The notes beneath the pieces were generated by a model. That model did not search any database and was not told the origin of the DNA. It saw nothing but the letters and a program-made list of their open reading frames with translations. From Candidatus Cloacimonadales bacterium (GTDB lineage Bacteria; Cloacimonadota; Cloacimonadia; Cloacimonadales; JAFGVF01): a stretch of DNA of 64,000 nt. The stretch is taken from positions 448,001-512,000 of the forward strand of contig CAXXOU010000003.1 of the NCBI GenBank assembly GCA_963677495.2. Reading direction: 5' to 3'. The translations under genes were made by a program, and so were the position numbers. Shown here in pieces: positions 1 to 64,000 of this stretch (its first letter is position 1; each line of letters starts with the position of its first letter).

Positions 1-848
1 ACCAGTAGTAGTTGTTCCATGGGCATTCTGAGCATCTATCTTGTAATAATAAGTTACAGTTTGCTGTAGCATACCACCTAATTCACTATTAGATAATGTT
101 TCTATTGCCGGTCCCATATACAAGATCTCAAGATCATCTTCTTCAGTTCCGAAGTATACTACATTTGACTGGGTTGAAGAGCCGTTTTGCCAGTATAATC
201 CTGAAGTTTTATGAACATCATATGAGTTATTAACAGGATATAAATCAAAAGGCACAACAGGTGCTGTAGCTTCATAGTAATACATTCTAATCGATGGCAC
301 TCGATTAAGGACAATACCTTGTGTCGCTGGAAATGAATTATCACTATTTCGATACTTAAGTCTTGGATTCATATAAGTATTTTTATGATAAAATACCGGA
401 CAGCTCCATTAAAATGACCATCCTCATTAACCCAGATTATACTTAATGAATGGATACCATCGTAAGTATATGGAGTATCTAAGGTAATATTATTCCAGTT
501 ACCATTGAATGCAATATTACCTTCAAACACAAGGTCATAACCGCTACTCTCAGGGGCAGGATAGTTACTATTATCAAAAATCGTATCTACAATTGTCTTC
601 ATATAGATTTTCTGATTCATGAAAGTATAGAAACTAGGATTGTTACTTACGTTATATGCTATCTGATAAATAACTTTTGATTCACCTATCTCATCTTGTC
701 GATAGATTGATTGAGACCAACCATAATCGCAGACACCACATACAGGTGTATCATAAGTCGTTGTATCTTCGGCACCTATCTCTACATAAAGTGCATTTAA
801 GAAAATCGTAGATAATAATAGTGTAATAAATATAAGATGTCTTTTCAT
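1..848 (-). pseudogene. Frameshifted secreted protein (signal peptide, FN3-like region), runs off the window start
   Basis: ORF 848-369 has a signal peptide and ends in a short junk tail. A second frame opens at 408 and has no stop down to position 1 (CPVFYHKNTYMNPRLKYRNSDNSFP...LYWQNGSSTQSNVVYFGTEEDDL...YYYKIDAQNAHGTTTTG). This fits a 1-nt deletion near 400, or a sequencing error. Confidence 0.75.
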
Positions 849-850
849 TG

Positions 851-1567
851 TTATCCTCTCAACTCACTATTAAATAGTTCTTCTAATCCCTCTGATGCTT
901 TCAATTTCAGGTGAAGATCATAAAGAACAGACATATCAGTTGTTTCAGGATTTATCTCAATGCAGTATGCACCATTTTGCTTTGCATACCTTGGCATTCC
1001 CGCTGCAGGCCACACTACAGCTGACGTACCTATACTGATAAATAAATCCGCATTTTGAACAGTTTCAACTGCTCGATTAATTACATTTTCATTTAAACAA
1101 TCCTCAAACCAGACTATATCAGGTCTTAAAAGAGAATTACACTTCCCACATCTATAGCTTTTATAAGTACTATTTTCTCTGTCATCTATTAATCCATGCT
1201 TAGGACATCTCAATCTCCAATGACTACCATGGAGTTCTATTACATTTTCACTTCCGGCTTTCTGATGCATACCATCAATGTTTTGTGTAACTATAGACAC
1301 ATTAAACTCTTGCTCTAGTTTGCTTATAATTTCATGCCCTGCATGTGGTTGACAATCAATTATCAACCCTCTACGCATCTCATGGAACTTAAGAACTTTC
1401 ATAGGGTTTCTGTCATAAGCTCGCTGGCAAGCATACTCCTGCCAATTGTACTCGTGCCAAAGTCCTCCCTTTCCCCGATATGTAAACACACCGGACTCAG
1501 CGGACATTCCTGCCCCTGTAAAGAAAACAATTGATTTGTACTCACCCAATGACTTCGGAAAATCCAT
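851..1567 (-). CDS. cobB: NAD-dependent protein deacylase (sirtuin, Sir2/CobB family)
   Basis: TGAGMSAESG, TQNIDGMHQKAGS, ELHGS, RPDIVWF, IGTSAVVWPAA motifs; start moved to ATG 1567, which has a GGAG RBS. Confidence 0.92.
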   Translation of the reverse strand: MDFPKSLGEYKSIVFFTGAGMSAESGVFTYRGKGGLWHEYNWQEYACQRAYDRNPMKVLKFHEMRRGLIIDCQPHAGHEIISKLEQEFNVSIVTQNIDGMHQKAGSENVIELHGSHWRLRCPKHGLIDDRENSTYKSYRCGKCNSLLRPDIVWFEDCLNENVINRAVETVQNADLFISIGTSAVVWPAAGMPRYAKQNGAYCIEINPETTDMSVLYDLHLKLKASEGLEELFNSELRG

Positions 1568-1574
1568 AGATGCT

Positions 1575-3116
1575 TTAACTCCAATACTTTTTATCCAATG
1601 ATCTATACTGTATAGCTTCACTAATAAAATCGGGTTTTATATCCTTTTCCCCACTTAAATCAGCTATAGTACGTGCCACCTTCAATATTCTATCGTAAAC
1701 TCTTGCTGAGAAACCTGAATAGTCAATAGCTTTTTTTATTAAAATATGACATTCTTCATCTAAGATGCAATATTTTCTCAGCATTTTAGAGCTCATTTGG
1801 GCATTACAAAAGATGTTATCACCTTTAAAGCGATCTAACTGTATCTGTCTCGCTTTATTCACTCTTTCTCTGATATGTATCGATTTTTCTCCAGCAGGCT
1901 TAGATTTAAGCTCCTGGTAACTAACAGCAGGCACCTCAATATGAATATCTATTCTATCAAGCAATGGACCTGATATCCTAGCTCGATATCTTGTTATCAT
2001 AGGATAAGTACAATTGCATGTATGACCCGGTATTGAACAACCGAAATAGCCACAAGGACAGGGATTCATCGATGCTATCATCATGAACTGAGCCGGGAAC
2101 GCAAGACTCTGAGCTGCTCTGGAAATGGATACAATCCCATCTTCCAAAGGCTGTCGTAGCACTTCAAGAGCATTCTTCTTGAATTCAGGCAATTCATCCA
2201 AAAACAGAACTCCATTATGCGCTAAGGAAACTTCACCCGGTTTAGGAAAAGCACCACCACCAATTAACGCGATATCACTAACAGTGTGATGTGGTGACCT
2301 GAATGGTCTTGATGTAACTATTCCCTCTTTCATCTGGGAAGACAAACCGGAAACAGAGTGAATCTTTGTTGTTTCGATTGCTTCTTCCAATGTTAAATCA
2401 GGTAGAATAGTTGGTAACCTTCTTGCTAGCATTGTCTTTCCGGAGCCCGGAGGACCTACCATTATTAGATTATGTCCACCTGCAGCAGCAACCTCCAATG
2501 CTCGTTTTGAGAAATACTGCCCCTTTACATCATACATATCTACATTGAATGAGTTTAAACTATTAAACAGCTTTGTCTTATCTATGTGGTAGGGTTCTAT
2601 TTTGATTCCACCTTCAATGAACTGTACAGCTTCGATAAGTGAATCTACAGGATAAACATCCAATCCCTCAACAATAGCTGCTTCTTTCGCATTTTCAGAT
2701 GGAACAATCAACCCTCTTATGTTCTCTTTTGCAGCTTGAACAGCTATTGGCAAGACACCTTTCACCGGACGCAATGAACCATCAAGTGAGAGTTCTCCAA
2801 TAAGTGCATATTCATTAAGTCTTTGGGGTGCCATCACTTTCAAAGTTGTTAGCAAAGAGATTGCAATAGGTAAATCTAATGCCGAACCGTCCTTCTTCAC
2901 ATCAGCGGGAGCTAAGTTAATCGTATATTTAAGATTAGGTACTCGCCAACCACTATTTCTAATGGCTGCACATACTCTGTCCTTACTCTCCTTTACACTA
3001 TTTGTTGCCATTCCCACAATAGTGAATTGAGTTTGTCCTCCTCTGGAATCACTCTCAATTGTAATCCTGATCGCATCAATGCCTATGGTTGTATATGAAA
3101 CTGCCCTTCCTAACAT
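1575..3116 (-). CDS. comM: YifB/ComM family Mg-chelatase-like AAA+ ATPase
   Basis: INLAPADVKKDGSALDLPIA, GPPGSGKTMLARRL, RPFRSPHHTVS, GEVSLAHNGVLFLDELPEF, MNPCPCG. Confidence 0.93.
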   Translation of the reverse strand: MLGRAVSYTTIGIDAIRITIESDSRGGQTQFTIVGMATNSVKESKDRVCAAIRNSGWRVPNLKYTINLAPADVKKDGSALDLPIAISLLTTLKVMAPQRLNEYALIGELSLDGSLRPVKGVLPIAVQAAKENIRGLIVPSENAKEAAIVEGLDVYPVDSLIEAVQFIEGGIKIEPYHIDKTKLFNSLNSFNVDMYDVKGQYFSKRALEVAAAGGHNLIMVGPPGSGKTMLARRLPTILPDLTLEEAIETTKIHSVSGLSSQMKEGIVTSRPFRSPHHTVSDIALIGGGAFPKPGEVSLAHNGVLFLDELPEFKKNALEVLRQPLEDGIVSISRAAQSLAFPAQFMMIASMNPCPCGYFGCSIPGHTCNCTYPMITRYRARISGPLLDRIDIHIEVPAVSYQELKSKPAGEKSIHIRERVNKARQIQLDRFKGDNIFCNAQMSSKMLRKYCILDEECHILIKKAIDYSGFSARVYDRILKVARTIADLSGEKDIKPDFISEAIQYRSLDKKYWS

Positions 3117-3138
3117 AATACCTCCTGGTACTTCTGTT

Positions 3139-4413
3139 TTACTCCTTTTTTAGTTTACTCCACCATTTAAGACGTTTCTCAATCTCTTTCTCGAATCCAA
3201 ACTCTGAAGGCACATAGAACTCCTGTTCCTCCATCTTATCCGGGAAACACTTTTGATACGCATATGCATTTTTGTAAGCATGGGCATATTTGTATTCTTT
3301 ACTATATCCTAAATCTTTCATCAACTTAGTTGGGGCATTTCTTAAATGCAAAGGCACTCCCATAGTGCTTGTCTTCTTTGCTAACTCTGCTGCCTGTTTG
3401 TAGGCGGTATAACAAGCATTGCTCTTGGGTGCAGTAGCAAGATAAACAACAAGCTGAGTAAGGGCAACATTTGATTCCGGCATTCCAAGCATCTTGATTG
3501 TATCTTTGACTGCAATTGCTTGAAGCAAGGCATTCGGATCTGCCAATCCCACATCTTCGGAAGCAAACCTAATCAACCTTCTGACTAAATACATTGGGTC
3601 TTCACCAGCCTCCAACATACGCGCAAGCCAATAAATACCGGCCTGAGCGTCGCTACCACGTAAAGATTTATGCAATGCTGAGACAAGATTATAATGCTCC
3701 TCCCTATTCTTATCATAAAACATTGCTTTTCTTGTGAGAATTTTACTAATCAATTCAAGTTCTGGTTCATCTTCACTACGAAGATAAGGCAGGATAGCAT
3801 CAAGATAGTTCATCACCTGCCTGCCATCTCCCCCGCTTACATCCGCAAGATAAGCAACTATTTCATCAGAAGCTGTCACTTCCAGCTTATCAAGTGCTTG
3901 TTTGATAATCTCGGTTAAGCTTTCAACAGTGTGCATCTCAAGCACGAAAACATGACATCTTGATAACAATGCAGGAATCACTTCAAAAGATGGATTCTCT
4001 GTAGTTGCACCAATAAGGATGATAGCACCTGACTCTACAAATGGTAGAAAGGCATCTTGTTGTGACTTGTTAAATCTATGGATTTCATCAATGAATAGTA
4101 TCGTACTCTTCTTATGTACTTTGAAATGGTAATCAGCTTCCTGCATCACCTGACGCACCTCTTTGATTCCGGAAAGCACAGCACTAAAATAAATAAAGTC
4201 CTGCTCACAGCTCTTCTCTACAAGCTTTGCAATCGTAGTCTTCCCACATCCGGGTGGTCCCCAAAGAATAAATGAGCTGTATTTACCCGTATCAAGCATC
4301 TGCCTGAGTAAAGAACCTGACTCCAGAATCTTGTTCTGACCCTTGATCTCTTCAAGTTCTACAGGACGCATACGCTCAGCCAATGGTACATTTCTATCTA
4401 ATTTTTGTGACAT
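3139..4413 (-). CDS. rarA: Replication-associated recombination protein A (RarA/MgsA)
   Basis: [56 protein letters not shown]; start moved to ATG 4413. Confidence 0.95.
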
Positions 4414-4642
4414 ATTCAAACAAAATATGAAAGCATAAAAAAGTCCAGTTTTCTTTCTGTGTGTACTAGTTTCCTCTGCTATAAACCTTTGGATTAACCT
4501 GTCGTCCATCACCACTTTGAAGATCTGCTATCCGAACCTTTGAAATGTTCAAAAACCTTACAAATGTACAAATCTAAGGAAGAAACACCCCACCGTTAAA
4601 ACGGTACCCCTCCAAGAAGGGAATTGTGCTTAGCTCGCAAAA

Positions 4643-4667
4643 CAGACAAGCTGGCAACATCACCTAC
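4643..4667 (-). repeat. GTAG-type REP-like element (copy A)
   Basis: Reverse complement GTAGGTGATGTTGCCAGCTTGTCTG; similar copy at 15745-15769. Confidence 0.6.
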
Positions 4668-4760
4668 GAGGTCACCGTTTGCAAGGTTTTCAACCATTCC
4701 AAAGGTGAGTGGCTGGCTTGTTCTACTGATTACTCTTTCCTTCATCTTCCAGCAGTAATT

Positions 4761-4815
4761 CTTGGTAGACACTTGGTAAACCCTTGGCAAACACTTGGCC
4801 TATTCTTGGCCTAAT
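4761..4815 (+). repeat. 5 x 11-bp imperfect tandem array
   Basis: cttggtagaca/cttggtaaacc/cttggcaaaca/cttggcctatt/cttggcctaat, preceded by TAATT. Confidence 0.85.
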
Positions 4816-5007
4816 TGCCAAGATTTAACCAACTTATCACCAGGATAAAACCAATTTTATATCACTAATTACTGCTGAGAGAAGCGATGTGGATAAGAGT
4901 AGTAATGGACAAAAGTCTGAAATCCACAAGCGATTCAAGGGATGACACCTGGTTCTACCAGACTTTTGAACACAAAAGCCCATAAATATCAGTTTGTGAT
5001 GATACAT

Positions 5008-5254
5008 GTCACCCTGAGCGGAGTTCAATGTAGTGAAACGAAATGAACGAAGTCGATAGGGTCGCTCGGATGACTTTAGTGGATTAACGTTCAGAGTATT
5101 GACTTATCTTTAGTTTTAGCTTCAGGGATAAGCTCATCTTAAGCTGGGAGACTAAAGTTTTCGGAGAGGTAAATAGTTGCTCGCCTTCGGCAAGCGAGCT
5201 CCTCCCGATGGTCGTCGGTTCGACTTCATTCGTACCTCATTTCGCTCAAGATGA
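5008..5254. repeat. Inverted pair of GTCA-type palindromic repeats (REPIN-like)
   Basis: gtcaccctgagcggag...gaagtcga at the left end; tcgacttc...ttcgctcaagatgac at the right end (reverse complement gtcatcttgagcgaa...gaagtcga). Confidence 0.6.
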
Positions 5255-5413
5255 CAGCAGGATACTCGAACTTGTTAAAGCTACGACTTGATAAATCTTC
5301 TCGACAGGTGTTCTCAAAAGAGTCGTGCTTTGTGTTACTTTCACCTAAAAAGATAAATTACTTTACATGAAACAGCTCATAATGATAATAGAATGTTTGC
5401 AAAGAGGTGAATT

Positions 5414-6622
5414 ATGATAATTAAAACTAATATATTGAACCCAATTGATAGAGAGACCTGTGAGTATAAGAGAGATGTTTATCTTACTCTAGCAGGAGGA
5501 AAGATAATATCAATAACAGATAGAATATCCGGTAAATTACCATATCATGACTACAGTGAATTTATATGTCTTCCTGGGATGATCGATTGTCATACTCATC
5601 TTTCACAATGGCGTATTAGAGGACGTTATAAAGATAACCTACTGGAGTGGTTGGATAGTTATGTGTTTCCAGAAGAGGGAAGATCATTTAATCCTGAATT
5701 TGCCAGAAAAACAGCTATAGATTTCTTTAGAAATCTGATATTGAACGGTACTACTACTGCTGCTGTTTATGTCTCAGCCTCTAAACTAGCTACTGAAATT
5801 GCCTTTGAAGAGGGAGTTAAATCAGGACTTAGACTCATCATGGGACAGGTTCAAATGGATAGAAATGCACCAGATTACCTACTACAAGATACAGAAGAAA
5901 GTCTGACTGATGCTGAGGAGCTTTGCCATAAATGGAACCAATTCACACCATTGATGCATTATGCCTTTACTCCTAGATTTGCTATAACATGTACAGGAGA
6001 ACTGATGAGTGGAATTAGTACTCTATCTGAAAAATATCATGCAAGAATTCAAACTCATCTTTCCGAGAATCTTAATGAACTGAAGAAAGTTGAAGAACTG
6101 TTCCCTGACTGTGAGAATTACACAGAAGTGTATGATAAGCATGGTTTGGTTACACCTCGAACTATCTTTGGTCATGCAATCCACTTATATGACTCAGAGG
6201 TTAAACTCTTAGCTGAGAAGGGAGCTAGAATTGCTCATTGTCCTGACTCGAACTTCTTTCTAAACTCAGGTCAATTCAAACTGGATAGGTTACAGAGTGC
6301 AGGTTTAGAGATTGGTCTTGCTTCTGATGTTGCAGCAGGAACTACATTGGACATGTTCTACCATCAGCGAATGATGCTTTATAGACAAAACACAGGGTTG
6401 TTAAGGCTCCCAGAGCTGTTCTATACTGCTACTTTAGGTGGAGCTAGAGCACTTAACCTCGAAGAGGAGACAGGCTCAATAACTGTTGGTAAGTCTGCTG
6501 ATTTAATCTTCATGGATATTAAGAACACAAAGAATGCTGATAGTATTCTTTCGGAGTTAATCTTTATATCACCATATCCATCTGTAAGCAAAGTAATGGT
6601 GGCAGGAAAAGAGGTTACTTAA
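5414..6622 (+). CDS. guaD: Guanine deaminase (amidohydrolase family)
   Basis: PGMIDCHTHLSQ, LLEWLDSYVFPEE, TPRFAITCT, IQTHLSEN, HCPDSNFFLNSG, GLASDVAAG. Confidence 0.88.
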   Translation: MIIKTNILNPIDRETCEYKRDVYLTLAGGKIISITDRISGKLPYHDYSEFICLPGMIDCHTHLSQWRIRGRYKDNLLEWLDSYVFPEEGRSFNPEFARKTAIDFFRNLILNGTTTAAVYVSASKLATEIAFEEGVKSGLRLIMGQVQMDRNAPDYLLQDTEESLTDAEELCHKWNQFTPLMHYAFTPRFAITCTGELMSGISTLSEKYHARIQTHLSENLNELKKVEELFPDCENYTEVYDKHGLVTPRTIFGHAIHLYDSEVKLLAEKGARIAHCPDSNFFLNSGQFKLDRLQSAGLEIGLASDVAAGTTLDMFYHQRMMLYRQNTGLLRLPELFYTATLGGARALNLEEETGSITVGKSADLIFMDIKNTKNADSILSELIFISPYPSVSKVMVAGKEVT

Positions 6623-8684
6623 CTCTGATAATCTTACCTGATTGGTTACCTGAATCTGTCTTAATACTGTAGAAATATACACCTGATGGAGATGCACCTA
6701 AAGCTTTCGTATCCAACTTATATTCTCTTTGATTAAGCTCATCACCTTTATAGACTAATCTTCCTTTAATATCATAAATCTCTATTTTTCTGATAAGCTG
6801 ATTCTCAGACTTAACGTACAAGTTTTCAGCAAAAGGCATCGGGTATAGCTGTAGTGATGTTGCCGGTTGTACTTGCTCATCAATAGAAATCGCATTATCG
6901 AACTCAACAGCCCCTATATCTATGAAGTTATCAACTATTCTCTCGTTTCCATGGAAATCTGTTTCAGGAATCATAAGGTACTGAGGATTCAATGTACCTG
7001 CATTTATAGCTAATGATACTTGATTTGGCATATAGTAGTATTCTTCTTCTCCCAAAAATCCTGTTGAAGCATTAATGTTTGTGCCATCTGCAATCGCCTG
7101 ATTCACAAGGTTGTACTTCGTATAGAAAGGCTTACAGTTAACTAATTGCATATCTTCAATATATGCTGTTGTGTTATTTGTTACAATGTTATTGTAGAGC
7201 AATGGCTTTGAGTGAAAAGCATGTATAGCAGATGTTTTATAGTAAGTATCAGGGTTGATTACTGCATTGTTTGTAATAGTGTTGTTTAAGAGTTTAGGAA
7301 ACGCATAGTCAGCTCTCAAGAATGAGCCACTAACAAGTGCATAATTGTTGTATGCGACGTTGTTAGTAATTCTGACTGCTGATTCTTTAAAACAGGCAAT
7401 AACTGCACCATTACTTGCCAAGTTTTGCGTAAAAGAACAGTTCTCTATTGTTAACTTATTGAAGCTCTCAACATAAAATACACCACCATGCCCGGAATAA
7501 GCTTCACCTTCTATTGCTATATTCTTACTATTTGCAAAGTCACAATACTTGAAACTGGATGCTTCGTTTTGCTCAGAAGTATTATTAAACCTAATACCAT
7601 TCCAAGCAAACTCAGTATTCTCGTCAGGAGTGAAACTGGCACTACTCATGTGGTTGAAGTCAATCCTATTCTCGGGAGTACCTTCTGCAATAATTGCACC
7701 TTGGACATCTATATGATAATGTCCGGTAAACATGATCGTTGCACCCGGCTCTATGATAAGTGTGCTTCCTGATTCTATTGTGAAATCACTATCAATGTAG
7801 TGGATACCACCATCCCATACCGTATCTTCGGTAATGTTATCAATTCTAGCATTAGTTTCTGTTGGCAACACAAATGACTGGCATCCATAATCTGTAGCTG
7901 CGGAGTTCTGCTGATGACTAAAATTACCGTTAAAAGGATCAATAAGTTCAGGATCAAGACCAGAGATATTACTTGCTTCCGTACCGGAACCCGGCCACGG
8001 ATAAGGCTCGAATCAGCCATAATCGCAATACAATGTGAAGTGATATAATGGGTTTTGGTTTATTGCATCCCTAGAGAAGTAGGACCAGTTATCGTAGATT
8101 TGAGATGCAGGATTTGATGTACCTTGATAACTTATAGCAAAATTAGCACCAGTAGTTAAGAATACGTTTTGTTCACTGTTATATTGCAGAAAGTCATCTC
8201 CTGTGTTAACAGCATTAAAGAAGATATTGTTTCTAATTGTAATATCGTTTCCACAAGCTAAGGTTCTAATTGCATAGTCATCATTGTTATAGAAAGTAAC
8301 ATACTCAACTAAACCTGAAGGATATATTTCACTACCCGAGGATGAATTTCCATAAAACCTAAGATTACCATTGATTATAACACAATCCAATATCTCGAAC
8401 TGGATATCTGTATAAGCAATCATGATTCTTTCATGTTGTAAATCAATGACAGCACCATTCCCTATAATTTTAGTATTTACTCCAAAGTCTCCGTAAAAGA
8501 TGTCAGTCTCATTATCGAAAGTTTGCCCGAGATGCAATCCACCATAGTATGTAACACCTTGCTGAAGCACAACAAGTTTATCAAATCCTTCACCGGATCC
8601 GGCTGCATCATATGCCTCTGAAAGACGTATACTATTTAAACTTAAAGCAATTAAAGATATTACGACCAGCATTAGTTTTCTCAT
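6615..8684 (-). CDS. Secreted right-handed beta-helix protein with C-terminal T9SS-type-A/FlgD-like sorting domain; in-frame TGA at 8013-8015, candidate selenoprotein (~689 aa)
   Basis: ORFs 8696-8013 and 7871-6615 are in the same frame, and the 47 codons between them have no stop (FEPYPWPGSGTEASNISGLDPELIDPFNGNFSHQQNSAATDYGCQSF). The signal peptide is only on the first part and the sorting domain (LYPMPF...IYDIKGRLV...SGVYFY) only on the second. A SECIS-like hairpin follows the TGA. Confidence 0.75.
7978..8001 (-). promoter_or_regulatory. Putative bacterial SECIS element
   Basis: TCCGT-G-GCCGG-GTT-CCGGT-ACGGA hairpin starting 11 nt after the in-frame TGA; the apical loop starts with GU, 22 nt after the TGA. 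Confidence 0.65.
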
Positions 8685-8686
8685 AA

Positions 8687-9613
8687 TCACTCCCAAATTG
8701 CAACTTCAATCAGACCACTACTATCAGCTTTTCCTCTAAACATCCCTAATGAGTTATAAGGCATTACAATAGTTCCATTGTTGTCAATGGCTATGAATCC
8801 TCCAGCTCCATCAGGAAGCTCACCAATAGTATAATCAGCAGCATCTTCAAGTCCTAATCCAAGATATGTCATCTTAGCATGAATATCATAAGCAGTACAG
8901 CCGGTCATAAATAGCTCTCCGATTCCTGTGCAAGAAACAGCACATGTTTCATTGTTCGCATAAGTTCCTGCCCCAATAATTGGAGTATCACCGATACGCA
9001 TGAATTTCTTGTTAGTCATTCCACCGGTCGAAGTAGAAGTTGCAAGGTTACCTTTAATATCCAACGCAACAGCACCAACAGTACCGAGTGAGACATTGCT
9101 ATCAGCGGTATGATCAAGAATAATCTTACCTTCTGATTTTGCCTTTAACCAAGCATTATACCGATATTCAGTATCAAAATAGTAGTTCTCTACCTGTTCA
9201 AGTCCGTGTAGACTTGCAAACTTATCTGCTCCATCTCCACATAGTAAAATATGCTCGGATTCTTCCATAACTTTTTTTGCAAGTAGGATAGGATTCTTAG
9301 TAGTTTTCACTCCTGTAACTGCTCCACACTTAAGATTATTACCATCCATAAGCGAAGCATCCAACTCATGTTTTCCATCTGCATTATATACAGCTCCCAC
9401 ACCGGCATTAAATAACGGGTTGTCCTCCATGGACCTTACCGCTTCTATCGTTGCATCCAAAGCTGTACCACCACTTTTCAAAACCAATACACCTGCTTGA
9501 AGAGCTTCAGTTAAGCCAATCTTATAGGATTCTATTCGTTCAGGGTCAGTACTTCTACTGATTACACCGGCACCACCATGTATTGCTATTGCGTATTTAC
9601 TAATCAAACTCAT
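8687..9613 (-). CDS. iaaA: Isoaspartyl peptidase / plant-type L-asparaginase (Ntn hydrolase)
   Basis: IAIHGGAG, EDNPLFNAGVG, GTVGAVALD (Thr nucleophile), TSTGG, RIGDTPIIGAGTYA; start ATG 9613 with GAGGAG RBS. Confidence 0.93.
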   Translation of the reverse strand: MSLISKYAIAIHGGAGVISRSTDPERIESYKIGLTEALQAGVLVLKSGGTALDATIEAVRSMEDNPLFNAGVGAVYNADGKHELDASLMDGNNLKCGAVTGVKTTKNPILLAKKVMEESEHILLCGDGADKFASLHGLEQVENYYFDTEYRYNAWLKAKSEGKIILDHTADSNVSLGTVGAVALDIKGNLATSTSTGGMTNKKFMRIGDTPIIGAGTYANNETCAVSCTGIGELFMTGCTAYDIHAKMTYLGLGLEDAADYTIGELPDGAGGFIAIDNNGTIVMPYNSLGMFRGKADSSGLIEVAIWE

Positions 9614-10241
9614 ACTCCTCATCGAAATCAAAACGCTTATCAATTTCCTGCTTTGCTGAATGATATGAAAAGCCTTTCCTAATCAAGAATTCAAGACACT
9701 TCTGTTTATGCTTTCGCTTATCTTCAGTTCTATATCGTCTAAAAGCATAATCTGCTTTCTCTTTTAGGTTCTCTGACTCAGCAGAAGCATCATAATACTC
9801 ACTAAGAGCATAGTCAATATATTCAGGACTAATTCCTTTCTCTTTAAGCTTGTATCGAAGCTCTTTTCTACTAAGCTGACTATCTCTTCCTGAGATTACA
9901 AACATCTCAGCAAAGCGTTTGTCATTGAGGAATTTCTTTTCAAGACAGAAATCTATCAGTTGCTTTGAGAACTCATATGATAATGGTAACTCTTTTAGAA
10001 ATGTCCTTGCTTCTTTAAGAGAACGGTCTCTATAGGAAAGGAAACGGAACAGTCTCTCTCTACCGTAACGCAGCACTTCAGTCTCAAAGTCATCTATATT
10101 GTATTCACTAATCGCAAGTACACCATCATTGTCGATGAATCGTCTTAATATTTTGCCTGATAAAGTACCAATAGCCTTTCCATCACCAAATATGATATAG
10201 ATGCTCTTCTTTCCGTGTTTAAGTTCAAATGTATATTGCAT
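9600..10241 (-). CDS. recX: RecX regulatory protein
   Basis: Directly downstream of recA; FLSYRDRS, FLNDKRFAEMFV, LKEKGI, FLIRKGFS. Confidence 0.85.
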   Translation of the reverse strand: MQYTFELKHGKKSIYIIFGDGKAIGTLSGKILRRFIDNDGVLAISEYNIDDFETEVLRYGRERLFRFLSYRDRSLKEARTFLKELPLSYEFSKQLIDFCLEKKFLNDKRFAEMFVISGRDSQLSRKELRYKLKEKGISPEYIDYALSEYYDASAESENLKEKADYAFRRYRTEDKRKHKQKCLEFLIRKGFSYHSAKQEIDKRFDFDEEYEFD

Positions 10242-10281
10242 AAAAAAAGAAAAGTCTCACCCACTTCAAAGCAGATGAGAC
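10242..10281 (-). terminator. Intrinsic terminator/attenuator between recA and recX
   Basis: GTCTCATCTGCT-TTGA-AGTGGGTGAGAC stem-loop followed by TTTTCTTTTTTT. Confidence 0.75.
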
Positions 10282-10295
10282 CATAGCAGTTTTAT

Positions 10296-11327
10296 CTATT
10301 CTTCTGTATTCTCTACGTTTTCAAAGTCTTCAGGAGCCACAAGAGCTCTAACTTTATTTTCAATTTCACTCTTAAGTTCAGGATTATCATTAAAATAAAT
10401 CTTAACCTTCTCAGTACCTTGACCAAGACGTGTATCACCATATGAATACCATGATCCACTCTTTGTAATAATATTATGACTCACACCCATATCAATGAGA
10501 ATATCATTGTAAGAGATTCCCTGACCAAAGATGATTGGGAAGAGTACTGTTTTGAATGGAGGAGCAAGCTTGTTCTTAACTATCTTCACTCTTACCTTGT
10601 TTCCAAGAACTTCAGCTTCTGCACCTGTACTCTTAATAGCACCTGCATTTCTTACTTCCAGACGTACTGATGAGTAGAACTTAAGGGCTACACCACCGGT
10701 AGTTGTTTCAGGATTCACGTAAGAAGGTACTCCAATTTTCATACGAGTCTGGTTAATAAAGATTACTGCACAATTAGTCTTAGAGATAATAGATGTAAGC
10801 TTTCTTAAAGCTTGTGACATCAATCTAGCTTGAAGACCGACATGACTGTCGCCCATCGAACCTTCAATCTCCTGTCTAGGCACAAGAGCTGCAACTGAGT
10901 CAACAATTACAAGATCTATAGCGTTACTTCTTACAAGTGCTTCAACAATCTCTAATGCTTGTTCTCCACCATCCGGCTGAGATAGAAGCAAGTGGTCTAT
11001 ATCTACACCAAGATTTCTGGCATAATGTGGATCCAATGCATGCTCTGCGTCGATAAAGGCTACAACGCCACCTTGTTTCTGGCATTCAGCAGCAACATGA
11101 AGTGTCAGTGTTGTTTTACCTGATGCCTCTGCACCGTATATCTCTGTTATACGACCCTTTGGTATACCACCCATTCCAAGAGCTAAGTCAAGGTTAAGTG
11201 CACCTGTAGGTATTGTATCAACAGCAATATTCGGTTTGTCTCCCATCTGCATGACAGTACCAATACCGAACTTCTTCTCCAATTGGGTTATTGCAGTTTT
11301 CAGTGCTGCTTCTTTGTTTTTATCCAT
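10296..11327 (-). CDS. recA: Recombinase RecA
   Basis: [66 protein letters not shown]. Confidence 0.99.
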
Positions 11328-11339
11328 AATTATTCCTCC

Positions 11340-11885
11340 TCAAAGTTCATAGTCAAAGAGGGAAATATATCGTGGTCCCTTCTTTGATAAAATGCTTTTA
11401 TACAAAGTTATATCTGGTGATTTAAAGCTTAAGCCGGAAACAGGATATGACAACAAACGTTTCATAACAGGCACCGGGATTACATCCTTTATCCTACCGA
11501 GAGTTATGTGTGGTTTGTAGGCTTTAATATCTAAATCAGGGCAGAAAGTTGCCAATTCTTTGTTAAGTCTTTTCACCCATTTAGATATACCGGAATCAGC
11601 ATCAAGCTTTATCCAGACTATTTTAGGTCGGTTTGACGGTACAACTTCAACTCCTGAAATCTTAAACTCATTGCAATCAAATTCGGCTAAGCGTTCCTCT
11701 ATGATTCTGTTAATGTCATCCAATACAGCATCATTTATATCACCCAGAAAACTCAAAGTAATATGTAAATTCTCATCTTCTACCCATTTAACCCCAAATG
11801 GTATGAGTGCTTTAAAGCTGTTTATTGCTTCAATAGCTTCAAGCTTCTGCTCACTCGGGAGATTAAAGGCTAGAAATGCTCTCAT
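11340..11885 (-). CDS. thpR: RNA 2',3'-cyclic phosphodiesterase (2H family, LigT/ThpR)
   Basis: MRAFLAF N-terminus, two HITL motifs, usual position upstream of recA. Confidence 0.9.
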   Translation of the reverse strand: MRAFLAFNLPSEQKLEAIEAINSFKALIPFGVKWVEDENLHITLSFLGDINDAVLDDINRIIEERLAEFDCNEFKISGVEVVPSNRPKIVWIKLDADSGISKWVKRLNKELATFCPDLDIKAYKPHITLGRIKDVIPVPVMKRLLSYPVSGLSFKSPDITLYKSILSKKGPRYISLFDYEL

Positions 11886-12368
11886 CTATCGTTTATAGCC
11901 AATGTTTATTAGGAACTGCTTTCTTGCAGTGATGTCAGTATCAAGCTCAACACCTTTTGGTGAGAATCCATCAACAACTCCAAGAACTCCACGTCCTTGT
12001 TCTGTTTCTGCAAGTATTACTTCCACAGGATTAGCAGTTGCACAAAAAACAGTTGCAACTTCACGACAGCTTTTAACTGCAGGCAGAATGTTAATCGGAT
12101 AAGCATCTTTTAAGATAATTAAGAAAGTGTGCCCCGCACCAATTCTGCGAACGTTTTCAACTGCAAGCTTTACAAGCTCAGGATTGTTACCATCTTTTCT
12201 GACAAGACATGGTCCTGAGGCCTCATTAAAGGCTAAACCAAACTGTGCGTTAGGGACAGAATTGACGATTACTTCATACAAATCTTCCACTGTTTTTATA
12301 AAATGTGATTGCCCGAAAATGATATTCATCTCTTCGGGAAGCTGAATTTTCTCTACTCGAAGTTCCAT
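11886..12368 (-). CDS. DUF355 / adenosine-specific kinase family protein
   Basis: GQSHFIKTVEDLYE, FNEASGPCLVR, GAGHTF, FCATANP, GRGVLGVVDG. Confidence 0.85.
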   Translation of the reverse strand: MELRVEKIQLPEEMNIIFGQSHFIKTVEDLYEVIVNSVPNAQFGLAFNEASGPCLVRKDGNNPELVKLAVENVRRIGAGHTFLIILKDAYPINILPAVKSCREVATVFCATANPVEVILAETEQGRGVLGVVDGFSPKGVELDTDITARKQFLINIGYKR

Positions 12369-12559
12369 ATTAACTCCATATATTTTTTAATGGTACATCT
12401 AGTAGAATTAATTGTAGATTCAAGATTTATGTCAAACATTTTTTCAATAAAATTAAGTATTGCTTAATGTTCTGCTCGTTTTGTGGGAGTTTTTCTGCAC
12501 CGTAACATTATTGTGGGTCGGGAAAAATTGTCTGGTTGCCACTACTACCGGAATGAGCG

Positions 12560-12945
12560 TGTGATTCCTCATCATTGGAGTCATAGCGAGTTTCAGGTTT
12601 TTCAAAGGAGTTTGTCAGAGTGAAGTTTACGAGCGAGAACGGACTTCTTTGAGAAATCTGAAATATGTTGGAATCATAGTGATGAGACCCTACCCTTTTT
12701 CGCTATTGCTCCAACTCCCATTCGGTCGCTATGAACACAGCTACCTTAAAGCGGTCACCTGTACGACTGATAAGGAGTTTGGGGAATTGCGTTTTATGTT
12801 GAATAACTTCCTGCGTACTTGTAGTGCGAGTTACCCCACTTCCTCATAACTCGAAAGAGCTATAGGTTTTCCGCATTTCCCCGAGCTCGTAAACTCGCAA
12901 TGGTGACTGCTATGGAACTTGTAACCCGATCACCCCTGATCGGTG
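12560..12945. repeat. Cluster of degenerate palindromic (REP-like) repeats
   Basis: gtagtgcgagtta...taactcg, cgagctcgtaaactcgc, gtaacccgatca-cccc-tgatcgg; GC-richer than flanks, no credible ORF. Confidence 0.45.
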
Positions 12946-12969
12946 TCGTTCCAGGTAAAAAACATACTT

Positions 12970-15357
12970 CTACTTCATTAATACCATTTTAGTAGTAATA
13001 CTCTTACCCCTACTCTTCATCTTACAGAAGTATATACCAGATGATACGGTTCTGTTATCATCATCTACTCCGTTCCATACAACCTTATGCTCCCCACTCT
13101 CCATCTCATCATCGCATAGTGTTTTGATTTTTTGTCCTTTCACATTGTAGATAGCAATTTCAACCTTAGATTTTGTGGGTAATGTAAATGATATGTTGGT
13201 TGTAGGATTGAAAGGATTAGGATAATTAGTTAAACTATAGGGTTCAAGACTTATAACATCATCTTGTGAATTGGTATATCCCGGAAACTCATAACACCCA
13301 ATATCGATACTACTACCATAAATCCTATCCTCACCTGCAAGATCATAAAGTGGAAATTCGTAGTTTGCAGGGAATAGGTTTAGATCCGTTGTTCCGGCAT
13401 CTATTGCAGGAGAAGGTCCCCATTCTGTATCATCTCCTGATAAGTAATAATACTCAGGGAATGCTGGATCACCACCAACAAATAAGGGGTCTGTTCCAAC
13501 TAGGTTGTTAGCACCAAAGTTAATAGGATCACCATTAAAAACAGTGTACAAGTTCTCTGAATCTGTAAAAAGACAATTATCTACATTACTATTACCTGAT
13601 AGGTCTAGCTGATAAGTATGACCTTCGTTGTTTGCAAAGATGCAATTATAGACATTGAGAGAATCTGATGTTGTTATGAAATTCTCATATACACCTTGAT
13701 TGTTAGCAAAAGTTGTATTCAGGATATTTATTGATTCGTAATCACCAAACATCAATATAGTATATGCCGATCCACTTGTAGTATTATTGGAGTAAAGACA
13801 ATTATCAATAAACAAACTAGGATTAGAATTAACATCATTATGTTGAAAAGTAGAAGTATAATCGGAAACATTAAGATAGTTATTTATGAAGGTACTGTTT
13901 TTTATTCTGCAAGTATCCTTAATCGATAGATTATAAACACCCCAAGCTGGTGTTGTACCTATTTGCTCAGTAATACAATCACGTACATATAGAGAATCAA
14001 TTTCTAAGTTGAGTAAGCCTAAATTTAAACCGGAATTAATATATGATGTATTGTTAATTAGAGATACATTGCTGATTCTTAAATCTCCTTCATAACCATT
14101 AATTGACATCGCCCCAGTAAAAAGTCCAAGATTACTGTCTCTAATTACAACATTATCTATATCTGAGTGATAAGCAGTGTATGATCCTAACCCATGTCCG
14201 TTATTAACAGTTATTGATAGATTCTCTATAGACATATTAGATTGATGTGAACCATAGGAGATACAAGCACCTACAGGTGCCTCTACCATAGAATCAGCAA
14301 AGAGATGTGTCATTTCCGGTGATACTCCATGTAATGTTGTGTTTTCTTTTAAAACAATTGTTGTATTACAGCCATTAATTATCTCAGTAAAGTCTCCCTC
14401 TAAGAGATGAACTGTTAATGGATTATCTACTGTTGGATTGATTTGCTGAAAAGCCTTCCAAGTTGTTCTTAAAGGATCTTCAGGAGTCAAACCGGAATTC
14501 GTATCATCCCCGTTCATAGAAACATATAAATCACTTTCAACAGGTGTTATATATGATTGCTGTATATCAAAAACTGGGAAAGGATTGGTTATATCAGTAT
14601 AATCATAATCAAATATATTTACGTAATACTTTGATGGTTCATGCCAAGTAAACATGTCTAAATAAATATCTTGTGTGAAAAAATGATTGTAACTCCATCC
14701 AATATCCATACCTTGAGGACTATAGTTATTGTAGATACTACAGCGATTGACTTGATCAAAAATAACATTGGAATGATCAGTCCAAGAGCTTGCAAAGCAA
14801 ACTCCTCCACCAATACATCTACCAATATTGTTGAAAATGTTAACATTGCTAATATTGCACTGTATATTGTCGTGACCAAACCAAATACCTCCTCCTTTCG
14901 ATGACTTATTCTCAAAAATGTTACAATTTTTAATAATTATATCAATATTGCTATAGCAAAAGATCCCTCCACCAAACACTTGATCACTATTTATATCATG
15001 ACTATCCCAGAATATATGCCCACTTCCACCTGTGATTGATAATCCTCTTATCTCACAATTAGTTAGGTTTTCATAACATGAAATAGTGGAATCTTCATTT
15101 AAACTACCATTGATTATAGTTAAACTTACATAGGTTGTATCTCCTGTAGTAGCTTCCAATGAACACAATGAGACATTAGATTTATTACTAAACTCAATAT
15201 TCTCATAATACATACCGGGATGTACAATCACTGTGTCACCTGCTACAGAGAAATCAATGCCTTCTTGAATCGTTGTGTAATCCATGGGGATATTAATAAT
15301 GTTGGCGAATAGTAGAATTGGTAAAAGCATTAGTAGAAATAGAAAGATTCTTCTCAT
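12970..15357 (-). CDS. Secreted parallel beta-helix protein (DUF1565-like motif) with T9SS-type-A/FlgD-like C-terminal domain
   Basis: Signal peptide MRRIFLFLL..., IPMDYTTIQEGID, LYVSMNGDDTNSG, SPAIDAG, IDIGCYE, NYPNPFNPTTNISF...SSGIYFCKM; start ATG 15357. Confidence 0.85.
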   Translation of the reverse strand: MRRIFLFLLMLLPILLFANIINIPMDYTTIQEGIDFSVAGDTVIVHPGMYYENIEFSNKSNVSLCSLEATTGDTTYVSLTIINGSLNEDSTISCYENLTNCEIRGLSITGGSGHIFWDSHDINSDQVFGGGIFCYSNIDIIIKNCNIFENKSSKGGGIWFGHDNIQCNISNVNIFNNIGRCIGGGVCFASSWTDHSNVIFDQVNRCSIYNNYSPQGMDIGWSYNHFFTQDIYLDMFTWHEPSKYYVNIFDYDYTDITNPFPVFDIQQSYITPVESDLYVSMNGDDTNSGLTPEDPLRTTWKAFQQINPTVDNPLTVHLLEGDFTEIINGCNTTIVLKENTTLHGVSPEMTHLFADSMVEAPVGACISYGSHQSNMSIENLSITVNNGHGLGSYTAYHSDIDNVVIRDSNLGLFTGAMSINGYEGDLRISNVSLINNTSYINSGLNLGLLNLEIDSLYVRDCITEQIGTTPAWGVYNLSIKDTCRIKNSTFINNYLNVSDYTSTFQHNDVNSNPSLFIDNCLYSNNTTSGSAYTILMFGDYESINILNTTFANNQGVYENFITTSDSLNVYNCIFANNEGHTYQLDLSGNSNVDNCLFTDSENLYTVFNGDPINFGANNLVGTDPLFVGGDPAFPEYYYLSGDDTEWGPSPAIDAGTTDLNLFPANYEFPLYDLAGEDRIYGSSIDIGCYEFPGYTNSQDDVISLEPYSLTNYPNPFNPTTNISFTLPTKSKVEIAIYNVKGQKIKTLCDDEMESGEHKVVWNGVDDDNRTVSSGIYFCKMKSRGKSITTKMVLMK

Positions 15358-15611
15358 AATCACAACCTTTTCAGGACACAATATTTGGAAGCTTCTGCAG
15401 ATTCAAAATATTGGGTCAATGTCTTTTAGTTTATTCACTACATATATTTTCTATGTGTCAAGAATAAAAGCAAGACTTCTGGTTTATTCTTGCAGAAGAT
15501 TAACTATCATAGATTAAATTCAGGTCAGTGGAGCTTGCCGACTTCGTCGTCACAGCATCAGTCTTCGTTAAAAACTACGCCCCGACAGGACTCGGGAGAG
15601 TCGCAGTACAA

Positions 15612-15794
15612 CGTAGGGCATGCAACCTGCTTGCTCACAGCTCGATAGAGCTGTATTCCCCGCGACGGAACCTGATTATATTTACTAAAGAACTTTAGTA
15701 ATTTATGCCAATTAACGTCAGTGGCGGGGCATAGCTTCGCTAAGCAGACAAGCTGGCAGCGTGTCCTACGGTTCGACATGCAACGTCGTTGTAC
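15612..15794. repeat. REP-like cluster (GTAG- and GTAC-type)
   Basis: gtagggcatgcaacctgcttgc; 15745-15769 reverse complement GTAGGACACGCTGCCAGCTTGTCTG; 15771-15794 gttcgacatgcaacgtcgttgtac, similar to 16262-16285. Confidence 0.6.
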
Positions 15795-15930
15795 TGCTCT
15801 GCCTTAATTCCTATGAGACACCTATTGAATCCCCGTTAGCTTCCCGTTAGATCCCCGTTATAGAGAATGGGTATTGGATTGCTTTCAAATGACAAAGAAA
15901 TACATGTTAGATTTATATTGTGAGAGAGCA
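15795..15930 (+). repeat. Dispersed ~136-bp MITE-like element, copy 1
   Basis: First 66 bp match 63032-63097 with 3 mismatches; ends TGCTCT...AGAGCA; contains a 5 x 11-bp array. Confidence 0.8.
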
Positions 15931-16230
15931 ATCAAACACTAAGTCCACTCCCGCTAAATAAGTCCACAAATCTAGTAATCCGGAGCAATTGTATCCAAGC
16001 AGAAGACAATTTAATCACTATTATTATCCTCTCATTGCTCTATCATAATAAAGCAGAGAAAACAGTACAATTCCAAGGAGTCTCTTGGGGCTTTCTGGGG
16101 GTGAATCATAAGAAACTGTCCTGAAAGTGGGTAGAAAAGCATGAATTTTAAATCCGAATTATGAGGGTCTGATGATGGGCAAGTGAAACGTTAATATACG
16201 ACACCTGAATTGTAAGGATAATCTGCTAGC

Positions 16231-16285
16231 TAGGGCACAAGGTGTTGTGCCCCTACGAAGAGTTCGACGTACAACGTCGATGTAC
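16231..16285 (-). repeat. GTAG-type REP palindrome plus GTAC-type palindrome right after the ABC permease stop
   Basis: Reverse complement GTAG-GGGCACAA-CACC-TTGTGCCC (perfect 8-bp stem); adjacent gttcgacgtacaacgtcgatgtac. Confidence 0.7.
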
Positions 16286-18579
16286 TATTTCTCGGTCGGT
16301 ACTACAATTCCTTTGATAATGATGTTCTGGAAGAATATGAAGACCAGGAATGTTGGGATAGCTGCAATCACAAGTGCGGCAAAACCTACCCCCGATGCTG
16401 CTCTCTGCATAAGTTGGTATATACTCACCATCATTGTCCACATTGATTTATCCTGACAAACAATGAAGGCGAACATAAAGTTACGATAGGCAGCATTGAA
16501 AGCATTCAAAGCGATAACAGCCATAATAGGTTTCGAAAGTTGCATTGCGATTTGCCAGAAGAGACGATTCTCGCCGGCACCATCTACAGTAGCACTTTCA
16601 AACAGTTCTTGTGGAAGGGAATCAAAGAAACCTTTAAGTAGGAAAATGAAGTAACCGTCTGCAAGTCCGGGTAGGATAAGAGCCCAGAACGTGTTCAGCA
16701 TATTTAGTCGCTTCAATATAAGGAAATTGGGGATTCCCATAACCATAGGCGGGAACGCCATAGTAAGCATGAGTATCAAAATGATTTTGTATGATGACGG
16801 AAGCTTAAATCTACTCAGAGCATATGCTGCTAATGGATTAACGATGAGGGCTGTCACGATTGCGAGAGTAACATACACAAATGTGTTGAACATCGCTCTT
16901 CCGTTGTAGAGCATTTCATTGAGAACCATTGCATAATTTCTAGTGAGATGCTCTTTAAAGATAGATGATTTGTTATCTTTGAAGTTAAGATAATCGATAG
17001 TTAGCTTATCTAGATTTACCTCATTAAAGTCGGAATATGTCAGTTTATAAGTTGTGTTTAGAACATCAATATTCTGATATTGGTTTCGTAAGTAAGCCTG
17101 CCAATTCTTCTCTTCCAACTCAGCATCAACTTCAATAAAGATATTTGGTACTCCATTCTTTAGAAAGAGTAACCACTCAGATTTATAGCTAGCATTTTCA
17201 GGTACAGTATTGCTAGGATAGATATCGTGTTCTGACTTATAGTTAGTACCGTATATCTTATTCATTGTAGCTAAATCAATAGCGTTATCCTGTGACGGAA
17301 ATCTCTTTTTAAGATATTCTAAGAAACTGATTTGAGCTCGTGGATTGATTCTTATGTTTTTTTCATCAGCTACATTCTTAACAAAGTGCTCCCAATCACG
17401 AGCTCTAAAAGTATTACCTTTTGGGAACTCAGTGCTAAGGGCAACCTTGTCAAAACTTTCATATCCATTCCGGTAAGCCTGATTAAGTTCATCAATGTTT
17501 CCATACTTCTTCTGCAGCCAATCTCTATATCGGTACTCAACACCGGTAATATAGATATCAGCAGGAGAAACTATAGACTCAATGAAAAACGTCCAATCAA
17601 CCATTAAAGCTCCGGAAGTGGGAAGTTTCTCAGGTAACTCAATATCAGAGAAGCTAGCATACGAAGTGAAATATGTTCTGTTTAGAAGAGCAATATCATC
17701 GTACTTATCTTGTAAGAAGTTTTGATACTGTTTCATCGCAGAAGGCTTTACACGAAGATGATGAACATTAAGAGCTCTTTTAACAAAGTGATCCCAATAT
17801 GGCTGAAGCTCACCTTCAGGTCTATACATTGGAGTTACGAATTCAGCCCAGTTAGAAAGGCCCAATCCAAGGTTTTCATTAGTAAGGTTTATATCATTTC
17901 TAAATGCGGGAAGAAGTTCACTAGTCACAAAGAAGCCATCAATATCGGCATAAATCTTCTGCTCAATTGGAGCATCTTTGCTAAACTGGTTAAAACGGGC
18001 AGTGATACCTTTAAAGTCACCTGAGAATCCTCTTGAAAGGATCTCTTTCGTTTCAATGATGATTTCATCCCATGACTGCACGGAAGAGTTGTATGTCCTA
18101 TTATACTCTTCTAAAGAGTTGTTGTTCTCTTTCTTAACCATCTGTCTGAATTTACGGTTGTTTAAAGGTTCAATACCTCTACCGAAAGTTTCACTGAGAT
18201 AGTAATCAAACTGATCATGTTTCTCTCCTTCGAGTTCGAGGAACTCGAGCCAATCAACTCTTTTAGATTCGACAGGATTGTCTACGTCCTGAACGAACTC
18301 AAAGGAAAGAAATCTGTGACCATACACTTCATTCATAAGGTTAGTCTCTTCATTCATTCGAGACTCAACATGCTTTTTAAATAGCATCTCCTCATCGTAG
18401 AAGTACTTAGGTATTATACTAAAATTCTTAGAGTCAACATTACTCTTAAAAGATGCCGAAACCATTATCATAAAAGGATATATCATTGTAATTGCACCTA
18501 ATAGCAATATCAGGTGTATAGATCCGTTCAATGTTCTAACTTTAAATGACTTTCGACCAACTCTTCCAATAATCGGCAT
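16285..18579 (-). CDS. Carbohydrate ABC transporter permease (MalG-like) with a ~500-aa extracytoplasmic insert of GH42-like repeats
   Basis: N-terminal TM (YPFMIMVSASFK); C-terminal NPLAAYALSRF, FFDSLPQELFESATVDGA (EAA loop), FQNIIIKGI; insert with repeated WLxxKYxxIxxLNxxY units. Confidence 0.88.
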   Translation of the reverse strand: MPIIGRVGRKSFKVRTLNGSIHLILLLGAITMIYPFMIMVSASFKSNVDSKNFSIIPKYFYDEEMLFKKHVESRMNEETNLMNEVYGHRFLSFEFVQDVDNPVESKRVDWLEFLELEGEKHDQFDYYLSETFGRGIEPLNNRKFRQMVKKENNNSLEEYNRTYNSSVQSWDEIIIETKEILSRGFSGDFKGITARFNQFSKDAPIEQKIYADIDGFFVTSELLPAFRNDINLTNENLGLGLSNWAEFVTPMYRPEGELQPYWDHFVKRALNVHHLRVKPSAMKQYQNFLQDKYDDIALLNRTYFTSYASFSDIELPEKLPTSGALMVDWTFFIESIVSPADIYITGVEYRYRDWLQKKYGNIDELNQAYRNGYESFDKVALSTEFPKGNTFRARDWEHFVKNVADEKNIRINPRAQISFLEYLKKRFPSQDNAIDLATMNKIYGTNYKSEHDIYPSNTVPENASYKSEWLLFLKNGVPNIFIEVDAELEEKNWQAYLRNQYQNIDVLNTTYKLTYSDFNEVNLDKLTIDYLNFKDNKSSIFKEHLTRNYAMVLNEMLYNGRAMFNTFVYVTLAIVTALIVNPLAAYALSRFKLPSSYKIILILMLTMAFPPMVMGIPNFLILKRLNMLNTFWALILPGLADGYFIFLLKGFFDSLPQELFESATVDGAGENRLFWQIAMQLSKPIMAVIALNAFNAAYRNFMFAFIVCQDKSMWTMMVSIYQLMQRAASGVGFAALVIAAIPTFLVFIFFQNIIIKGIVVPTEK

Positions 18580-18588
18580 TATCCAACC

Positions 18589-19026
18589 TTATTCTCTATT
18601 TGTTTTAAAAGATTCTCTTCCTTCTGTTTCGAAGATCTGGCTATAAAGGTAGCGATCTTCTTCGAGAATTATATCGATGAACTTTCTCATCTCCTCTTTG
18701 GTCAGCTCTGATTTCTTACCCAGTTCACTATATCTTTGTGAATTAGGTAATGAGTTTGGATAGTAATAAAGATGAACTCTTTTTTCTTTATTAAATTCCT
18801 TCTTGGTCCTACCAAATTTCTTCAAGGCTGTTTGTGGAAAATCCATCTCTTTATCAAATTCAATTAAATAAATACAAGTTTCATCACCACCATAATGGTG
18901 ATCACTTATTCCATGTACATAGAAAGGAGTTTCTAAGTTCTCATCTGAATAATATACATCTTCCTCTTTACTGCAACCTGCTAACAGGATCATAACTGCA
19001 ATGACTAATAACAAAAATCTCTTCAT
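18589..19026 (-). CDS. Hypothetical lipoprotein
   Basis: MKRFLLLVIAVMILLAG-C lipobox; AGGAGG RBS; lies between the two ABC genes. Confidence 0.75.
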   Translation of the reverse strand: MKRFLLLVIAVMILLAGCSKEEDVYYSDENLETPFYVHGISDHHYGGDETCIYLIEFDKEMDFPQTALKKFGRTKKEFNKEKRVHLYYYPNSLPNSQRYSELGKKSELTKEEMRKFIDIILEEDRYLYSQIFETEGRESFKTNRE

Positions 19027-19090
19027 AACCAATTCCTCCTGAATTGAATTAAAACACCATAAAAAATACGCCCGTAAATAGTTTCGATTC

Positions 19091-21550
19091 TTAGTGTTTG
19101 GATGTGTCTACTGTCTTAAATTCCATATTCTTCAACTTCTTGAGCTGAATTATTGTGAACCCCATTAACATCATTCCTAACATCCAGGCCATGGTAGTAG
19201 CAATGCCAAATTTAAGATAGAGATATGCTCTTTCGAAGATTAGCAGGTCTGCGACTTTTGTAGCTTCATTCGGGCCACCGAAAGTCATAACAAGGATAAA
19301 TCCGCTCTGTTGAGCAGATGCTATAAAAGCAGCTATAAACTGCATTATAATTAAAGCTTTCAAGCTTGGCACAACAATGTGACTCAGCTTCTGGAAGAAG
19401 TTGGCTCCATCAATATCTGCAGCATCGTAGAGATCATCCGGAATACCTTTTAAGGCTGCCAGATAGATTAGACAACCGGGCCCTACTCCTGCCCAAATGG
19501 ACGGTATCACAGTGCAAAGCATAGCCAGTGATTCATCTTTTATCCACTTACTCTTTTCCAGACCAAACCACATAAGGATCTGGTTTAGTCCCCCTGCATC
19601 AGATGGGTCATACAGAAGTTTCCAAAGGTAGATAACAATCACACCACTAACAACTGCAGGTAGGTAATAGATAACTCGATAGATAATTTTACCATGTGAA
19701 ACTTCCTGAAGCAATATTGCTAAAATGATAGGAGGACAGAATCCAAGACCAAGTGAGATAGCCATGTAGTAGAGAGTTCTTCCAAGTGATGCCCACCAAA
19801 CCGGATCGAAGAGTACATCAGCAAAGTTCTGTAAGCCAATCCACTCAGATGCTCCTACAAGTTGATAATCCTGGAAAGCCATCATTGAACCCATAAGCAC
19901 AGGTATATACTTCCAAAGGATAATTGATGCTATAGCAGGAAGAATCATTAAGTATGGCAACCATCTCATGCGGTTCTTCTTCTTAACTGTCCATGTTTTA
20001 TCAGGTGTAAAATACTTCCATATATGAATAAGACTGGCAATGAAAGCTGCAAAGATAATAATAGCAACAACTACTGCTACATTGTTTCTTCGCTTTCTCT
20101 CTTCCGGAGTGATCTTACCAATCATCTCCTTGTTAGTACGCATAGCACCCTTATCAAGGAGTTCACGAATCTTAGCTCTTTTCTCTTCCGGAGTTTTACC
20201 AAGCTGGTTATTCTCTTCAAGGGAGATACACTTTTCTACCGGTACAGTCATGAACTCATATACTTTCTGTGTGTTACGACCATACGGTTCAGGTTTACCA
20301 TTCTTGATAGCTTCTTCAAAGGTCTCAATCCAGCCTTGAGGGACATACTTCAAGTACTCATCATATCCATATCGTTTAAGATAAAGAGGGTTTTGAAGCC
20401 TACCGTAACCGGCTTCAATCATCACTTTCAATCTTATCTGCCTTGCCTCTTCACTATCGAAGAACTTGATATATTTAAAAGCAGCTTCTTTAACCTTTTG
20501 AGGGTCTCTATCACCAAGACCGGCATTGTTACTTTCTCCTGCACCTGCAAATATACCCATCATTCGACAATTAATCTCAGAACCTCTGACTCCGGTAGGT
20601 CCAATAGGGCATGGTGCTAATCCAAACAGGTTCGGATCCAGGTTACCACCAAGTGACTGTTGGTTCATATAACCCATTCGCATGCCAATTTTACCTTCAT
20701 CCCATTTACGTCCCCAATCACCGTCACGGATTACAAAACCCATCTGGGGGTTACCGGATGAATCAGTCCATCTGGTAGTGAGAAGTTTAAGATAGAATTC
20801 CATTGCCATAACACCAGCTTCAGAGTTGAAAGCAGCAAGCCACTCATCAGTCTCATGATCTTTCATAACAGCTTCTCCACCGGCACTCCACAAATAGGTT
20901 ATCCAGTCATATGCTGCTTGGGGACCTGATGCTAAGAACATTCCAAATGCTCCCTCTTCCGGGATGGTCATCTGTCGACTATAATCTAGCAGTTCATTCC
21001 AGTCTTTTGGAGGTCTAGTAGGGTCTAAGCCTACTTTTGCAAAGAAGTCCTTTCGGTACATCATAACTCTAACGAGTGTTTCGTAAGGTAAGCACCAAAA
21101 GTGTTCCTCTTTTTCACCGAACTTCTTGCGTTTTACAACCGGCATCACCGGTTTCTCAATACGAAGATTAAGCTCTTCCTCAGTAAATTGGTCCATGAAT
21201 TCATCAAGTGGATGTAAGAAGTTGCTTTCAATGTATGTGGCTGATTGTCTGAAATTAACATAAATAATGTCAGGTGAAACTCCACCTGCAATAGCCATCA
21301 GAGGACCGGCATCCAAATCCATGTTTTCTATTTTTATTCCGGAATATGACCTTAGCTCAATGTTGGGATACTTCTTCTGAAACGCTTTTACTACTTCAAG
21401 ATTTGCTTTACTATAGGGACTATTATCACGGGGATCAGGTAAATCAAACACCTTAACAATAATTTTGTCATCTGAGTTACCGGTTTCAGCGAATAGAGTT
21501 GTAAATAGTAATATTACAACCAGGGCAAGAATTGCCTTGGATATCCTCAT
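19091..21550 (-). CDS. Fused extracellular solute-binding protein (family 1) + MalF-like sugar ABC permease
   Basis: Signal peptide; SBP motifs AIAGGVSPDI, YRKDFFAKVG, PPKDWNEL; C-terminal TMs with WIGLQNF, YLAALKGIPDDLYDAADIDGA. Confidence 0.9.
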   Translation of the reverse strand: MRISKAILALVVILLFTTLFAETGNSDDKIIVKVFDLPDPRDNSPYSKANLEVVKAFQKKYPNIELRSYSGIKIENMDLDAGPLMAIAGGVSPDIIYVNFRQSATYIESNFLHPLDEFMDQFTEEELNLRIEKPVMPVVKRKKFGEKEEHFWCLPYETLVRVMMYRKDFFAKVGLDPTRPPKDWNELLDYSRQMTIPEEGAFGMFLASGPQAAYDWITYLWSAGGEAVMKDHETDEWLAAFNSEAGVMAMEFYLKLLTTRWTDSSGNPQMGFVIRDGDWGRKWDEGKIGMRMGYMNQQSLGGNLDPNLFGLAPCPIGPTGVRGSEINCRMMGIFAGAGESNNAGLGDRDPQKVKEAAFKYIKFFDSEEARQIRLKVMIEAGYGRLQNPLYLKRYGYDEYLKYVPQGWIETFEEAIKNGKPEPYGRNTQKVYEFMTVPVEKCISLEENNQLGKTPEEKRAKIRELLDKGAMRTNKEMIGKITPEERKRRNNVAVVVAIIIFAAFIASLIHIWKYFTPDKTWTVKKKNRMRWLPYLMILPAIASIILWKYIPVLMGSMMAFQDYQLVGASEWIGLQNFADVLFDPVWWASLGRTLYYMAISLGLGFCPPIILAILLQEVSHGKIIYRVIYYLPAVVSGVIVIYLWKLLYDPSDAGGLNQILMWFGLEKSKWIKDESLAMLCTVIPSIWAGVGPGCLIYLAALKGIPDDLYDAADIDGANFFQKLSHIVVPSLKALIIMQFIAAFIASAQQSGFILVMTFGGPNEATKVADLLIFERAYLYLKFGIATTMAWMLGMMLMGFTIIQLKKLKNMEFKTVDTSKH

Positions 21551-21640
21551 TAATAAATCCTCATCTTAAAATAGTTTAAATAAGAAGATTAAGCTCACAA
21601 TAACTGCGTCATTAAAGCTGATAATCCCCTTGTTGTTCGA

Positions 21641-21669
21641 AATATGTTAATTTCTTTTCATACTGTCAA
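21641..21669 (-). promoter_or_regulatory. Putative sigma70-type promoter of the ABC operon
   Basis: TTGACA-N17-CATATT on the - strand, about 90 nt upstream of ATG 21550. Confidence 0.45.
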
Positions 21670-21875
21670 CTAATATCTGGGAATTGTTAAAGATAGTTTC
21701 AATACATGTCTAAATTCCAGCAACTTACATTGAAAAACAAAAATCATTGCTCCTCTTATACCACTCTTCAAGTAGACATCATCTATTTCCCCGTTAAAAT
21801 GATGTTTCACAAATTTGTGCCTTCTTCTTCCCTTCCAGTCCCGTGCCTACGACAAGTTTTCCAGAAATATTCAAG

Positions 21876-21896
21876 TTATCCACATCATGTGGATAA
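21876..21896. promoter_or_regulatory. Inverted pair of perfect DnaA boxes
   Basis: TTATCCACA-tca-TGTGGATAA. Confidence 0.5.
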
Positions 21897-21908
21897 ATAA
21901 TGCCATTC

Positions 21909-21963
21909 CACGAGAGGGTCACGAGAGGGTCACCTGTGGGAGACCTATGAAACACCTTTGTAA
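21909..21963. repeat. 5 x 11-bp imperfect tandem array
   Basis: cacgagagggt/cacgagagggt/cacctgtggga/gacctatgaaa/cacctttgtaa. Confidence 0.7.
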
Positions 21964-22174
21964 TTCAGGGGAATGGAAGGGAAGTAGAAGGAAAAAACAG
22001 TTAAGAAAAAAGTTGAGAAACAAGATTGGAACGATTTAATTTACTTGAATTTTTAGGACTACTATTGCAAAAAAGAGAGTGATGAGCCTTTAATATAGAC
22101 GATAATTGATGATAATAATTGACATAATTCCTAGAGAATTAAGATGAGATAATACAGATTAAATGGAGCTTAAA

Positions 22175-23320
22175 ATGAAAAAGACTTTAATATTTTTGCT
22201 ATTAGTGCTTAGTACAATGCTTGTCGCATTAAATAATGACAATTACATACCTAATGATGGTATTATCACTTTGAACGAGAGAACTCCTGGTGAGATGGAA
22301 GTTACTGTGCGAACTACTACACATAATGGAGCATATGCACCACGTCATTGCTTTGCTTTATGGATTACAAATGACTCTGATACATTTGTGAAAACTCTTG
22401 AACGTAAAGCTCTTAGTTATATGCAGCACCTTGTAAAGTTCAATCAAATGACCGGAGGAAATAGTGTTGGTGCCGTTACAGGAGCATCTTTGAACTACCA
22501 TACTACTCACAACTTAACATGGGATGGTAATGATTACAATGGTAATGAAGTCCCTGACGGTACTTACAGAATCTATATTGAGTTTACAGAATCTAACTCA
22601 TTGTTCGGAAATGTACCTGATGGTCCTTGGACAATGCTTGAGTTTGAAAAAGGAACTGAATCTTATGAAATCAATTCTGACATTGATACATATTTCCATG
22701 ACTTAAGTGTTGATTATACTGCTTTGCTTCCAGTTACTATGATGAATTTTGCAGCACAAGCCGAGAATGATCTTGTACGTGTTGCTTGGCAAGCTGTTGA
22801 ATCCAATTTAGCAGGTTATAACATCTATAGAAGTTTAACTGATAATATGAACGATGCTGTTGCAATCACATCGAATCTTATACCGGCGCAGAATATGGAT
22901 GTACCTGCAAACTACACTTTTGAAGATAATAACGTTGAAGCAGACAACACTTACTATTATTGGTTAGAAGCAATGGCAAATGATGCAAGTTCATACTTCT
23001 TCGGACCTGTGAGTGTACTTTATAGTCCAGTTTCAAATGATGAGAATGTGAATACAGTTTCTTTAGCCGAAGTGAACAACTACCCAAATCCTTTCAATCC
23101 AGAGACAACAATTAGCTTTAATCAAGAAGTTGCCGGCAGAGTGGTTGTAAAAGTTTACAATACAAAAGGGCAGTTGATAGAAACTATCGCAGATAGAAAC
23201 TTCCCTCAAGGTAAAAGCAGTGTTGTATTCAAAGCAGATGGAATGGCTTCAGGTGTATATTATTACAGTGTAGAATCCGGCTCAAACTTAATCTGGAACA
23301 GTATGGTTTTAGTTAAGTAA
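22175..23320 (+). CDS. Secreted DUF2271-like domain protein with T9SS-type-A C-terminal domain
   Basis: Signal peptide; YAPRHCFALWI...FVKTL, AVTGASL, WDG...VPDGTYRIYIEFTE; NYPNPFNPETTISF...ASGVYYY; start ATG 22175 with GGAG RBS. Confidence 0.82.
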   Translation: MKKTLIFLLLVLSTMLVALNNDNYIPNDGIITLNERTPGEMEVTVRTTTHNGAYAPRHCFALWITNDSDTFVKTLERKALSYMQHLVKFNQMTGGNSVGAVTGASLNYHTTHNLTWDGNDYNGNEVPDGTYRIYIEFTESNSLFGNVPDGPWTMLEFEKGTESYEINSDIDTYFHDLSVDYTALLPVTMMNFAAQAENDLVRVAWQAVESNLAGYNIYRSLTDNMNDAVAITSNLIPAQNMDVPANYTFEDNNVEADNTYYYWLEAMANDASSYFFGPVSVLYSPVSNDENVNTVSLAEVNNYPNPFNPETTISFNQEVAGRVVVKVYNTKGQLIETIADRNFPQGKSSVVFKADGMASGVYYYSVESGSNLIWNSMVLVK

Positions 23321-23342
23321 ACTTAAGACATTAATCAATTTT

Positions 23343-23376
23343 GAAAGAGTTTGTTATGCAAACTCTTTCTTTTTTT
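23343..23376 (+). terminator. Intrinsic terminator
   Basis: GAAAGAGTTTG-TTATG-CAAACTCTTTC followed by T7. Confidence 0.85.
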
Positions 23377-23462
23377 AAAAGTAAGTTTGCTATATGATAA
23401 AATTTATTAACATTTCCCTTGCCTTTCTGTTTTAAATTCGGGAGATTTGAATTAAATTATTT

Positions 23463-23915
23463 ATGAGAGTGAAAATGATATTAAAGTTAACAAATGAAGC
23501 GGAGACAACCAAGTTAGCAGAGCTTTCCGCTAAACTATTAAAACCCGGAGATTTAGTGTTCTTATATGGAGAACTTGGAGCCGGGAAAACATTTTATACG
23601 AGACACTTGTGTTCATTCATGGGTGTGACAGAAAACGTTAGTAGTCCATCCTATGTTTTGCTGAACCAGTATAAGGGTGAAGGATTCATGGTAAATCACC
23701 TTGATCTATACAGGTTAGGAGATGTGGATGAAGTTTTTGCTTTAGGCATTACTGATTTTTTATCAGATAATCTAACAATCGTTGAATGGCCTTTATTAGC
23801 AGAAGAGATATTACCCGAACCTGCAATAAAGCTCTCTTTCAAATATGATGGTGAGAGTCGAGAAGTTGAAATTGAAGGTAAGTACAAGACAGAATTGGAG
23901 GAGTTATGGAGCTAA
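23463..23915 (+). CDS. tsaE: tRNA threonylcarbamoyladenosine biosynthesis ATPase TsaE
   Basis: LYGELGAGKT, VSSPSYVL, HLDLYRL, IVEWP (alternative start 23475). Confidence 0.93.
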   Translation: MRVKMILKLTNEAETTKLAELSAKLLKPGDLVFLYGELGAGKTFYTRHLCSFMGVTENVSSPSYVLLNQYKGEGFMVNHLDLYRLGDVDEVFALGITDFLSDNLTIVEWPLLAEEILPEPAIKLSFKYDGESREVEIEGKYKTELEELWS

Positions 23916-25756
23916 AAAAAGAGTTAGGGTTCTTTGAAGTTTTCAGCATAGCTTCCGGAGCTATGATAAGCTCAGGTATTTTTATTTTACCTGGTATTGC
24001 CTATCAACTTGCAGGTCCTTCGATATTTATCTCTTACTTTCTTGCAGGTCTTCTTGCGATGACAGGTGTTTTTAGTATCGCAGAACTGGCTACTGCAATG
24101 CCTAAAGCCGGAGGAGACTATTTCTTTATAACTAGAAGTCTTGGGGCATCTGTTGGTACAGTTTCAGGTCTTTTAAGTTGGTTTGCCCTATCCCTAAAAA
24201 GTGCCTTTGGTATTATCGGTATTGTTTTCGTTCTAAAGATGATTGTACCGGGAATTAATCCTCAATTGTTCAGTGTCATCTTTGCTGCGGGATTCGTTGG
24301 ATTAAATCTCGTCGGTGTTAAAGAAGCCGGGAAGTTCCAGGCAATACTTGTTGTTTGCTTGTTCCTGTTGATGCTAACATATATCTTGGCAGGTCTAGGT
24401 AAAATTAATGTAGAGAACTTTGTACCATTCACTCCTGTTGGGAAAGGTTATAGTACAATATTCTCCACTGCAGGATTCGTATTTGTATCATATGGTGGTC
24501 TTTTGAAAATCGCTAGTATGAGTGAAGAGATTAAAGACCCTAAAAAGAACATACCATTCGCTTTAATCAGCTCATTGGTTGTGGCAATAATCCTTTATTC
24601 TTTCATGCTTCTTATAACTGTTGGTGTTATGGGTGATAAACTTATTCTTCCTGAAAACATCGAAACACCGATAGCTCAAGCATCCAGAATGATTCTGGGT
24701 AACTTTGGTTATTGGGCTATCACAGTTGCATCTATGCTCGCCTTTATTACAACTGCTAATGCAGGTATTATGGCAGCTTCAAGATATCCTCTTGCTTTAG
24801 GAAGAGATGAACTTGTGCCTAAATTCTTAGCTAAAACTGATAAGCGAAGTGCTCCTTATGTTTCAATTATCATTACCGGTGCTTTCATTGTCTTAGCATT
24901 ATTAGTTGACCTGAATATTCTTGTAAAAGCAGCTTCGACAGTGATTATTATGAACTATATACTCTCCCATATATCTGTAATGATATTAAGAGAGAGTAGA
25001 ATGCAGAACTATAAGCCAAGCTTTAAGTCACCACTATATCCATGGGTACAGTTTATCGGGATTATAGCCTTTATCTTGCTTATTGGTGATATGGGTTCAA
25101 AAGCGATTCTCATTAGTGTCGGCTTAATAGTAATTGGTTTCATCATATATATGGCGTATGGAAGAAAACGTTCTAATCAAGAGTATGCTTTATTGCATCT
25201 TGCTGAACGCATGATGAATAAGAAGCTGACAAGTTATAACCTTGAATCTGAGCTTAAAGAGATACTTTATCAGCGAGATGAAATTGATAAAGATAGCTTT
25301 GATTACCTTGTGGAGAACTCATTAGTAATGGATATTGATGAAAAACTCAATGTTGATGAGTTGTTTAAAAAGATATCGCAGAAAATGAGTGAACATATGA
25401 AGCTTGAAGAGAGTGTAGTGCTAAAATCACTTAATGAACGAGAAGCACAAAGCCCAACAGCATTGACTCCGTTCTTGGCAGTTCCTCACCTTATTCTTGA
25501 GGGAGAAAACAGGTTCCAGATAATGCTGATAAGAACAAAGAACGGTACTAACTACTCTGAAATGTATGGAGAGGTCAAAGCCATTTTCGTCCTTGCCGGT
25601 ACAATGGATAGAAGAAATCAACATCTTCGAGCCCTTGCTTCAATAGCTCAGGTTGTACATCATAAAGACTTTGAAGAGCGTTGGCTTGCTGCTCGAGGAA
25701 CTCAGGAAATAAAAGATCTCGTTCTTCTAAGTGAACGAAATAGGAAAGGTGTATAA
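23906..25756 (+). CDS. APC-family amino acid permease fused to a C-terminal PTS EIIA (Fru/Ntr-type) domain
   Basis: GAMISSGIFILPG, ELATAMPKAGGDY, ~12 TM segments; C-terminal EREAQSPTALTPFLAVPH...HLRALASIAQ. Confidence 0.88.
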   Translation: MELKKELGFFEVFSIASGAMISSGIFILPGIAYQLAGPSIFISYFLAGLLAMTGVFSIAELATAMPKAGGDYFFITRSLGASVGTVSGLLSWFALSLKSAFGIIGIVFVLKMIVPGINPQLFSVIFAAGFVGLNLVGVKEAGKFQAILVVCLFLLMLTYILAGLGKINVENFVPFTPVGKGYSTIFSTAGFVFVSYGGLLKIASMSEEIKDPKKNIPFALISSLVVAIILYSFMLLITVGVMGDKLILPENIETPIAQASRMILGNFGYWAITVASMLAFITTANAGIMAASRYPLALGRDELVPKFLAKTDKRSAPYVSIIITGAFIVLALLVDLNILVKAASTVIIMNYILSHISVMILRESRMQNYKPSFKSPLYPWVQFIGIIAFILLIGDMGSKAILISVGLIVIGFIIYMAYGRKRSNQEYALLHLAERMMNKKLTSYNLESELKEILYQRDEIDKDSFDYLVENSLVMDIDEKLNVDELFKKISQKMSEHMKLEESVVLKSLNEREAQSPTALTPFLAVPHLILEGENRFQIMLIRTKNGTNYSEMYGEVKAIFVLAGTMDRRNQHLRALASIAQVVHHKDFEERWLAARGTQEIKDLVLLSERNRKGV

Positions 25757-26904
25757 TGAAGAAACTATCAGTGTTTATGTTTATTGATGCTTTAGGATGG
25801 GAGATCGTGAAGAAACATCAGTTCTTAGAAGAACTTTTACCCTACCGTAATAAAGTGAAAATGCAATTCGGTTATTCCTGCACTGCTATTCCTACTATAC
25901 TGACCGGGCAGACACCGGAAGTACATAAACATCTGAGTTTCTATTATTATAACCCCAATGATTCACCTTTTAAAGCATTTAAACTGCTTAAATTCCTTCC
26001 TGGAGTGATCTTTGATCGCTGGAGATTCAGACATATCTTTTCTAAGATTATTGCTAAAGCTTACAGATATACCGGTTACTTTGAAATGTATGCTATGCCG
26101 TTTGATAGATTACCTTACTTTGACTACATTGAGAAAACTGACCTGTTTGTTCCCGGAGGTTTATCTCCTGTACCTAATCTTGCAGATAGGCTTGAGGAAG
26201 CTGGATTACGATATCATATTTCCAATTGGAGATTATCTGAAGAGGAGAATGTTTCGAGCTTGATTAAAGATGTCTCCGAGCAAAAGATAGATTTTGCCTT
26301 TCTTTATACTGCTGCAATGGATGGTCTTTTGCATCAGGTTACCAAAGATGGAAAAGAGGTAAGGCAGAAACTTGATTGGTATGCTGAGAAGATCTATGCT
26401 CTTACTCAAGAGATGGAAAAGAATTATGATGATTATAACCTATTCATAATTTCTGACCACGGTATGACTACATTAACAGAAACTGTTGATGCTAAAAAGA
26501 TTGTGGAAGCATTACCATTGAGATACGGGAAGGATTATGTAGCTGTTTATGACTCAACTATGATTCATTTCTATTACTTCAATGATAATGCCAGAAAATT
26601 GATTAAGGATGTGATTCCTTCAATTCCATTTTCAAAGCTTCTCAAAAAGGAAGACAAAGTTAGGTATGGTATCGATTTCCCTGATAATATGTATGGAGAA
26701 GATATTGTCTTGATGGATGCAGGCGTGCAAATTGCACCTTCCGATATGGGTAGAAGTACTTTACCCGGGATGCATGGTTTTGCTCCGGAACATGAAGATT
26801 CTTATGCCAGTTTTCTCTCAAACAAGAAAGTAGATAAAGAACCTGAATGGGTAGGAAATTACTTTGATATTATGATGGACGAAATAGAGAACTTAAAGAA
26901 ATAA
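25756..26904 (+). CDS. Alkaline phosphatase superfamily protein (nucleotide pyrophosphatase/phosphodiesterase type)
   Basis: FIDALGW, YSCTAIPTILTG, MDGLLH, ISDHGM, GMHGF. Confidence 0.8.
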   Translation: MKKLSVFMFIDALGWEIVKKHQFLEELLPYRNKVKMQFGYSCTAIPTILTGQTPEVHKHLSFYYYNPNDSPFKAFKLLKFLPGVIFDRWRFRHIFSKIIAKAYRYTGYFEMYAMPFDRLPYFDYIEKTDLFVPGGLSPVPNLADRLEEAGLRYHISNWRLSEEENVSSLIKDVSEQKIDFAFLYTAAMDGLLHQVTKDGKEVRQKLDWYAEKIYALTQEMEKNYDDYNLFIISDHGMTTLTETVDAKKIVEALPLRYGKDYVAVYDSTMIHFYYFNDNARKLIKDVIPSIPFSKLLKKEDKVRYGIDFPDNMYGEDIVLMDAGVQIAPSDMGRSTLPGMHGFAPEHEDSYASFLSNKKVDKEPEWVGNYFDIMMDEIENLKK

Positions 26905-26916
26905 CATAAAGTTTAT

Positions 26917-26953
26917 AAAAAAAAAGCAGGTCAATCCGACCTGCTATTTTTTT
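26917..26953. terminator. Bidirectional intrinsic terminator
   Basis: A9-GCAGGTC-AATCC-GACCTGC-T-rich tail between convergent genes. Confidence 0.85.
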
Positions 26954-26964
26954 ATCTGTAGTTG

Positions 26965-28227
26965 TTAATATTTGTATGTAAGGGATAATGCAATAGACAT
27001 GATATCCATTTGGTAAGTACCAGGCATTTCTGCACCATATTCCATAACAGCGTCTCTTTCGTTACCAAACAAATACTCGAAACCGAAGTCAGCTGCAAGC
27101 ACATCATTGTGGAAGCCAAAACCGGTTGTTACTGCGTGATAAGTATGTGAAGGGAACAGAATATTGATTGTTTCATTTGGAGCAGGAGAAGGGTCATAAT
27201 AGTACCCTAAACGTAAATCCCACATATTATGTACAGCAAACTCATTACCAATTCTGTATTGTGTTGCATCCACCCAATCCATATGAGTATGCTTAACCCT
27301 GTCATCAATGCCTGCACCATTTAAAGTACTATCAAAATCAAGTTCAGTTTTTAGTTCATCCATTATTGACCATTCAGTATATTGAACATCCGCTGAAAGT
27401 GTCCAGAAAGGCTTAACTTTAATAGCTGTACCAAAACCAAGCATCATAGGCCAAGTTACGTAACGTGTCATCTCTGCATTCATAGTTGTATAGCCACCTG
27501 TTCCATTAGGAGCTATAAGCTCTACATCATCTTGTGTGAATGCAAAATGTACAGGAGAACGATATGTGGCACCAATACTAAACTCATTACTGAAATCATA
27601 TTTAAGACCTAAATTTACACCAAAACCGGTACCTGTTGACTCTTCATTATACTGAGTATCAATTAGACCATCCATGTCCATATCGTCGCCCATATGGAGT
27701 TCCATTATGCCATAGCTAACTTCAGCTGTTGCACCTAAAGATAATTTATCTGTAGCTTGATAAGCAATTGAAGGTCCAAAATGAGCAACCATTACTTGGC
27801 TTTCCCAATCAAAAACTTTATTCAATGCCGGTAAATTCAAGTTAGTAAGATTAGCGCCATCCCATTCAGCACCAATAGCCGAAGGAACGCATAAACCTAA
27901 ACCAATGGCCATTTGTTCATTGAGTTTGTGATTCCAGAAAGCAAATGGAGGTGGATAGTGATTAGCTTCTGTTTCAGCATCAATCATAGCAGCTTGATTT
28001 TCATATGTTAATGTAGGTATAATATCATGTACACCTAACTGAATATGGTTTCCCTGTGATGCCAATCCGGCAGGATTCCAGTAAAAAGCAGTAGGGTCAT
28101 CAGCTAAACCTACCATTGCACCACCCATACCAAAGGCACGAGCTCCAACGGTATTGAGATTAAATCCATTTGCGAAAATTGAGAAACAAATTGTAACAGT
28201 TAACAATACTAATAACATTTTTTTCAT
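26965..28227 (-). CDS. OmpP1/FadL family outer membrane transporter
   Basis: Signal peptide, then NGF...VGARAFGMGGA...ADDPTAFYWNPAGL; LRLGYYYDPSPAP; C-terminal LTYKY; start ATG 28227. Confidence 0.88.
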   Translation of the reverse strand: MKKMLLVLLTVTICFSIFANGFNLNTVGARAFGMGGAMVGLADDPTAFYWNPAGLASQGNHIQLGVHDIIPTLTYENQAAMIDAETEANHYPPPFAFWNHKLNEQMAIGLGLCVPSAIGAEWDGANLTNLNLPALNKVFDWESQVMVAHFGPSIAYQATDKLSLGATAEVSYGIMELHMGDDMDMDGLIDTQYNEESTGTGFGVNLGLKYDFSNEFSIGATYRSPVHFAFTQDDVELIAPNGTGGYTTMNAEMTRYVTWPMMLGFGTAIKVKPFWTLSADVQYTEWSIMDELKTELDFDSTLNGAGIDDRVKHTHMDWVDATQYRIGNEFAVHNMWDLRLGYYYDPSPAPNETINILFPSHTYHAVTTGFGFHNDVLAADFGFEYLFGNERDAVMEYGAEMPGTYQMDIMSIALSLTYKY

Positions 28228-29047
28228 TGTGTAAACTCCTTTTTTCATGTCCCTTTTTTGTAAGTTATGAACTTAACATGACAATATAACTGAACTAACT
28301 TCATATTGTAAACAAATAAGTTAAGAAATTATAAGGAATCCCATTAGCATTAATGGCTTTCTACTTGCGTATTAATTAGTTACGTTGTATACAATTAATG
28401 GATTCAATTCAGAATTATTTACTTTACAATAAGCAAAATTACTTGAGCTCATATATTGCTGTCACTAATTTGACTACAGTAAACAATTTCAAATGTGATA
28501 TTCTTTCGAGGCAAAACCACTGGCATGCCACATCTGATTAAGACTTGAACAAGTTGTATTTCTTGTACGATTTAGAAGATGCAGTGAAATCACTTTGAGA
28601 AAACTGATAAGCTTTGAAATGTATCCATTCCTCCAATATTTCATCCCCCTCATTCCACTATCATAATTCAACACTGTTGGTTCCTACTTCCTGATGAGTC
28701 TCTTGGGCATCACTTGGGTAAAATGATTAGAGAGTATCCGGAACTTCTCAAGTTTTTGATGTGCTAAGATTAGCAATTAAGATAGTGCAGTGAATAGGAA
28801 AGTGGAGTATAGCAAAATTCTGTTAAAAATAGAGGATAATTTGGATAAAATTCCACAGATTATAGAAATTTCACCAATAATTAGTTTGTTTCCATTATGC
28901 AGGCTATTTTTAATTGTTGCGTAAACTCTTGGGGTTAAATGATATATTAATTATAATGTAATTGGAATATAAACTGCAATGATATATTGTGACATTAATA
29001 TCACTGTCTAAATTTTGATGTCGGCGAGAGGGTTTAGTAATAAACAT

Positions 29048-29087
29048 ACCATTTATCTCCACACTCCCCGGAGATAAATGGTTTTTT
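29048..29087 (+). terminator. Intrinsic terminator on the + strand (no + strand gene upstream)
   Basis: ACCATTTATCTCC-loop-GGAGATAAATGGT followed by a T-run. Confidence 0.65.
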
Positions 29088-29092
29088 ATATT

Positions 29093-29125
29093 AAAAAAAG
29101 GGATAAGCATTTCTGCTTATCCCTT
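29093..29125 (-). terminator. Intrinsic terminator closing the polysaccharide operon
   Basis: AAGGGATAAGCA-GAAA-TGCTTATCCCTT then a T-run on the - strand. Confidence 0.85.
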
Positions 29126-29147
29126 AAATAGATATCAATTAAAACAC

Positions 29148-30203
29148 TTAAATCTTATAGAAATCTCTATACCAGGAAATGAACTTATCGATCCCTTCCT
29201 TAATTGGTGTTTCCGGTTTATAACCTAAATCCTCAATCAAATCAGTAACATCGGCATGACTAGCCGGAACATCTCCTGCTTGTAATGGAAGCAGTTCTTT
29301 ATCTGCTTCTACTCCTAAAGTTTCTTCTATGGCATTTATGAAATCCATAAGAAGAACTGGAGAGTTATTACCAATATTATAAATTTTGTAAGGAGCTTTT
29401 GAGCTTCCAGGGTCAGGACTAACAGCAGTCCATTTTGGATTTGGTTTCGCAGGACTAAAAATAACTCGTTTTATGCCTTCTACAATATCATCCACATAAG
29501 TAAAGTCTCTTTTCATTTTTCCATAGTTAAAGACTTTGATAGGTTTTCCTTTGAGAATATTCTCTGTGAAAATGAACAGAGCCATATCCGGTCTTCCCCA
29601 TGGTCCATATACTGTGAAGAATCTAAGCCCGGTTGTTGGGATATTGTACAGAGCTGAGTAAGAATGAGCAAGAAGTTCATTAGACTTCTTACTTGCAGCA
29701 TATAGACTTATTGGATGATCTACATTATCAGAAGTACTGAATGGCATGCTTTCATTCCAGCCATAGACACTAGAGCTACTAGCATATACAAGATGCTTTA
29801 TATCATTGTGTCTCGAAGCTTCAAGAATATTGTAAAATCCGATGATATTGCTTTGTAAGTAGGCATCAGGGTTAGTAATACTATATCTAACCCCAGCTTG
29901 TGCAGCCAGATTAACAACAACATCAAACTTCTCCTGTTCAAATAGTGCCATCAGGTTTTTCTGATCAGTTAGATCAAGTTTGATAAATCTATAATTATTA
30001 TGTTTCTTACTCTGGATAAGGATATTATGCTTAATATATTGCATTTCTATACCGGCTTCATGTAGTCTTCCATACTTAACACGAAGATCATAATAGTCAT
30101 TAATGATATCTAATCCGACTACTTCAACATTCTCTAGTGTAACAAGTTTGTTTACTAAATGGTACCCAATAAACCCAGCTGTACCTGTGACTAATATCTT
30201 CAT
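29148..30203 (-). CDS. UDP-glucuronate 4-epimerase-like NAD-dependent epimerase
   Basis: GTAGFIG, NLAAQAGVRYS, DHPISLYAASKKSNEL, GLRFFTVYGPWGRPDMA. Confidence 0.9.
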   Translation of the reverse strand: MKILVTGTAGFIGYHLVNKLVTLENVEVVGLDIINDYYDLRVKYGRLHEAGIEMQYIKHNILIQSKKHNNYRFIKLDLTDQKNLMALFEQEKFDVVVNLAAQAGVRYSITNPDAYLQSNIIGFYNILEASRHNDIKHLVYASSSSVYGWNESMPFSTSDNVDHPISLYAASKKSNELLAHSYSALYNIPTTGLRFFTVYGPWGRPDMALFIFTENILKGKPIKVFNYGKMKRDFTYVDDIVEGIKRVIFSPAKPNPKWTAVSPDPGSSKAPYKIYNIGNNSPVLLMDFINAIEETLGVEADKELLPLQAGDVPASHADVTDLIEDLGYKPETPIKEGIDKFISWYRDFYKI

Positions 30204-30212
30204 TCTAACTCC

Positions 30213-31169
30213 TTAAATACATGAACTATCTAGTGATCTATATATATTGATAATTTTGGACGCTATAACTGTATCTTTTAAATCTTCTATCATTTCTCTA
30301 CCATTAGAGCCTTCTTGATCATTGATTAACTCTAATACCGCATCTTTGATGATTGATGAATCATATTTGACTAACCTGCATCCATTACATTTTGGTAAGA
30401 TTTCTGGAACATCTCCACAAGGAGTGGATACAACATTTGCATTACAAGCAAGAGACTCCTTAATTACATTTGGTGAGCCTTCGTAGATTGAAGTAAACAA
30501 AACTAAATTTGCTGCATTATAGTAATATACTAACTCTTCATTGGGAATGTTTTTGAAAGGGACAATTGTTACATCTAAACCAGTTTTTGCTAAACTCTCT
30601 TTTGTTAAGGAGAAATTTTTCTCTGGTCTTTCCGGATTACCAGGAAAAACTACATAGATTTTATCTGTATCCCATCCTAAGTATTCTCTAGCTGTCTTAG
30701 TTGAGATTGGTTTAAATCTTTCGAACGAGACACCGTTTGGGATAACAGAGTAATTATTGTTTTCTTTGTTAAGATGAGAAAGAAGTTCTTTAGATTTAAC
30801 AATTACATGATCGTAATACCTGCAAAACAGATTGTTGATGGATTTATGTATACTACCAATAATCTTTTGTCCTGATATCTTATTCCAAAGCAACTCTGAG
30901 CCCATCATTGACACTACTAATTTTTCTTTGGTTCTAGCAAAATGAGCAACAATACCTAAATAACCGTAATGAGCATGTATAATGTCAAATTCATTATCTT
31001 TCAGATACTTTCTTAATAATGGAATAGATTTAATATAACCTTTGATTCCACTATGTTTCAATAGATAATACTCTACTTCTATTCCTTGCTTCTTCAGAGA
31101 CTCTCCCTGATTTTTAATTATGGGAGAAAGACCTATTCTAGTACCACTGCTTACAAACAAAACTTTCAT
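30213..31169 (-). CDS. Glycosyltransferase family 4
   Basis: DIIHAHYG, VIPNGV, TSIYEGSPNVIKESLACN. Confidence 0.85.
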   Translation of the reverse strand: MKVLFVSSGTRIGLSPIIKNQGESLKKQGIEVEYYLLKHSGIKGYIKSIPLLRKYLKDNEFDIIHAHYGYLGIVAHFARTKEKLVVSMMGSELLWNKISGQKIIGSIHKSINNLFCRYYDHVIVKSKELLSHLNKENNNYSVIPNGVSFERFKPISTKTAREYLGWDTDKIYVVFPGNPERPEKNFSLTKESLAKTGLDVTIVPFKNIPNEELVYYYNAANLVLFTSIYEGSPNVIKESLACNANVVSTPCGDVPEILPKCNGCRLVKYDSSIIKDAVLELINDQEGSNGREMIEDLKDTVIASKIINIYRSLDSSCI

Positions 31170-32782
31170 TAGTGACTTCTCTCTCTCTTAACGAGAATAT
31201 TGAAAATACATTTAAAGAAATATGTAAAGTCAGTCCACAATGGATGTTTTAACTTCTTAAGTAAATAGCGTTTCTCTGACTGAACAATTTCCTCAAAACT
31301 ATGAGGCATATCAGCATAGAATGGCGGTAATAATCCAGGTTTGGTTTTAATTCTCAATTCCTGTACATCTTCAGGATACAAACTGAAATAATGCTCGCTT
31401 AATGCTCTAACCCCAACCAATCCAACTTCTCCTTTAAAGAAGTTTATAAACTGAGGTAACTCATCAATCCAAAGTTTTCTAAATACTTTACCCCAACTTG
31501 TAACTCGTGGATCGTTTGCAAATTTACCTCCCTTCTGAAGGTTGTAAGTTTGAAAGATATATTTTTGAAGATATTCTGAATAAGGGTGCATTGTCCTAAC
31601 TTTATATAGGTATATGATTTTTCCATCTTTACCACGACGTTTTAACTTGATTAAAGGTCCATATGATGGATTTATATCAGCACTTGGATGTTTCACCTTA
31701 CGGGCGACTAAGTATAGTTTTGAGCCGATCTTTTTCTTCTTTATTAATTCAAACCCACAATAATACAATCGTCCAAGAACTTCTGTTTCTGAAAGTGCTC
31801 TGTTTCTACCTTTCGTAAGCGCAAAGTAAAATCCTTTAAGCAACATCATTTTTGGGAAAACTCTTCTGAACCAGAAGTCAAAGACATAAATTATACTGCC
31901 AATAAAAGGTGTAAACTTCTTCATTAACTGTTTTTTTTGTTCATGGAAGGTTTCAACATTTGCAACAAGAACACCATCTGGTTTGATAATCTCGTTCAAC
32001 TGAATCAAGAATCTGTTTATACGTCTGAAATCGTTAATTCTATGTAGGTTAACAAAGAGTTCTTTTGATTCCTTCTCAATTACTTCAATGTTATAGAAGG
32101 TTTGACTATTTATCACCAAAGATTTCTCTTTGTTGAAAGTAGACAGTTCTAGATAACTATCTAAAAAGTCATATAACTCTTGATCATTATTTAAGTAGTT
32201 TTGTTTTAAATCCTTCTCAAAAGAGTGACTAACATCATTAGAAAAAGGTGAGTACTTGTTTTCAGGTGAATACTCATCAATAAAAGATTTATCATTTTGA
32301 ATTGGGTTATATTTTTTACTTTCAATACCAGAAGGTATATTTTCAAGTTTACTTGATTTTGTTATGAATGTAGTTTTAGCAAAGCTGGGATTATCAAGAT
32401 AAAATCTGAAAGAGTAATATAGTAAGGTGAATATTATCAATTCTGAACCTAAAGAAAGTACCATTGTACCAAATACAAGCGATTGAGAGTAGGTGAACCT
32501 TTTAAAGAAAAGGATTGCACAAACTATTACTGCAATTGCAAAAACATCATTAACAACTATAGATTTCCAAATATCATGGATAGAGTTCTTCTTTCTTATT
32601 GAAAATTTCCCCCCCCATAAACCTGTAAGTTGCCAAGTAAATAGGTATCCAAGAAATGGTTTACTATAGTCTTTTAAAATATTCCTTGTTCCCTTCATAT
32701 ACCACGCAACCAGGGCAAAAGATCCAAAAATCAATAAAGTATCTAAAATAAAGTAACTTACAAACCAGAATCTCTTCTTCAT
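31169..32782 (-). CDS. Initiating sugar (phosphoglycosyl) transferase, Bac_transf C-terminal domain
   Basis: Four N-terminal TMs; C-terminal YKVRTM, DPRVTSWGKVFRKLWIDELPQ, LVGVR, KPGL. Confidence 0.8.
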   Translation of the reverse strand: MKKRFWFVSYFILDTLLIFGSFALVAWYMKGTRNILKDYSKPFLGYLFTWQLTGLWGGKFSIRKKNSIHDIWKSIVVNDVFAIAVIVCAILFFKRFTYSQSLVFGTMVLSLGSELIIFTLLYYSFRFYLDNPSFAKTTFITKSSKLENIPSGIESKKYNPIQNDKSFIDEYSPENKYSPFSNDVSHSFEKDLKQNYLNNDQELYDFLDSYLELSTFNKEKSLVINSQTFYNIEVIEKESKELFVNLHRINDFRRINRFLIQLNEIIKPDGVLVANVETFHEQKKQLMKKFTPFIGSIIYVFDFWFRRVFPKMMLLKGFYFALTKGRNRALSETEVLGRLYYCGFELIKKKKIGSKLYLVARKVKHPSADINPSYGPLIKLKRRGKDGKIIYLYKVRTMHPYSEYLQKYIFQTYNLQKGGKFANDPRVTSWGKVFRKLWIDELPQFINFFKGEVGLVGVRALSEHYFSLYPEDVQELRIKTKPGLLPPFYADMPHSFEEIVQSEKRYLLKKLKHPLWTDFTYFFKCIFNILVKRERSH

Positions 32783-33555
32783 AGCTTCTTAAACCTTAAG
32801 TATATCATTTTTACAAAATTACGGATTAACCTTTTATAATAGATTTTGTACCAATCAAATGTATTGCTTGCCCAATGCTCAGGATGGATATTAATCATTA
32901 TCTTATCTGGTAGAGTCTCATTTTCAAAAGCTTTGATGAGCGAATCTAAACTATCAATATGTATCTGATAGCTTGTTTCAACTTTATCTCTTCGATTTAC
33001 AGATTGTTTTCCCCAAGATCTACCAGCATCAGTTAAATAAAATATATCATTGTAATCAAAGTCAAAAAAAGTTTCACTTGAAATCCCTAAGTCTCTATAA
33101 TCATGGCTTTCCCAGATTTCTTTACTATCATATGGGCTAGTAGGTCTACCATGCATAGCAATAGATTTAACTGGATACCCAATATTCTTAAATCTTGTTA
33201 TATCATTCCTAAATGATTGATAAGCAATATCAATATCACCCTTGCTATCACACAAATTCTCATAATGATAACCAATCTCATGCCCTAGAGAACTAATATT
33301 ATTTATACATTTTTCATCAAAGCTTACAGGCTTTGTTCTGAAATAATATGTTGCCTTACATAGCATATTGCTTTCTATTTCTGCCATAATATATGATCGA
33401 CTTGGCTTTCTGTCTACATCATGTCTTAAGATTAATACTTTAGGGTCAGTTTCTGTTTTAAACTCAGTTACACCGACACATTTATAACCTTTAGAAATAG
33501 CCGTTTCAAGAAGAAGTCTATACTTTTGAAAAGAGAAATCTTTATTCATTAACAA
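32779..33555 (-). CDS. Polysaccharide deacetylase-like protein
   Basis: LILRHDVD, ATYYFR, GHEIGYHYE, AMHG, INIHPEHW. Confidence 0.65.
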   Translation of the reverse strand: MLMNKDFSFQKYRLLLETAISKGYKCVGVTEFKTETDPKVLILRHDVDRKPSRSYIMAEIESNMLCKATYYFRTKPVSFDEKCINNISSLGHEIGYHYENLCDSKGDIDIAYQSFRNDITRFKNIGYPVKSIAMHGRPTSPYDSKEIWESHDYRDLGISSETFFDFDYNDIFYLTDAGRSWGKQSVNRRDKVETSYQIHIDSLDSLIKAFENETLPDKIMINIHPEHWASNTFDWYKIYYKRLIRNFVKMIYLRFKKL

Positions 33556-34618
33556 ACCTATCTTGGAAATCGGGTTTAACTGTCATCACTTTGAAGCTTT
33601 CAGGATAGTTTTCAATGAACCACTCTGTAAAAGAAGTTACATCTATCTTGTCGTTCATGAACTGCCTTGCTTTACTCTTATATGTATCGAAAAGATTATC
33701 TTTTGCTAGTACTGATGAAAGTTTATTCATAACACCTTCCGAGCTAGTGAAATTATAACATAAGTCATATTTCTCAAGATCCTGACAATATGATCTTTCA
33801 AGAGTATTAATATAGAATGAAGCCGTTCCAAGAACTCCGGCCTCCATAGCCATTGTAGCACCTTCTCCTACAAATACTTCTGCAAAATATAGTGCATCAT
33901 GCATCATTTGTGGAGGGATTTTTATCATGAAAGGTTTAAACTTATCTGGTAGTTCTGTTTCTCCAGAGATGAATACTTTATATCCTTCATCAAGAAGCTT
34001 GTTCAACACATCTTCTTTCAATTCACTTGTCATACCACTCTGACCTTCATCATGAGTTGCATTCCAAGAAACAAATCTTAGGATCGAATATCTTGTGCCT
34101 TCAGTAATACCTAAGTACTTGAATATATTTTTATTAGGTTTAAAATAGTTGGGACTTAGATAAGCTATCTCATGGTGTCCTCGATACCTAATCTGTTTTT
34201 TGGGATATTCAAACGGAAAAACATCAGAAGTCAAAATTGCCTTCGTAAATGGTAAGTAAAGTCTAACTTGTTCCCAGTTACCGGTGTCTTCAAAGGCAAT
34301 ATGGGGTTTTCTAAGTATAGCTGCCACCCATGCTGCATATGGAGATCCATGACTCATAAACAAGTCTGCTTTAAATCTTCTTGCTTTTCTTAGCATTTGA
34401 TATGTAAACCTGAACAATCCCTTAATCTTGTCCATTTTAGTAGCTCTATGCTCGCCAAAAGATGTGAAATCAAAACCTGCGGCAGTTAGAAGTTCAATCT
34501 CGAACTCTTTTTGTCTTGCTGTAAACAAAACCTTATGCCCTTTATTTTGCATATTTAAAGCAAAATTTCTAAACAAGTGCACATGACCGGGATGCCCAAT
34601 ATCAATTAGTATTCTCAT
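33542..34618 (-). CDS. DUF354 family (GT-B-like) protein
   Basis: ILIDIGHPGHVHLF, YRGHHEIAYL, LRFVSWNATHD, GEGATMAMEAGVLG. Confidence 0.8.
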   Translation of the reverse strand: MRILIDIGHPGHVHLFRNFALNMQNKGHKVLFTARQKEFEIELLTAAGFDFTSFGEHRATKMDKIKGLFRFTYQMLRKARRFKADLFMSHGSPYAAWVAAILRKPHIAFEDTGNWEQVRLYLPFTKAILTSDVFPFEYPKKQIRYRGHHEIAYLSPNYFKPNKNIFKYLGITEGTRYSILRFVSWNATHDEGQSGMTSELKEDVLNKLLDEGYKVFISGETELPDKFKPFMIKIPPQMMHDALYFAEVFVGEGATMAMEAGVLGTASFYINTLERSYCQDLEKYDLCYNFTSSEGVMNKLSSVLAKDNLFDTYKSKARQFMNDKIDVTSFTEWFIENYPESFKVMTVKPDFQDRFVNE

Positions 34619-35412
34619 TTTCTCGTCGCTATGATTGTTTTACCAGCATAAACTTGATCTTTAAGGTTAACAAGTATCTTGAAATCATCTGGAATTATCA
34701 AGTCTACTTGTGAGCCAAACTTAATCATACCAACATATTCTCCTCGTTTAACAGAGTCACCAACATCCTTATAAGAAACAATTCTTCTTACTCTTTTTGA
34801 TGCAATTTGAACCATCCCAAAAAGGAGTCCGTCATCTCTTTTAAACACCATAGTGTTTCTTTCGTTTTCAACTAGAGCTTCACCAAGCTTCAGTGAAAGA
34901 AATTTACCATCAAAATGTTTGTTTAGAACTATTTCACCACTTACTGGTGCGCAATTATTATGCACATCGTAAGGTGTCATATTGATTCCCACTAACCAAC
35001 ATGGTTGCTTTAATATATCTGTTTTAGTCAGTTCCTCAAGCTTAGCTATTGTAGAATTCTTAATTGATATAGGAACTTTGTTAGGCTCAATTCTTTTAAT
35101 ATAGATCACATTTCCATCTGCTGCAGATATTACATCATCCAATCCTGCATCCGTTACTCTTTTTGGTTTTCGGAAGAATCTAATCATTAAATCCAAGAAA
35201 ACAAGCATGGGAATTGAAAAAACTGTCGCTAGAATACTTAACCAAGAAAAGCTACTAACACATATAAATCCTAAAATGAGTGAAGCAAACTGAACAAATA
35301 AAATATCTTTAACAATTAATGAGTAGCTAACATTCGTTTTCTTGTGAAGAAAAGCGTATATTAGAAAAGGAACGACTAGTGCAATTGCTGCATTTATTGA
35401 ATATAATATCAT
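34615..35412 (-). CDS. psd: Phosphatidylserine decarboxylase family protein (pyruvoyl enzyme)
   Basis: FFRKPKR, ISAADG, MTPYDVHNNCAPVSG, ENERN, VRRIV, GMIKFGSQVDL (G-S self-cleavage site). Confidence 0.8.
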   Translation of the reverse strand: MILYSINAAIALVVPFLIYAFLHKKTNVSYSLIVKDILFVQFASLILGFICVSSFSWLSILATVFSIPMLVFLDLMIRFFRKPKRVTDAGLDDVISAADGNVIYIKRIEPNKVPISIKNSTIAKLEELTKTDILKQPCWLVGINMTPYDVHNNCAPVSGEIVLNKHFDGKFLSLKLGEALVENERNTMVFKRDDGLLFGMVQIASKRVRRIVSYKDVGDSVKRGEYVGMIKFGSQVDLIIPDDFKILVNLKDQVYAGKTIIATRK

Positions 35413-35413
35413 T

Positions 35414-36577
35414 TTAACCTCTTTTATACTTCAAGTATGGAGTTAGTATAAGATACATTATAGCTGGAAGGGGGTCTTTTAGGTCCCAAACTGCATACTC
35501 TTTCTTTTTACTTAAGCTTGTTAAATATTCTTTTAGGGATATGCGGGATTTTTTACCTTTCATAAGTTCTTTAAACACAATATATGTATCGATAACTCTT
35601 TCAATCCAAGCTAAACCTTCGATTTTATTGTGTACTTCAACTAGACTTCTTTCATTGTTAAGATATTTGATTAATGATTCAATAGGACTAACATTTACAA
35701 CATTTGCCATTGAATGCCATTTCCAAGTACGTGGATTAATTTCCAAGAGCTTATATTCACCGGTTATCTCATCATACATAAATTCAGTTTCTGAAACACC
35801 AAAATAGTCGATTTCTTCCAAGAGTTTGGTTGCTAAATCATCAATCTCTTTATTTACTACAGAAACCGCATAAGTTGTAGCTCTACCAAATGTAAACGGC
35901 CTTTGTCTAGATCTATTAGCAACAAAACTACACCAAGATTTTCCATTGGCAAAAAAAGAACCATATGAATAAAGATTCTTTGGGCCTCCTGGAAGAAACT
36001 CTTGAATAATAATCTCACTAGAAGGTACAGCTTTAATTCCAACTTCATAGTTGCTGATTAGTTCTTCTCCATTGTTACATAATAAGGCCTTTTTACCTGT
36101 TTTCTTTAGAAATGTAGACATTACTGCAGGTTTAATGATAACTGGATATCTTATTTGTGTCGCAATATACAGTAACTCATCCATAGTCTCAGGATAGTAC
36201 GATTTAGGGTAAGGTATGCCAAGTTCATGAGCTTTTTTATAGGTTTTTACCTTGTCAAAACAGAGCATTGTCGTCTCGTGCGATGGAAGATTAATATGAT
36301 ACCCAGCTAACACATCACGATTATCACTTATCAACTTTACCAATGTATCGTTGGTTGGTATGATAAGTGTATCGAGTGAACATCTTCGTTTCACTAACTG
36401 TTTTATAAGCTCTTTGTGATCATAATATCTGACAAATATATCAAGATTTTTAGAAAATTTAGCAATACTTAATGCATAATCATTAAAAAGAACTGTTTTC
36501 AGTCCTAATCGCTTGCAAATTCTAATAACACCAAGCCCCTGTACATGATCACCTAAAATGAAAACTCTCTTAATCAA
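35414..36577 (-). CDS. ATP-grasp carboxylate-amine ligase (D-aspartate ligase-like)
   Basis: LGVIR, IPTND, DKVKTYKKA...IPYPKS, YPVIIKP, IIQEFLPG, LLEINPRTWKW; TTG start with GAGGGAG RBS (ORF extends to 36604). Confidence 0.8.
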   Translation of the reverse strand: MIKRVFILGDHVQGLGVIRICKRLGLKTVLFNDYALSIAKFSKNLDIFVRYYDHKELIKQLVKRRCSLDTLIIPTNDTLVKLISDNRDVLAGYHINLPSHETTMLCFDKVKTYKKAHELGIPYPKSYYPETMDELLYIATQIRYPVIIKPAVMSTFLKKTGKKALLCNNGEELISNYEVGIKAVPSSEIIIQEFLPGGPKNLYSYGSFFANGKSWCSFVANRSRQRPFTFGRATTYAVSVVNKEIDDLATKLLEEIDYFGVSETEFMYDEITGEYKLLEINPRTWKWHSMANVVNVSPIESLIKYLNNERSLVEVHNKIEGLAWIERVIDTYIVFKELMKGKKSRISLKEYLTSLSKKKEYAVWDLKDPLPAIMYLILTPYLKYKRG

Positions 36578-38006
36578 TTGTCTCCCTCGGATAAGCTGAT
36601 TCAACTTCGGAAAATTGAATCAGATCATAGTTTACTAATCCAACATCATTCCCACCAGGTTCATCAGTTTCGTCCCAAATAAGCTCTGCTATTTCAAGCA
36701 AATCTGTTGTACCCCAATAATTCCTATTAGCGTCGATAATATTTGGTCTCGAATGATACGCTAAATTAACTGCAAGAGTGCAATCAAGGAAATTGTTCTT
36801 CGTCAATCCTACATTTATATCTGAGAAACTTATAGCTTTATAGACATTATTGAATGTTGAAAAAATCACTTCAGGACTACATCTATCAGAACTCACACAT
36901 GCACCATCAATATTTTCGAAATAGCAATACTGAATAACTGAATCAGCAGAAATCAGAGTATCATGGGATTTTTTATGGTGAATTCCACTTTGGCAATTGA
37001 AAAAAACGCAATCAGTTATTTGAGCATCACTTGAATCCCATATCTTAACTGCAGGTTCTTCAATATCAGAAAAATAGCAATGCGAAATTATTGGCGAGTT
37101 AAGTAAATTACTTGATCCCCACACTCCAATTCCAGAAAAACTATTAACGAAACTACTATTGTTTATATAAGTATACTCAGTAGTAATATCCAAGCAAGAA
37201 TCAGTACAATTATAGAATAACACATTATTGAAAGAGCAGTCATTTGATTTTACTTCAATACCAGATATACTATTTGAGAAGACAGCTGAATCTACTATCA
37301 ATCTTCCAGTTTCAACAACTTCTATTCGTCTCCAATAGGAAGAAGTATCTTTTTCTAGGAATAAAACTGGGTTCTCATTGTTGCCTTGAATATCAAGTAT
37401 TCCAGCAACAGTTATTTTAGAATTATCCATCTCGATTAAACAATTATCGAAAACTGTAACACTTTGTTCAAGGAATAAATCGCTTGATACAAGAATATGT
37501 TGATTTGGTCCAAGAGTTAGATCTTCGCTTACTATCCCAGAAAGTTCGATACTCTCTGCCATATCAATCAATACATTCGTATCAGTTTTCACTTCAATCG
37601 TCTTAATATTACATCCATATCCTTCAGAAAAGTAGTATAACAAATAGTTTCCAGGCACTACAGCATCAAACTCAAAATTTCTATTTGTTACAATTTCTTG
37701 CAACCAATCTGTTGAGTTTCGATAGTTAATTGTATAATCTAAAGGAATTGAAGAACCTACATACTGGAAATCATCATTTGATTCAACTGCGCTTGTAGTA
37801 CTCTGGAACAACTTAACAGTAATTACATCAGACTCATTAGCATTATTTATAAGGTTGATTGACCCACTTATTTTAAATTTAATTTTTGGATCTGTGCCAT
37901 TCTTACAACTACATAAAGTATTCAAACACACAACACCTAATAAAACATATAATATTATTAAGGAAATTTTACGTGTTTTTGACTGTCTCTGCCGATTCAT
38001 ATACAT
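36570..38006 (-). CDS. Putative lipoprotein with right-handed parallel beta-helix repeats
   Basis: Basic N-terminus, hydrophobic stretch and Cys; repeats such as ISHCYFSD/ITDCVFFN/IQYCYFEN; IDANRNYWGT. Confidence 0.65.
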   Translation of the reverse strand: MYMNRQRQSKTRKISLIILYVLLGVVCLNTLCSCKNGTDPKIKFKISGSINLINNANESDVITVKLFQSTTSAVESNDDFQYVGSSIPLDYTINYRNSTDWLQEIVTNRNFEFDAVVPGNYLLYYFSEGYGCNIKTIEVKTDTNVLIDMAESIELSGIVSEDLTLGPNQHILVSSDLFLEQSVTVFDNCLIEMDNSKITVAGILDIQGNNENPVLFLEKDTSSYWRRIEVVETGRLIVDSAVFSNSISGIEVKSNDCSFNNVLFYNCTDSCLDITTEYTYINNSSFVNSFSGIGVWGSSNLLNSPIISHCYFSDIEEPAVKIWDSSDAQITDCVFFNCQSGIHHKKSHDTLISADSVIQYCYFENIDGACVSSDRCSPEVIFSTFNNVYKAISFSDINVGLTKNNFLDCTLAVNLAYHSRPNIIDANRNYWGTTDLLEIAELIWDETDEPGGNDVGLVNYDLIQFSEVESAYPRETID

Positions 38007-39372
38007 CTCCTTTCATAAATCTATCGCTAAGTAGCAAATATACAACTAAAAACAACTGACCTTCTGCGTACATTAAGTACCCAAATGTTTGTCTACTTGT
38101 AATATGAACTACTATTAAACCAAGCATACCTAGATTTAACATAAGACCAAGATTCTTTCTTTTTCCATCTTTATATCTAGCATTTTTCCTGAAATAGTCA
38201 GCCAAGAATGCTAGCCATAAAATCTGACCAAAAAGTCCAACTTGTAGGATTAAGTTCAACCAACCTACATGCCCATCAGCAAACTTAGAATACTCTTTTG
38301 ATGCGCCTAGACCAATAATAGGACTTGAGACAAAGCCTGCAACAACATTACTTAGTCTGGTATCAAGCCTAGATAGAGTCCCTCCAGCTGTTACATCACC
38401 CTGCGTAATAGCCGAAACTGTTGAGAGTCTATCTCCAACACTCTCAAAAGCAGTAAAAATTGAAAGATTAACAAATGAAAATACTAGAAGAATAAGAAGA
38501 ACTCTTACTGAAGCTTTGCGATAAGCTGTTGAAGTAAATACTTTGATAAAGAATGCAATCGCAATTACGAACGATAAACTGATAATCCATCCTCTTGTTC
38601 CAGTTAACACAATTGATAATGCTGCCAATAATAAGTTGAATGTAGCATTTATATTATGTTCAAAAATGAAGTATAGACTGAGTATAGCTACGTAATATGA
38701 GAATGCAGGATTTTCCATCAATCTAATGTACCCCCCCCAGTGAATCCTATTATACTGCTGGGAATTTGAAATACCAGTTAATAACTCAGTAATATTAGTA
38801 TTGGTATAATACTTAAATATCTGTCCTACTAATCCTATAATACAATAGAATGTCAAAATGTAGTAAATATCTTTAGCTGATACTTTGTTTCTATCGAAGC
38901 ATGGTACAGCCAATATTAGTGTGTTAATCATCATTCTTCTTATTATTGGAACAATCTTTGAATAGTTAAACCCTAAAAGGAAGGAGTACGAAAGCATAAA
39001 AAGTACACCAAAAATTAAGAATTGAATTCCCTTATTATATATCATCTTCTTTTTAATTTTAAGATGAGGAACAATTAATAACAATAATGTCATATCAATA
39101 AAGTCAATTGATGCCCCTGGCATAATTGATATAATTGGTAATCTATGTAAAGATGAGATATTTTGTTCACTGAAGAAACCAAGTGGTTGATTAATGTATG
39201 AAAGTAATAAAAAAAAGACCTGCCAATACATCTTATTTTTGATCAAGTAAAATTGAATTATCAAGATAACAACCCAACCAACATATTTTGGTAAAACATA
39301 TACACTTACAACAGTTATTGCGAATAGAATGATTTGAGTGAGAACACTATTTTGTGAGATTTTTTTTAACAT
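37969..39372 (-). CDS. wzy: O-antigen polymerase/ligase-like membrane protein (Wzy/WaaL fold)
   Basis: About 11-12 TMs, LTGTRGWI, SPIIGLG, HVGWLNLILQVGLFG (Wzy_C-like). Confidence 0.65.
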   Translation of the reverse strand: MLKKISQNSVLTQIILFAITVVSVYVLPKYVGWVVILIIQFYLIKNKMYWQVFFLLLSYINQPLGFFSEQNISSLHRLPIISIMPGASIDFIDMTLLLLIVPHLKIKKKMIYNKGIQFLIFGVLFMLSYSFLLGFNYSKIVPIIRRMMINTLILAVPCFDRNKVSAKDIYYILTFYCIIGLVGQIFKYYTNTNITELLTGISNSQQYNRIHWGGYIRLMENPAFSYYVAILSLYFIFEHNINATFNLLLAALSIVLTGTRGWIISLSFVIAIAFFIKVFTSTAYRKASVRVLLILLVFSFVNLSIFTAFESVGDRLSTVSAITQGDVTAGGTLSRLDTRLSNVVAGFVSSPIIGLGASKEYSKFADGHVGWLNLILQVGLFGQILWLAFLADYFRKNARYKDGKRKNLGLMLNLGMLGLIVVHITSRQTFGYLMYAEGQLFLVVYLLLSDRFMKGDVYESAETVKNT

Positions 39373-40711
39373 GACCCACCAAGTAAATTATTATTAAAGC
39401 TGAAAAAACTGCATACATATAATGTGCAGGATTAAAATGACGGTTAATACCTAGTAGAGGTATGGCTAAAAAATAAAAAGTAAATACAAATGATATTTTA
39501 TAGTATTTCACGTAATATACTAATAAACCAACTACAGAAAGCATTCCGATTAGGTAAGATAGTGAAACGAGCAAAAACTTTAAGTATCCTGTATTATTTT
39601 TGTAATATAAAGGGCTTCTTGTATATAGACTCGTTGGAGTGGATAAATATTTTTTTATATCCACCCTTCTTTTGAGTTTACTAATAATACTATTACTTCT
39701 CTTATTTGACCCACGTTTTCTAATCTCTGTTAGGATAGAATCACGCTCGATTGCATAATAACCGTTAAATGATTTTTTGAAACCAAGAGCTCCGTTAGCC
39801 CACTCCAACTGTTTGATTTGTAAAGCATCAACCTCACTAATGAGTCCTTCCTTTGCAGCTAACCTTACAGCTCTCACATATTCAAGCTTCTCAAAAGTTA
39901 CTCCAGTTCCTACAGTCTTAATCACTTTCCAGTTTCTTGCAGCATTATAACTTCTGATAAGCCATGGAGTCACCATCATTGCTGCAATAACAGAAATAAT
40001 AAGAAATGTACCAACTGTTTTCTTTATTGTAAATCCTGAGAGTAGCAAAAACGGAACAATCAGTAAAATGAAGCCCCAATGAATTTGAAGAGTTAGTGTC
40101 ATCAGACCAAATAAAACTCCACACAAGATGGTGTAGATAGTCTTTTTGGTAATAAGTAGTTTAGCGACAAAATAATTCGTTATTAGTGAAATAAAAACAA
40201 GAAAACCTTCTCGCATTAGTTTCAAGAATGGAAATGAAATTGAGAAGAAAAGAATTACTAGCACTGAAACCCAGAATGATTTCTCAGGCTTCATACTTAA
40301 CCTTAGAGTTAAGTATAGCACTAAAACGCATAACATATCTAGAATAAATTGCGCTAAAATTACATACTTCATTACTGGCTTGTTAAACTGTCTCTTTTTA
40401 AAGACATTTTCACTAAAATGTCTAACTTCAACATTGAATAATCGAGCAATTCTATATATTGAACCAATAAATAAAGGATACAATGGTTCTCGATAAAAGC
40501 ATGCTTCATAAGGAGGAGAATTTTTTATACTATACCCATTACCATTAGCAATATTGACACCCAAAGTATGGTAGTCGAATGCATCCCAATTTTGCTTTAC
40601 AGGATACATAGAACAATAATATATACCTTTAATAGTCAAAGAGAGTAACAATAGTATTAGTATATGTTTTAAAGTAATATTTATAGGTTTATTCATTGAA
40701 AATCCATACAT
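39347..40711 (-). CDS. Polytopic GT-C fold glycosyltransferase (ArnT/PMT-like)
   Basis: DAFDYHTLGVNIANGNGY, YREPLYPLFI, PWLIRSYN motifs; many TMs. Confidence 0.6.
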   Translation of the reverse strand: MYGFSMNKPINITLKHILILLLLSLTIKGIYYCSMYPVKQNWDAFDYHTLGVNIANGNGYSIKNSPPYEACFYREPLYPLFIGSIYRIARLFNVEVRHFSENVFKKRQFNKPVMKYVILAQFILDMLCVLVLYLTLRLSMKPEKSFWVSVLVILFFSISFPFLKLMREGFLVFISLITNYFVAKLLITKKTIYTILCGVLFGLMTLTLQIHWGFILLIVPFLLLSGFTIKKTVGTFLIISVIAAMMVTPWLIRSYNAARNWKVIKTVGTGVTFEKLEYVRAVRLAAKEGLISEVDALQIKQLEWANGALGFKKSFNGYYAIERDSILTEIRKRGSNKRSNSIISKLKRRVDIKKYLSTPTSLYTRSPLYYKNNTGYLKFLLVSLSYLIGMLSVVGLLVYYVKYYKISFVFTFYFLAIPLLGINRHFNPAHYMYAVFSALIIIYLVGHVKKNLTK

Positions 40712-40743
40712 ACAGTTTAGTTAGTCCTATCTTTGCTTATTAG

Positions 40744-41802
40744 TTATGATTCTTGGTTTGTTACTGTTCTTATAATTTTTTCGTAATTATCTACCATAAT
40801 AGACCAGTGAAATTTATCAAAGGCAATTTCTTTTGAAGCTTTACTCATACTATTTCTTAGAACTTTATCGACAATCAATTTCCTTATTGCTTGCTCTAGC
40901 TCGTTTTGTGAGCCAAAGCTAAACAGTATTGCATTCCTTACAGAAACAATTTCAGAATTTCCACCAACATCAGTTGCAATTATTGGTAAGCCTGATGCCA
41001 TAGCTTCTATTATTGCATTTGAACACCCTTCACCTTTAGAGGAATGTATAAAAATATTAGAGTTTAAAAGGTAATCAGCAACATTCTTTACACTTCCCTG
41101 CAAAAAAACTGTACTAGATAAATCATTTTGATCTATATAGTTTTCAATAGAAGCTCTATTGCAACCTTCTCCAAGTATATGATATTCTATGTCAAATTCA
41201 GAACTAATTTTTTTAATTACCGGAAGTACAGTGAAATAGTCCTTATATGGTACTAAATTTCCGATTGATAAAAGAATAGTTTTATTACTCAAGTTAGAAC
41301 TAGATCTTGGTTTAATACTTTTAATCAGCTCTTTATCTAAACCATTATACAGAACATATCCTTTTTTTAGATTGTTAACTTTTAGTCCAGCCCTGCTATT
41401 AGCAACGACATTTTTTGTTAAATGCGACAAAAACATTCTAAAAGTTTGTGCTTTATTACCTTTAATTCTTAATCCATGTCTTATTGACCCATTCACTAAA
41501 TTGAATTTTGTAAACAATCTTGCGATTAATGCGATGCTAGTTTCCTTAATACCCCATGTATAAACAACATCAATTTTATGTAAGATTAACAATCGAGTTA
41601 AGTTAAACGCGTATGATAGATACCCTTTTCCTCTTATTTTATGAAACTTACTTAATAGATCATCGGGGATATCATATCCCCATGTGCTTTCATACAAATA
41701 ACCAACCATATTCTCAATATTTTTTGAGTATTTCATTATGGTTACGATTTGTCTTTCCTTTCCACCACGATTTATAGATGAGACTAAATGTAAAACTTTC
41801 AC
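40744..41802 (-). CDS. Glycosyltransferase family 4
   Basis: GGKERQ, VANS, YNGLD, SKGEGCSNAIIEAMASGLPIIATDVGG. Confidence 0.9.
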   Translation of the reverse strand: MKVLHLVSSINRGGKERQIVTIMKYSKNIENMVGYLYESTWGYDIPDDLLSKFHKIRGKGYLSYAFNLTRLLILHKIDVVYTWGIKETSIALIARLFTKFNLVNGSIRHGLRIKGNKAQTFRMFLSHLTKNVVANSRAGLKVNNLKKGYVLYNGLDKELIKSIKPRSSSNLSNKTILLSIGNLVPYKDYFTVLPVIKKISSEFDIEYHILGEGCNRASIENYIDQNDLSSTVFLQGSVKNVADYLLNSNIFIHSSKGEGCSNAIIEAMASGLPIIATDVGGNSEIVSVRNAILFSFGSQNELEQAIRKLIVDKVLRNSMSKASKEIAFDKFHWSIMVDNYEKIIRTVTNQES

Positions 41803-41808
41803 AACTCT

Positions 41809-42798
41809 CTACCTATATTTTATTTTTGTTGGTAAGTATTCTAATTTCTGTTTTTTACTCAAAAATAGATATCTTAAAGATGATCGCACTCTTCCCCAGC
41901 AAGTAACTGGTCTACATATGAACATGATTATTATATGTAAATAAAAGTTGTAGCTATGTTTCTGTTTTGAGGATAAAGGCTTAAGAAGAAGATAAATTAG
42001 ATGTAATACTATAAATAATAGAAGCCAAGAAGAATAGAATATCGAGAGAATTAATATAATGCTATATAATATATCTATCAAAGTGTCTTTATAATAATTC
42101 TTCTTTGCTTTTTTGAAAAATCTGGTTTGTCCAGGTAGTAAAAAATTGTAGGTAGAGACTTCCCCCCTAATGTAGAATCTTCTGACTACACCCCAAAAAG
42201 AAGTAACTCCATAATTATGAATTCCCATCATTTCATCAATGTACCAGATTTTATAGCCTGCGTCATAGAAGCGCTCTCCTAATTCTGGTTCCTCACCTCT
42301 TTTGATTCTCTCATCATAACCATTTACATTCAATATAGCTTTTCTGGAATATGTCCCTCCTGCACTCGTAAATCTAACAGGACCTTCCTTAAGTTTAGGT
42401 TTGTAACTTAGTAAAATTTTATTCCAACCTTTATTCGATAACTCTTTCAAATATCCTACTACACCATTTGCAGTACCAGCGTTAATGACATCAACTGCTC
42501 GCTTTAAGTACTTTTCACCAATGATTACATCTCCATCTATAAAATGAATAATATCATTAGAAGCTTCAACCATACCTCGATTTCTATTTCTAGCTGGACC
42601 TGGATTTTCTTTTTCTACAAAAATCTTGTCAGTGAACGTTTTTGCAATTTCAATACTATTATCTGAAGATCCACTATCTACATAGATTAATTCAAGCTTA
42701 GAATTATCGAAATCCATATTCAAAATAGCGTTGAATGTTCTCTCTAGGTTTTTCCCCTCATTGTAACCAATTACAACTATGCTTATATTTTGATCCAT
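41809..42798 (-). CDS. Glycosyltransferase family 2
   Basis: SIVVIGYNE, VDSGSSDNS, RNRG, FIDGD, GYDE. Confidence 0.9.
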   Translation of the reverse strand: MDQNISIVVIGYNEGKNLERTFNAILNMDFDNSKLELIYVDSGSSDNSIEIAKTFTDKIFVEKENPGPARNRNRGMVEASNDIIHFIDGDVIIGEKYLKRAVDVINAGTANGVVGYLKELSNKGWNKILLSYKPKLKEGPVRFTSAGGTYSRKAILNVNGYDERIKRGEEPELGERFYDAGYKIWYIDEMMGIHNYGVTSFWGVVRRFYIRGEVSTYNFLLPGQTRFFKKAKKNYYKDTLIDILYSIILILSIFYSSWLLLFIVLHLIYLLLKPLSSKQKHSYNFYLHIIIMFICRPVTCWGRVRSSLRYLFLSKKQKLEYLPTKIKYR

Positions 42799-43455
42799 CT
42801 AAAGGCCTTCATTTTTTATAGTTTTGATAAATTTGGCAGGCACTCCACCAACCATTGTTCTTGACTGAACATTTTTTGCAACAGCACTACATGGAGCGAT
42901 TATTGAATGTTTTCCAATTTTTATACCTGGATATATCACACAATTAGCTCCGACATACACATTTGAATTGATAGCTACTGGGCTTGTATCTCTCATAGAT
43001 TCATCTAATTCATGATTCGTAAGTTTGTTAATTACCATATATGCAGAACTATGGGTCCACACACCTGTGGAAGCAGCAAAATGTACTCTATCTCCAATCT
43101 CTATGTTATCACTAAAGTCTAGATAACAACCAATACCAATATAGCAATCTTGACCAATACTAATTTTTCCGCTACCTTTTCCAGTAATAATAACACCATA
43201 TTCTATAACTGAATTATTACCAATGCATGCCCTATCAACAACACTATTAGCACCAATTTTAATGTTATTGCCGAGTGAAACATCTTTGCCAATTCTAGCA
43301 TTTGTTCCAAACTTACAGTTTTTTCCAATGATTGCAGAATCATCGACATACACATTCTTTCCAAACTTACAGGTGGGGTGTAGGATTTTATATTTCTCTT
43401 CTCTTGCAACTTGTTTCAGCTTCCTGAAGATTCTAACGAGTAACCTAAAAAACAT
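42799..43455 (-). CDS. Hexapeptide-repeat (LbH) acyltransferase
   Basis: IGKNCKFG/IGKDVSLG repeats, VYVGANCVIYPGIKIG, VGGVPAKFIK. Confidence 0.85.
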   Translation of the reverse strand: MFFRLLVRIFRKLKQVAREEKYKILHPTCKFGKNVYVDDSAIIGKNCKFGTNARIGKDVSLGNNIKIGANSVVDRACIGNNSVIEYGVIITGKGSGKISIGQDCYIGIGCYLDFSDNIEIGDRVHFAASTGVWTHSSAYMVINKLTNHELDESMRDTSPVAINSNVYVGANCVIYPGIKIGKHSIIAPCSAVAKNVQSRTMVGGVPAKFIKTIKNEGL

Positions 43456-44500
43456 TTTTCAATACCTCAAAGAATTCATCAGCTCTAATTTTCCAAGTAT
43501 GCCTTTCAAGTACAATTTTATATAGCTTGTCTATATACTCTTGTCGTTCATTCTCATGATTTATGAAATATCTTGCTTTCTCTTTTAACTCACCAATAGA
43601 TTTGTACGTAACTATTTCATTATCGGTGAAATAGTTATCTAACTCAGTCCTATAATCTATTAACTGAAAACCTTTGCAAGCTGCAATCTCGAAAACTCTT
43701 GATTGGAATGAGGTAAAGACTTGGGGATTAGGTATATTGAGGTTTATTTTTGATAAACGATAAAGTTTCCTTAATTCATCAAAGCTCAGCCTTTCACCCA
43801 TATAAGCTCTTTCAATTACCGGAAAGTATTTAAATTTCTTATCCCATCCATCACTCCCAAAAATCTTCATACTAAATCCATCTAGCTGGCCTAGAATTCC
43901 AGCTCTATATCCGCCTTCAGCTTTATCTCCATATGCTGAGCCCGTAAATGATAAGTCACAGCTTAATTTTGCTTTCTCATCATTACTAATCGCTTCATTT
44001 CTAGCTGGGAAAAAGGTGTCAGGATCAAAACCCTCAATGATGAAATGATAATGACAGTTTGGGGCTACATTCTGTAAATTTTGAAACCATATCTTTTCTC
44101 CATAAAAAATAACATCAAAATATGGTAATGAGAGAGGAAGATATTTGAATCTCATAGAATCAAAAGGATTATCAGCTAGAAAACATGCAATTCCACATTT
44201 AGTTCTTTGCTTAATCTTAATGATAGTATCTGTGAATAGCCTACTCTCGTTAAAAACGAACAGTATGTCCGGTTTAAAGTCATCAGCTATATTCAAAACT
44301 TCTAAATTAAACTGTGAAAGTTGTTTATGGTCATCCCAAGATCGAATTCTTGTAATTTGATGAAGCTGAAGCTTTCGAGATAATGAAAATTTCTCTTTAA
44401 AAGAAACATACTTAACTTCTCCACCAATTTCTGAGATCCCTTTTTGTAGGTAATGCATTAGATTACCTACCCAACCACCATCAACACATAAAACTTTCAT
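43445..44500 (-). CDS. CgeB/Glyco_trans_1_2 family glycosyltransferase
   Basis: DLSFTGS, LYRLSKINLNI, RVFEIAACKGFQL, HTWKIRA. Confidence 0.8.
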   Translation of the reverse strand: MKVLCVDGGWVGNLMHYLQKGISEIGGEVKYVSFKEKFSLSRKLQLHQITRIRSWDDHKQLSQFNLEVLNIADDFKPDILFVFNESRLFTDTIIKIKQRTKCGIACFLADNPFDSMRFKYLPLSLPYFDVIFYGEKIWFQNLQNVAPNCHYHFIIEGFDPDTFFPARNEAISNDEKAKLSCDLSFTGSAYGDKAEGGYRAGILGQLDGFSMKIFGSDGWDKKFKYFPVIERAYMGERLSFDELRKLYRLSKINLNIPNPQVFTSFQSRVFEIAACKGFQLIDYRTELDNYFTDNEIVTYKSIGELKEKARYFINHENERQEYIDKLYKIVLERHTWKIRADEFFEVLKNVF

Positions 44501-44501
44501 A

Positions 44502-45689
44502 CTAATCCTTAAATTCTATCATAGAAATTATCTCGTTCTCATACAACTGCATTCGTCTCATCATCTCTTCATATGAATCTGCTTGAACAATAATGAAACC
44601 ACTCCTGGTCGCACTATGGGTAATATCACTAACTCTGTCTCCTTCTTTAATATAGAAATAAGTCAAGATCAATCCTTCATATGTTATATCAGATATTCTC
44701 GGTAGGCACTTTACTTCTTTACCTACAGGGAGCTCTAAATATTTAACTAGACAATTATGGTCTTTAGTAGGAGTCACAAGTGGGTCATTTCCAATGCTAA
44801 CTTCAACAAGAGCTTTATCCATATTTACTCCACATGAGTACTCTGGCAAATACGATGAAACAAAGTCACCGCCCAATCTTGCTGCCATTTCAATAACTTT
44901 AGGACCCTCATTTGTATACATAATTTCACAACATCCACCACAGTTATCCAATCCCAATGATTTGACTGTTTTTTCCATTAGCCTCTGAATTTCTTCCAAT
45001 TGTTCTTCTGTTAAAATGGCAGGTTGAATTTGAGCTAGTTCTACTGTCCGAGGATAAGGTGTAATTAGTTTACTCGTACATTGAACTATTGAAACATTAC
45101 CTTTCCAGATTATCATCTCAATATTATATTCAGTTCCTTCCATAAACTCTTCAAGAATAACGCTATTATCTGAAGACCACATTGCAGATTCATCATATAA
45201 TTCAGCAATCTGAGATCTATTATCTACTTTGAATACGCCCCGACTTGAAAAGGCATCAGCTGGTTTAATTATTGCCGGGAAACTGATCTCCTTCCCTAGG
45301 GCATCATCAATAGAATTTGTAAGATATCCGTTTGCGCAAGGAACACCATGTTCGATAAACTTCTTTTTCATTTGAAACTTATTCCTAGAACATTCGACAG
45401 CTATCTGAGTCGGGAAAATATAGCCCATCTCATTCGCTAGTTTTGCCATCAATATTAATGGGTTTTCCATTTGAGCAGTTACTATACCATCAATATTATA
45501 CTTTTGAGCAATCTCTCTTGTTCTTATGTAATCTTTTGGCTCAACTACTTCGAAAACTGCAGCAAACTCCTTCGCATAAGCATTTGGGCTTGGGTCTATT
45601 ACGACAGAGCGATACCCAAGTTCATTTACAGCCTGGATTAGGTGTAACTGATTTAATCCTGCTCCAAAAACAAGAATAGATTTGGTCAT
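44502..45689 (-). CDS. ATP-grasp domain protein
   Basis: FGAGLNQ, NKFQMKKKF, FPAIIKPADAFSSRGV, LEEFMEG, IEMAARLGG; start ATG 45689. Confidence 0.85.
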   Translation of the reverse strand: MTKSILVFGAGLNQLHLIQAVNELGYRSVVIDPSPNAYAKEFAAVFEVVEPKDYIRTREIAQKYNIDGIVTAQMENPLILMAKLANEMGYIFPTQIAVECSRNKFQMKKKFIEHGVPCANGYLTNSIDDALGKEISFPAIIKPADAFSSRGVFKVDNRSQIAELYDESAMWSSDNSVILEEFMEGTEYNIEMIIWKGNVSIVQCTSKLITPYPRTVELAQIQPAILTEEQLEEIQRLMEKTVKSLGLDNCGGCCEIMYTNEGPKVIEMAARLGGDFVSSYLPEYSCGVNMDKALVEVSIGNDPLVTPTKDHNCLVKYLELPVGKEVKCLPRISDITYEGLILTYFYIKEGDRVSDITHSATRSGFIIVQADSYEEMMRRMQLYENEIISMIEFKD

Positions 45690-45690
45690 A

Positions 45691-46872
45691 TTATTCTCCA
45701 AAAACCTTTTTAACAGCATTAACCACATGCTGCCTTTCTTCCTGAGTTAATGAAGGGTAAATTGGTAATCTTAATAATGAACCAAAGAATTCCATTGAAC
45801 CAGGAAACTCTTCATCAGTTCCAAGTTTTTGATAATATCTATTACGATGAAGTGGAGTATAATGAACGTTAACTAAAATATTTTCCGCTCTCAGTGCATC
45901 TAAAACCCAATACTTATCCTCATTTGGTACAAGTACATAGTATATATGCCAGTTAGGTGTGCCATTTTTAGTTGGACATGGTAGTTTTAATCCTTCGATT
46001 CCATGTAATTCTTTCGTATAAAAGTCGGCAATCGCAGCTCTTTCTCTTAGAATAAAGTCAATCTTGTTTAGTTGAGTAACACCCATAGCTCCAAGAATGT
46101 TGGACTGCACATAAGAATTACCTATATCTACATATTCGTAATATCCTCTAGACACATTATCAGTTAAGAAAGAATACTTATCAGTACCCTTCTCACGTAA
46201 TATTTTAATTTTCTCGGCTAACTCATCATCATCAGTTACAATAGCACCACCTTCTCCGGTAGTAATATTTTTAGTCCCATGAAAACTGAAAGTGCTTACA
46301 TGTCCCTGGCAACCTGTTTTCTTTCCTTTATACTCAGCACCAATAGATTGTGCCGTATCATGTACTACAAAAAGGTTATATTTTTCTGCAAGCTTCATTA
46401 TCGGGTCCATATCTGCAGGATTCCCCGCATAATCGACAGGCATAATTGCTACTGTTTTATCTGTGATATATGACTCTAATTTATCAATATCAAAGTTACC
46501 ATTTTCTGGATTTACATCTGCAAGAATTATCTTTAAATCATTGTACAATGGTCCCAGTGCAGTAGAAGTATATGTAAAGTCTGGAACTATTACTTCGCTA
46601 CCTTTAGGGAAATGTTTTAACTTAAAAGCTAACTCCAAACCACCGGTGCATGAATTTAAGAAGAATACATGCTTCACACCAAGATATTCAGATAGTTTCT
46701 TTTCGAACTCTCTACAGGCAGGACCATCACCACTAACAAAGGTAGTTTTGGTTGTCTCGTAAACCGCCTGCATATCATCTTCTAAAATATATGGTTTATG
46801 GATTATTACCGGATCTGCTGAAACCGGGCTACCACCATTTATTGCTAAACTTGGATTATTTCTGTTTATCAT
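45691..46872 (-). CDS. DegT/DnrJ/EryC1/StrS sugar aminotransferase (WecE-like)
   Basis: NSCTGGLELA, PDFTYTST, PVDYAG, HDTAQ, SFHGTKNITTGEGG, EKGTD. Confidence 0.9.
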   Translation of the reverse strand: MINRNNPSLAINGGSPVSADPVIIHKPYILEDDMQAVYETTKTTFVSGDGPACREFEKKLSEYLGVKHVFFLNSCTGGLELAFKLKHFPKGSEVIVPDFTYTSTALGPLYNDLKIILADVNPENGNFDIDKLESYITDKTVAIMPVDYAGNPADMDPIMKLAEKYNLFVVHDTAQSIGAEYKGKKTGCQGHVSTFSFHGTKNITTGEGGAIVTDDDELAEKIKILREKGTDKYSFLTDNVSRGYYEYVDIGNSYVQSNILGAMGVTQLNKIDFILRERAAIADFYTKELHGIEGLKLPCPTKNGTPNWHIYYVLVPNEDKYWVLDALRAENILVNVHYTPLHRNRYYQKLGTDEEFPGSMEFFGSLLRLPIYPSLTQEERQHVVNAVKKVFGE

Positions 46873-46882
46873 GTCTTCTCCT

Positions 46883-47812
46883 TTACATGTTCTCTAGATA
46901 CCAGTTAATGGTATCTTCAACACCCTTCTCAAAATCTATTGATGGTCTCCAGTTCATTAACTCTTCACCCTTTGTTCCATCTACAGTTTTAAAAGCAGCA
47001 CCGTCCGGTTTAGAAGTATCTAATGTTAGTTTCCCTTCATACCCAGCAAGTTTCTTTATGAGTTCTGCAGTTTCAATTATAGAGTATCCTTTTGCAACAC
47101 CAATGTTTACGATATCTGAGGTTTCCGGTAGGTCAATAGCACGTAACATTGACTCTGCACCATCATCAACGTGCAACCATTCTCTTACAGGTTTTCCTGT
47201 TCCCCAAACGATAACTTCTGGAAGATTTTCTCTCTTTGCTTTGACGATTTTCATTATTAAAGCTCCTAAGGCGTGAGAACGTTCCTCTTCAAAATGATCC
47301 ATAGGACCATACATATTTGAAAGGATTATATTAATTACATTTAGTCCATGTTGCTTGTTGTATGCCCATGAACCCATCCAGAAAGCTTTTCTTACAAATC
47401 CGTAAATCTGTACAGACTCGTGCATTGGACCATCCCAAACTTCCTCTTCTTTGAATAGGGTTGCTTTAGCAGGATATACACAGTTTGAGATTGGATTAAC
47501 AATCCTAGACACTCTACATTCTTTTGCTGCTTCAAGGATATTAACATTCATCTCGAGGTTGTTCTTGAACAGGTCTGCAGGATATTTATATCCAAATTGA
47601 ATACCACCAACAAATGAGGCACAATTCAAAATATTGTCTGGGGCAACTTCTTTAAACAGTTTCAATGTTTGTTCATAATTGCGCAAATCAACTCCCATAC
47701 TCAATGAAGTTGCAGTGTGTTTAATTCCTTTGCTTTCAAGAAGCATACACAGTCTTTTGCCTAAAAAACCAGTAGCACCAAGTACCAATATTTTTTTACC
47801 ATCAAGATTCAT
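46883..47812 (-). CDS. fcl: GDP-L-fucose synthase-like SDR
   Basis: VGGI, NMYGPMDHF, SHAL, VWGTGKPVREWLHVDD, DTSKPDG; adjacent to gmd. Confidence 0.75.
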   Translation of the reverse strand: MNLDGKKILVLGATGFLGKRLCMLLESKGIKHTATSLSMGVDLRNYEQTLKLFKEVAPDNILNCASFVGGIQFGYKYPADLFKNNLEMNVNILEAAKECRVSRIVNPISNCVYPAKATLFKEEEVWDGPMHESVQIYGFVRKAFWMGSWAYNKQHGLNVINIILSNMYGPMDHFEEERSHALGALIMKIVKAKRENLPEVIVWGTGKPVREWLHVDDGAESMLRAIDLPETSDIVNIGVAKGYSIIETAELIKKLAGYEGKLTLDTSKPDGAAFKTVDGTKGEELMNWRPSIDFEKGVEDTINWYLENM

Positions 47813-47820
47813 TGAAACTC

Positions 47821-48975
47821 CTATAAAATATCTTCAATTTGTGGGGAAATGTCGAATCCACCATTTTTTAAATATGTGTCTTGCTTAATTAATTTAACAT
47901 CATTATCAACCATCTCATTCACAAGCATTTCAAGATTATACTTTGGTTGCCATCCTAATTTTTTTCTTGCTTTACTGGAATCTCCAATAAGTAATTCAAC
48001 TTCTGTTGGACGGAAGTAGTACGGTTCAACCTCAACAATTGTGTTACCAACTGCTAATTCTTTAGGAAGTTCTCCTATCTTATTATTAAATAGATCATTA
48101 TTAATGCTTTCAATAACACCAACCTCTTCAAGCCCTTCACCCTTAAAACTTAGATTTATGCCTACTCTTGCAAAAGCCATTTTCACAAAGTCTCTAACAG
48201 TTGTGGTTACTCCGGTTGAAATCACGAAATCTTCCGGTTTCTCCTGTTGAAGAATTAGATACATTGCTTCAACATAGTCTTTTGCATGACCCCAGTCTCT
48301 TTTTGCATTCAGATTACCTAAGTAAAGTTTATGTTGAATTCCAAGCACTATGTTAGCAACTGCTCTAGTGATTTTTCTTGTGACAAAAGTTTCTCCTCTG
48401 AGTGGAGACTCATGATTGAATAAAATGCCATTACAGGCAAACATGTTGTAAGCTTCACGATAGTTAACAGTTATCCAGTATGCGTACATCTTTGCGCACC
48501 CATATGGAGAACGTGGGTAAAATGGAGTTGTTTCTGTTTGAGGAATCTCTTGAACTTTACCATATAACTCACTGGTTGAAGCCTGGTAAACTCGAGTCTT
48601 ATTTTCTAAGCCTAGTATTCTAACAGCTTCAAGAATCCTTAAAGTTCCAATACCATCTGCATTTGCAGTATATTCCGGAGTATCAAACGAAACTTTAACA
48701 TGCGACATCGCGGCAAGATTATAAATCTCATCCGGTTGGATCTCTTGAATCAATCTAATTAAATTTGTTGAGTCAGTTAAGTCACAGTAGTAATACATGA
48801 ACTGATTTTGCTCTTCTCTGTTTACTTTAAATAGATGGTCAATCCTTTGAGTATTAAACAATGATGCTCTTCTCTTTAAACCATGAACAACATATCCTTT
48901 CTTTAGAAGTAACTCTGCTAAATAAGCACCATCTTGCCCCGTAATCCCTGTTATAATTGCGTGTTTTTTATTCAT
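47821..48975 (-). CDS. gmd: GDP-mannose 4,6-dehydratase
   Basis: [55 protein letters not shown]; start ATG 48975. Confidence 0.97.
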
Positions 48976-49027
48976 TTTAGTCCTCATCACTAATTGCTCT
49001 ATCTTAACAATCTTTCAGTAGTTTAAT

Positions 49028-50032
49028 TCATTGATCTTTTAATGATGCAATTTCTTCCATAGTCCCAATGAATAGTTTCCCTTTATCTCTAAGCTTTGCA
49101 GCCTCTTTTAATACTCCTGGGAGAACATAATTTAGTGTATTTTCATCAAAAGACGGGTGAAACCATAAATTTATAACTGTACCAGTTCTTATTGCAACAT
49201 CCATGTGATACTTCCATCTTTTTATCCTATATTGGTTACTCCAATTTTTCTTTATACCGATCATACCAGTAGAATGCGAAACAATTAACCCGTGTGAATC
49301 TGTTGCAATTCCCCCAATTCTTTCAGGTAAATTCTTCCTATAATTGGTAAATCCATGCTTTTTGAGAGTTTCAATATTACCGAAATAACCTCCAGGGAAG
49401 ACCATAGATTTGAATCGATTTATTCCCCATGGTTTTGCTGCTTCTAAACAAGCCACAATCTCATCATCGGCAACCTGAGAAGGACATCTTTTGTCAGTAA
49501 AATCTATATGACTAAAGGTGTGACACCCAATCTCATGTTTGACTTTCGCTTTCAATATTTGTTCTATTAAATCTGGAGCGTACCATGACTTGGCTTTTTC
49601 CCAAGACTTGCAAGGGTCTGCATCAAACCAATCACCAGTTTTATATATCCAATTTTTGTTTTCGAAATAAGGAATTCTATGCATCCAATCATGATCACCT
49701 TTTGAACAACCCTCAAGGAATAAATGACCAACAGTCGCCCAAGTTATTGGAATATCATATTCATCAAAATACTTTATTAATTTATCAAAGTTTTTCCTAG
49801 CTTGAATAGCTCTCGCCTTAGGGTTTTTCTCAGTCTTAGAAAATCTGAAAGCCCATGCAAGTTCAAAATCAGCACTAATACACATCCCACCTGTAAAACT
49901 ATTTGGAAAGTGACTCTTATTACCATTTTGTTTAACTGATGGTCTTACACCAGTTATAAAACTTAACTGATCAAAACTACGTTTTATCTGACCATCAGGG
50001 ATAGCATGATAAATTCTGTTAACTAATTTCAT
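49028..50032 (-). CDS. Polysaccharide deacetylase family protein
   Basis: ISADFELAW, ITWATVGHL, HEIGCHTFSH, SMVFPG, LWFHP. Confidence 0.75.
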   Translation of the reverse strand: MKLVNRIYHAIPDGQIKRSFDQLSFITGVRPSVKQNGNKSHFPNSFTGGMCISADFELAWAFRFSKTEKNPKARAIQARKNFDKLIKYFDEYDIPITWATVGHLFLEGCSKGDHDWMHRIPYFENKNWIYKTGDWFDADPCKSWEKAKSWYAPDLIEQILKAKVKHEIGCHTFSHIDFTDKRCPSQVADDEIVACLEAAKPWGINRFKSMVFPGGYFGNIETLKKHGFTNYRKNLPERIGGIATDSHGLIVSHSTGMIGIKKNWSNQYRIKRWKYHMDVAIRTGTVINLWFHPSFDENTLNYVLPGVLKEAAKLRDKGKLFIGTMEEIASLKDQ

Positions 50033-50033
50033 C

Positions 50034-51371
50034 TTATACCTTTACTCTATCTATTAAAATTTTATGCTTGCCGTTTTTGCTAACCTTAATTTTCGTCACA
50101 ACCTCTAGTTGCCATTCTATGTACCCTTCAAGTTGAGCTTTGAGGTTTTCATTAATTAAATTTATATCATTTGTGGATAGTGTTGATGAAGTTGCAAGTC
50201 TAACGATTAATAAATCTTCGGAAACTCTTTCAACTTGATATGCCGATATTGTCTGAAAATCCTTTATTAACTTACTTCCAAAAAAACTTGGAATAACGAG
50301 TCTACCACCATTCTTTAATTGAAGTACATCACTTGATCTGCCAAGTACAGATTCAAAAGAACTGAGTGGGTATCTCGCACACTTCTCTGTGGTTGGAATA
50401 ATTAAATCACCTATTTGGTATTTAATTAAGGGCATTGAAAAGTTATCTAAGTCTGTTATAATTGCATGCTTATATTCTTGAGTACTATCCTTATAGTCTA
50501 AGAATACATGAGTATCCATTACATGATAGTTACCACAAACTGGGCATTCATACCCAAGACCCAAGATTTCAGTACTACCATAACAGTCATAGACTGGACC
50601 TAAATATTTTTCTATCAAATCTCTTTGATAGGATTGAAGATTCTCTGCAGTTGTGAAAACATATTGAATCCTATATCCTATCTTTAAATTATTATCTCGC
50701 ATAAAAACACATAAATAGTATATTGCATTTGTATATCCTGTAACACAAAAGAATCTCTTAGATTTCAGCAAGCCATAAAGCTCACTGAAAGACTTTATAT
50801 CAGACAAACTATACGCTGGGAAAAGCGTCTCATTATACAGGTAGTTTTTTATCTTTTGTTTGAATGTCTTTGATCTAGCTACATTGATTGGATTTCCCCA
50901 AATTTTCAAAGTCCTCTTCCCTGGCTTCCAACCTGATAGCCTTTGACCAGTTTCTGCAATCATTGATCCATAATCCCGTGAGTACTGACTAGCTAATAAA
51001 CGGACTGGAACTCCTGTTGATCCACCAGATGCAACAAGTTTAGCGTTATATTCTTTAATCTTTGATGACTTTAGTGACTCGAAATTGTTTTGTAAATCAT
51101 CTCGACTTAAGATCGGGATCATATCCATATCTCTTAACTCATTAAATTCATAGGGATTAAATCCTGCATCATCAAATCTAGACTTATAAAAGGGTACTGT
51201 TTCATAAGCATGAATCAATAATCTTTTTAGCTTTTTTAGTTGTACTTTTCTAATTTGGAGCTTATCTAAATCTAGAATACCTCTAATCTCTTTAAGGACT
51301 TCAAACTTACTTCCCCCTATCACAAGATCAGATATTTTCAAAAAACTAGTTCTTAAAATTTGCCTAAACAA
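50034..51371 (-). CDS. Phenylacetate-CoA ligase-like (CapK family) adenylate-forming enzyme
   Basis: HAYETVPFY, SGGSTGVP, YGSTE, TDLDNFSMPLIKYQIGD, GRSSD. Confidence 0.85.
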   Translation of the reverse strand: MFRQILRTSFLKISDLVIGGSKFEVLKEIRGILDLDKLQIRKVQLKKLKRLLIHAYETVPFYKSRFDDAGFNPYEFNELRDMDMIPILSRDDLQNNFESLKSSKIKEYNAKLVASGGSTGVPVRLLASQYSRDYGSMIAETGQRLSGWKPGKRTLKIWGNPINVARSKTFKQKIKNYLYNETLFPAYSLSDIKSFSELYGLLKSKRFFCVTGYTNAIYYLCVFMRDNNLKIGYRIQYVFTTAENLQSYQRDLIEKYLGPVYDCYGSTEILGLGYECPVCGNYHVMDTHVFLDYKDSTQEYKHAIITDLDNFSMPLIKYQIGDLIIPTTEKCARYPLSSFESVLGRSSDVLQLKNGGRLVIPSFFGSKLIKDFQTISAYQVERVSEDLLIVRLATSSTLSTNDINLINENLKAQLEGYIEWQLEVVTKIKVSKNGKHKILIDRVKV

Positions 51372-51380
51372 TGTACACCT

Positions 51381-52100
51381 TTATACTAAGTCTTTAATTA
51401 TTGTGTGATAACTATATGTTTTTGTAAAAACGAATCCACGCCTAATATGAAACATTAATGACTGAATATTATTTACCTGAGTACCAGCTTTTAGCAATTC
51501 AATGTTATTATCAAGTAAGTATTTCTCAACACTATTAAGTAATTTTGAAGCAATTCCTTTTCCAGCTAATGCAGGATCTACAGCAAGTAACTCACTAACA
51601 GAATAACCATTTGATAGACTGTTTATAAGAAAAGCACAATGTTGCTTTTCTTTATAATAACAAATGATCTTATCTTTTCTGTTAAAGGAGTTTTTTACCC
51701 ACTCAGCATAAACTTGTCTATTCTTTGGATATAATTCCTTTACATTGTAAAACCTAGAAAGACTGAATGCGTTTTCAGCAAGCTCCACTAATCCATCTAC
51801 TTTTGGCTGCGACGCTTTAACTGGTAGTTCTTGTTGGGTTAGTTTATCAATGGATAATTTTTTCTCTAGCTCCAAATTTATATCAGTATAGAATGCCCCA
51901 ATACTAGCAAGAAGACGATTATTTACTGGATTATTATTTATGTTAACAAAAGTAATAAATTTATACTTTGAAACTAAGTCTTTAACTTCCATTATCTCTT
52001 TCTCAGTTAACTGACTATTAAGTAGTACTTTTGCTGAAGAGATTCCATAGAAATTGGTTTCCCACTCCAATTCAATGATCGAAAACTTGTTATCTTTCAT
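51381..52100 (-). CDS. GNAT acetyltransferase (WecD-like)
   Basis: LEWETNFYG, FSLSRF, YAEWVKNS, LAVDPALAGKGIA, GTQVNN. Confidence 0.75.
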   Translation of the reverse strand: MKDNKFSIIELEWETNFYGISSAKVLLNSQLTEKEIMEVKDLVSKYKFITFVNINNNPVNNRLLASIGAFYTDINLELEKKLSIDKLTQQELPVKASQPKVDGLVELAENAFSLSRFYNVKELYPKNRQVYAEWVKNSFNRKDKIICYYKEKQHCAFLINSLSNGYSVSELLAVDPALAGKGIASKLLNSVEKYLLDNNIELLKAGTQVNNIQSLMFHIRRGFVFTKTYSYHTIIKDLV

Positions 52101-52109
52101 AGTTTTATC

Positions 52110-52793
52110 CTAAAACCCCAGACTACTTATCTTTCTAATCTGCATGAATGATTCTGCTGCAGATATTCCAACATCTAAACCATTTTTCTGAGCAAGTAAT
52201 CTAATTGCTTTTATAGATCTCGGATGTGGAAATTCAGGTATTTCTGACTGATGAGTAGACTGATAAGCTTCTAATGCTTCAAGCTTTTGCTCTAACTCTG
52301 AAGAAATGTCAATGAACAAGTTAGGATAAAACATCATTTTAGATAGCTTTGGAGCCCATTCTGTTGATGATGGTGTTTCATAACAAATTAGTTCTCTAAC
52401 AGAATTTGATGGTGTTGGGCGAGCGATTATCAGAGTTGCATTAAATACAACTCTATGATCCTGATTAACATCTCCACCATGATGTGTATAAATAATTGTC
52501 GGGTTATAGCCCTCTATCAACTTCTCGATTCTCTGAACAACTTCAATTAATGGGTATCCGTCTAATCTTTGGTCATCGAAATCACCAAACATAACCTTAG
52601 TAACACCTAGAATTTTACACGCATTTCGAGCTGCTTGCTTTTGTTGAGCTTTATATTCATGCCTTGCTCCAACACCATCTGTAAGAATCAGAACAGTGAC
52701 CGTATCTCCTTTCTTAACGTGTTTTATTATTGTCCCACCTAAACCCAATGACTCATCATCAGGATGAGCTGCTAACACCAATACTCGTTCCAT
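52110..52793 (-). CDS. PIG-L/LmbE family N-deacetylase
   Basis: AAHPDDE, YTHHGGDVNQDH, YETPSSTEW, PHPRS. Confidence 0.9.
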   Translation of the reverse strand: MERVLVLAAHPDDESLGLGGTIIKHVKKGDTVTVLILTDGVGARHEYKAQQKQAARNACKILGVTKVMFGDFDDQRLDGYPLIEVVQRIEKLIEGYNPTIIYTHHGGDVNQDHRVVFNATLIIARPTPSNSVRELICYETPSSTEWAPKLSKMMFYPNLFIDISSELEQKLEALEAYQSTHQSEIPEFPHPRSIKAIRLLAQKNGLDVGISAAESFMQIRKISSLGF

Positions 52794-52804
52794 GAATTCT
52801 CCAA

Positions 52805-54949
52805 TTACTTTTTATAGGTTATAATGATGTCTTTTACTGCTTTTATAACTCGTTCAACATCTTCATCTTTCATTTTTGTGTGTAATGGTAATGAAATTTC
52901 TCTATTATAGAACCATTCTGTGTGTTCAAACATTCCGTTTTGTAAACCAAGTTTCTTTTGATAATATGGATGCAAGTGTATAGGGACATAATGAACTGAA
53001 GTAAGAATATTTTTCTCCCTTAGTTTTTTTATAAACTCATCTCTATTAATATTCATTTTATCAACTTCTATCAAGAATGGGTAAAGATGTCTTGTTGGAA
53101 GGCTATTCTCAGTAATGTTAGGAGTAATTACTTCTCCAAGCTGATTAAACTCATTATCATAAAGTTCACAGATTTCTCTTCTTCGTTCATTGAAGCTATC
53201 AATCTTTTTTAGTTGTTGCAAACCAAGAGCTGCCTGAATATCAGTGAAATTATACTTAAATCCAAGATCAGTTATCTCATAATACCAGCTACCAGTGTTT
53301 GAGTATCTCTTCCAAGCATTTCTGTTCATACCAAATGATACCATTCTTGAAATTTTGTCTGCTACTTCAGGATTCTTTGTTGTAACTAACCCACCTTCAC
53401 CAGTTGTAAGGTTCTTAGTAGCATAGAAACTAAACGCTGCAGAATCTTCATATGTACCAAATTTAGCACCTTTATACTCTCCACCAATTCCATGAGCAGC
53501 ATCAGCAAGTATTAACAGATTATATTTCCTTGCAAGTGCTTGAAGTTTCTCATATTGTAAAGCATTACCACTATAATACACTGGTACTATAGCCTTTGTA
53601 TTTTTGGTGATTTTTTCTTCAATTTTGGAATAATCGATATTGTAAGTTTTCGGGTCTATATCTACTAGCACTGGCTTAGCACCTGTCTGGATAATAGTAC
53701 TTACTGTAGCAGTAAATGTCAATGGTGTTGTAATTACTTCATCGCCTGGACCAATGTTATAACCAAGTAGCTGTAAATGTAATCCTGCAGTACATGAACT
53801 TACTGGGATACAGAATAATTCATCATCGCCCAAATATTCTTTCACTGCTCGAGCAAATCGCTGGCTCTTTGGGCCTGTAGATAACCATCCTGAATCAAGA
53901 GTGTCCCAAATTTCAAGTTTTTCATCATCTGAAACATCAGGTACAGCAAAAGGTAGAATTCTATCCTTATCAATGTTTTTCCAAACTTTAACATTATGGT
54001 ATACATCTTTATAGATATCCATTTGTTCTTTCGATACAAACCCGTATATCTCTTTCACTCCATTGGAAATGTTTTCCTTTGTGTCAAAGTTAAGAACTTG
54101 TTTTATTTTATCAAAACATACATGATAGTCTCTCTCATCATCTATAACTGAGGACTGTCTAACAACAGATTGTGGTATTTGATCTTTTATTGCTTCTCCT
54201 ATCTCCAGTATACGATAGTTGTTCCTATTGCTTCCAACATTAAAAACCTGACCTCGGACGAGTTTATCTGGTGCTTTTAAGGCAGCAACAAAAGCCCTCG
54301 CTGCGTCTCTGCAGTGCAAGAATGGTCTCCATTGCTTTCCACCAAAAATCTCAACAGGTTCCTTTATGGCTGCTTTAGCTGACATAATATTAACTGCTAA
54401 ATCAAATCTCATTCTATCTGACAACCCGAAAATTGTAGATAATCTCAAAATAACTGAGCTTAACTCAGTCTGGTGTTTATGTAGCAATTGTTCAGACATT
54501 ACTCTTGTTTCAGCATACCATGAAACAGGATTCAGAGGAGATTCTTCAGTAAGGGTTTTAGCTTCACCCATTTTCCCATAAACACTGCATGATGATGCAA
54601 AAACCAATCTTTTAATATTTCTTTCAATACACTTCTTCACAAGAAGTTCATTTGCTTTGTAATTGATTGTATACGTTGTGTCTTTATTAACATTACAAGC
54701 AGGATCTCCTACAATAGCCGCTAAAGCAATAACACCATCAACCCCGGATAGTGATTTATCAATATCTTCTTCATCTCTGATATCACCTACTATTAATGAA
54801 AACTTTTCATTATTCTGGAATCTAGTAATACCTGAATCTCCATAGATTAACTTATCTAAAACAACTACTTCATATCCATCAGTTAATAGCTGTGATACAA
54901 CAAAATTTCCAATGTATCCAGCTCCACCAGTAACGAGAATTCTTTTCAT
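52805..54949 (-). CDS. Bifunctional NAD-dependent epimerase/dehydratase + DegT-family aminotransferase
   Basis: N-half GGAGYIG, LAAIVGDPAC, ASSCSVYG, MRFDLAVN; C-half SGWLSTGP, SSCTAGLHL, DAAH, SFYATKNLTTGEGG. Confidence 0.88.
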   Translation of the reverse strand: MKRILVTGGAGYIGNFVVSQLLTDGYEVVVLDKLIYGDSGITRFQNNEKFSLIVGDIRDEEDIDKSLSGVDGVIALAAIVGDPACNVNKDTTYTINYKANELLVKKCIERNIKRLVFASSCSVYGKMGEAKTLTEESPLNPVSWYAETRVMSEQLLHKHQTELSSVILRLSTIFGLSDRMRFDLAVNIMSAKAAIKEPVEIFGGKQWRPFLHCRDAARAFVAALKAPDKLVRGQVFNVGSNRNNYRILEIGEAIKDQIPQSVVRQSSVIDDERDYHVCFDKIKQVLNFDTKENISNGVKEIYGFVSKEQMDIYKDVYHNVKVWKNIDKDRILPFAVPDVSDDEKLEIWDTLDSGWLSTGPKSQRFARAVKEYLGDDELFCIPVSSCTAGLHLQLLGYNIGPGDEVITTPLTFTATVSTIIQTGAKPVLVDIDPKTYNIDYSKIEEKITKNTKAIVPVYYSGNALQYEKLQALARKYNLLILADAAHGIGGEYKGAKFGTYEDSAAFSFYATKNLTTGEGGLVTTKNPEVADKISRMVSFGMNRNAWKRYSNTGSWYYEITDLGFKYNFTDIQAALGLQQLKKIDSFNERRREICELYDNEFNQLGEVITPNITENSLPTRHLYPFLIEVDKMNINRDEFIKKLREKNILTSVHYVPIHLHPYYQKKLGLQNGMFEHTEWFYNREISLPLHTKMKDEDVERVIKAVKDIIITYKK

Positions 54950-54964
54950 AAATCACCTCTATTG

Positions 54965-55738
54965 TTATATTTCATAATCAGATTTTCTTAATACTTTTAT
55001 TGCCCCAACCCTACCTTTGTTGAATAGTAAATCTATAAAAGACATACCGGCAATAAAATCACCTTGTAATTGGGCATAAGCAGGATGCGTAAACTTTTGA
55101 AATACTAGTTTTACCCCATTTGATTTAAACAAATCTCTATCTAAATAATCTTTTCCGCTTACACCTGCAACAAAAACATCAGCTTTAGCCACTTTGCACA
55201 TATTTAAGACTAACTCAGAGGAAACTCCATCAATTTTGTAACCAGCTTCAATAAGTTTTGATGTCCTAAAAACAGGTACTTTTATATCAAACATTTCGAA
55301 AGCATATTGAATTATTGCCAGATTCAAGTCTAATAAATGTGAATACTCCTTATTAAATATTAATTCGAGACTGGGAAAAACATCTTTGAAGTAAGGTGCT
55401 TTTTTGTAGGAAGCCTTAATAGTATCTAGAAGCCTTTTAATTTTATCAGGATCATGTATTAGCACATTACGCATCAAATGAATCTCTCTTTTATTTTTTA
55501 TTGGAATTGATAACCATTTCCACCCATTGTCAGAGTTAAATCTTATCTTGTTTCGATTTTCAAAATACTCTTTCTCAAACTGGACATGATCCAATAAAAA
55601 ATATACATCCCCCATTGTTGCCTTAGAAATGAAACCTAACCAAGGGAGGAATTCAGCCTGATGAGAAACTAATATCCTTTCACCAGCATCAATTCTCCTT
55701 GAGTCACTACTTTTTACGATATTGTCTAAATCCAACAT
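54965..55738 (-). CDS. WbqC family protein
   Basis: HQAEFLPWLGF, LDHVQF...NRNKI, WLSIP, YKKAPYF, YAQ...FIAGMSFIDLLFN. Confidence 0.85.
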   Translation of the reverse strand: MLDLDNIVKSSDSRRIDAGERILVSHQAEFLPWLGFISKATMGDVYFLLDHVQFEKEYFENRNKIRFNSDNGWKWLSIPIKNKREIHLMRNVLIHDPDKIKRLLDTIKASYKKAPYFKDVFPSLELIFNKEYSHLLDLNLAIIQYAFEMFDIKVPVFRTSKLIEAGYKIDGVSSELVLNMCKVAKADVFVAGVSGKDYLDRDLFKSNGVKLVFQKFTHPAYAQLQGDFIAGMSFIDLLFNKGRVGAIKVLRKSDYEI

Positions 55739-55743
55739 TCCTT

Positions 55744-57252
55744 CTAGTCCTTCAATTCTGTTTTAACATATTTAGTTAACATTTTGGGATTAACTGTGGC
55801 TAAATAATAGAAAAGATCCTCTTTGGTAAATTGCTTCGTTAAGAATAGTATCAACAAATAAACTAAACCTCCTGATATAGCTGTTAAGCCCAATGTAAAC
55901 AAATTATTGGGAACATTTATCTGGTGGTATAAAAGATGAATAAAGTAAAATACTGAAACTCCTGAAAGTAACTTTATAAGGGTTCTCCAGCTCGGTTTTG
56001 AACCCGAGATTTTGAAAGCATAATACCTAAAGACTGTCGTCCCAACAAAATTACTAACAAGCAAAGATAATGCCGCCCCTGCTCCACCAAGATTCAAAGC
56101 AGTAAATGAAAGAAAACTCTCAGGTATAAACACAAAGTAGAACACTATGTTCATTATCAACATCAAAATACTAATAATCATAGCGGCTACTATCTTATTC
56201 ATCCCCATTAACTGACCAGTAAATGGTTGAGCACTAATCAATAAAACAGCATTGATTATTAAGAATTTCATTATCAGAGATGATGGACCAAACTCACTTC
56301 CTAAAACTATAAGTTGAACTTGATCACTAAAGAAAAAAAGAAACGATCCAATCGCAAACAGTGGTATCGACAAATAATGTTCTATCTTATGTGAAAGATT
56401 TCTTATCCCTTCAAGATTTCCTTGAGAATTTAACTTTGAATATGATGGTAATAATAGACTTACAAAAACCACACTCAACATTGATATCATTCTAGTTAAT
56501 GACTGCCCTGCAGTGTAATATCCTACTTCAGTTGCATTTGATAAAAGATTGATAAACACTTTATCAAGTTGCATCGCTAAACTTGAAGATACTCCTATTA
56601 TGAAAGCAGGTCCAGCAAAAAGTGAGTAATCTTTTAAAAGGGGTTTATTGAAAGGTTTAAATTTTAACTTCCTGAATAACCAAATTGCAACTAACAAACT
56701 GACTATAACACCACCTAATTGTGCATAGGCTAAGCTCATAGTTCCTAAACCGATAATCGCAAACAATACTTTTAAAGATGCATTAGTCGCCTTATCAGAA
56801 ATAAGTATACTCCACTCTTTCGCTTTTTCAAGTCTTGCAGCAAAAGTATCCGAAAAGAATCTGGTAAAATATGCAATCGAAACAGAAAGAAGAACTATAT
56901 AGAACACATTAATCGAATCTTCTGGAACAGGTAGCTTCCCCCCTGCTGACTTAATTAAAAGGAAGGAAGATAAACACACAATACTCACTATAAAAATCAA
57001 AACTGATTTTATTACAATATACACTGTATTACATTCCGCTTGGTCTCTACCTTCTGAAATTCGTTTCTGATGTGCTAAGCCAAAGCCTAAAGAGCTAAAA
57101 CTAAAAAAACTAGCACAAAAAGCTAAGGCAGAAGATACTGTTCCCATTGCAGTTGGTCCCATGTACCTAGAAACAAAATATACTGACACAATTCCAAGAA
57201 ACTGTGCGGATATATTCATTATAAATGAGAGAGCCGATTTTTGCTTAAGCAT
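55744..57252 (-). CDS. wzx: Polysaccharide flippase (Wzx/MOP family)
   Basis: About 14 TMs, SRYMGPTAMG, LDKVFI...EVGYYTAG, GAGAALS; start ATG 57252 with GGAG RBS. Confidence 0.85.
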   Translation of the reverse strand: MLKQKSALSFIMNISAQFLGIVSVYFVSRYMGPTAMGTVSSALAFCASFFSFSSLGFGLAHQKRISEGRDQAECNTVYIVIKSVLIFIVSIVCLSSFLLIKSAGGKLPVPEDSINVFYIVLLSVSIAYFTRFFSDTFAARLEKAKEWSILISDKATNASLKVLFAIIGLGTMSLAYAQLGGVIVSLLVAIWLFRKLKFKPFNKPLLKDYSLFAGPAFIIGVSSSLAMQLDKVFINLLSNATEVGYYTAGQSLTRMISMLSVVFVSLLLPSYSKLNSQGNLEGIRNLSHKIEHYLSIPLFAIGSFLFFFSDQVQLIVLGSEFGPSSLIMKFLIINAVLLISAQPFTGQLMGMNKIVAAMIISILMLIMNIVFYFVFIPESFLSFTALNLGGAGAALSLLVSNFVGTTVFRYYAFKISGSKPSWRTLIKLLSGVSVFYFIHLLYHQINVPNNLFTLGLTAISGGLVYLLILFLTKQFTKEDLFYYLATVNPKMLTKYVKTELKD

Positions 57253-58408
57253 TGAACTCTCCATTATACACTTCCAGATGTGTGTTAATAACTTTTTCCC
57301 AACTGAAAGCCGAAAGTATAAATTCTCTACATTTTTCTCTATCAATATTTGATGATAACAACTCACTTAACATTGGCTTTAGGTCATCAAATTTCTCAGG
57401 GATTGCATAAAAAAGTTTAGTCGTTTGTTTTGGCAAGTGATGCAATGTCGTTGCTAAAACTTGAGTACCGCATGCTAAAGCCTCTAACGGAACATAGGAC
57501 GTCCCAGCAAAACTTAAGTCCTCTTTATCATGAGGTAGATAGATTAGCACATCTGCTGCATTATAAAAATTAGATAGCTCTTCATGACCTACATACTCAA
57601 TAACCTTTTCCCCACGTATAATTAGCTCATCATAATATGGGTCACTAATATTAATTCCAACAAAAACAAAAAAGTATTCATCCGAAGATGCATCTAAAAA
57701 ATCTATAATCCAGTCAAAACCTCTCTTCTTATAAGCTCTACCCACTTGCAAAATTACTTTTTTTTCTAGAGGTAATCCAAGTTTCTTTTTACTCTCAACT
57801 TTATCTTTAATTTCCATTCCTTTAGCATACATTCCTAAAATCGGACTATGCACAACAGGTAAATTTGCATGTCTAAAGTATGACTCTACTGGTTTACATA
57901 TTGTTATGCATTTTGTATAGTGAGTTAGAAAGAAACTTTTACATAGATAATGCAGGATTAATCCGAGTTTGTTTCCGTTGTTATTATATTTCCAAAGTGG
58001 ATCAGCTCCACCTATGTGTGTTACTGCTATATTGTGCTTTGCCACAAGTTTTGTCATAATACCTAAGCTATACTTCCAGGTTCCCATTACATGAAAAGCA
58101 ATATCCCTATTCTTTTTAGTTCTTATCAGTTGTTTCATTAACTGTAAAGAAAACTCACCTAAAACAGGGACCAAGATAGAAGGGAAAATAATATATTTTA
58201 TACCTTCATCATAGTGAATTTCCGTCTTTTTAATTCTTTTATCCTGACGCCAGACTTCACATGAATAATCCTTAGACTGCTTTAGCAGTTCTCGAGCAAT
58301 AAACTTACCCATGCCATAAATAATGAACCCTTTCGTACCTGGTCTATAGCACTCTAGATCTGCTTTATATTGATGAGCAGATATCGATTCAAGGAATATA
58401 ATTTTCAT
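57245..58408 (-). CDS. Glycosyltransferase family 4
   Basis: QVGRAYKKRG, FYNAADV, PLEALACGT, FSWEKV. Confidence 0.75.
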   Translation of the reverse strand: MKIIFLESISAHQYKADLECYRPGTKGFIIYGMGKFIARELLKQSKDYSCEVWRQDKRIKKTEIHYDEGIKYIIFPSILVPVLGEFSLQLMKQLIRTKKNRDIAFHVMGTWKYSLGIMTKLVAKHNIAVTHIGGADPLWKYNNNGNKLGLILHYLCKSFFLTHYTKCITICKPVESYFRHANLPVVHSPILGMYAKGMEIKDKVESKKKLGLPLEKKVILQVGRAYKKRGFDWIIDFLDASSDEYFFVFVGINISDPYYDELIIRGEKVIEYVGHEELSNFYNAADVLIYLPHDKEDLSFAGTSYVPLEALACGTQVLATTLHHLPKQTTKLFYAIPEKFDDLKPMLSELLSSNIDREKCREFILSAFSWEKVINTHLEVYNGEFNA

Positions 58409-58905
58409 TATGTTGAAAGCACTCCCATAATCACTACATCTTGATACGAACCATTTACAAACATATCACTTTTCAATAAGCCCTCTTTGATGAAACCGGC
58501 TTTTTCATAAATTCTAACTGCAGCAATATTATCAGACAATACCTTCAGCCAAATACGATTTAAATTCAAAGTATTAAAACCATATTTTAAAAGCTCTTCA
58601 ACTGCTTGCAGACCATAACCCTTTCCCCATTCATCTTTTTCACCAATCTTTATACGCAACTCTGCTTTTCGATTTGGATAATCTATCTCAAACAATCCAC
58701 ATGTACCAATAAGTTTCTTTTCTTCAACTATCTCAATTCCAAATAGCGTCTGATTCTTCCTATCTGGTAAAGATTTATACCATGAGATGTGCTCTATTTC
58801 AGAAACTGGAGTAAAAGTATTGGTAAATCTAATAACTTCGTAATCATTGACCCAATTATACATTTGGGGTAAATCTGAATCTTTTAATCCTCTAAGTCTT
58901 ATCAT
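58408..58905 (-). CDS. GNAT N-acetyltransferase (RimJ/PseH-like)
   Basis: WGKGYG, LNLNRIWLKV, NIAAVRIYEKAGFIKEG. Confidence 0.85.
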   Translation of the reverse strand: MIRLRGLKDSDLPQMYNWVNDYEVIRFTNTFTPVSEIEHISWYKSLPDRKNQTLFGIEIVEEKKLIGTCGLFEIDYPNRKAELRIKIGEKDEWGKGYGLQAVEELLKYGFNTLNLNRIWLKVLSDNIAAVRIYEKAGFIKEGLLKSDMFVNGSYQDVVIMGVLST

Positions 58906-58916
58906 ATAAAAATCCC

Positions 58917-60020
58917 TCAGTTTCTCTTAGATACTAGTTCGAAAACTTCATTAGCTATCGCTAAACAAGATGTCAAACCCGGTGATTCTATTCCGGTTAA
59001 ATGTATAAAACCCGGGAATCCTACTTCCGCTTGATCTGCAATATAGAAATCTTTTACGCAATCATTTGGTCCCTGAAGTTTAGGTCTTATTCCACAGTCA
59101 TCGAGATGCAATTTTTCCTTATCAATATCTATATATCGTGATACGGCAGTGTAAAAATCATTTTTGTATGATTCGTCTATCGCATAATTTAGCTCATCAA
59201 CATAATACGCATTTGGCCCAAATCTAACTTCTCCATTAAGGTTTATCGTTAAATGAATGCCAAGAAAGATACCATTAGGATCTGGAACTGGATAAACAAG
59301 ATGTTTCATGTCTTTGATTGAGTTATCTTTGTAATACTCTCCCTTACACCAGTACAATCTATTCATGTTCTCCTTATCAATGCCTATTAATCCACCTACT
59401 TCATGAGAATATAATCCGGATGAATTAATTATGAACTCACTCTTAAATTGCTCACCATTAGAAAAAGTTACGTAGTAAAATGAGTCTCTATAATCAATAT
59501 CTATTACTTCGGAATCGTAAATTACGAAACCATCGTTATCTTCAATATTACTCTCTAATTGTTTCATAACAGAATGAGTATCAACAATTCCTGTTGAGGG
59601 TACAAAAAGTGCACCAGTTGCTTTTACTCTCGGTTCAATCGTATTAACTTCACTTTGTGTTAAAAACTTAATATCCTTAACACCGTTTTCAATACCTTTG
59701 CTTCTAAGAGTCTCTAAAGTGCTTAACTCTTCTGTCGTTGTTGCAACTATAAGTTTGCCACATTTGTTATACTTTATTGAGTTTTTCTCTGCAAAAGCAT
59801 ATAGTAATTCAGCTCCTTCAACACAGAGTTTTGCCTTTAAACTGTCTTTTGGATAATAGATACCGGAATGGATAACTTCACTATTTCTACTGCTGGTGTG
59901 CTTGCCAAAAGATGATTCTTTTTCAACCACTACAACGTCATCAAACTCTTTTGATAAACGCTCTCCAATTGCCAAACCAACTATCCCTGCACCAATAACA
60001 AGTATTTTTACTTCTTCCAT
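58917..60020 (-). CDS. FAD-dependent oxidoreductase, L-2-hydroxyglutarate oxidase (LhgO)-like
   Basis: IGAGIVGLA, HTSSRNSEVIHSGIYY, CGKLIVA, LVYPVP, LGIHLT, GIRPKL, GIESPGLTSCLAIA; start ATG 60020. Confidence 0.85.
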   Translation of the reverse strand: MEEVKILVIGAGIVGLAIGERLSKEFDDVVVVEKESSFGKHTSSRNSEVIHSGIYYPKDSLKAKLCVEGAELLYAFAEKNSIKYNKCGKLIVATTTEELSTLETLRSKGIENGVKDIKFLTQSEVNTIEPRVKATGALFVPSTGIVDTHSVMKQLESNIEDNDGFVIYDSEVIDIDYRDSFYYVTFSNGEQFKSEFIINSSGLYSHEVGGLIGIDKENMNRLYWCKGEYYKDNSIKDMKHLVYPVPDPNGIFLGIHLTINLNGEVRFGPNAYYVDELNYAIDESYKNDFYTAVSRYIDIDKEKLHLDDCGIRPKLQGPNDCVKDFYIADQAEVGFPGFIHLTGIESPGLTSCLAIANEVFELVSKRN

Positions 60021-60038
60021 TGCTCTCTCCAATTTAAA

Positions 60039-60078
60039 CACAGCTTCGCCCCGTGACTTACAGGCTTCTGCATCACTT
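60039..60078 (-). promoter_or_regulatory. JUMPstart/ops-like antitermination leader
   Basis: AAGTGATGCAGAAGCCTGTAAGTCACGGGGCGAAGCTGTG, 18 nt before the first ATG of a 31-kb polysaccharide operon; resembles enteric JUMPstart ...AGCCAGGGGCGGTAGCGTG. Confidence 0.6.
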
Positions 60079-60344
60079 AATTTGAATCTTTATGATAAAC
60101 ATAGAATGAGTTGAGGGCATATCTTGAGATCAAGATTAATCAATAACGGAACACCATCACACTCACCCCTGAGTTTATTCTAATTACAATCAGACAATAA
60201 AGGTGTCAAGATAATTGTTAAGATGAAACTACTGCTAAAACAGTATATCTAACAGGTTCTAATACTCTTACACTATTTTTTGTCTGTATCGAGTTTATCA
60301 ATAATTAACGTTATCTTTATAATCAGGTCTTAGATTAATCTACC

Positions 60345-61070
60345 TTAACTCTCTGTCTTAATATTATTTATCGCTTTATCAAGATCCTCTTCTGTATCAA
60401 TCCCAATTCCTTGATAATCTGTCTGAACCATTCGGATAGAATACCCATTCTCAAGCAATCTTAACTGTTCTAGCTTTTCAACTTGTTCTAAATCTGATTG
60501 AGGTAACTCTACAAACTTAGCAAGTATCTCTTTTTGAAAGGCATATACGCCAATATGTCGATAAAAATCAAACTTATTCTCATCACGTGCATATGGCAGC
60601 GGAGAACGACTAAAATACATGGCATCACCAAGTGTATCACATACTACTTTTACACAGTTAGGGTTGGAATAATCACTCTCATTAATTATCTTGGTCATCA
60701 AAGAAGCTACCTTAACTTCACTATCATTGAAGGCTTCTAGAAGTTTTGCCAAAGTGTTTTTATCAATAAACGGTTCATCACCCTGCACATTCACAATCAC
60801 ATCGCAATCCATATCTTTCGATGCTTCATAAACCCTGTCTGTACCGCTTTGACAATCAGTTGACGTCATTCTACAATTACCGGCAAAAGATTCTACTTCA
60901 TTCATAATTCTTTGGTCATCTGTTGCAACTATTACTTCATCAAACAATCTAGTGTTATCTACAGCTTCATAGACTCGATGTATCATTGTCATACCACAAA
61001 TATCTTTTAAAGGTTTTCCCGGTAAACGAGTGGACTCATATCTCGCTGGAATTACGGCGATATATTTCAT
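60345..61070 (-). CDS. kdsB: 3-deoxy-manno-octulosonate cytidylyltransferase
   Basis: IPARYESTRLPGKPL, VATDD, SGTDR, VNVQGDEP, YFSRSPLP, RHIGVY, EKLEQLR. Confidence 0.96.
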   Translation of the reverse strand: MKYIAVIPARYESTRLPGKPLKDICGMTMIHRVYEAVDNTRLFDEVIVATDDQRIMNEVESFAGNCRMTSTDCQSGTDRVYEASKDMDCDVIVNVQGDEPFIDKNTLAKLLEAFNDSEVKVASLMTKIINESDYSNPNCVKVVCDTLGDAMYFSRSPLPYARDENKFDFYRHIGVYAFQKEILAKFVELPQSDLEQVEKLEQLRLLENGYSIRMVQTDYQGIGIDTEEDLDKAINNIKTES

Positions 61071-61076
61071 TTTTCC

Positions 61077-62912
61077 TCACTTAAGATGCTTATTCTTCTT
61101 CAAATAGATCATCAATGCAGAAACATCGGTGAAGTTAACACCTGATATTCGCATAACTTGCCCCATATTCCTTGGTTGTATCTTCATCATCTTTTCTCTA
61201 GCCTCATATGAGATTGATTGGATTTGCATAAAATCAAGGTTCTCAGGTATATCCATATTCTCCATCTTCGAGAACTTATTTATATCAGCTAACTGTCTTT
61301 TCAAATAACCCTCATATTTACATTCAAGAGACAGCTTTCTAATCACTTCCTGTGTTACATCAGCAGGTTTTTTATAACCAAACCTCACCAAATCATCAAA
61401 GCTATAATTCGGTCGTTTCAGTATTTGATACAATTTCACCGGCTCAGCTAACTCATCAGACTTTAATGATTTTCTGTTCTTTAGAAACTCTAATTCTCTA
61501 TCCTTAACTTCCATCACTTTGCAGAATCTTTGCCAACGTATATCAGATACTAAACCCAAGTCATAACCTATCTTCATTAAACGCTCATCAGCATTGTCTT
61601 GCCTTAGAAACAATCTGTATTCTGCCCGTGATGTAAACAACCGATAAGGTTCTGTAGTCCCCTTAGTCACAAGGTCATCTAAAAGCACTCCAACATAAGA
61701 GTTAGCTCTATCAAAAATTAATGATTCTTTGCCATCCAAAGCCAACACTGCATTCACACCTGCCGAGAAACCTTGGGCTGCGGCCTCTTCATATCCGGAT
61801 GTCCCATTGATTTGACCTGCAAGATATAAACCCTCAATCTTCTTTGTCTCCATTGTCACTTTTATCTCTGAAGGAACAACATAATCATACTCAATTGCAT
61901 ATCCATAACGCATGATGATTGATTTTTCTAACCCGGGAATCGTACGAATCATCTTTTGCTGTATATGTGGTGGTAAACTGTTTGATACACCATTTACATA
62001 TGCTTCAAAAGTGTTTATTCCCTCCGGTTCAATAAAAACATGATGGTGATCTTTACCTGTAAACTTAACAATCTTGTCCTCTATGGACGGACAGTATCTT
62101 GGGCCTGTACCTGAGATAAATCCTCCATATAATGATGAATACTTTAAATTATCTTCAATAACTTTATGAGTTTCAGGATTAGTCCAACTTAGATAACAAC
62201 TTACATCATTTCTTAATTTGATATCTCTATAATAAGAGAAACCTTCAGGGTTCTCATCACCGGGTTGTTCTTCTACTTTACTCAGATCAACTGAGCGCAT
62301 ATCAACTCTGGGAGGGGTACCGGTTTTAAATCTATCAACCTGGAATCCCTCTTTTACTAGCCAATCAGATAATCCGTCAGATGATGGCTCGCCCGAACGT
62401 CCTCCGGGAACGTTGATTGAACCTACATGAATCTTACCCTTAAGAAAAGTTCCGTTAGCCAGAATAACTTTAGGTGCGAAATAGTTTTCCCCAATAGAAG
62501 TTTTTACTCCACACACCTTTCTATTATCTAGAAGAACTTCAACTACATCTGATTCGATTAGATGCAGATTGTCCTGCTTTTCAAGTAGTTCTCGCATAAC
62601 TGTAGAATAGAGTTGTCTATCGTTCTGACTTCTTGGAGCCCAAACAGCAGGTCCCTTAGACCTGTTTAGCATTCTAAATTGTATTCCGGTTAAGTCAGCA
62701 ACATGCCCTATTGCCCCACCAAGTGCATCTAACTCTCTTGCTAAATGTCCTTTAGCCGGACCTCCAACTGTTGGGTTGCATGACATTCTGCCAATTGATT
62801 CCATTTTGAGTACAAAACAAGCAGTGTTTGCACCCATTTTTGCACTTGCAAGAGCTGCTTCGCATCCTGCATGCCCTGCCCCAACAACTATTACATCAAA
62901 TTTATTACTCAT
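61077..62912 (-). CDS. mnmG: tRNA uridine-5-carboxymethylaminomethyl(34) synthesis enzyme MnmG (GidA)
   Basis: VVGAGHAGCEAA, MSCNP, SKGPAVW, FKTGTPPR, GPRYCPSIEDK, AGQINGTSGYEEAAAQG, EPYRLFTSRAEYRL (ORF extends to 62930). Confidence 0.97.
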   Translation of the reverse strand: MSNKFDVIVVGAGHAGCEAALASAKMGANTACFVLKMESIGRMSCNPTVGGPAKGHLARELDALGGAIGHVADLTGIQFRMLNRSKGPAVWAPRSQNDRQLYSTVMRELLEKQDNLHLIESDVVEVLLDNRKVCGVKTSIGENYFAPKVILANGTFLKGKIHVGSINVPGGRSGEPSSDGLSDWLVKEGFQVDRFKTGTPPRVDMRSVDLSKVEEQPGDENPEGFSYYRDIKLRNDVSCYLSWTNPETHKVIEDNLKYSSLYGGFISGTGPRYCPSIEDKIVKFTGKDHHHVFIEPEGINTFEAYVNGVSNSLPPHIQQKMIRTIPGLEKSIIMRYGYAIEYDYVVPSEIKVTMETKKIEGLYLAGQINGTSGYEEAAAQGFSAGVNAVLALDGKESLIFDRANSYVGVLLDDLVTKGTTEPYRLFTSRAEYRLFLRQDNADERLMKIGYDLGLVSDIRWQRFCKVMEVKDRELEFLKNRKSLKSDELAEPVKLYQILKRPNYSFDDLVRFGYKKPADVTQEVIRKLSLECKYEGYLKRQLADINKFSKMENMDIPENLDFMQIQSISYEAREKMMKIQPRNMGQVMRISGVNFTDVSALMIYLKKNKHLK

Positions 62913-63028
62913 CAGTAAGTTATCCTTCATTAATCTATCTAATACCTATTTCTCTTTGAATCATTTATGTCAAGTTGTGAGTGATTTTCAAGTAATCAAT
63001 TTCAATCATATAAGTGGCTTGTCTGTAT

Positions 63029-63170
63029 CATTGCTCTGCCTTAATTCTTATGAGACACCTATTGAATACCCGTTAGCTTCCCGTTGGATCCCCGTTACAG
63101 GAGATAGGATTCTGTTAAGCACGAGACAGGTTAGAAATATGTCTTCAATCGTTATTGTAGCAGAGCAATG
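63029..63170 (+). repeat. Dispersed MITE-like element, copy 2, with perfect 11-bp terminal inverted repeats
   Basis: CATTGCTCTGC (63029-63039) and GCAGAGCAATG (63160-63170); 63032-63097 matches 15795-15860. Confidence 0.8.
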
Positions 63171-63203
63171 GAAATGCAATCAAGGTGCTTTGATAATATA
63201 GAG

Positions 63204-64000
63204 TTACATCTCTTCAAAAAATGGATTCATTTGATCTACTTCCTCATTCTGAAGAATCTCGAAAACCTCTTCTGCGCTATTTGCTTCAATAATCTGGTTC
63301 TTTATCTGATGATTATGTCCAAAGATTCTGGAAATAGTAGCCAATGCTTTTAAGTGATACTTGTAGTGCTCTTTAGGAGTCGCAATTAGGATAATAATAT
63401 GGGCCGGTTTACCATCTAAAGATTCGAACTCTATACCTTTTCGAGATACCCCGATTACACCCTGAATAGTTGGACCACCCTCGATAATAGCATGTGGTAT
63501 CGCGATATTATTTCCAATACCTGTAGACATCTCACGTTCACGTTTCTTTACACCTTCTTTTAACTGATCAAGTGTAACTGAATTAATATCATGAGTTCTA
63601 TGCATTAGCTCTGTTAATCTATCAAGTGCTTCCCATTTATCAACATTATCAAGATCAAGTGTAATGTACTCCTCTTGCAGGAAATCCAGCAGACGAAGTC
63701 TATCCTTATTCACTTCTCCTGTTTTCTTCAACACCCATGACGTACAAACAGGACCAAGAAAATCAAATACAATAATTGCTGTAAGGGCTATAGAGTTTAT
63801 CTGCCTTGCATATTGATGAAAAGATGGTTCATACTGTGTTAGTGTAACTAAACCAAGTGCAAGAGCAGCCATTGGGAACAGTGCATAACCAATATTGTTT
63901 CTTACAGTTTGCGATGAACCGGCAAAAAAGGCTCCAAGTCTTGCACCGGTAAACTTACCAATTAACCTTACAACAATCAGGACAGCACCAATGAGTCCCG
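63204..64000 (-). CDS. Cation:proton antiporter (CPA2-like) fused to a C-terminal PTS EIIA domain; 5' end lies outside the window
   Basis: Frame is open to the window edge (IVVRLIGKFTGARLGA...RNNIGYALFPMAALALGL); C-terminal REREMSTGIGNNIAIPHA, FESLDGKPAHIIIL. Confidence 0.82.
   Translation of the reverse strand, partial: GLIGAVLIVVRLIGKFTGARLGAFFAGSSQTVRNNIGYALFPMAALALGLVTLTQYEPSFHQYARQINSIALTAIIVFDFLGPVCTSWVLKKTGEVNKDRLRLLDFLQEEYITLDLDNVDKWEALDRLTELMHRTHDINSVTLDQLKEGVKKREREMSTGIGNNIAIPHAIIEGGPTIQGVIGVSRKGIEFESLDGKPAHIIILIATPKEHYKYHLKALATISRIFGHNHQIKNQIIEANSAEEVFEILQNEEVDQMNPFFEEM

Follow-up and report, generated by a model that had tools for sequence, protein, structure and literature searches.

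The 64,000-nucleotide stretch of Candidatus Cloacimonadales DNA analysed here (hereafter the window) carries on its minus strand, at 6615..8684, what is very probably a genuine, single selenoprotein gene, read in one frame from the ATG at 8684 (the likely start, with GGGAG a few bases 5′ of it) to the TAA at 6617-6615 and predicted to encode 689 residues. The minus-strand frame 8696..6615 is open but for one TGA at 8013..8015, just 3′ of TGC GAT TAT GGC (C-D-Y-G); this apparent stop, which splits the gene into two open reading frames (ORFs), almost certainly encodes selenocysteine (Sec), at residue 224. The initial annotation had joined the two ORFs through this codon, and its geometry was borne out by recounting: the TGA is separated from the GTG of ORF 7871-6615 by exactly 47 stop-free in-frame codons (8012..7872), the proposed CxxxU site falls at residue 224 of a 689-aa product as estimated, and the second D-Y-G with Cys, placed ~44 codons on, corresponds to residues 265-268 (TGC at 7883-7881), 44 codons past the TGA. 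The neighbouring genes are those for asparaginase, recX, recA, LigT and adenosine kinase upstream and an amidohydrolase downstream, and nothing was common to the flanks of 31 orthologue loci.

At the N-terminus, a putative signal peptide of about 22 residues (MRKLMLVVISLIALSLNSIRLS; 8619..8684, minus strand) was read from the sequence and from alignment A4, with its cleavage site inferred; a hydrophobic N-terminus was seen by eye in the window protein and its orthologues alike, and the mature protein is predicted to begin near a conserved [ST]-L-[KR]-E-x-[YF]-[DE] motif. Residues about 20-272 (7869..8627, minus strand), which include the Sec site, were modelled by AlphaFold2 on the 35-sequence alignment A4 as a right-handed beta-helix (pLDDT 88.4, pTM 0.85), with the cap residues 225-272 at pLDDT 86-97. 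The cap motif D-P-x-L-x-D-P-x-N-G-D-Y...S-P-A is typical for right-handed beta-helix domains, and the single match of a PDB sequence search with profile A4 (9rx2_A, E 0.0053) lies over this motif. The best VIA-align match of the Sec domain was the PL6 alginate lyase 7dmk_A (Z 14.2, rmsd 4.1, 196 residues), with many others at Z 10-13, including NosD 7o0y_A (Z 10.9); 91 chains scored Z of at least 8, and among the 50 listed nearly all were beta-helix proteins. Foldseek against the PDB gave no match for this domain at E ≤0.001, and no Pfam or NCBIfam (release 20.0) family scored above its cut-off over the domain in the window protein or in any of the 35 members searched, with the Beta_helix and DUF5123 models of Pfam matching weakly only. 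A NosD-like periplasmic beta-helix protein was considered as a candidate and rejected: the NosD model PF05048 had no match in the window protein (a few relatives matched weakly, below or near the cut-off), and nosF- or nosY-like neighbours were found neither in the window nor at the 31 orthologue loci.

A second beta-helix region with a choice-of-anchor Q type cap follows at 6885..7817 (minus strand), where the window protein scored 26.0 bits against NCBIfam choice_anch_Q (cut-off 25) and 24.1 bits against Pfam Beta_helix, under the cut-off of 25.9; Beta_helix is present in the C-terminal parts of 17 of 28 orthologues. The gene ends with a type A C-terminal sorting domain for secretion by the type IX system (T9SS; 6627..6848, minus strand), matched by PF18962 (41.7 bits, cut-off 27) and TIGR04183 (41.7 bits, cut-off 23), so that the sorting domain ascribed to the second half from the letters alone was recovered by both databases. 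Components of the T9SS machinery were found in the genome, SprA at 431 bits summed and PorU at 616 bits. The tails vary among orthologues (FlgD_ig or Por_Secre_tail in 20 of 28, dockerin in three Planctomycetota genes). In one relative the Sec domain is preceded by two fused rhodanese domains, an arrangement consistent with a role in the transfer of sulfur or selenium.

The codon at the Sec column was compared among 90 distinct orthologues from Cloacimonadota, Planctomycetota, Eisenbacteria, Acidobacteriota, Gemmatimonadota, Armatimonadota and Bacteroidia MAGs. After de-duplication it was TGA in 89 and Cys (TGC) in one, a C-E-Y-G-C form (unusually few for Cys), and neither TAA, TAG nor a frame change was found at this column among the homologues compared, which answers the homologue comparison proposed earlier in favour of Sec. 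Within the order, TGA was found in 49 of 53 match rows, with one Cys and three rows ending short of the column; in a separate count of aligned loci, TGA occupied the column in 79 of 80, under seven phylum labels. The partner codon, four codons before Sec (Cys220, TGC at 8025..8027, minus strand, in the window), was Cys in 82 and TGA in eight of the 90 distinct orthologues, with no third residue. These eight UxxxU forms strengthen the original CxxxU proposal; within the order, two-TGA forms are spread over four families. Other positions near the site are also conserved: His215 (8040..8042, minus strand), nine residues before Sec, is His in 89 of 90; Cys268 (7881..7883, minus strand), in the conserved G-Y-G-C-Q at the end of the first domain, is Cys in 89 of 90, the remaining one being unreadable; and Cys101 (TGT, 8382..8384, minus strand) is invariant in all 35 sequences of A4.

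Full-length orthologues with 37-55% identity cover both halves of the gene. Protein sequence is conserved on either side of the TGA in alignments A3 and A4, and this conservation continues unbroken past the TGA and across the 47 ‘intergenic' codons, where P227, N239, P245, A263, G267 and C268 are invariant in A4; purifying selection is evident on both halves. A search for protein homologues of similar length returned the gene's own C-terminal half only, full-length Cys forms being absent.

A SECIS-like hairpin is located inside the coding sequence at 7978..8001 (minus strand), 11 nt past the TGA, with two 5-bp stems separated by a bulged G (UCCGU-g-GCCGG/GUU/CCGGU-ACGGA) and an apical GUU loop that begins 25 nt from the U of the UGA. 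The initial annotation had singled out this hairpin; its 11-nt spacer stood, as did its prominence within the AT-rich gene (the 34-nt window 3′ of the TGA ranks fourth in stability among 650 codon-spaced windows), but as a single sequence it was not significant, with z-scores of −0.83 and −1.03 against shuffles of the same GC-rich letters, 44 and 36 of 200 of which folded equally well. A preset rule was applied across the family, requiring at least five perfect pairs of which at least three are G-C, a loop of 3-7 nt with a G in its first two positions and a loop start at +16 to +37. It was passed by 77 of the 89 distinct genes versus 15.6% of control codons, and by 32 of the 37 genes below 50% GC versus 2.6% of controls; 12 of 89 failed this strict form. 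The stability rank of the post-TGA window had a median at the 5.9th percentile across 80 loci (33 of 80 under 5%) and was unremarkable in genomes of 60-70% GC.

The suggestion that the hairpin would covary among homologues held for one clade but not for that of the window. The 14 sequences of clade B share a 6-bp helix with an AGUUG loop, 92.9% paired, with compensatory changes at three of six pairs and none of 500 shuffles equalling it; the helix was recovered independently by RNAalifold. For the window's own clade, covariation of the 5-bp helix did not exceed chance (the observed values were reached by 82 and 86 of 500 shuffles) and the RNAalifold consensus was weak, at −0.79 kcal mol−1; there the helix is kept by conserved sequence, which also encodes W-x-[D/E]-A, and covariation is not its support. 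The lone Cys form retains the hairpin, and thus the hairpin alone cannot separate Sec from Cys forms.

The complete Sec machinery, which it had been proposed to look for, is encoded in the same genome: selD (381 bits), selA (535 bits), selB (323 bits) and tRNA-Sec (57 bits) were all above curated cut-offs, with selB adjoining selA and the tRNA carrying a TCA anticodon (called tRNA-SeC by ARAGORN). The genome's selD is itself of the Sec type, with an in-frame TGA and a comparable hairpin 3′ of its UGA. TGA is also a normal stop, ending 7 of the 46 window ORFs of at least 200 aa (one of the seven being the N-terminal half of the selenoprotein gene); the upstream asparaginase gene, for example, is TGA-terminated and matched its Pfam model end to end. 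Among Cloacimonadales genomes that hold the gene, selA was found in 46 of 51 and selB in four of the remaining five, so that 50 of 51 holders have one or the other; the last genome is 64% complete. Conversely, one family of the order (f4) had neither selA nor selB (0 of 98 each) nor the selenoprotein gene (0 of 98), and the tested holder genomes under other phylum labels had selA in five of five. The distribution of the gene is thus nested within Sec-decoding genomes, almost without exception.

Several other accounts of the TGA were weighed against Sec. That it is a true stop, leaving two genes (a secreted 223-aa N-fragment and a 418-aa C-terminal protein) or a truncated gene, is how the locus is annotated, and public gene calls are split likewise, as the initial annotation had foreseen: among 1.84 billion representative proteins, the strongest matches were ORFs of 216-231 aa that end at the TGA column and ORFs of 450-540 aa that start just past it, a 225-aa N-half carries the name ‘hypothetical protein', and TGA does serve as an ordinary stop in this genome. 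This account is nevertheless very improbable: the 47 post-TGA codons are conserved at the protein level across phyla without a conserved start codon, the second ORF has no signal peptide and the first no anchor, the column is never TAA or TAG and its one exception is Cys, and the gene is nearly restricted to genomes with Sec machinery. Comparably unlikely is a selenium-free readthrough in which an alternative code, near-cognate decoding or a suppressor tRNA puts a standard residue (Trp, Cys, Gly or Arg) at the TGA. Its attraction lies in database proteins with W at the column, namely P0004, P0156 (W-E-Y-G-W) and the short paralogues P0016, P0023 and P0024; yet P0156 overruns the usual C-terminal end as ‘...MILIK-W-EKKIIS', its caller therefore took every TGA as W, and the W residues of P0156 are TGA codons. 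A phylum-wide genome search with P0016 returned the main family only, and a metagenome scan found further, more distant short relatives with C-P-[G/S]-TGA-G, the DNA of P0016, P0023 and P0024 not being among them. Decoding as a standard residue is also at odds with the use of TGA as a stop in the same genome, with the sole non-TGA orthologue being Cys (a classic Sec/Cys pair), with the alternation of Cys and TGA at the −4 column, and with the presence of the SECIS-like hairpin together with co-occurrence with selA and selB.

A pseudogene or a sequencing or assembly error would look much the same at this one locus, as a recent nonsense mutation also leaves one in-frame stop in an otherwise intact gene, and the four public runs whose contigs are identical over 7700-8400 come from one sample, possibly the source of the assembly itself. 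With TGA at the same codon in 89 distinct orthologues of 30-55% protein identity from several phyla, and with both halves under purifying selection, this explanation has a negligible probability and is in practice refuted by conservation; the same conservation disposed of the assembly error against which the initial annotation had cautioned. A subtler alternative grants that Sec is inserted and makes the UGA mainly a selenium-dependent switch, yielding the full-length anchored protein with selenium and a free 223-residue N-fragment without it, so that regulation rather than Sec chemistry is selected. Sec insertion and termination do compete at the UGA of bacterial selenoproteins, and the N-terminal ORF has its own signal peptide, as read from the sequence; but the Cys/Sec alternation at −4, the lone Cys form and the invariant His and Cys near the site argue for a residue that is itself functional, and termination at the UGA would leave the first beta-helix without its conserved cap (residues 225-272), which leaves the switch a slim chance. 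All of the points on which the initial annotation had staked its reading (assembly error, the homologous codons, the hairpin and the Sec machinery) came out favouring Sec, a reading established to the extent that comparing sequences allows.

Under the Sec reading, the UGA at 8013-8015 would be decoded by the cell's own SelA, SelB, SelD and tRNA-Sec, and the GC-rich hairpin that starts 11 nt past it inside the coding sequence would recruit SelB, as expected from the standard SelB/SECIS system. The signal peptide would take the precursor across the inner membrane, and the C-terminal sorting domain would have the type IX secretion system deliver it to the medium or the cell surface; judging from its domains and the machinery present, the 689-residue selenoprotein is thus predicted to be exported. 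Sec224 would sit near the C-terminal end of the first beta-helix in the motif H-x4-[C/U]-[D/E]-[Y/W/F]-G-U, with the invariant Cys of G-Y-G-C-Q 44 residues on. As no residue other than Cys or Sec occurs at the −4 position, Sec224 and this residue most likely act as a chalcogen pair, which could be a redox-active selenenylsulfide (a diselenide in the UxxxU forms); alternatively, Cys268, Cys101 and His215 could join them in a centre that binds soft metals or sulfur/selenium. An extracellular redox or chalcogen-transfer function can be proposed only tentatively. That Sec is nearly obligate, and that Cys and Sec alternate at the partner site, suggests that selenium matters to the chemistry. A bolder and likewise doubtful proposal is that the protein might be the first known representative of a broadly distributed family of selenoenzymes that are displayed at the cell surface and nearly always keep Sec, their His/Cys/Sec/Cys cluster on a beta-helix serving an extracellular chalcogen or soft-metal chemistry in which sulfur cannot replace it. 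Polysulfide, selenium or metal sulfides outside the cell are candidate substrates for such an enzyme, and the phyla concerned are anaerobe-rich (Cloacimonadota, Phycisphaerae, Eisenbacteria and others).

The Sec family is widespread in bacteria and absent from current catalogues. Gene callers cut the gene in two in every genome examined and show it as ‘hypothetical protein' halves; annotation therefore hides a conserved and probably exported protein found in at least seven phylum-level groups. Standard selenoprotein discovery relies on Cys/TGA pairs, and a family with one Cys in 90 is of the kind that it may miss; the deep-Sep authors acknowledge that selenoproteins lacking Cys homologues could escape their method (PMC12013277). 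If confirmed, the family would widen the range of selenoproteins to include a beta-helix fold outside the thioredoxin type and a location on or outside the cells of anaerobic bacteria; if the reading is true, it would be the first selenoprotein known to leave the cell by type IX secretion or to be presented on dockerins, and also the first known with a beta-helix fold. A peptide spanning C-D-Y-G-U is a concrete target for metaproteomics of anaerobic digesters and sediments, habitats of these bacteria, and the gene offers a new marker for Sec use in uncultured lineages.

Escherichia coli fdhF is the prototype of a UGA with a downstream in-gene hairpin. The locus resembles such SelB/SECIS-decoded genes (fdhF and the genome's own selD) in its in-frame UGA, in a hairpin within the coding sequence a few nucleotides on with G in the first two loop positions, in the Sec/Cys pair among homologues and in the need for selA, selB, selD and tRNA-Sec; it differs in that its protein is unrelated to any of these enzymes, and hairpin shape and position differ by clade within the family, with loops GGA, GUU and AGUUG starting at +21 to +31. 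A 2026 review (PMC13188914) tabulates 119 prokaryotic selenoprotein families and subfamilies. The Cys partner near Sec is shared with catalogued families (CxxU, UxxC), close double-Sec forms are listed there (UxxU, and UxxxxU in TsoB), and so are extracytoplasmic selenoproteins (a TonB-dependent receptor with FCYXU, outer-membrane and substrate-binding proteins). Catalogued families are, however, mostly thioredoxin-like with many Cys homologues, as against one Cys form in 90 here, and none of those listed in its Table 1 shows a beta-helix fold, a CxxxU motif, or a tail of T9SS or dockerin type; this agrees, as does NCBIfam, with the earlier statement that no selenoprotein family of such architecture was known. 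Literature joining ‘selenoprotein', ‘beta-helix' and ‘bacteria' was unrelated, as judged from titles, and no title among the structurally matched PDB entries describes a Sec-containing protein.

By fold, the Sec domain is like the pectate lyase-like beta-helix proteins (PL6 alginate lyases, pectate lyases, phage tailspikes and NosD), but sequence identity to these is just 9-18% and the fold matches are to generic beta-helices; the comparison with PL1, PL6 and GH28-type enzymes was one of fold, and no family model matched the Sec domain. As a whole, the predicted protein is like type A T9SS cargo (TIGR04183/PF18962), with a sorting domain above cut-off, a putative signal peptide and a genome that encodes SprA, PorU and dozens of cargo genes. 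It differs from other such cargo in that Planctomycetota orthologues end in a dockerin-type rather than a T9SS tail, and in that the cargo module would itself be a selenoprotein.

On the minus strand of the window, a frame running from 8696 (TTG) or 8684 (ATG) to the TAA at 6617-6615 contains a single internal stop, the TGA at 8013-8015, which directly follows the codons TGC GAT TAT GGC and is separated by 47 in-frame codons from the GTG at which the called ORF 7871-6615 begins. This reading of the frame bears out the initial annotation, which had described one in-frame TGA after C-D-Y-G followed by 47 stop-free codons. Because GGGAG sits a few bases upstream of it, ATG 8684 is taken here as the start, giving a predicted 689-residue product whose residue 224 is encoded by the TGA. 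The interval 8684..6615 is very probably a genuine single selenoprotein gene, in which UGA 8013-8015 would be decoded as selenocysteine (Sec) by the standard bacterial mechanism. Logan contigs from four runs are identical to the window over 7700-8400, all of them being from one sample that is possibly the assembly's own source. The gene adjoins an upstream asparaginase gene whose TGA stop (8689-8687) sits between GGGAG and the ATG (window 8687-8696), so the two may be co-transcribed and translationally coupled; the pairing is not kept in other genomes, and neighbouring genes, in the window and at orthologue loci, gave no hint on function. A further T9SS cargo gene (12970-15381, minus strand; 803 aa), 4 kb upstream, matches a beta-helix weakly, contains no TGA in frame and does not resemble the Sec domain.

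When the read-through protein was searched in six frames against 41 related genomes, it matched 16 more full-length orthologue loci at 37-55% identity across residues 1-693; 15 of them contain one or two in-frame TGAs and one contains none. When aligned, their TGAs share one column, the sole exception having Cys (C-E-Y-G-C), and in four of the 16 a second TGA replaces the Cys that stands four codons before it. Within the order, 51 of 203 genomes carry the gene; among 53 match rows, 49 have TGA, one has the Cys form and three fail to span the column. Furthermore, bacteria and archaea, each species represented by a single genome, yielded at least 157 relatives, of which the best 80 are, by record titles, from Cloacimonadota, Planctomycetota/Phycisphaerae, Eisenbacteria, Acidobacteriota, Gemmatimonadota, Armatimonadota and Bacteroidia MAGs, with TGA at the Sec column in 79 and Cys in one. 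After removal of duplicates (identical over 120 nt around the site), 90 distinct genes were retained, and homologues were found to keep TGA (89) or Cys (one, TGC) at the column, as the initial reading had led one to expect. In the same 90 genes, the −4 column (residue 220) is Cys in 82 and TGA in 8, with no other residue; the −9 column (residue 215) is His in 89 and Gln in one; and the +44 column (residue 268) is Cys in 89 and unreadable in one. Moreover, the protein stays conserved without interruption through the TGA and the 47 codons left untranslated in the split annotation, and P227, N239, P245, A263, G267 and C268, all past the TGA, are invariant in 35 sequences from all groups.

The genome (3.4 Mb in 4 contigs, 99.5% complete) encodes the machinery for which the initial annotation had proposed a search (selA, selB, selC and selD): selA (535 bits) with selB (323 bits) adjoining it, selD (381 bits, with one in-frame TGA of its own) and a tRNA-Sec (57 bits against a gathering score of 47; anticodon TCA by ARAGORN). 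selD is itself a selenoprotein gene (contig C1 at ~619.4 kb, minus strand; positions 2370-2400 of searched locus L001) with the site A-A-G-TGA-G-A-K, and the GC-rich hairpin right after its UGA (GGACC/GGG/GGUCC with loop GGG, lengthened by GCUAAG/CUUAGC) provides an internal example of how a SECIS appears in this organism. Across the order, selA is found in 89 of 203 genomes and in 46 of the 51 that hold the selenoprotein gene; of the remaining five, four pass the selB cut-off, and the completeness of the other is 64%. The largest family of the order (98 genomes) has neither selA nor the selenoprotein gene, and selA was present in all five genomes reached via loci titled Phycisphaerales, Acidobacteriota, Eisenbacteria, Bacteroidia and Gemmatimonadetes.

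The SECIS-like hairpin (UCCGU-g-GCCGG/GUU/CCGGU-ACGGA; 8001-7978) lies 11 nt 3′ of the TGA and was recovered in both folds. Against shuffles of its own GC-rich letters it is unremarkable alone (z of −0.83 and −1.03), and the 34-nt window after the TGA ranks 4 of 650 in stability within this 37%-GC gene. The post-TGA sequence varies among clades, yet the hairpin recurs. Clade B comprises 14 Cloacimonadota sequences, the window's gene not among them; its 6-bp helix (loop AGUUG) shows 92.9% pairing and compensatory changes in three of six pairs, none of 500 shuffles matched the observed pairing or covariation, and RNAalifold independently arrives at this helix as well. In the window's own clade (18 sequences), hairpins vary (loops GGA, GGU and GUU), the RNAalifold consensus is weak, and a common 5-bp helix is 88.9% paired yet no better than shuffles (82/500), a conservation that could be due to the encoded W-x-[D/E]-A. 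Under a preset rule (at least five perfect pairs including at least three G-C; loop length 3-7 nt, G within the first two loop positions, loop start at +16 to +37) applied to the 89 distinct genes of that step, 77 passed at the TGA versus 15.6% of these genes' remaining codon positions; for genes below 50% GC, 32 of 37 passed versus 2.6% of control codons. The post-TGA stability rank has its median in the top 4% in AT-rich genomes (17 of 32 under 5%) and is uninformative at 60-70% genome GC; high-GC orthologues show a recurrent GCC-GGU-UCG-GCN (A-G-S-A) forming a GCCG/GUU/CGGC hairpin. The hairpin of the initial annotation thus held up in its position, its recurrence and the covariation of clade B, but not in the single-sequence shuffle test or in covariation within its own clade. 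Its retention in the Cys form (C-E-Y-G-C) would fit a recent Sec-to-Cys change.

That the TGA is a true stop and the locus a split gene is most improbable, as neither the conservation of the 47 codons nor the Cys form would then be explained, nor why the column uses no stop but TGA. Pseudogene and assembly error are excluded by the conservation of the TGA and its flanks. Read-through as Trp was suggested by W at the Sec column in some database proteins of the family and in three short paralogue clusters (~320-355 aa, N-domain plus T9SS tail), the latter seen at protein level. However, the database protein P0156 shows W at its real terminal stop too (‘...MILIK-W-EKKIIS'), which shows that the caller's table set TGA=W; under this table, the public translations of P0004 and P0156 read W-E-Y-G-W at Sec sites. 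In protein sets from metagenomes, a W at a Sec column can be an artefact of the code chosen. In the window's genome a TGA-sense code is excluded and TGA works as an ordinary stop, because the stops of the 46 window ORFs of at least 200 aa are TAA (27), TAG (12) and TGA (7, including the selenoprotein gene's own N-terminal half), and because the TGA-terminated asparaginase covers positions 2-309 of its 309-position Pfam model. Distant relatives on metagenome contigs (L172-L177; ~330-350 aa, N-terminal beta-helix plus T9SS tail) harbour an in-frame TGA at the corresponding place in C-P-[G/S]-U-G, or in one case D-P-E-U-G, and probably form another branch, of CxxU type, within this selenoprotein superfamily.

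In Pfam and NCBIfam searches of the selenoprotein, a C-terminal T9SS sorting domain (41.7 bits), a choice-of-anchor Q cap in the second half and a sub-threshold Beta_helix match there were recognized and nothing else; the translocon SprA and sortase PorU are encoded in the genome. A structure model of the first 290 residues from a 35-sequence cross-phylum alignment (pLDDT 88.4, pTM 0.85; blocks around residues 211-270 at 86-97) predicts a right-handed parallel beta-helix. In the model, the Sec site follows strand 216-219 and immediately precedes a conserved cap, D-P-x-L-x-D-P-x-N-G-D-Y...S-P-A-x-G-Y-G-C-Q. The C-terminal part was compared in 28 orthologues, of which 20 finish with FlgD_ig or Por_Secre_tail and three, all Planctomycetota, with dockerin; dockerin-type ends replace the T9SS domain at Planctomycetota loci L083, L086 and L132 and, as dockerin-like repeats, at Cloacimonadota locus L056. 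The anchoring module is exchanged between lineages while total length stays near 700 residues, and swapped anchors at steady length would fit an extracellular role.

The −4 column holds only Cys or Sec across at least four families of the order, which speaks for residues 220 and 224 acting together. Together with invariant H215, C268 and C101, the site suggests a redox-active selenenylsulfide or a soft-metal/chalcogen-binding centre. Twin-arginine signals are linked to export with complex cofactors; the N-terminal signal peptide, as read from sequence, is not of this type, which fits a thiol/selenol or single-metal site and disfavours a complex cofactor. The relative P0018 (a 528-aa database protein) carries two rhodanese-like domains upstream of a Sec-type beta-helix domain, its ORF ending slightly short of the TGA column, at position 203 of the 285-position profile; this fusion is a weak hint at sulfur or selenium transfer. 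An extracellular redox or chalcogen-handling enzyme is proposed with low confidence.

Family members are publicly named ‘hypothetical protein' or ‘predicted outer membrane repeat protein', and no NCBIfam release 20.0 model matches the Sec domain. A beta-helix, a T9SS or dockerin tail and a CxxxU motif are absent from all 119 families and subfamilies that a review of prokaryotic selenoproteins published in 2026 sets out in its section 7 with Table 1 (PMC13188914). This list and NCBIfam agree with the initial statement that no selenoprotein family of such an architecture is known; term searches of the main texts on BSepDB (PMC13326102) and deep-Sep (PMC12013277) returned no such protein, and full-text search listed nothing that looked relevant joining selenoproteins or selenocysteine with Cloacimonadota, type IX secretion or beta-helix. 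Foldseek with the N-domain model gave no match at E≤0.001; by VIA-align, the model resembles the PL6 alginate lyase C-terminal domain (Z 14.2), many pectate lyases and tailspikes (Z 10-13) and NosD (Z 10.9). The predicted selenoprotein would found, or belong to, a widespread uncatalogued family whose fold, extracellular destination, CxxxU/UxxxU site and almost complete lack of Cys forms are unusual.
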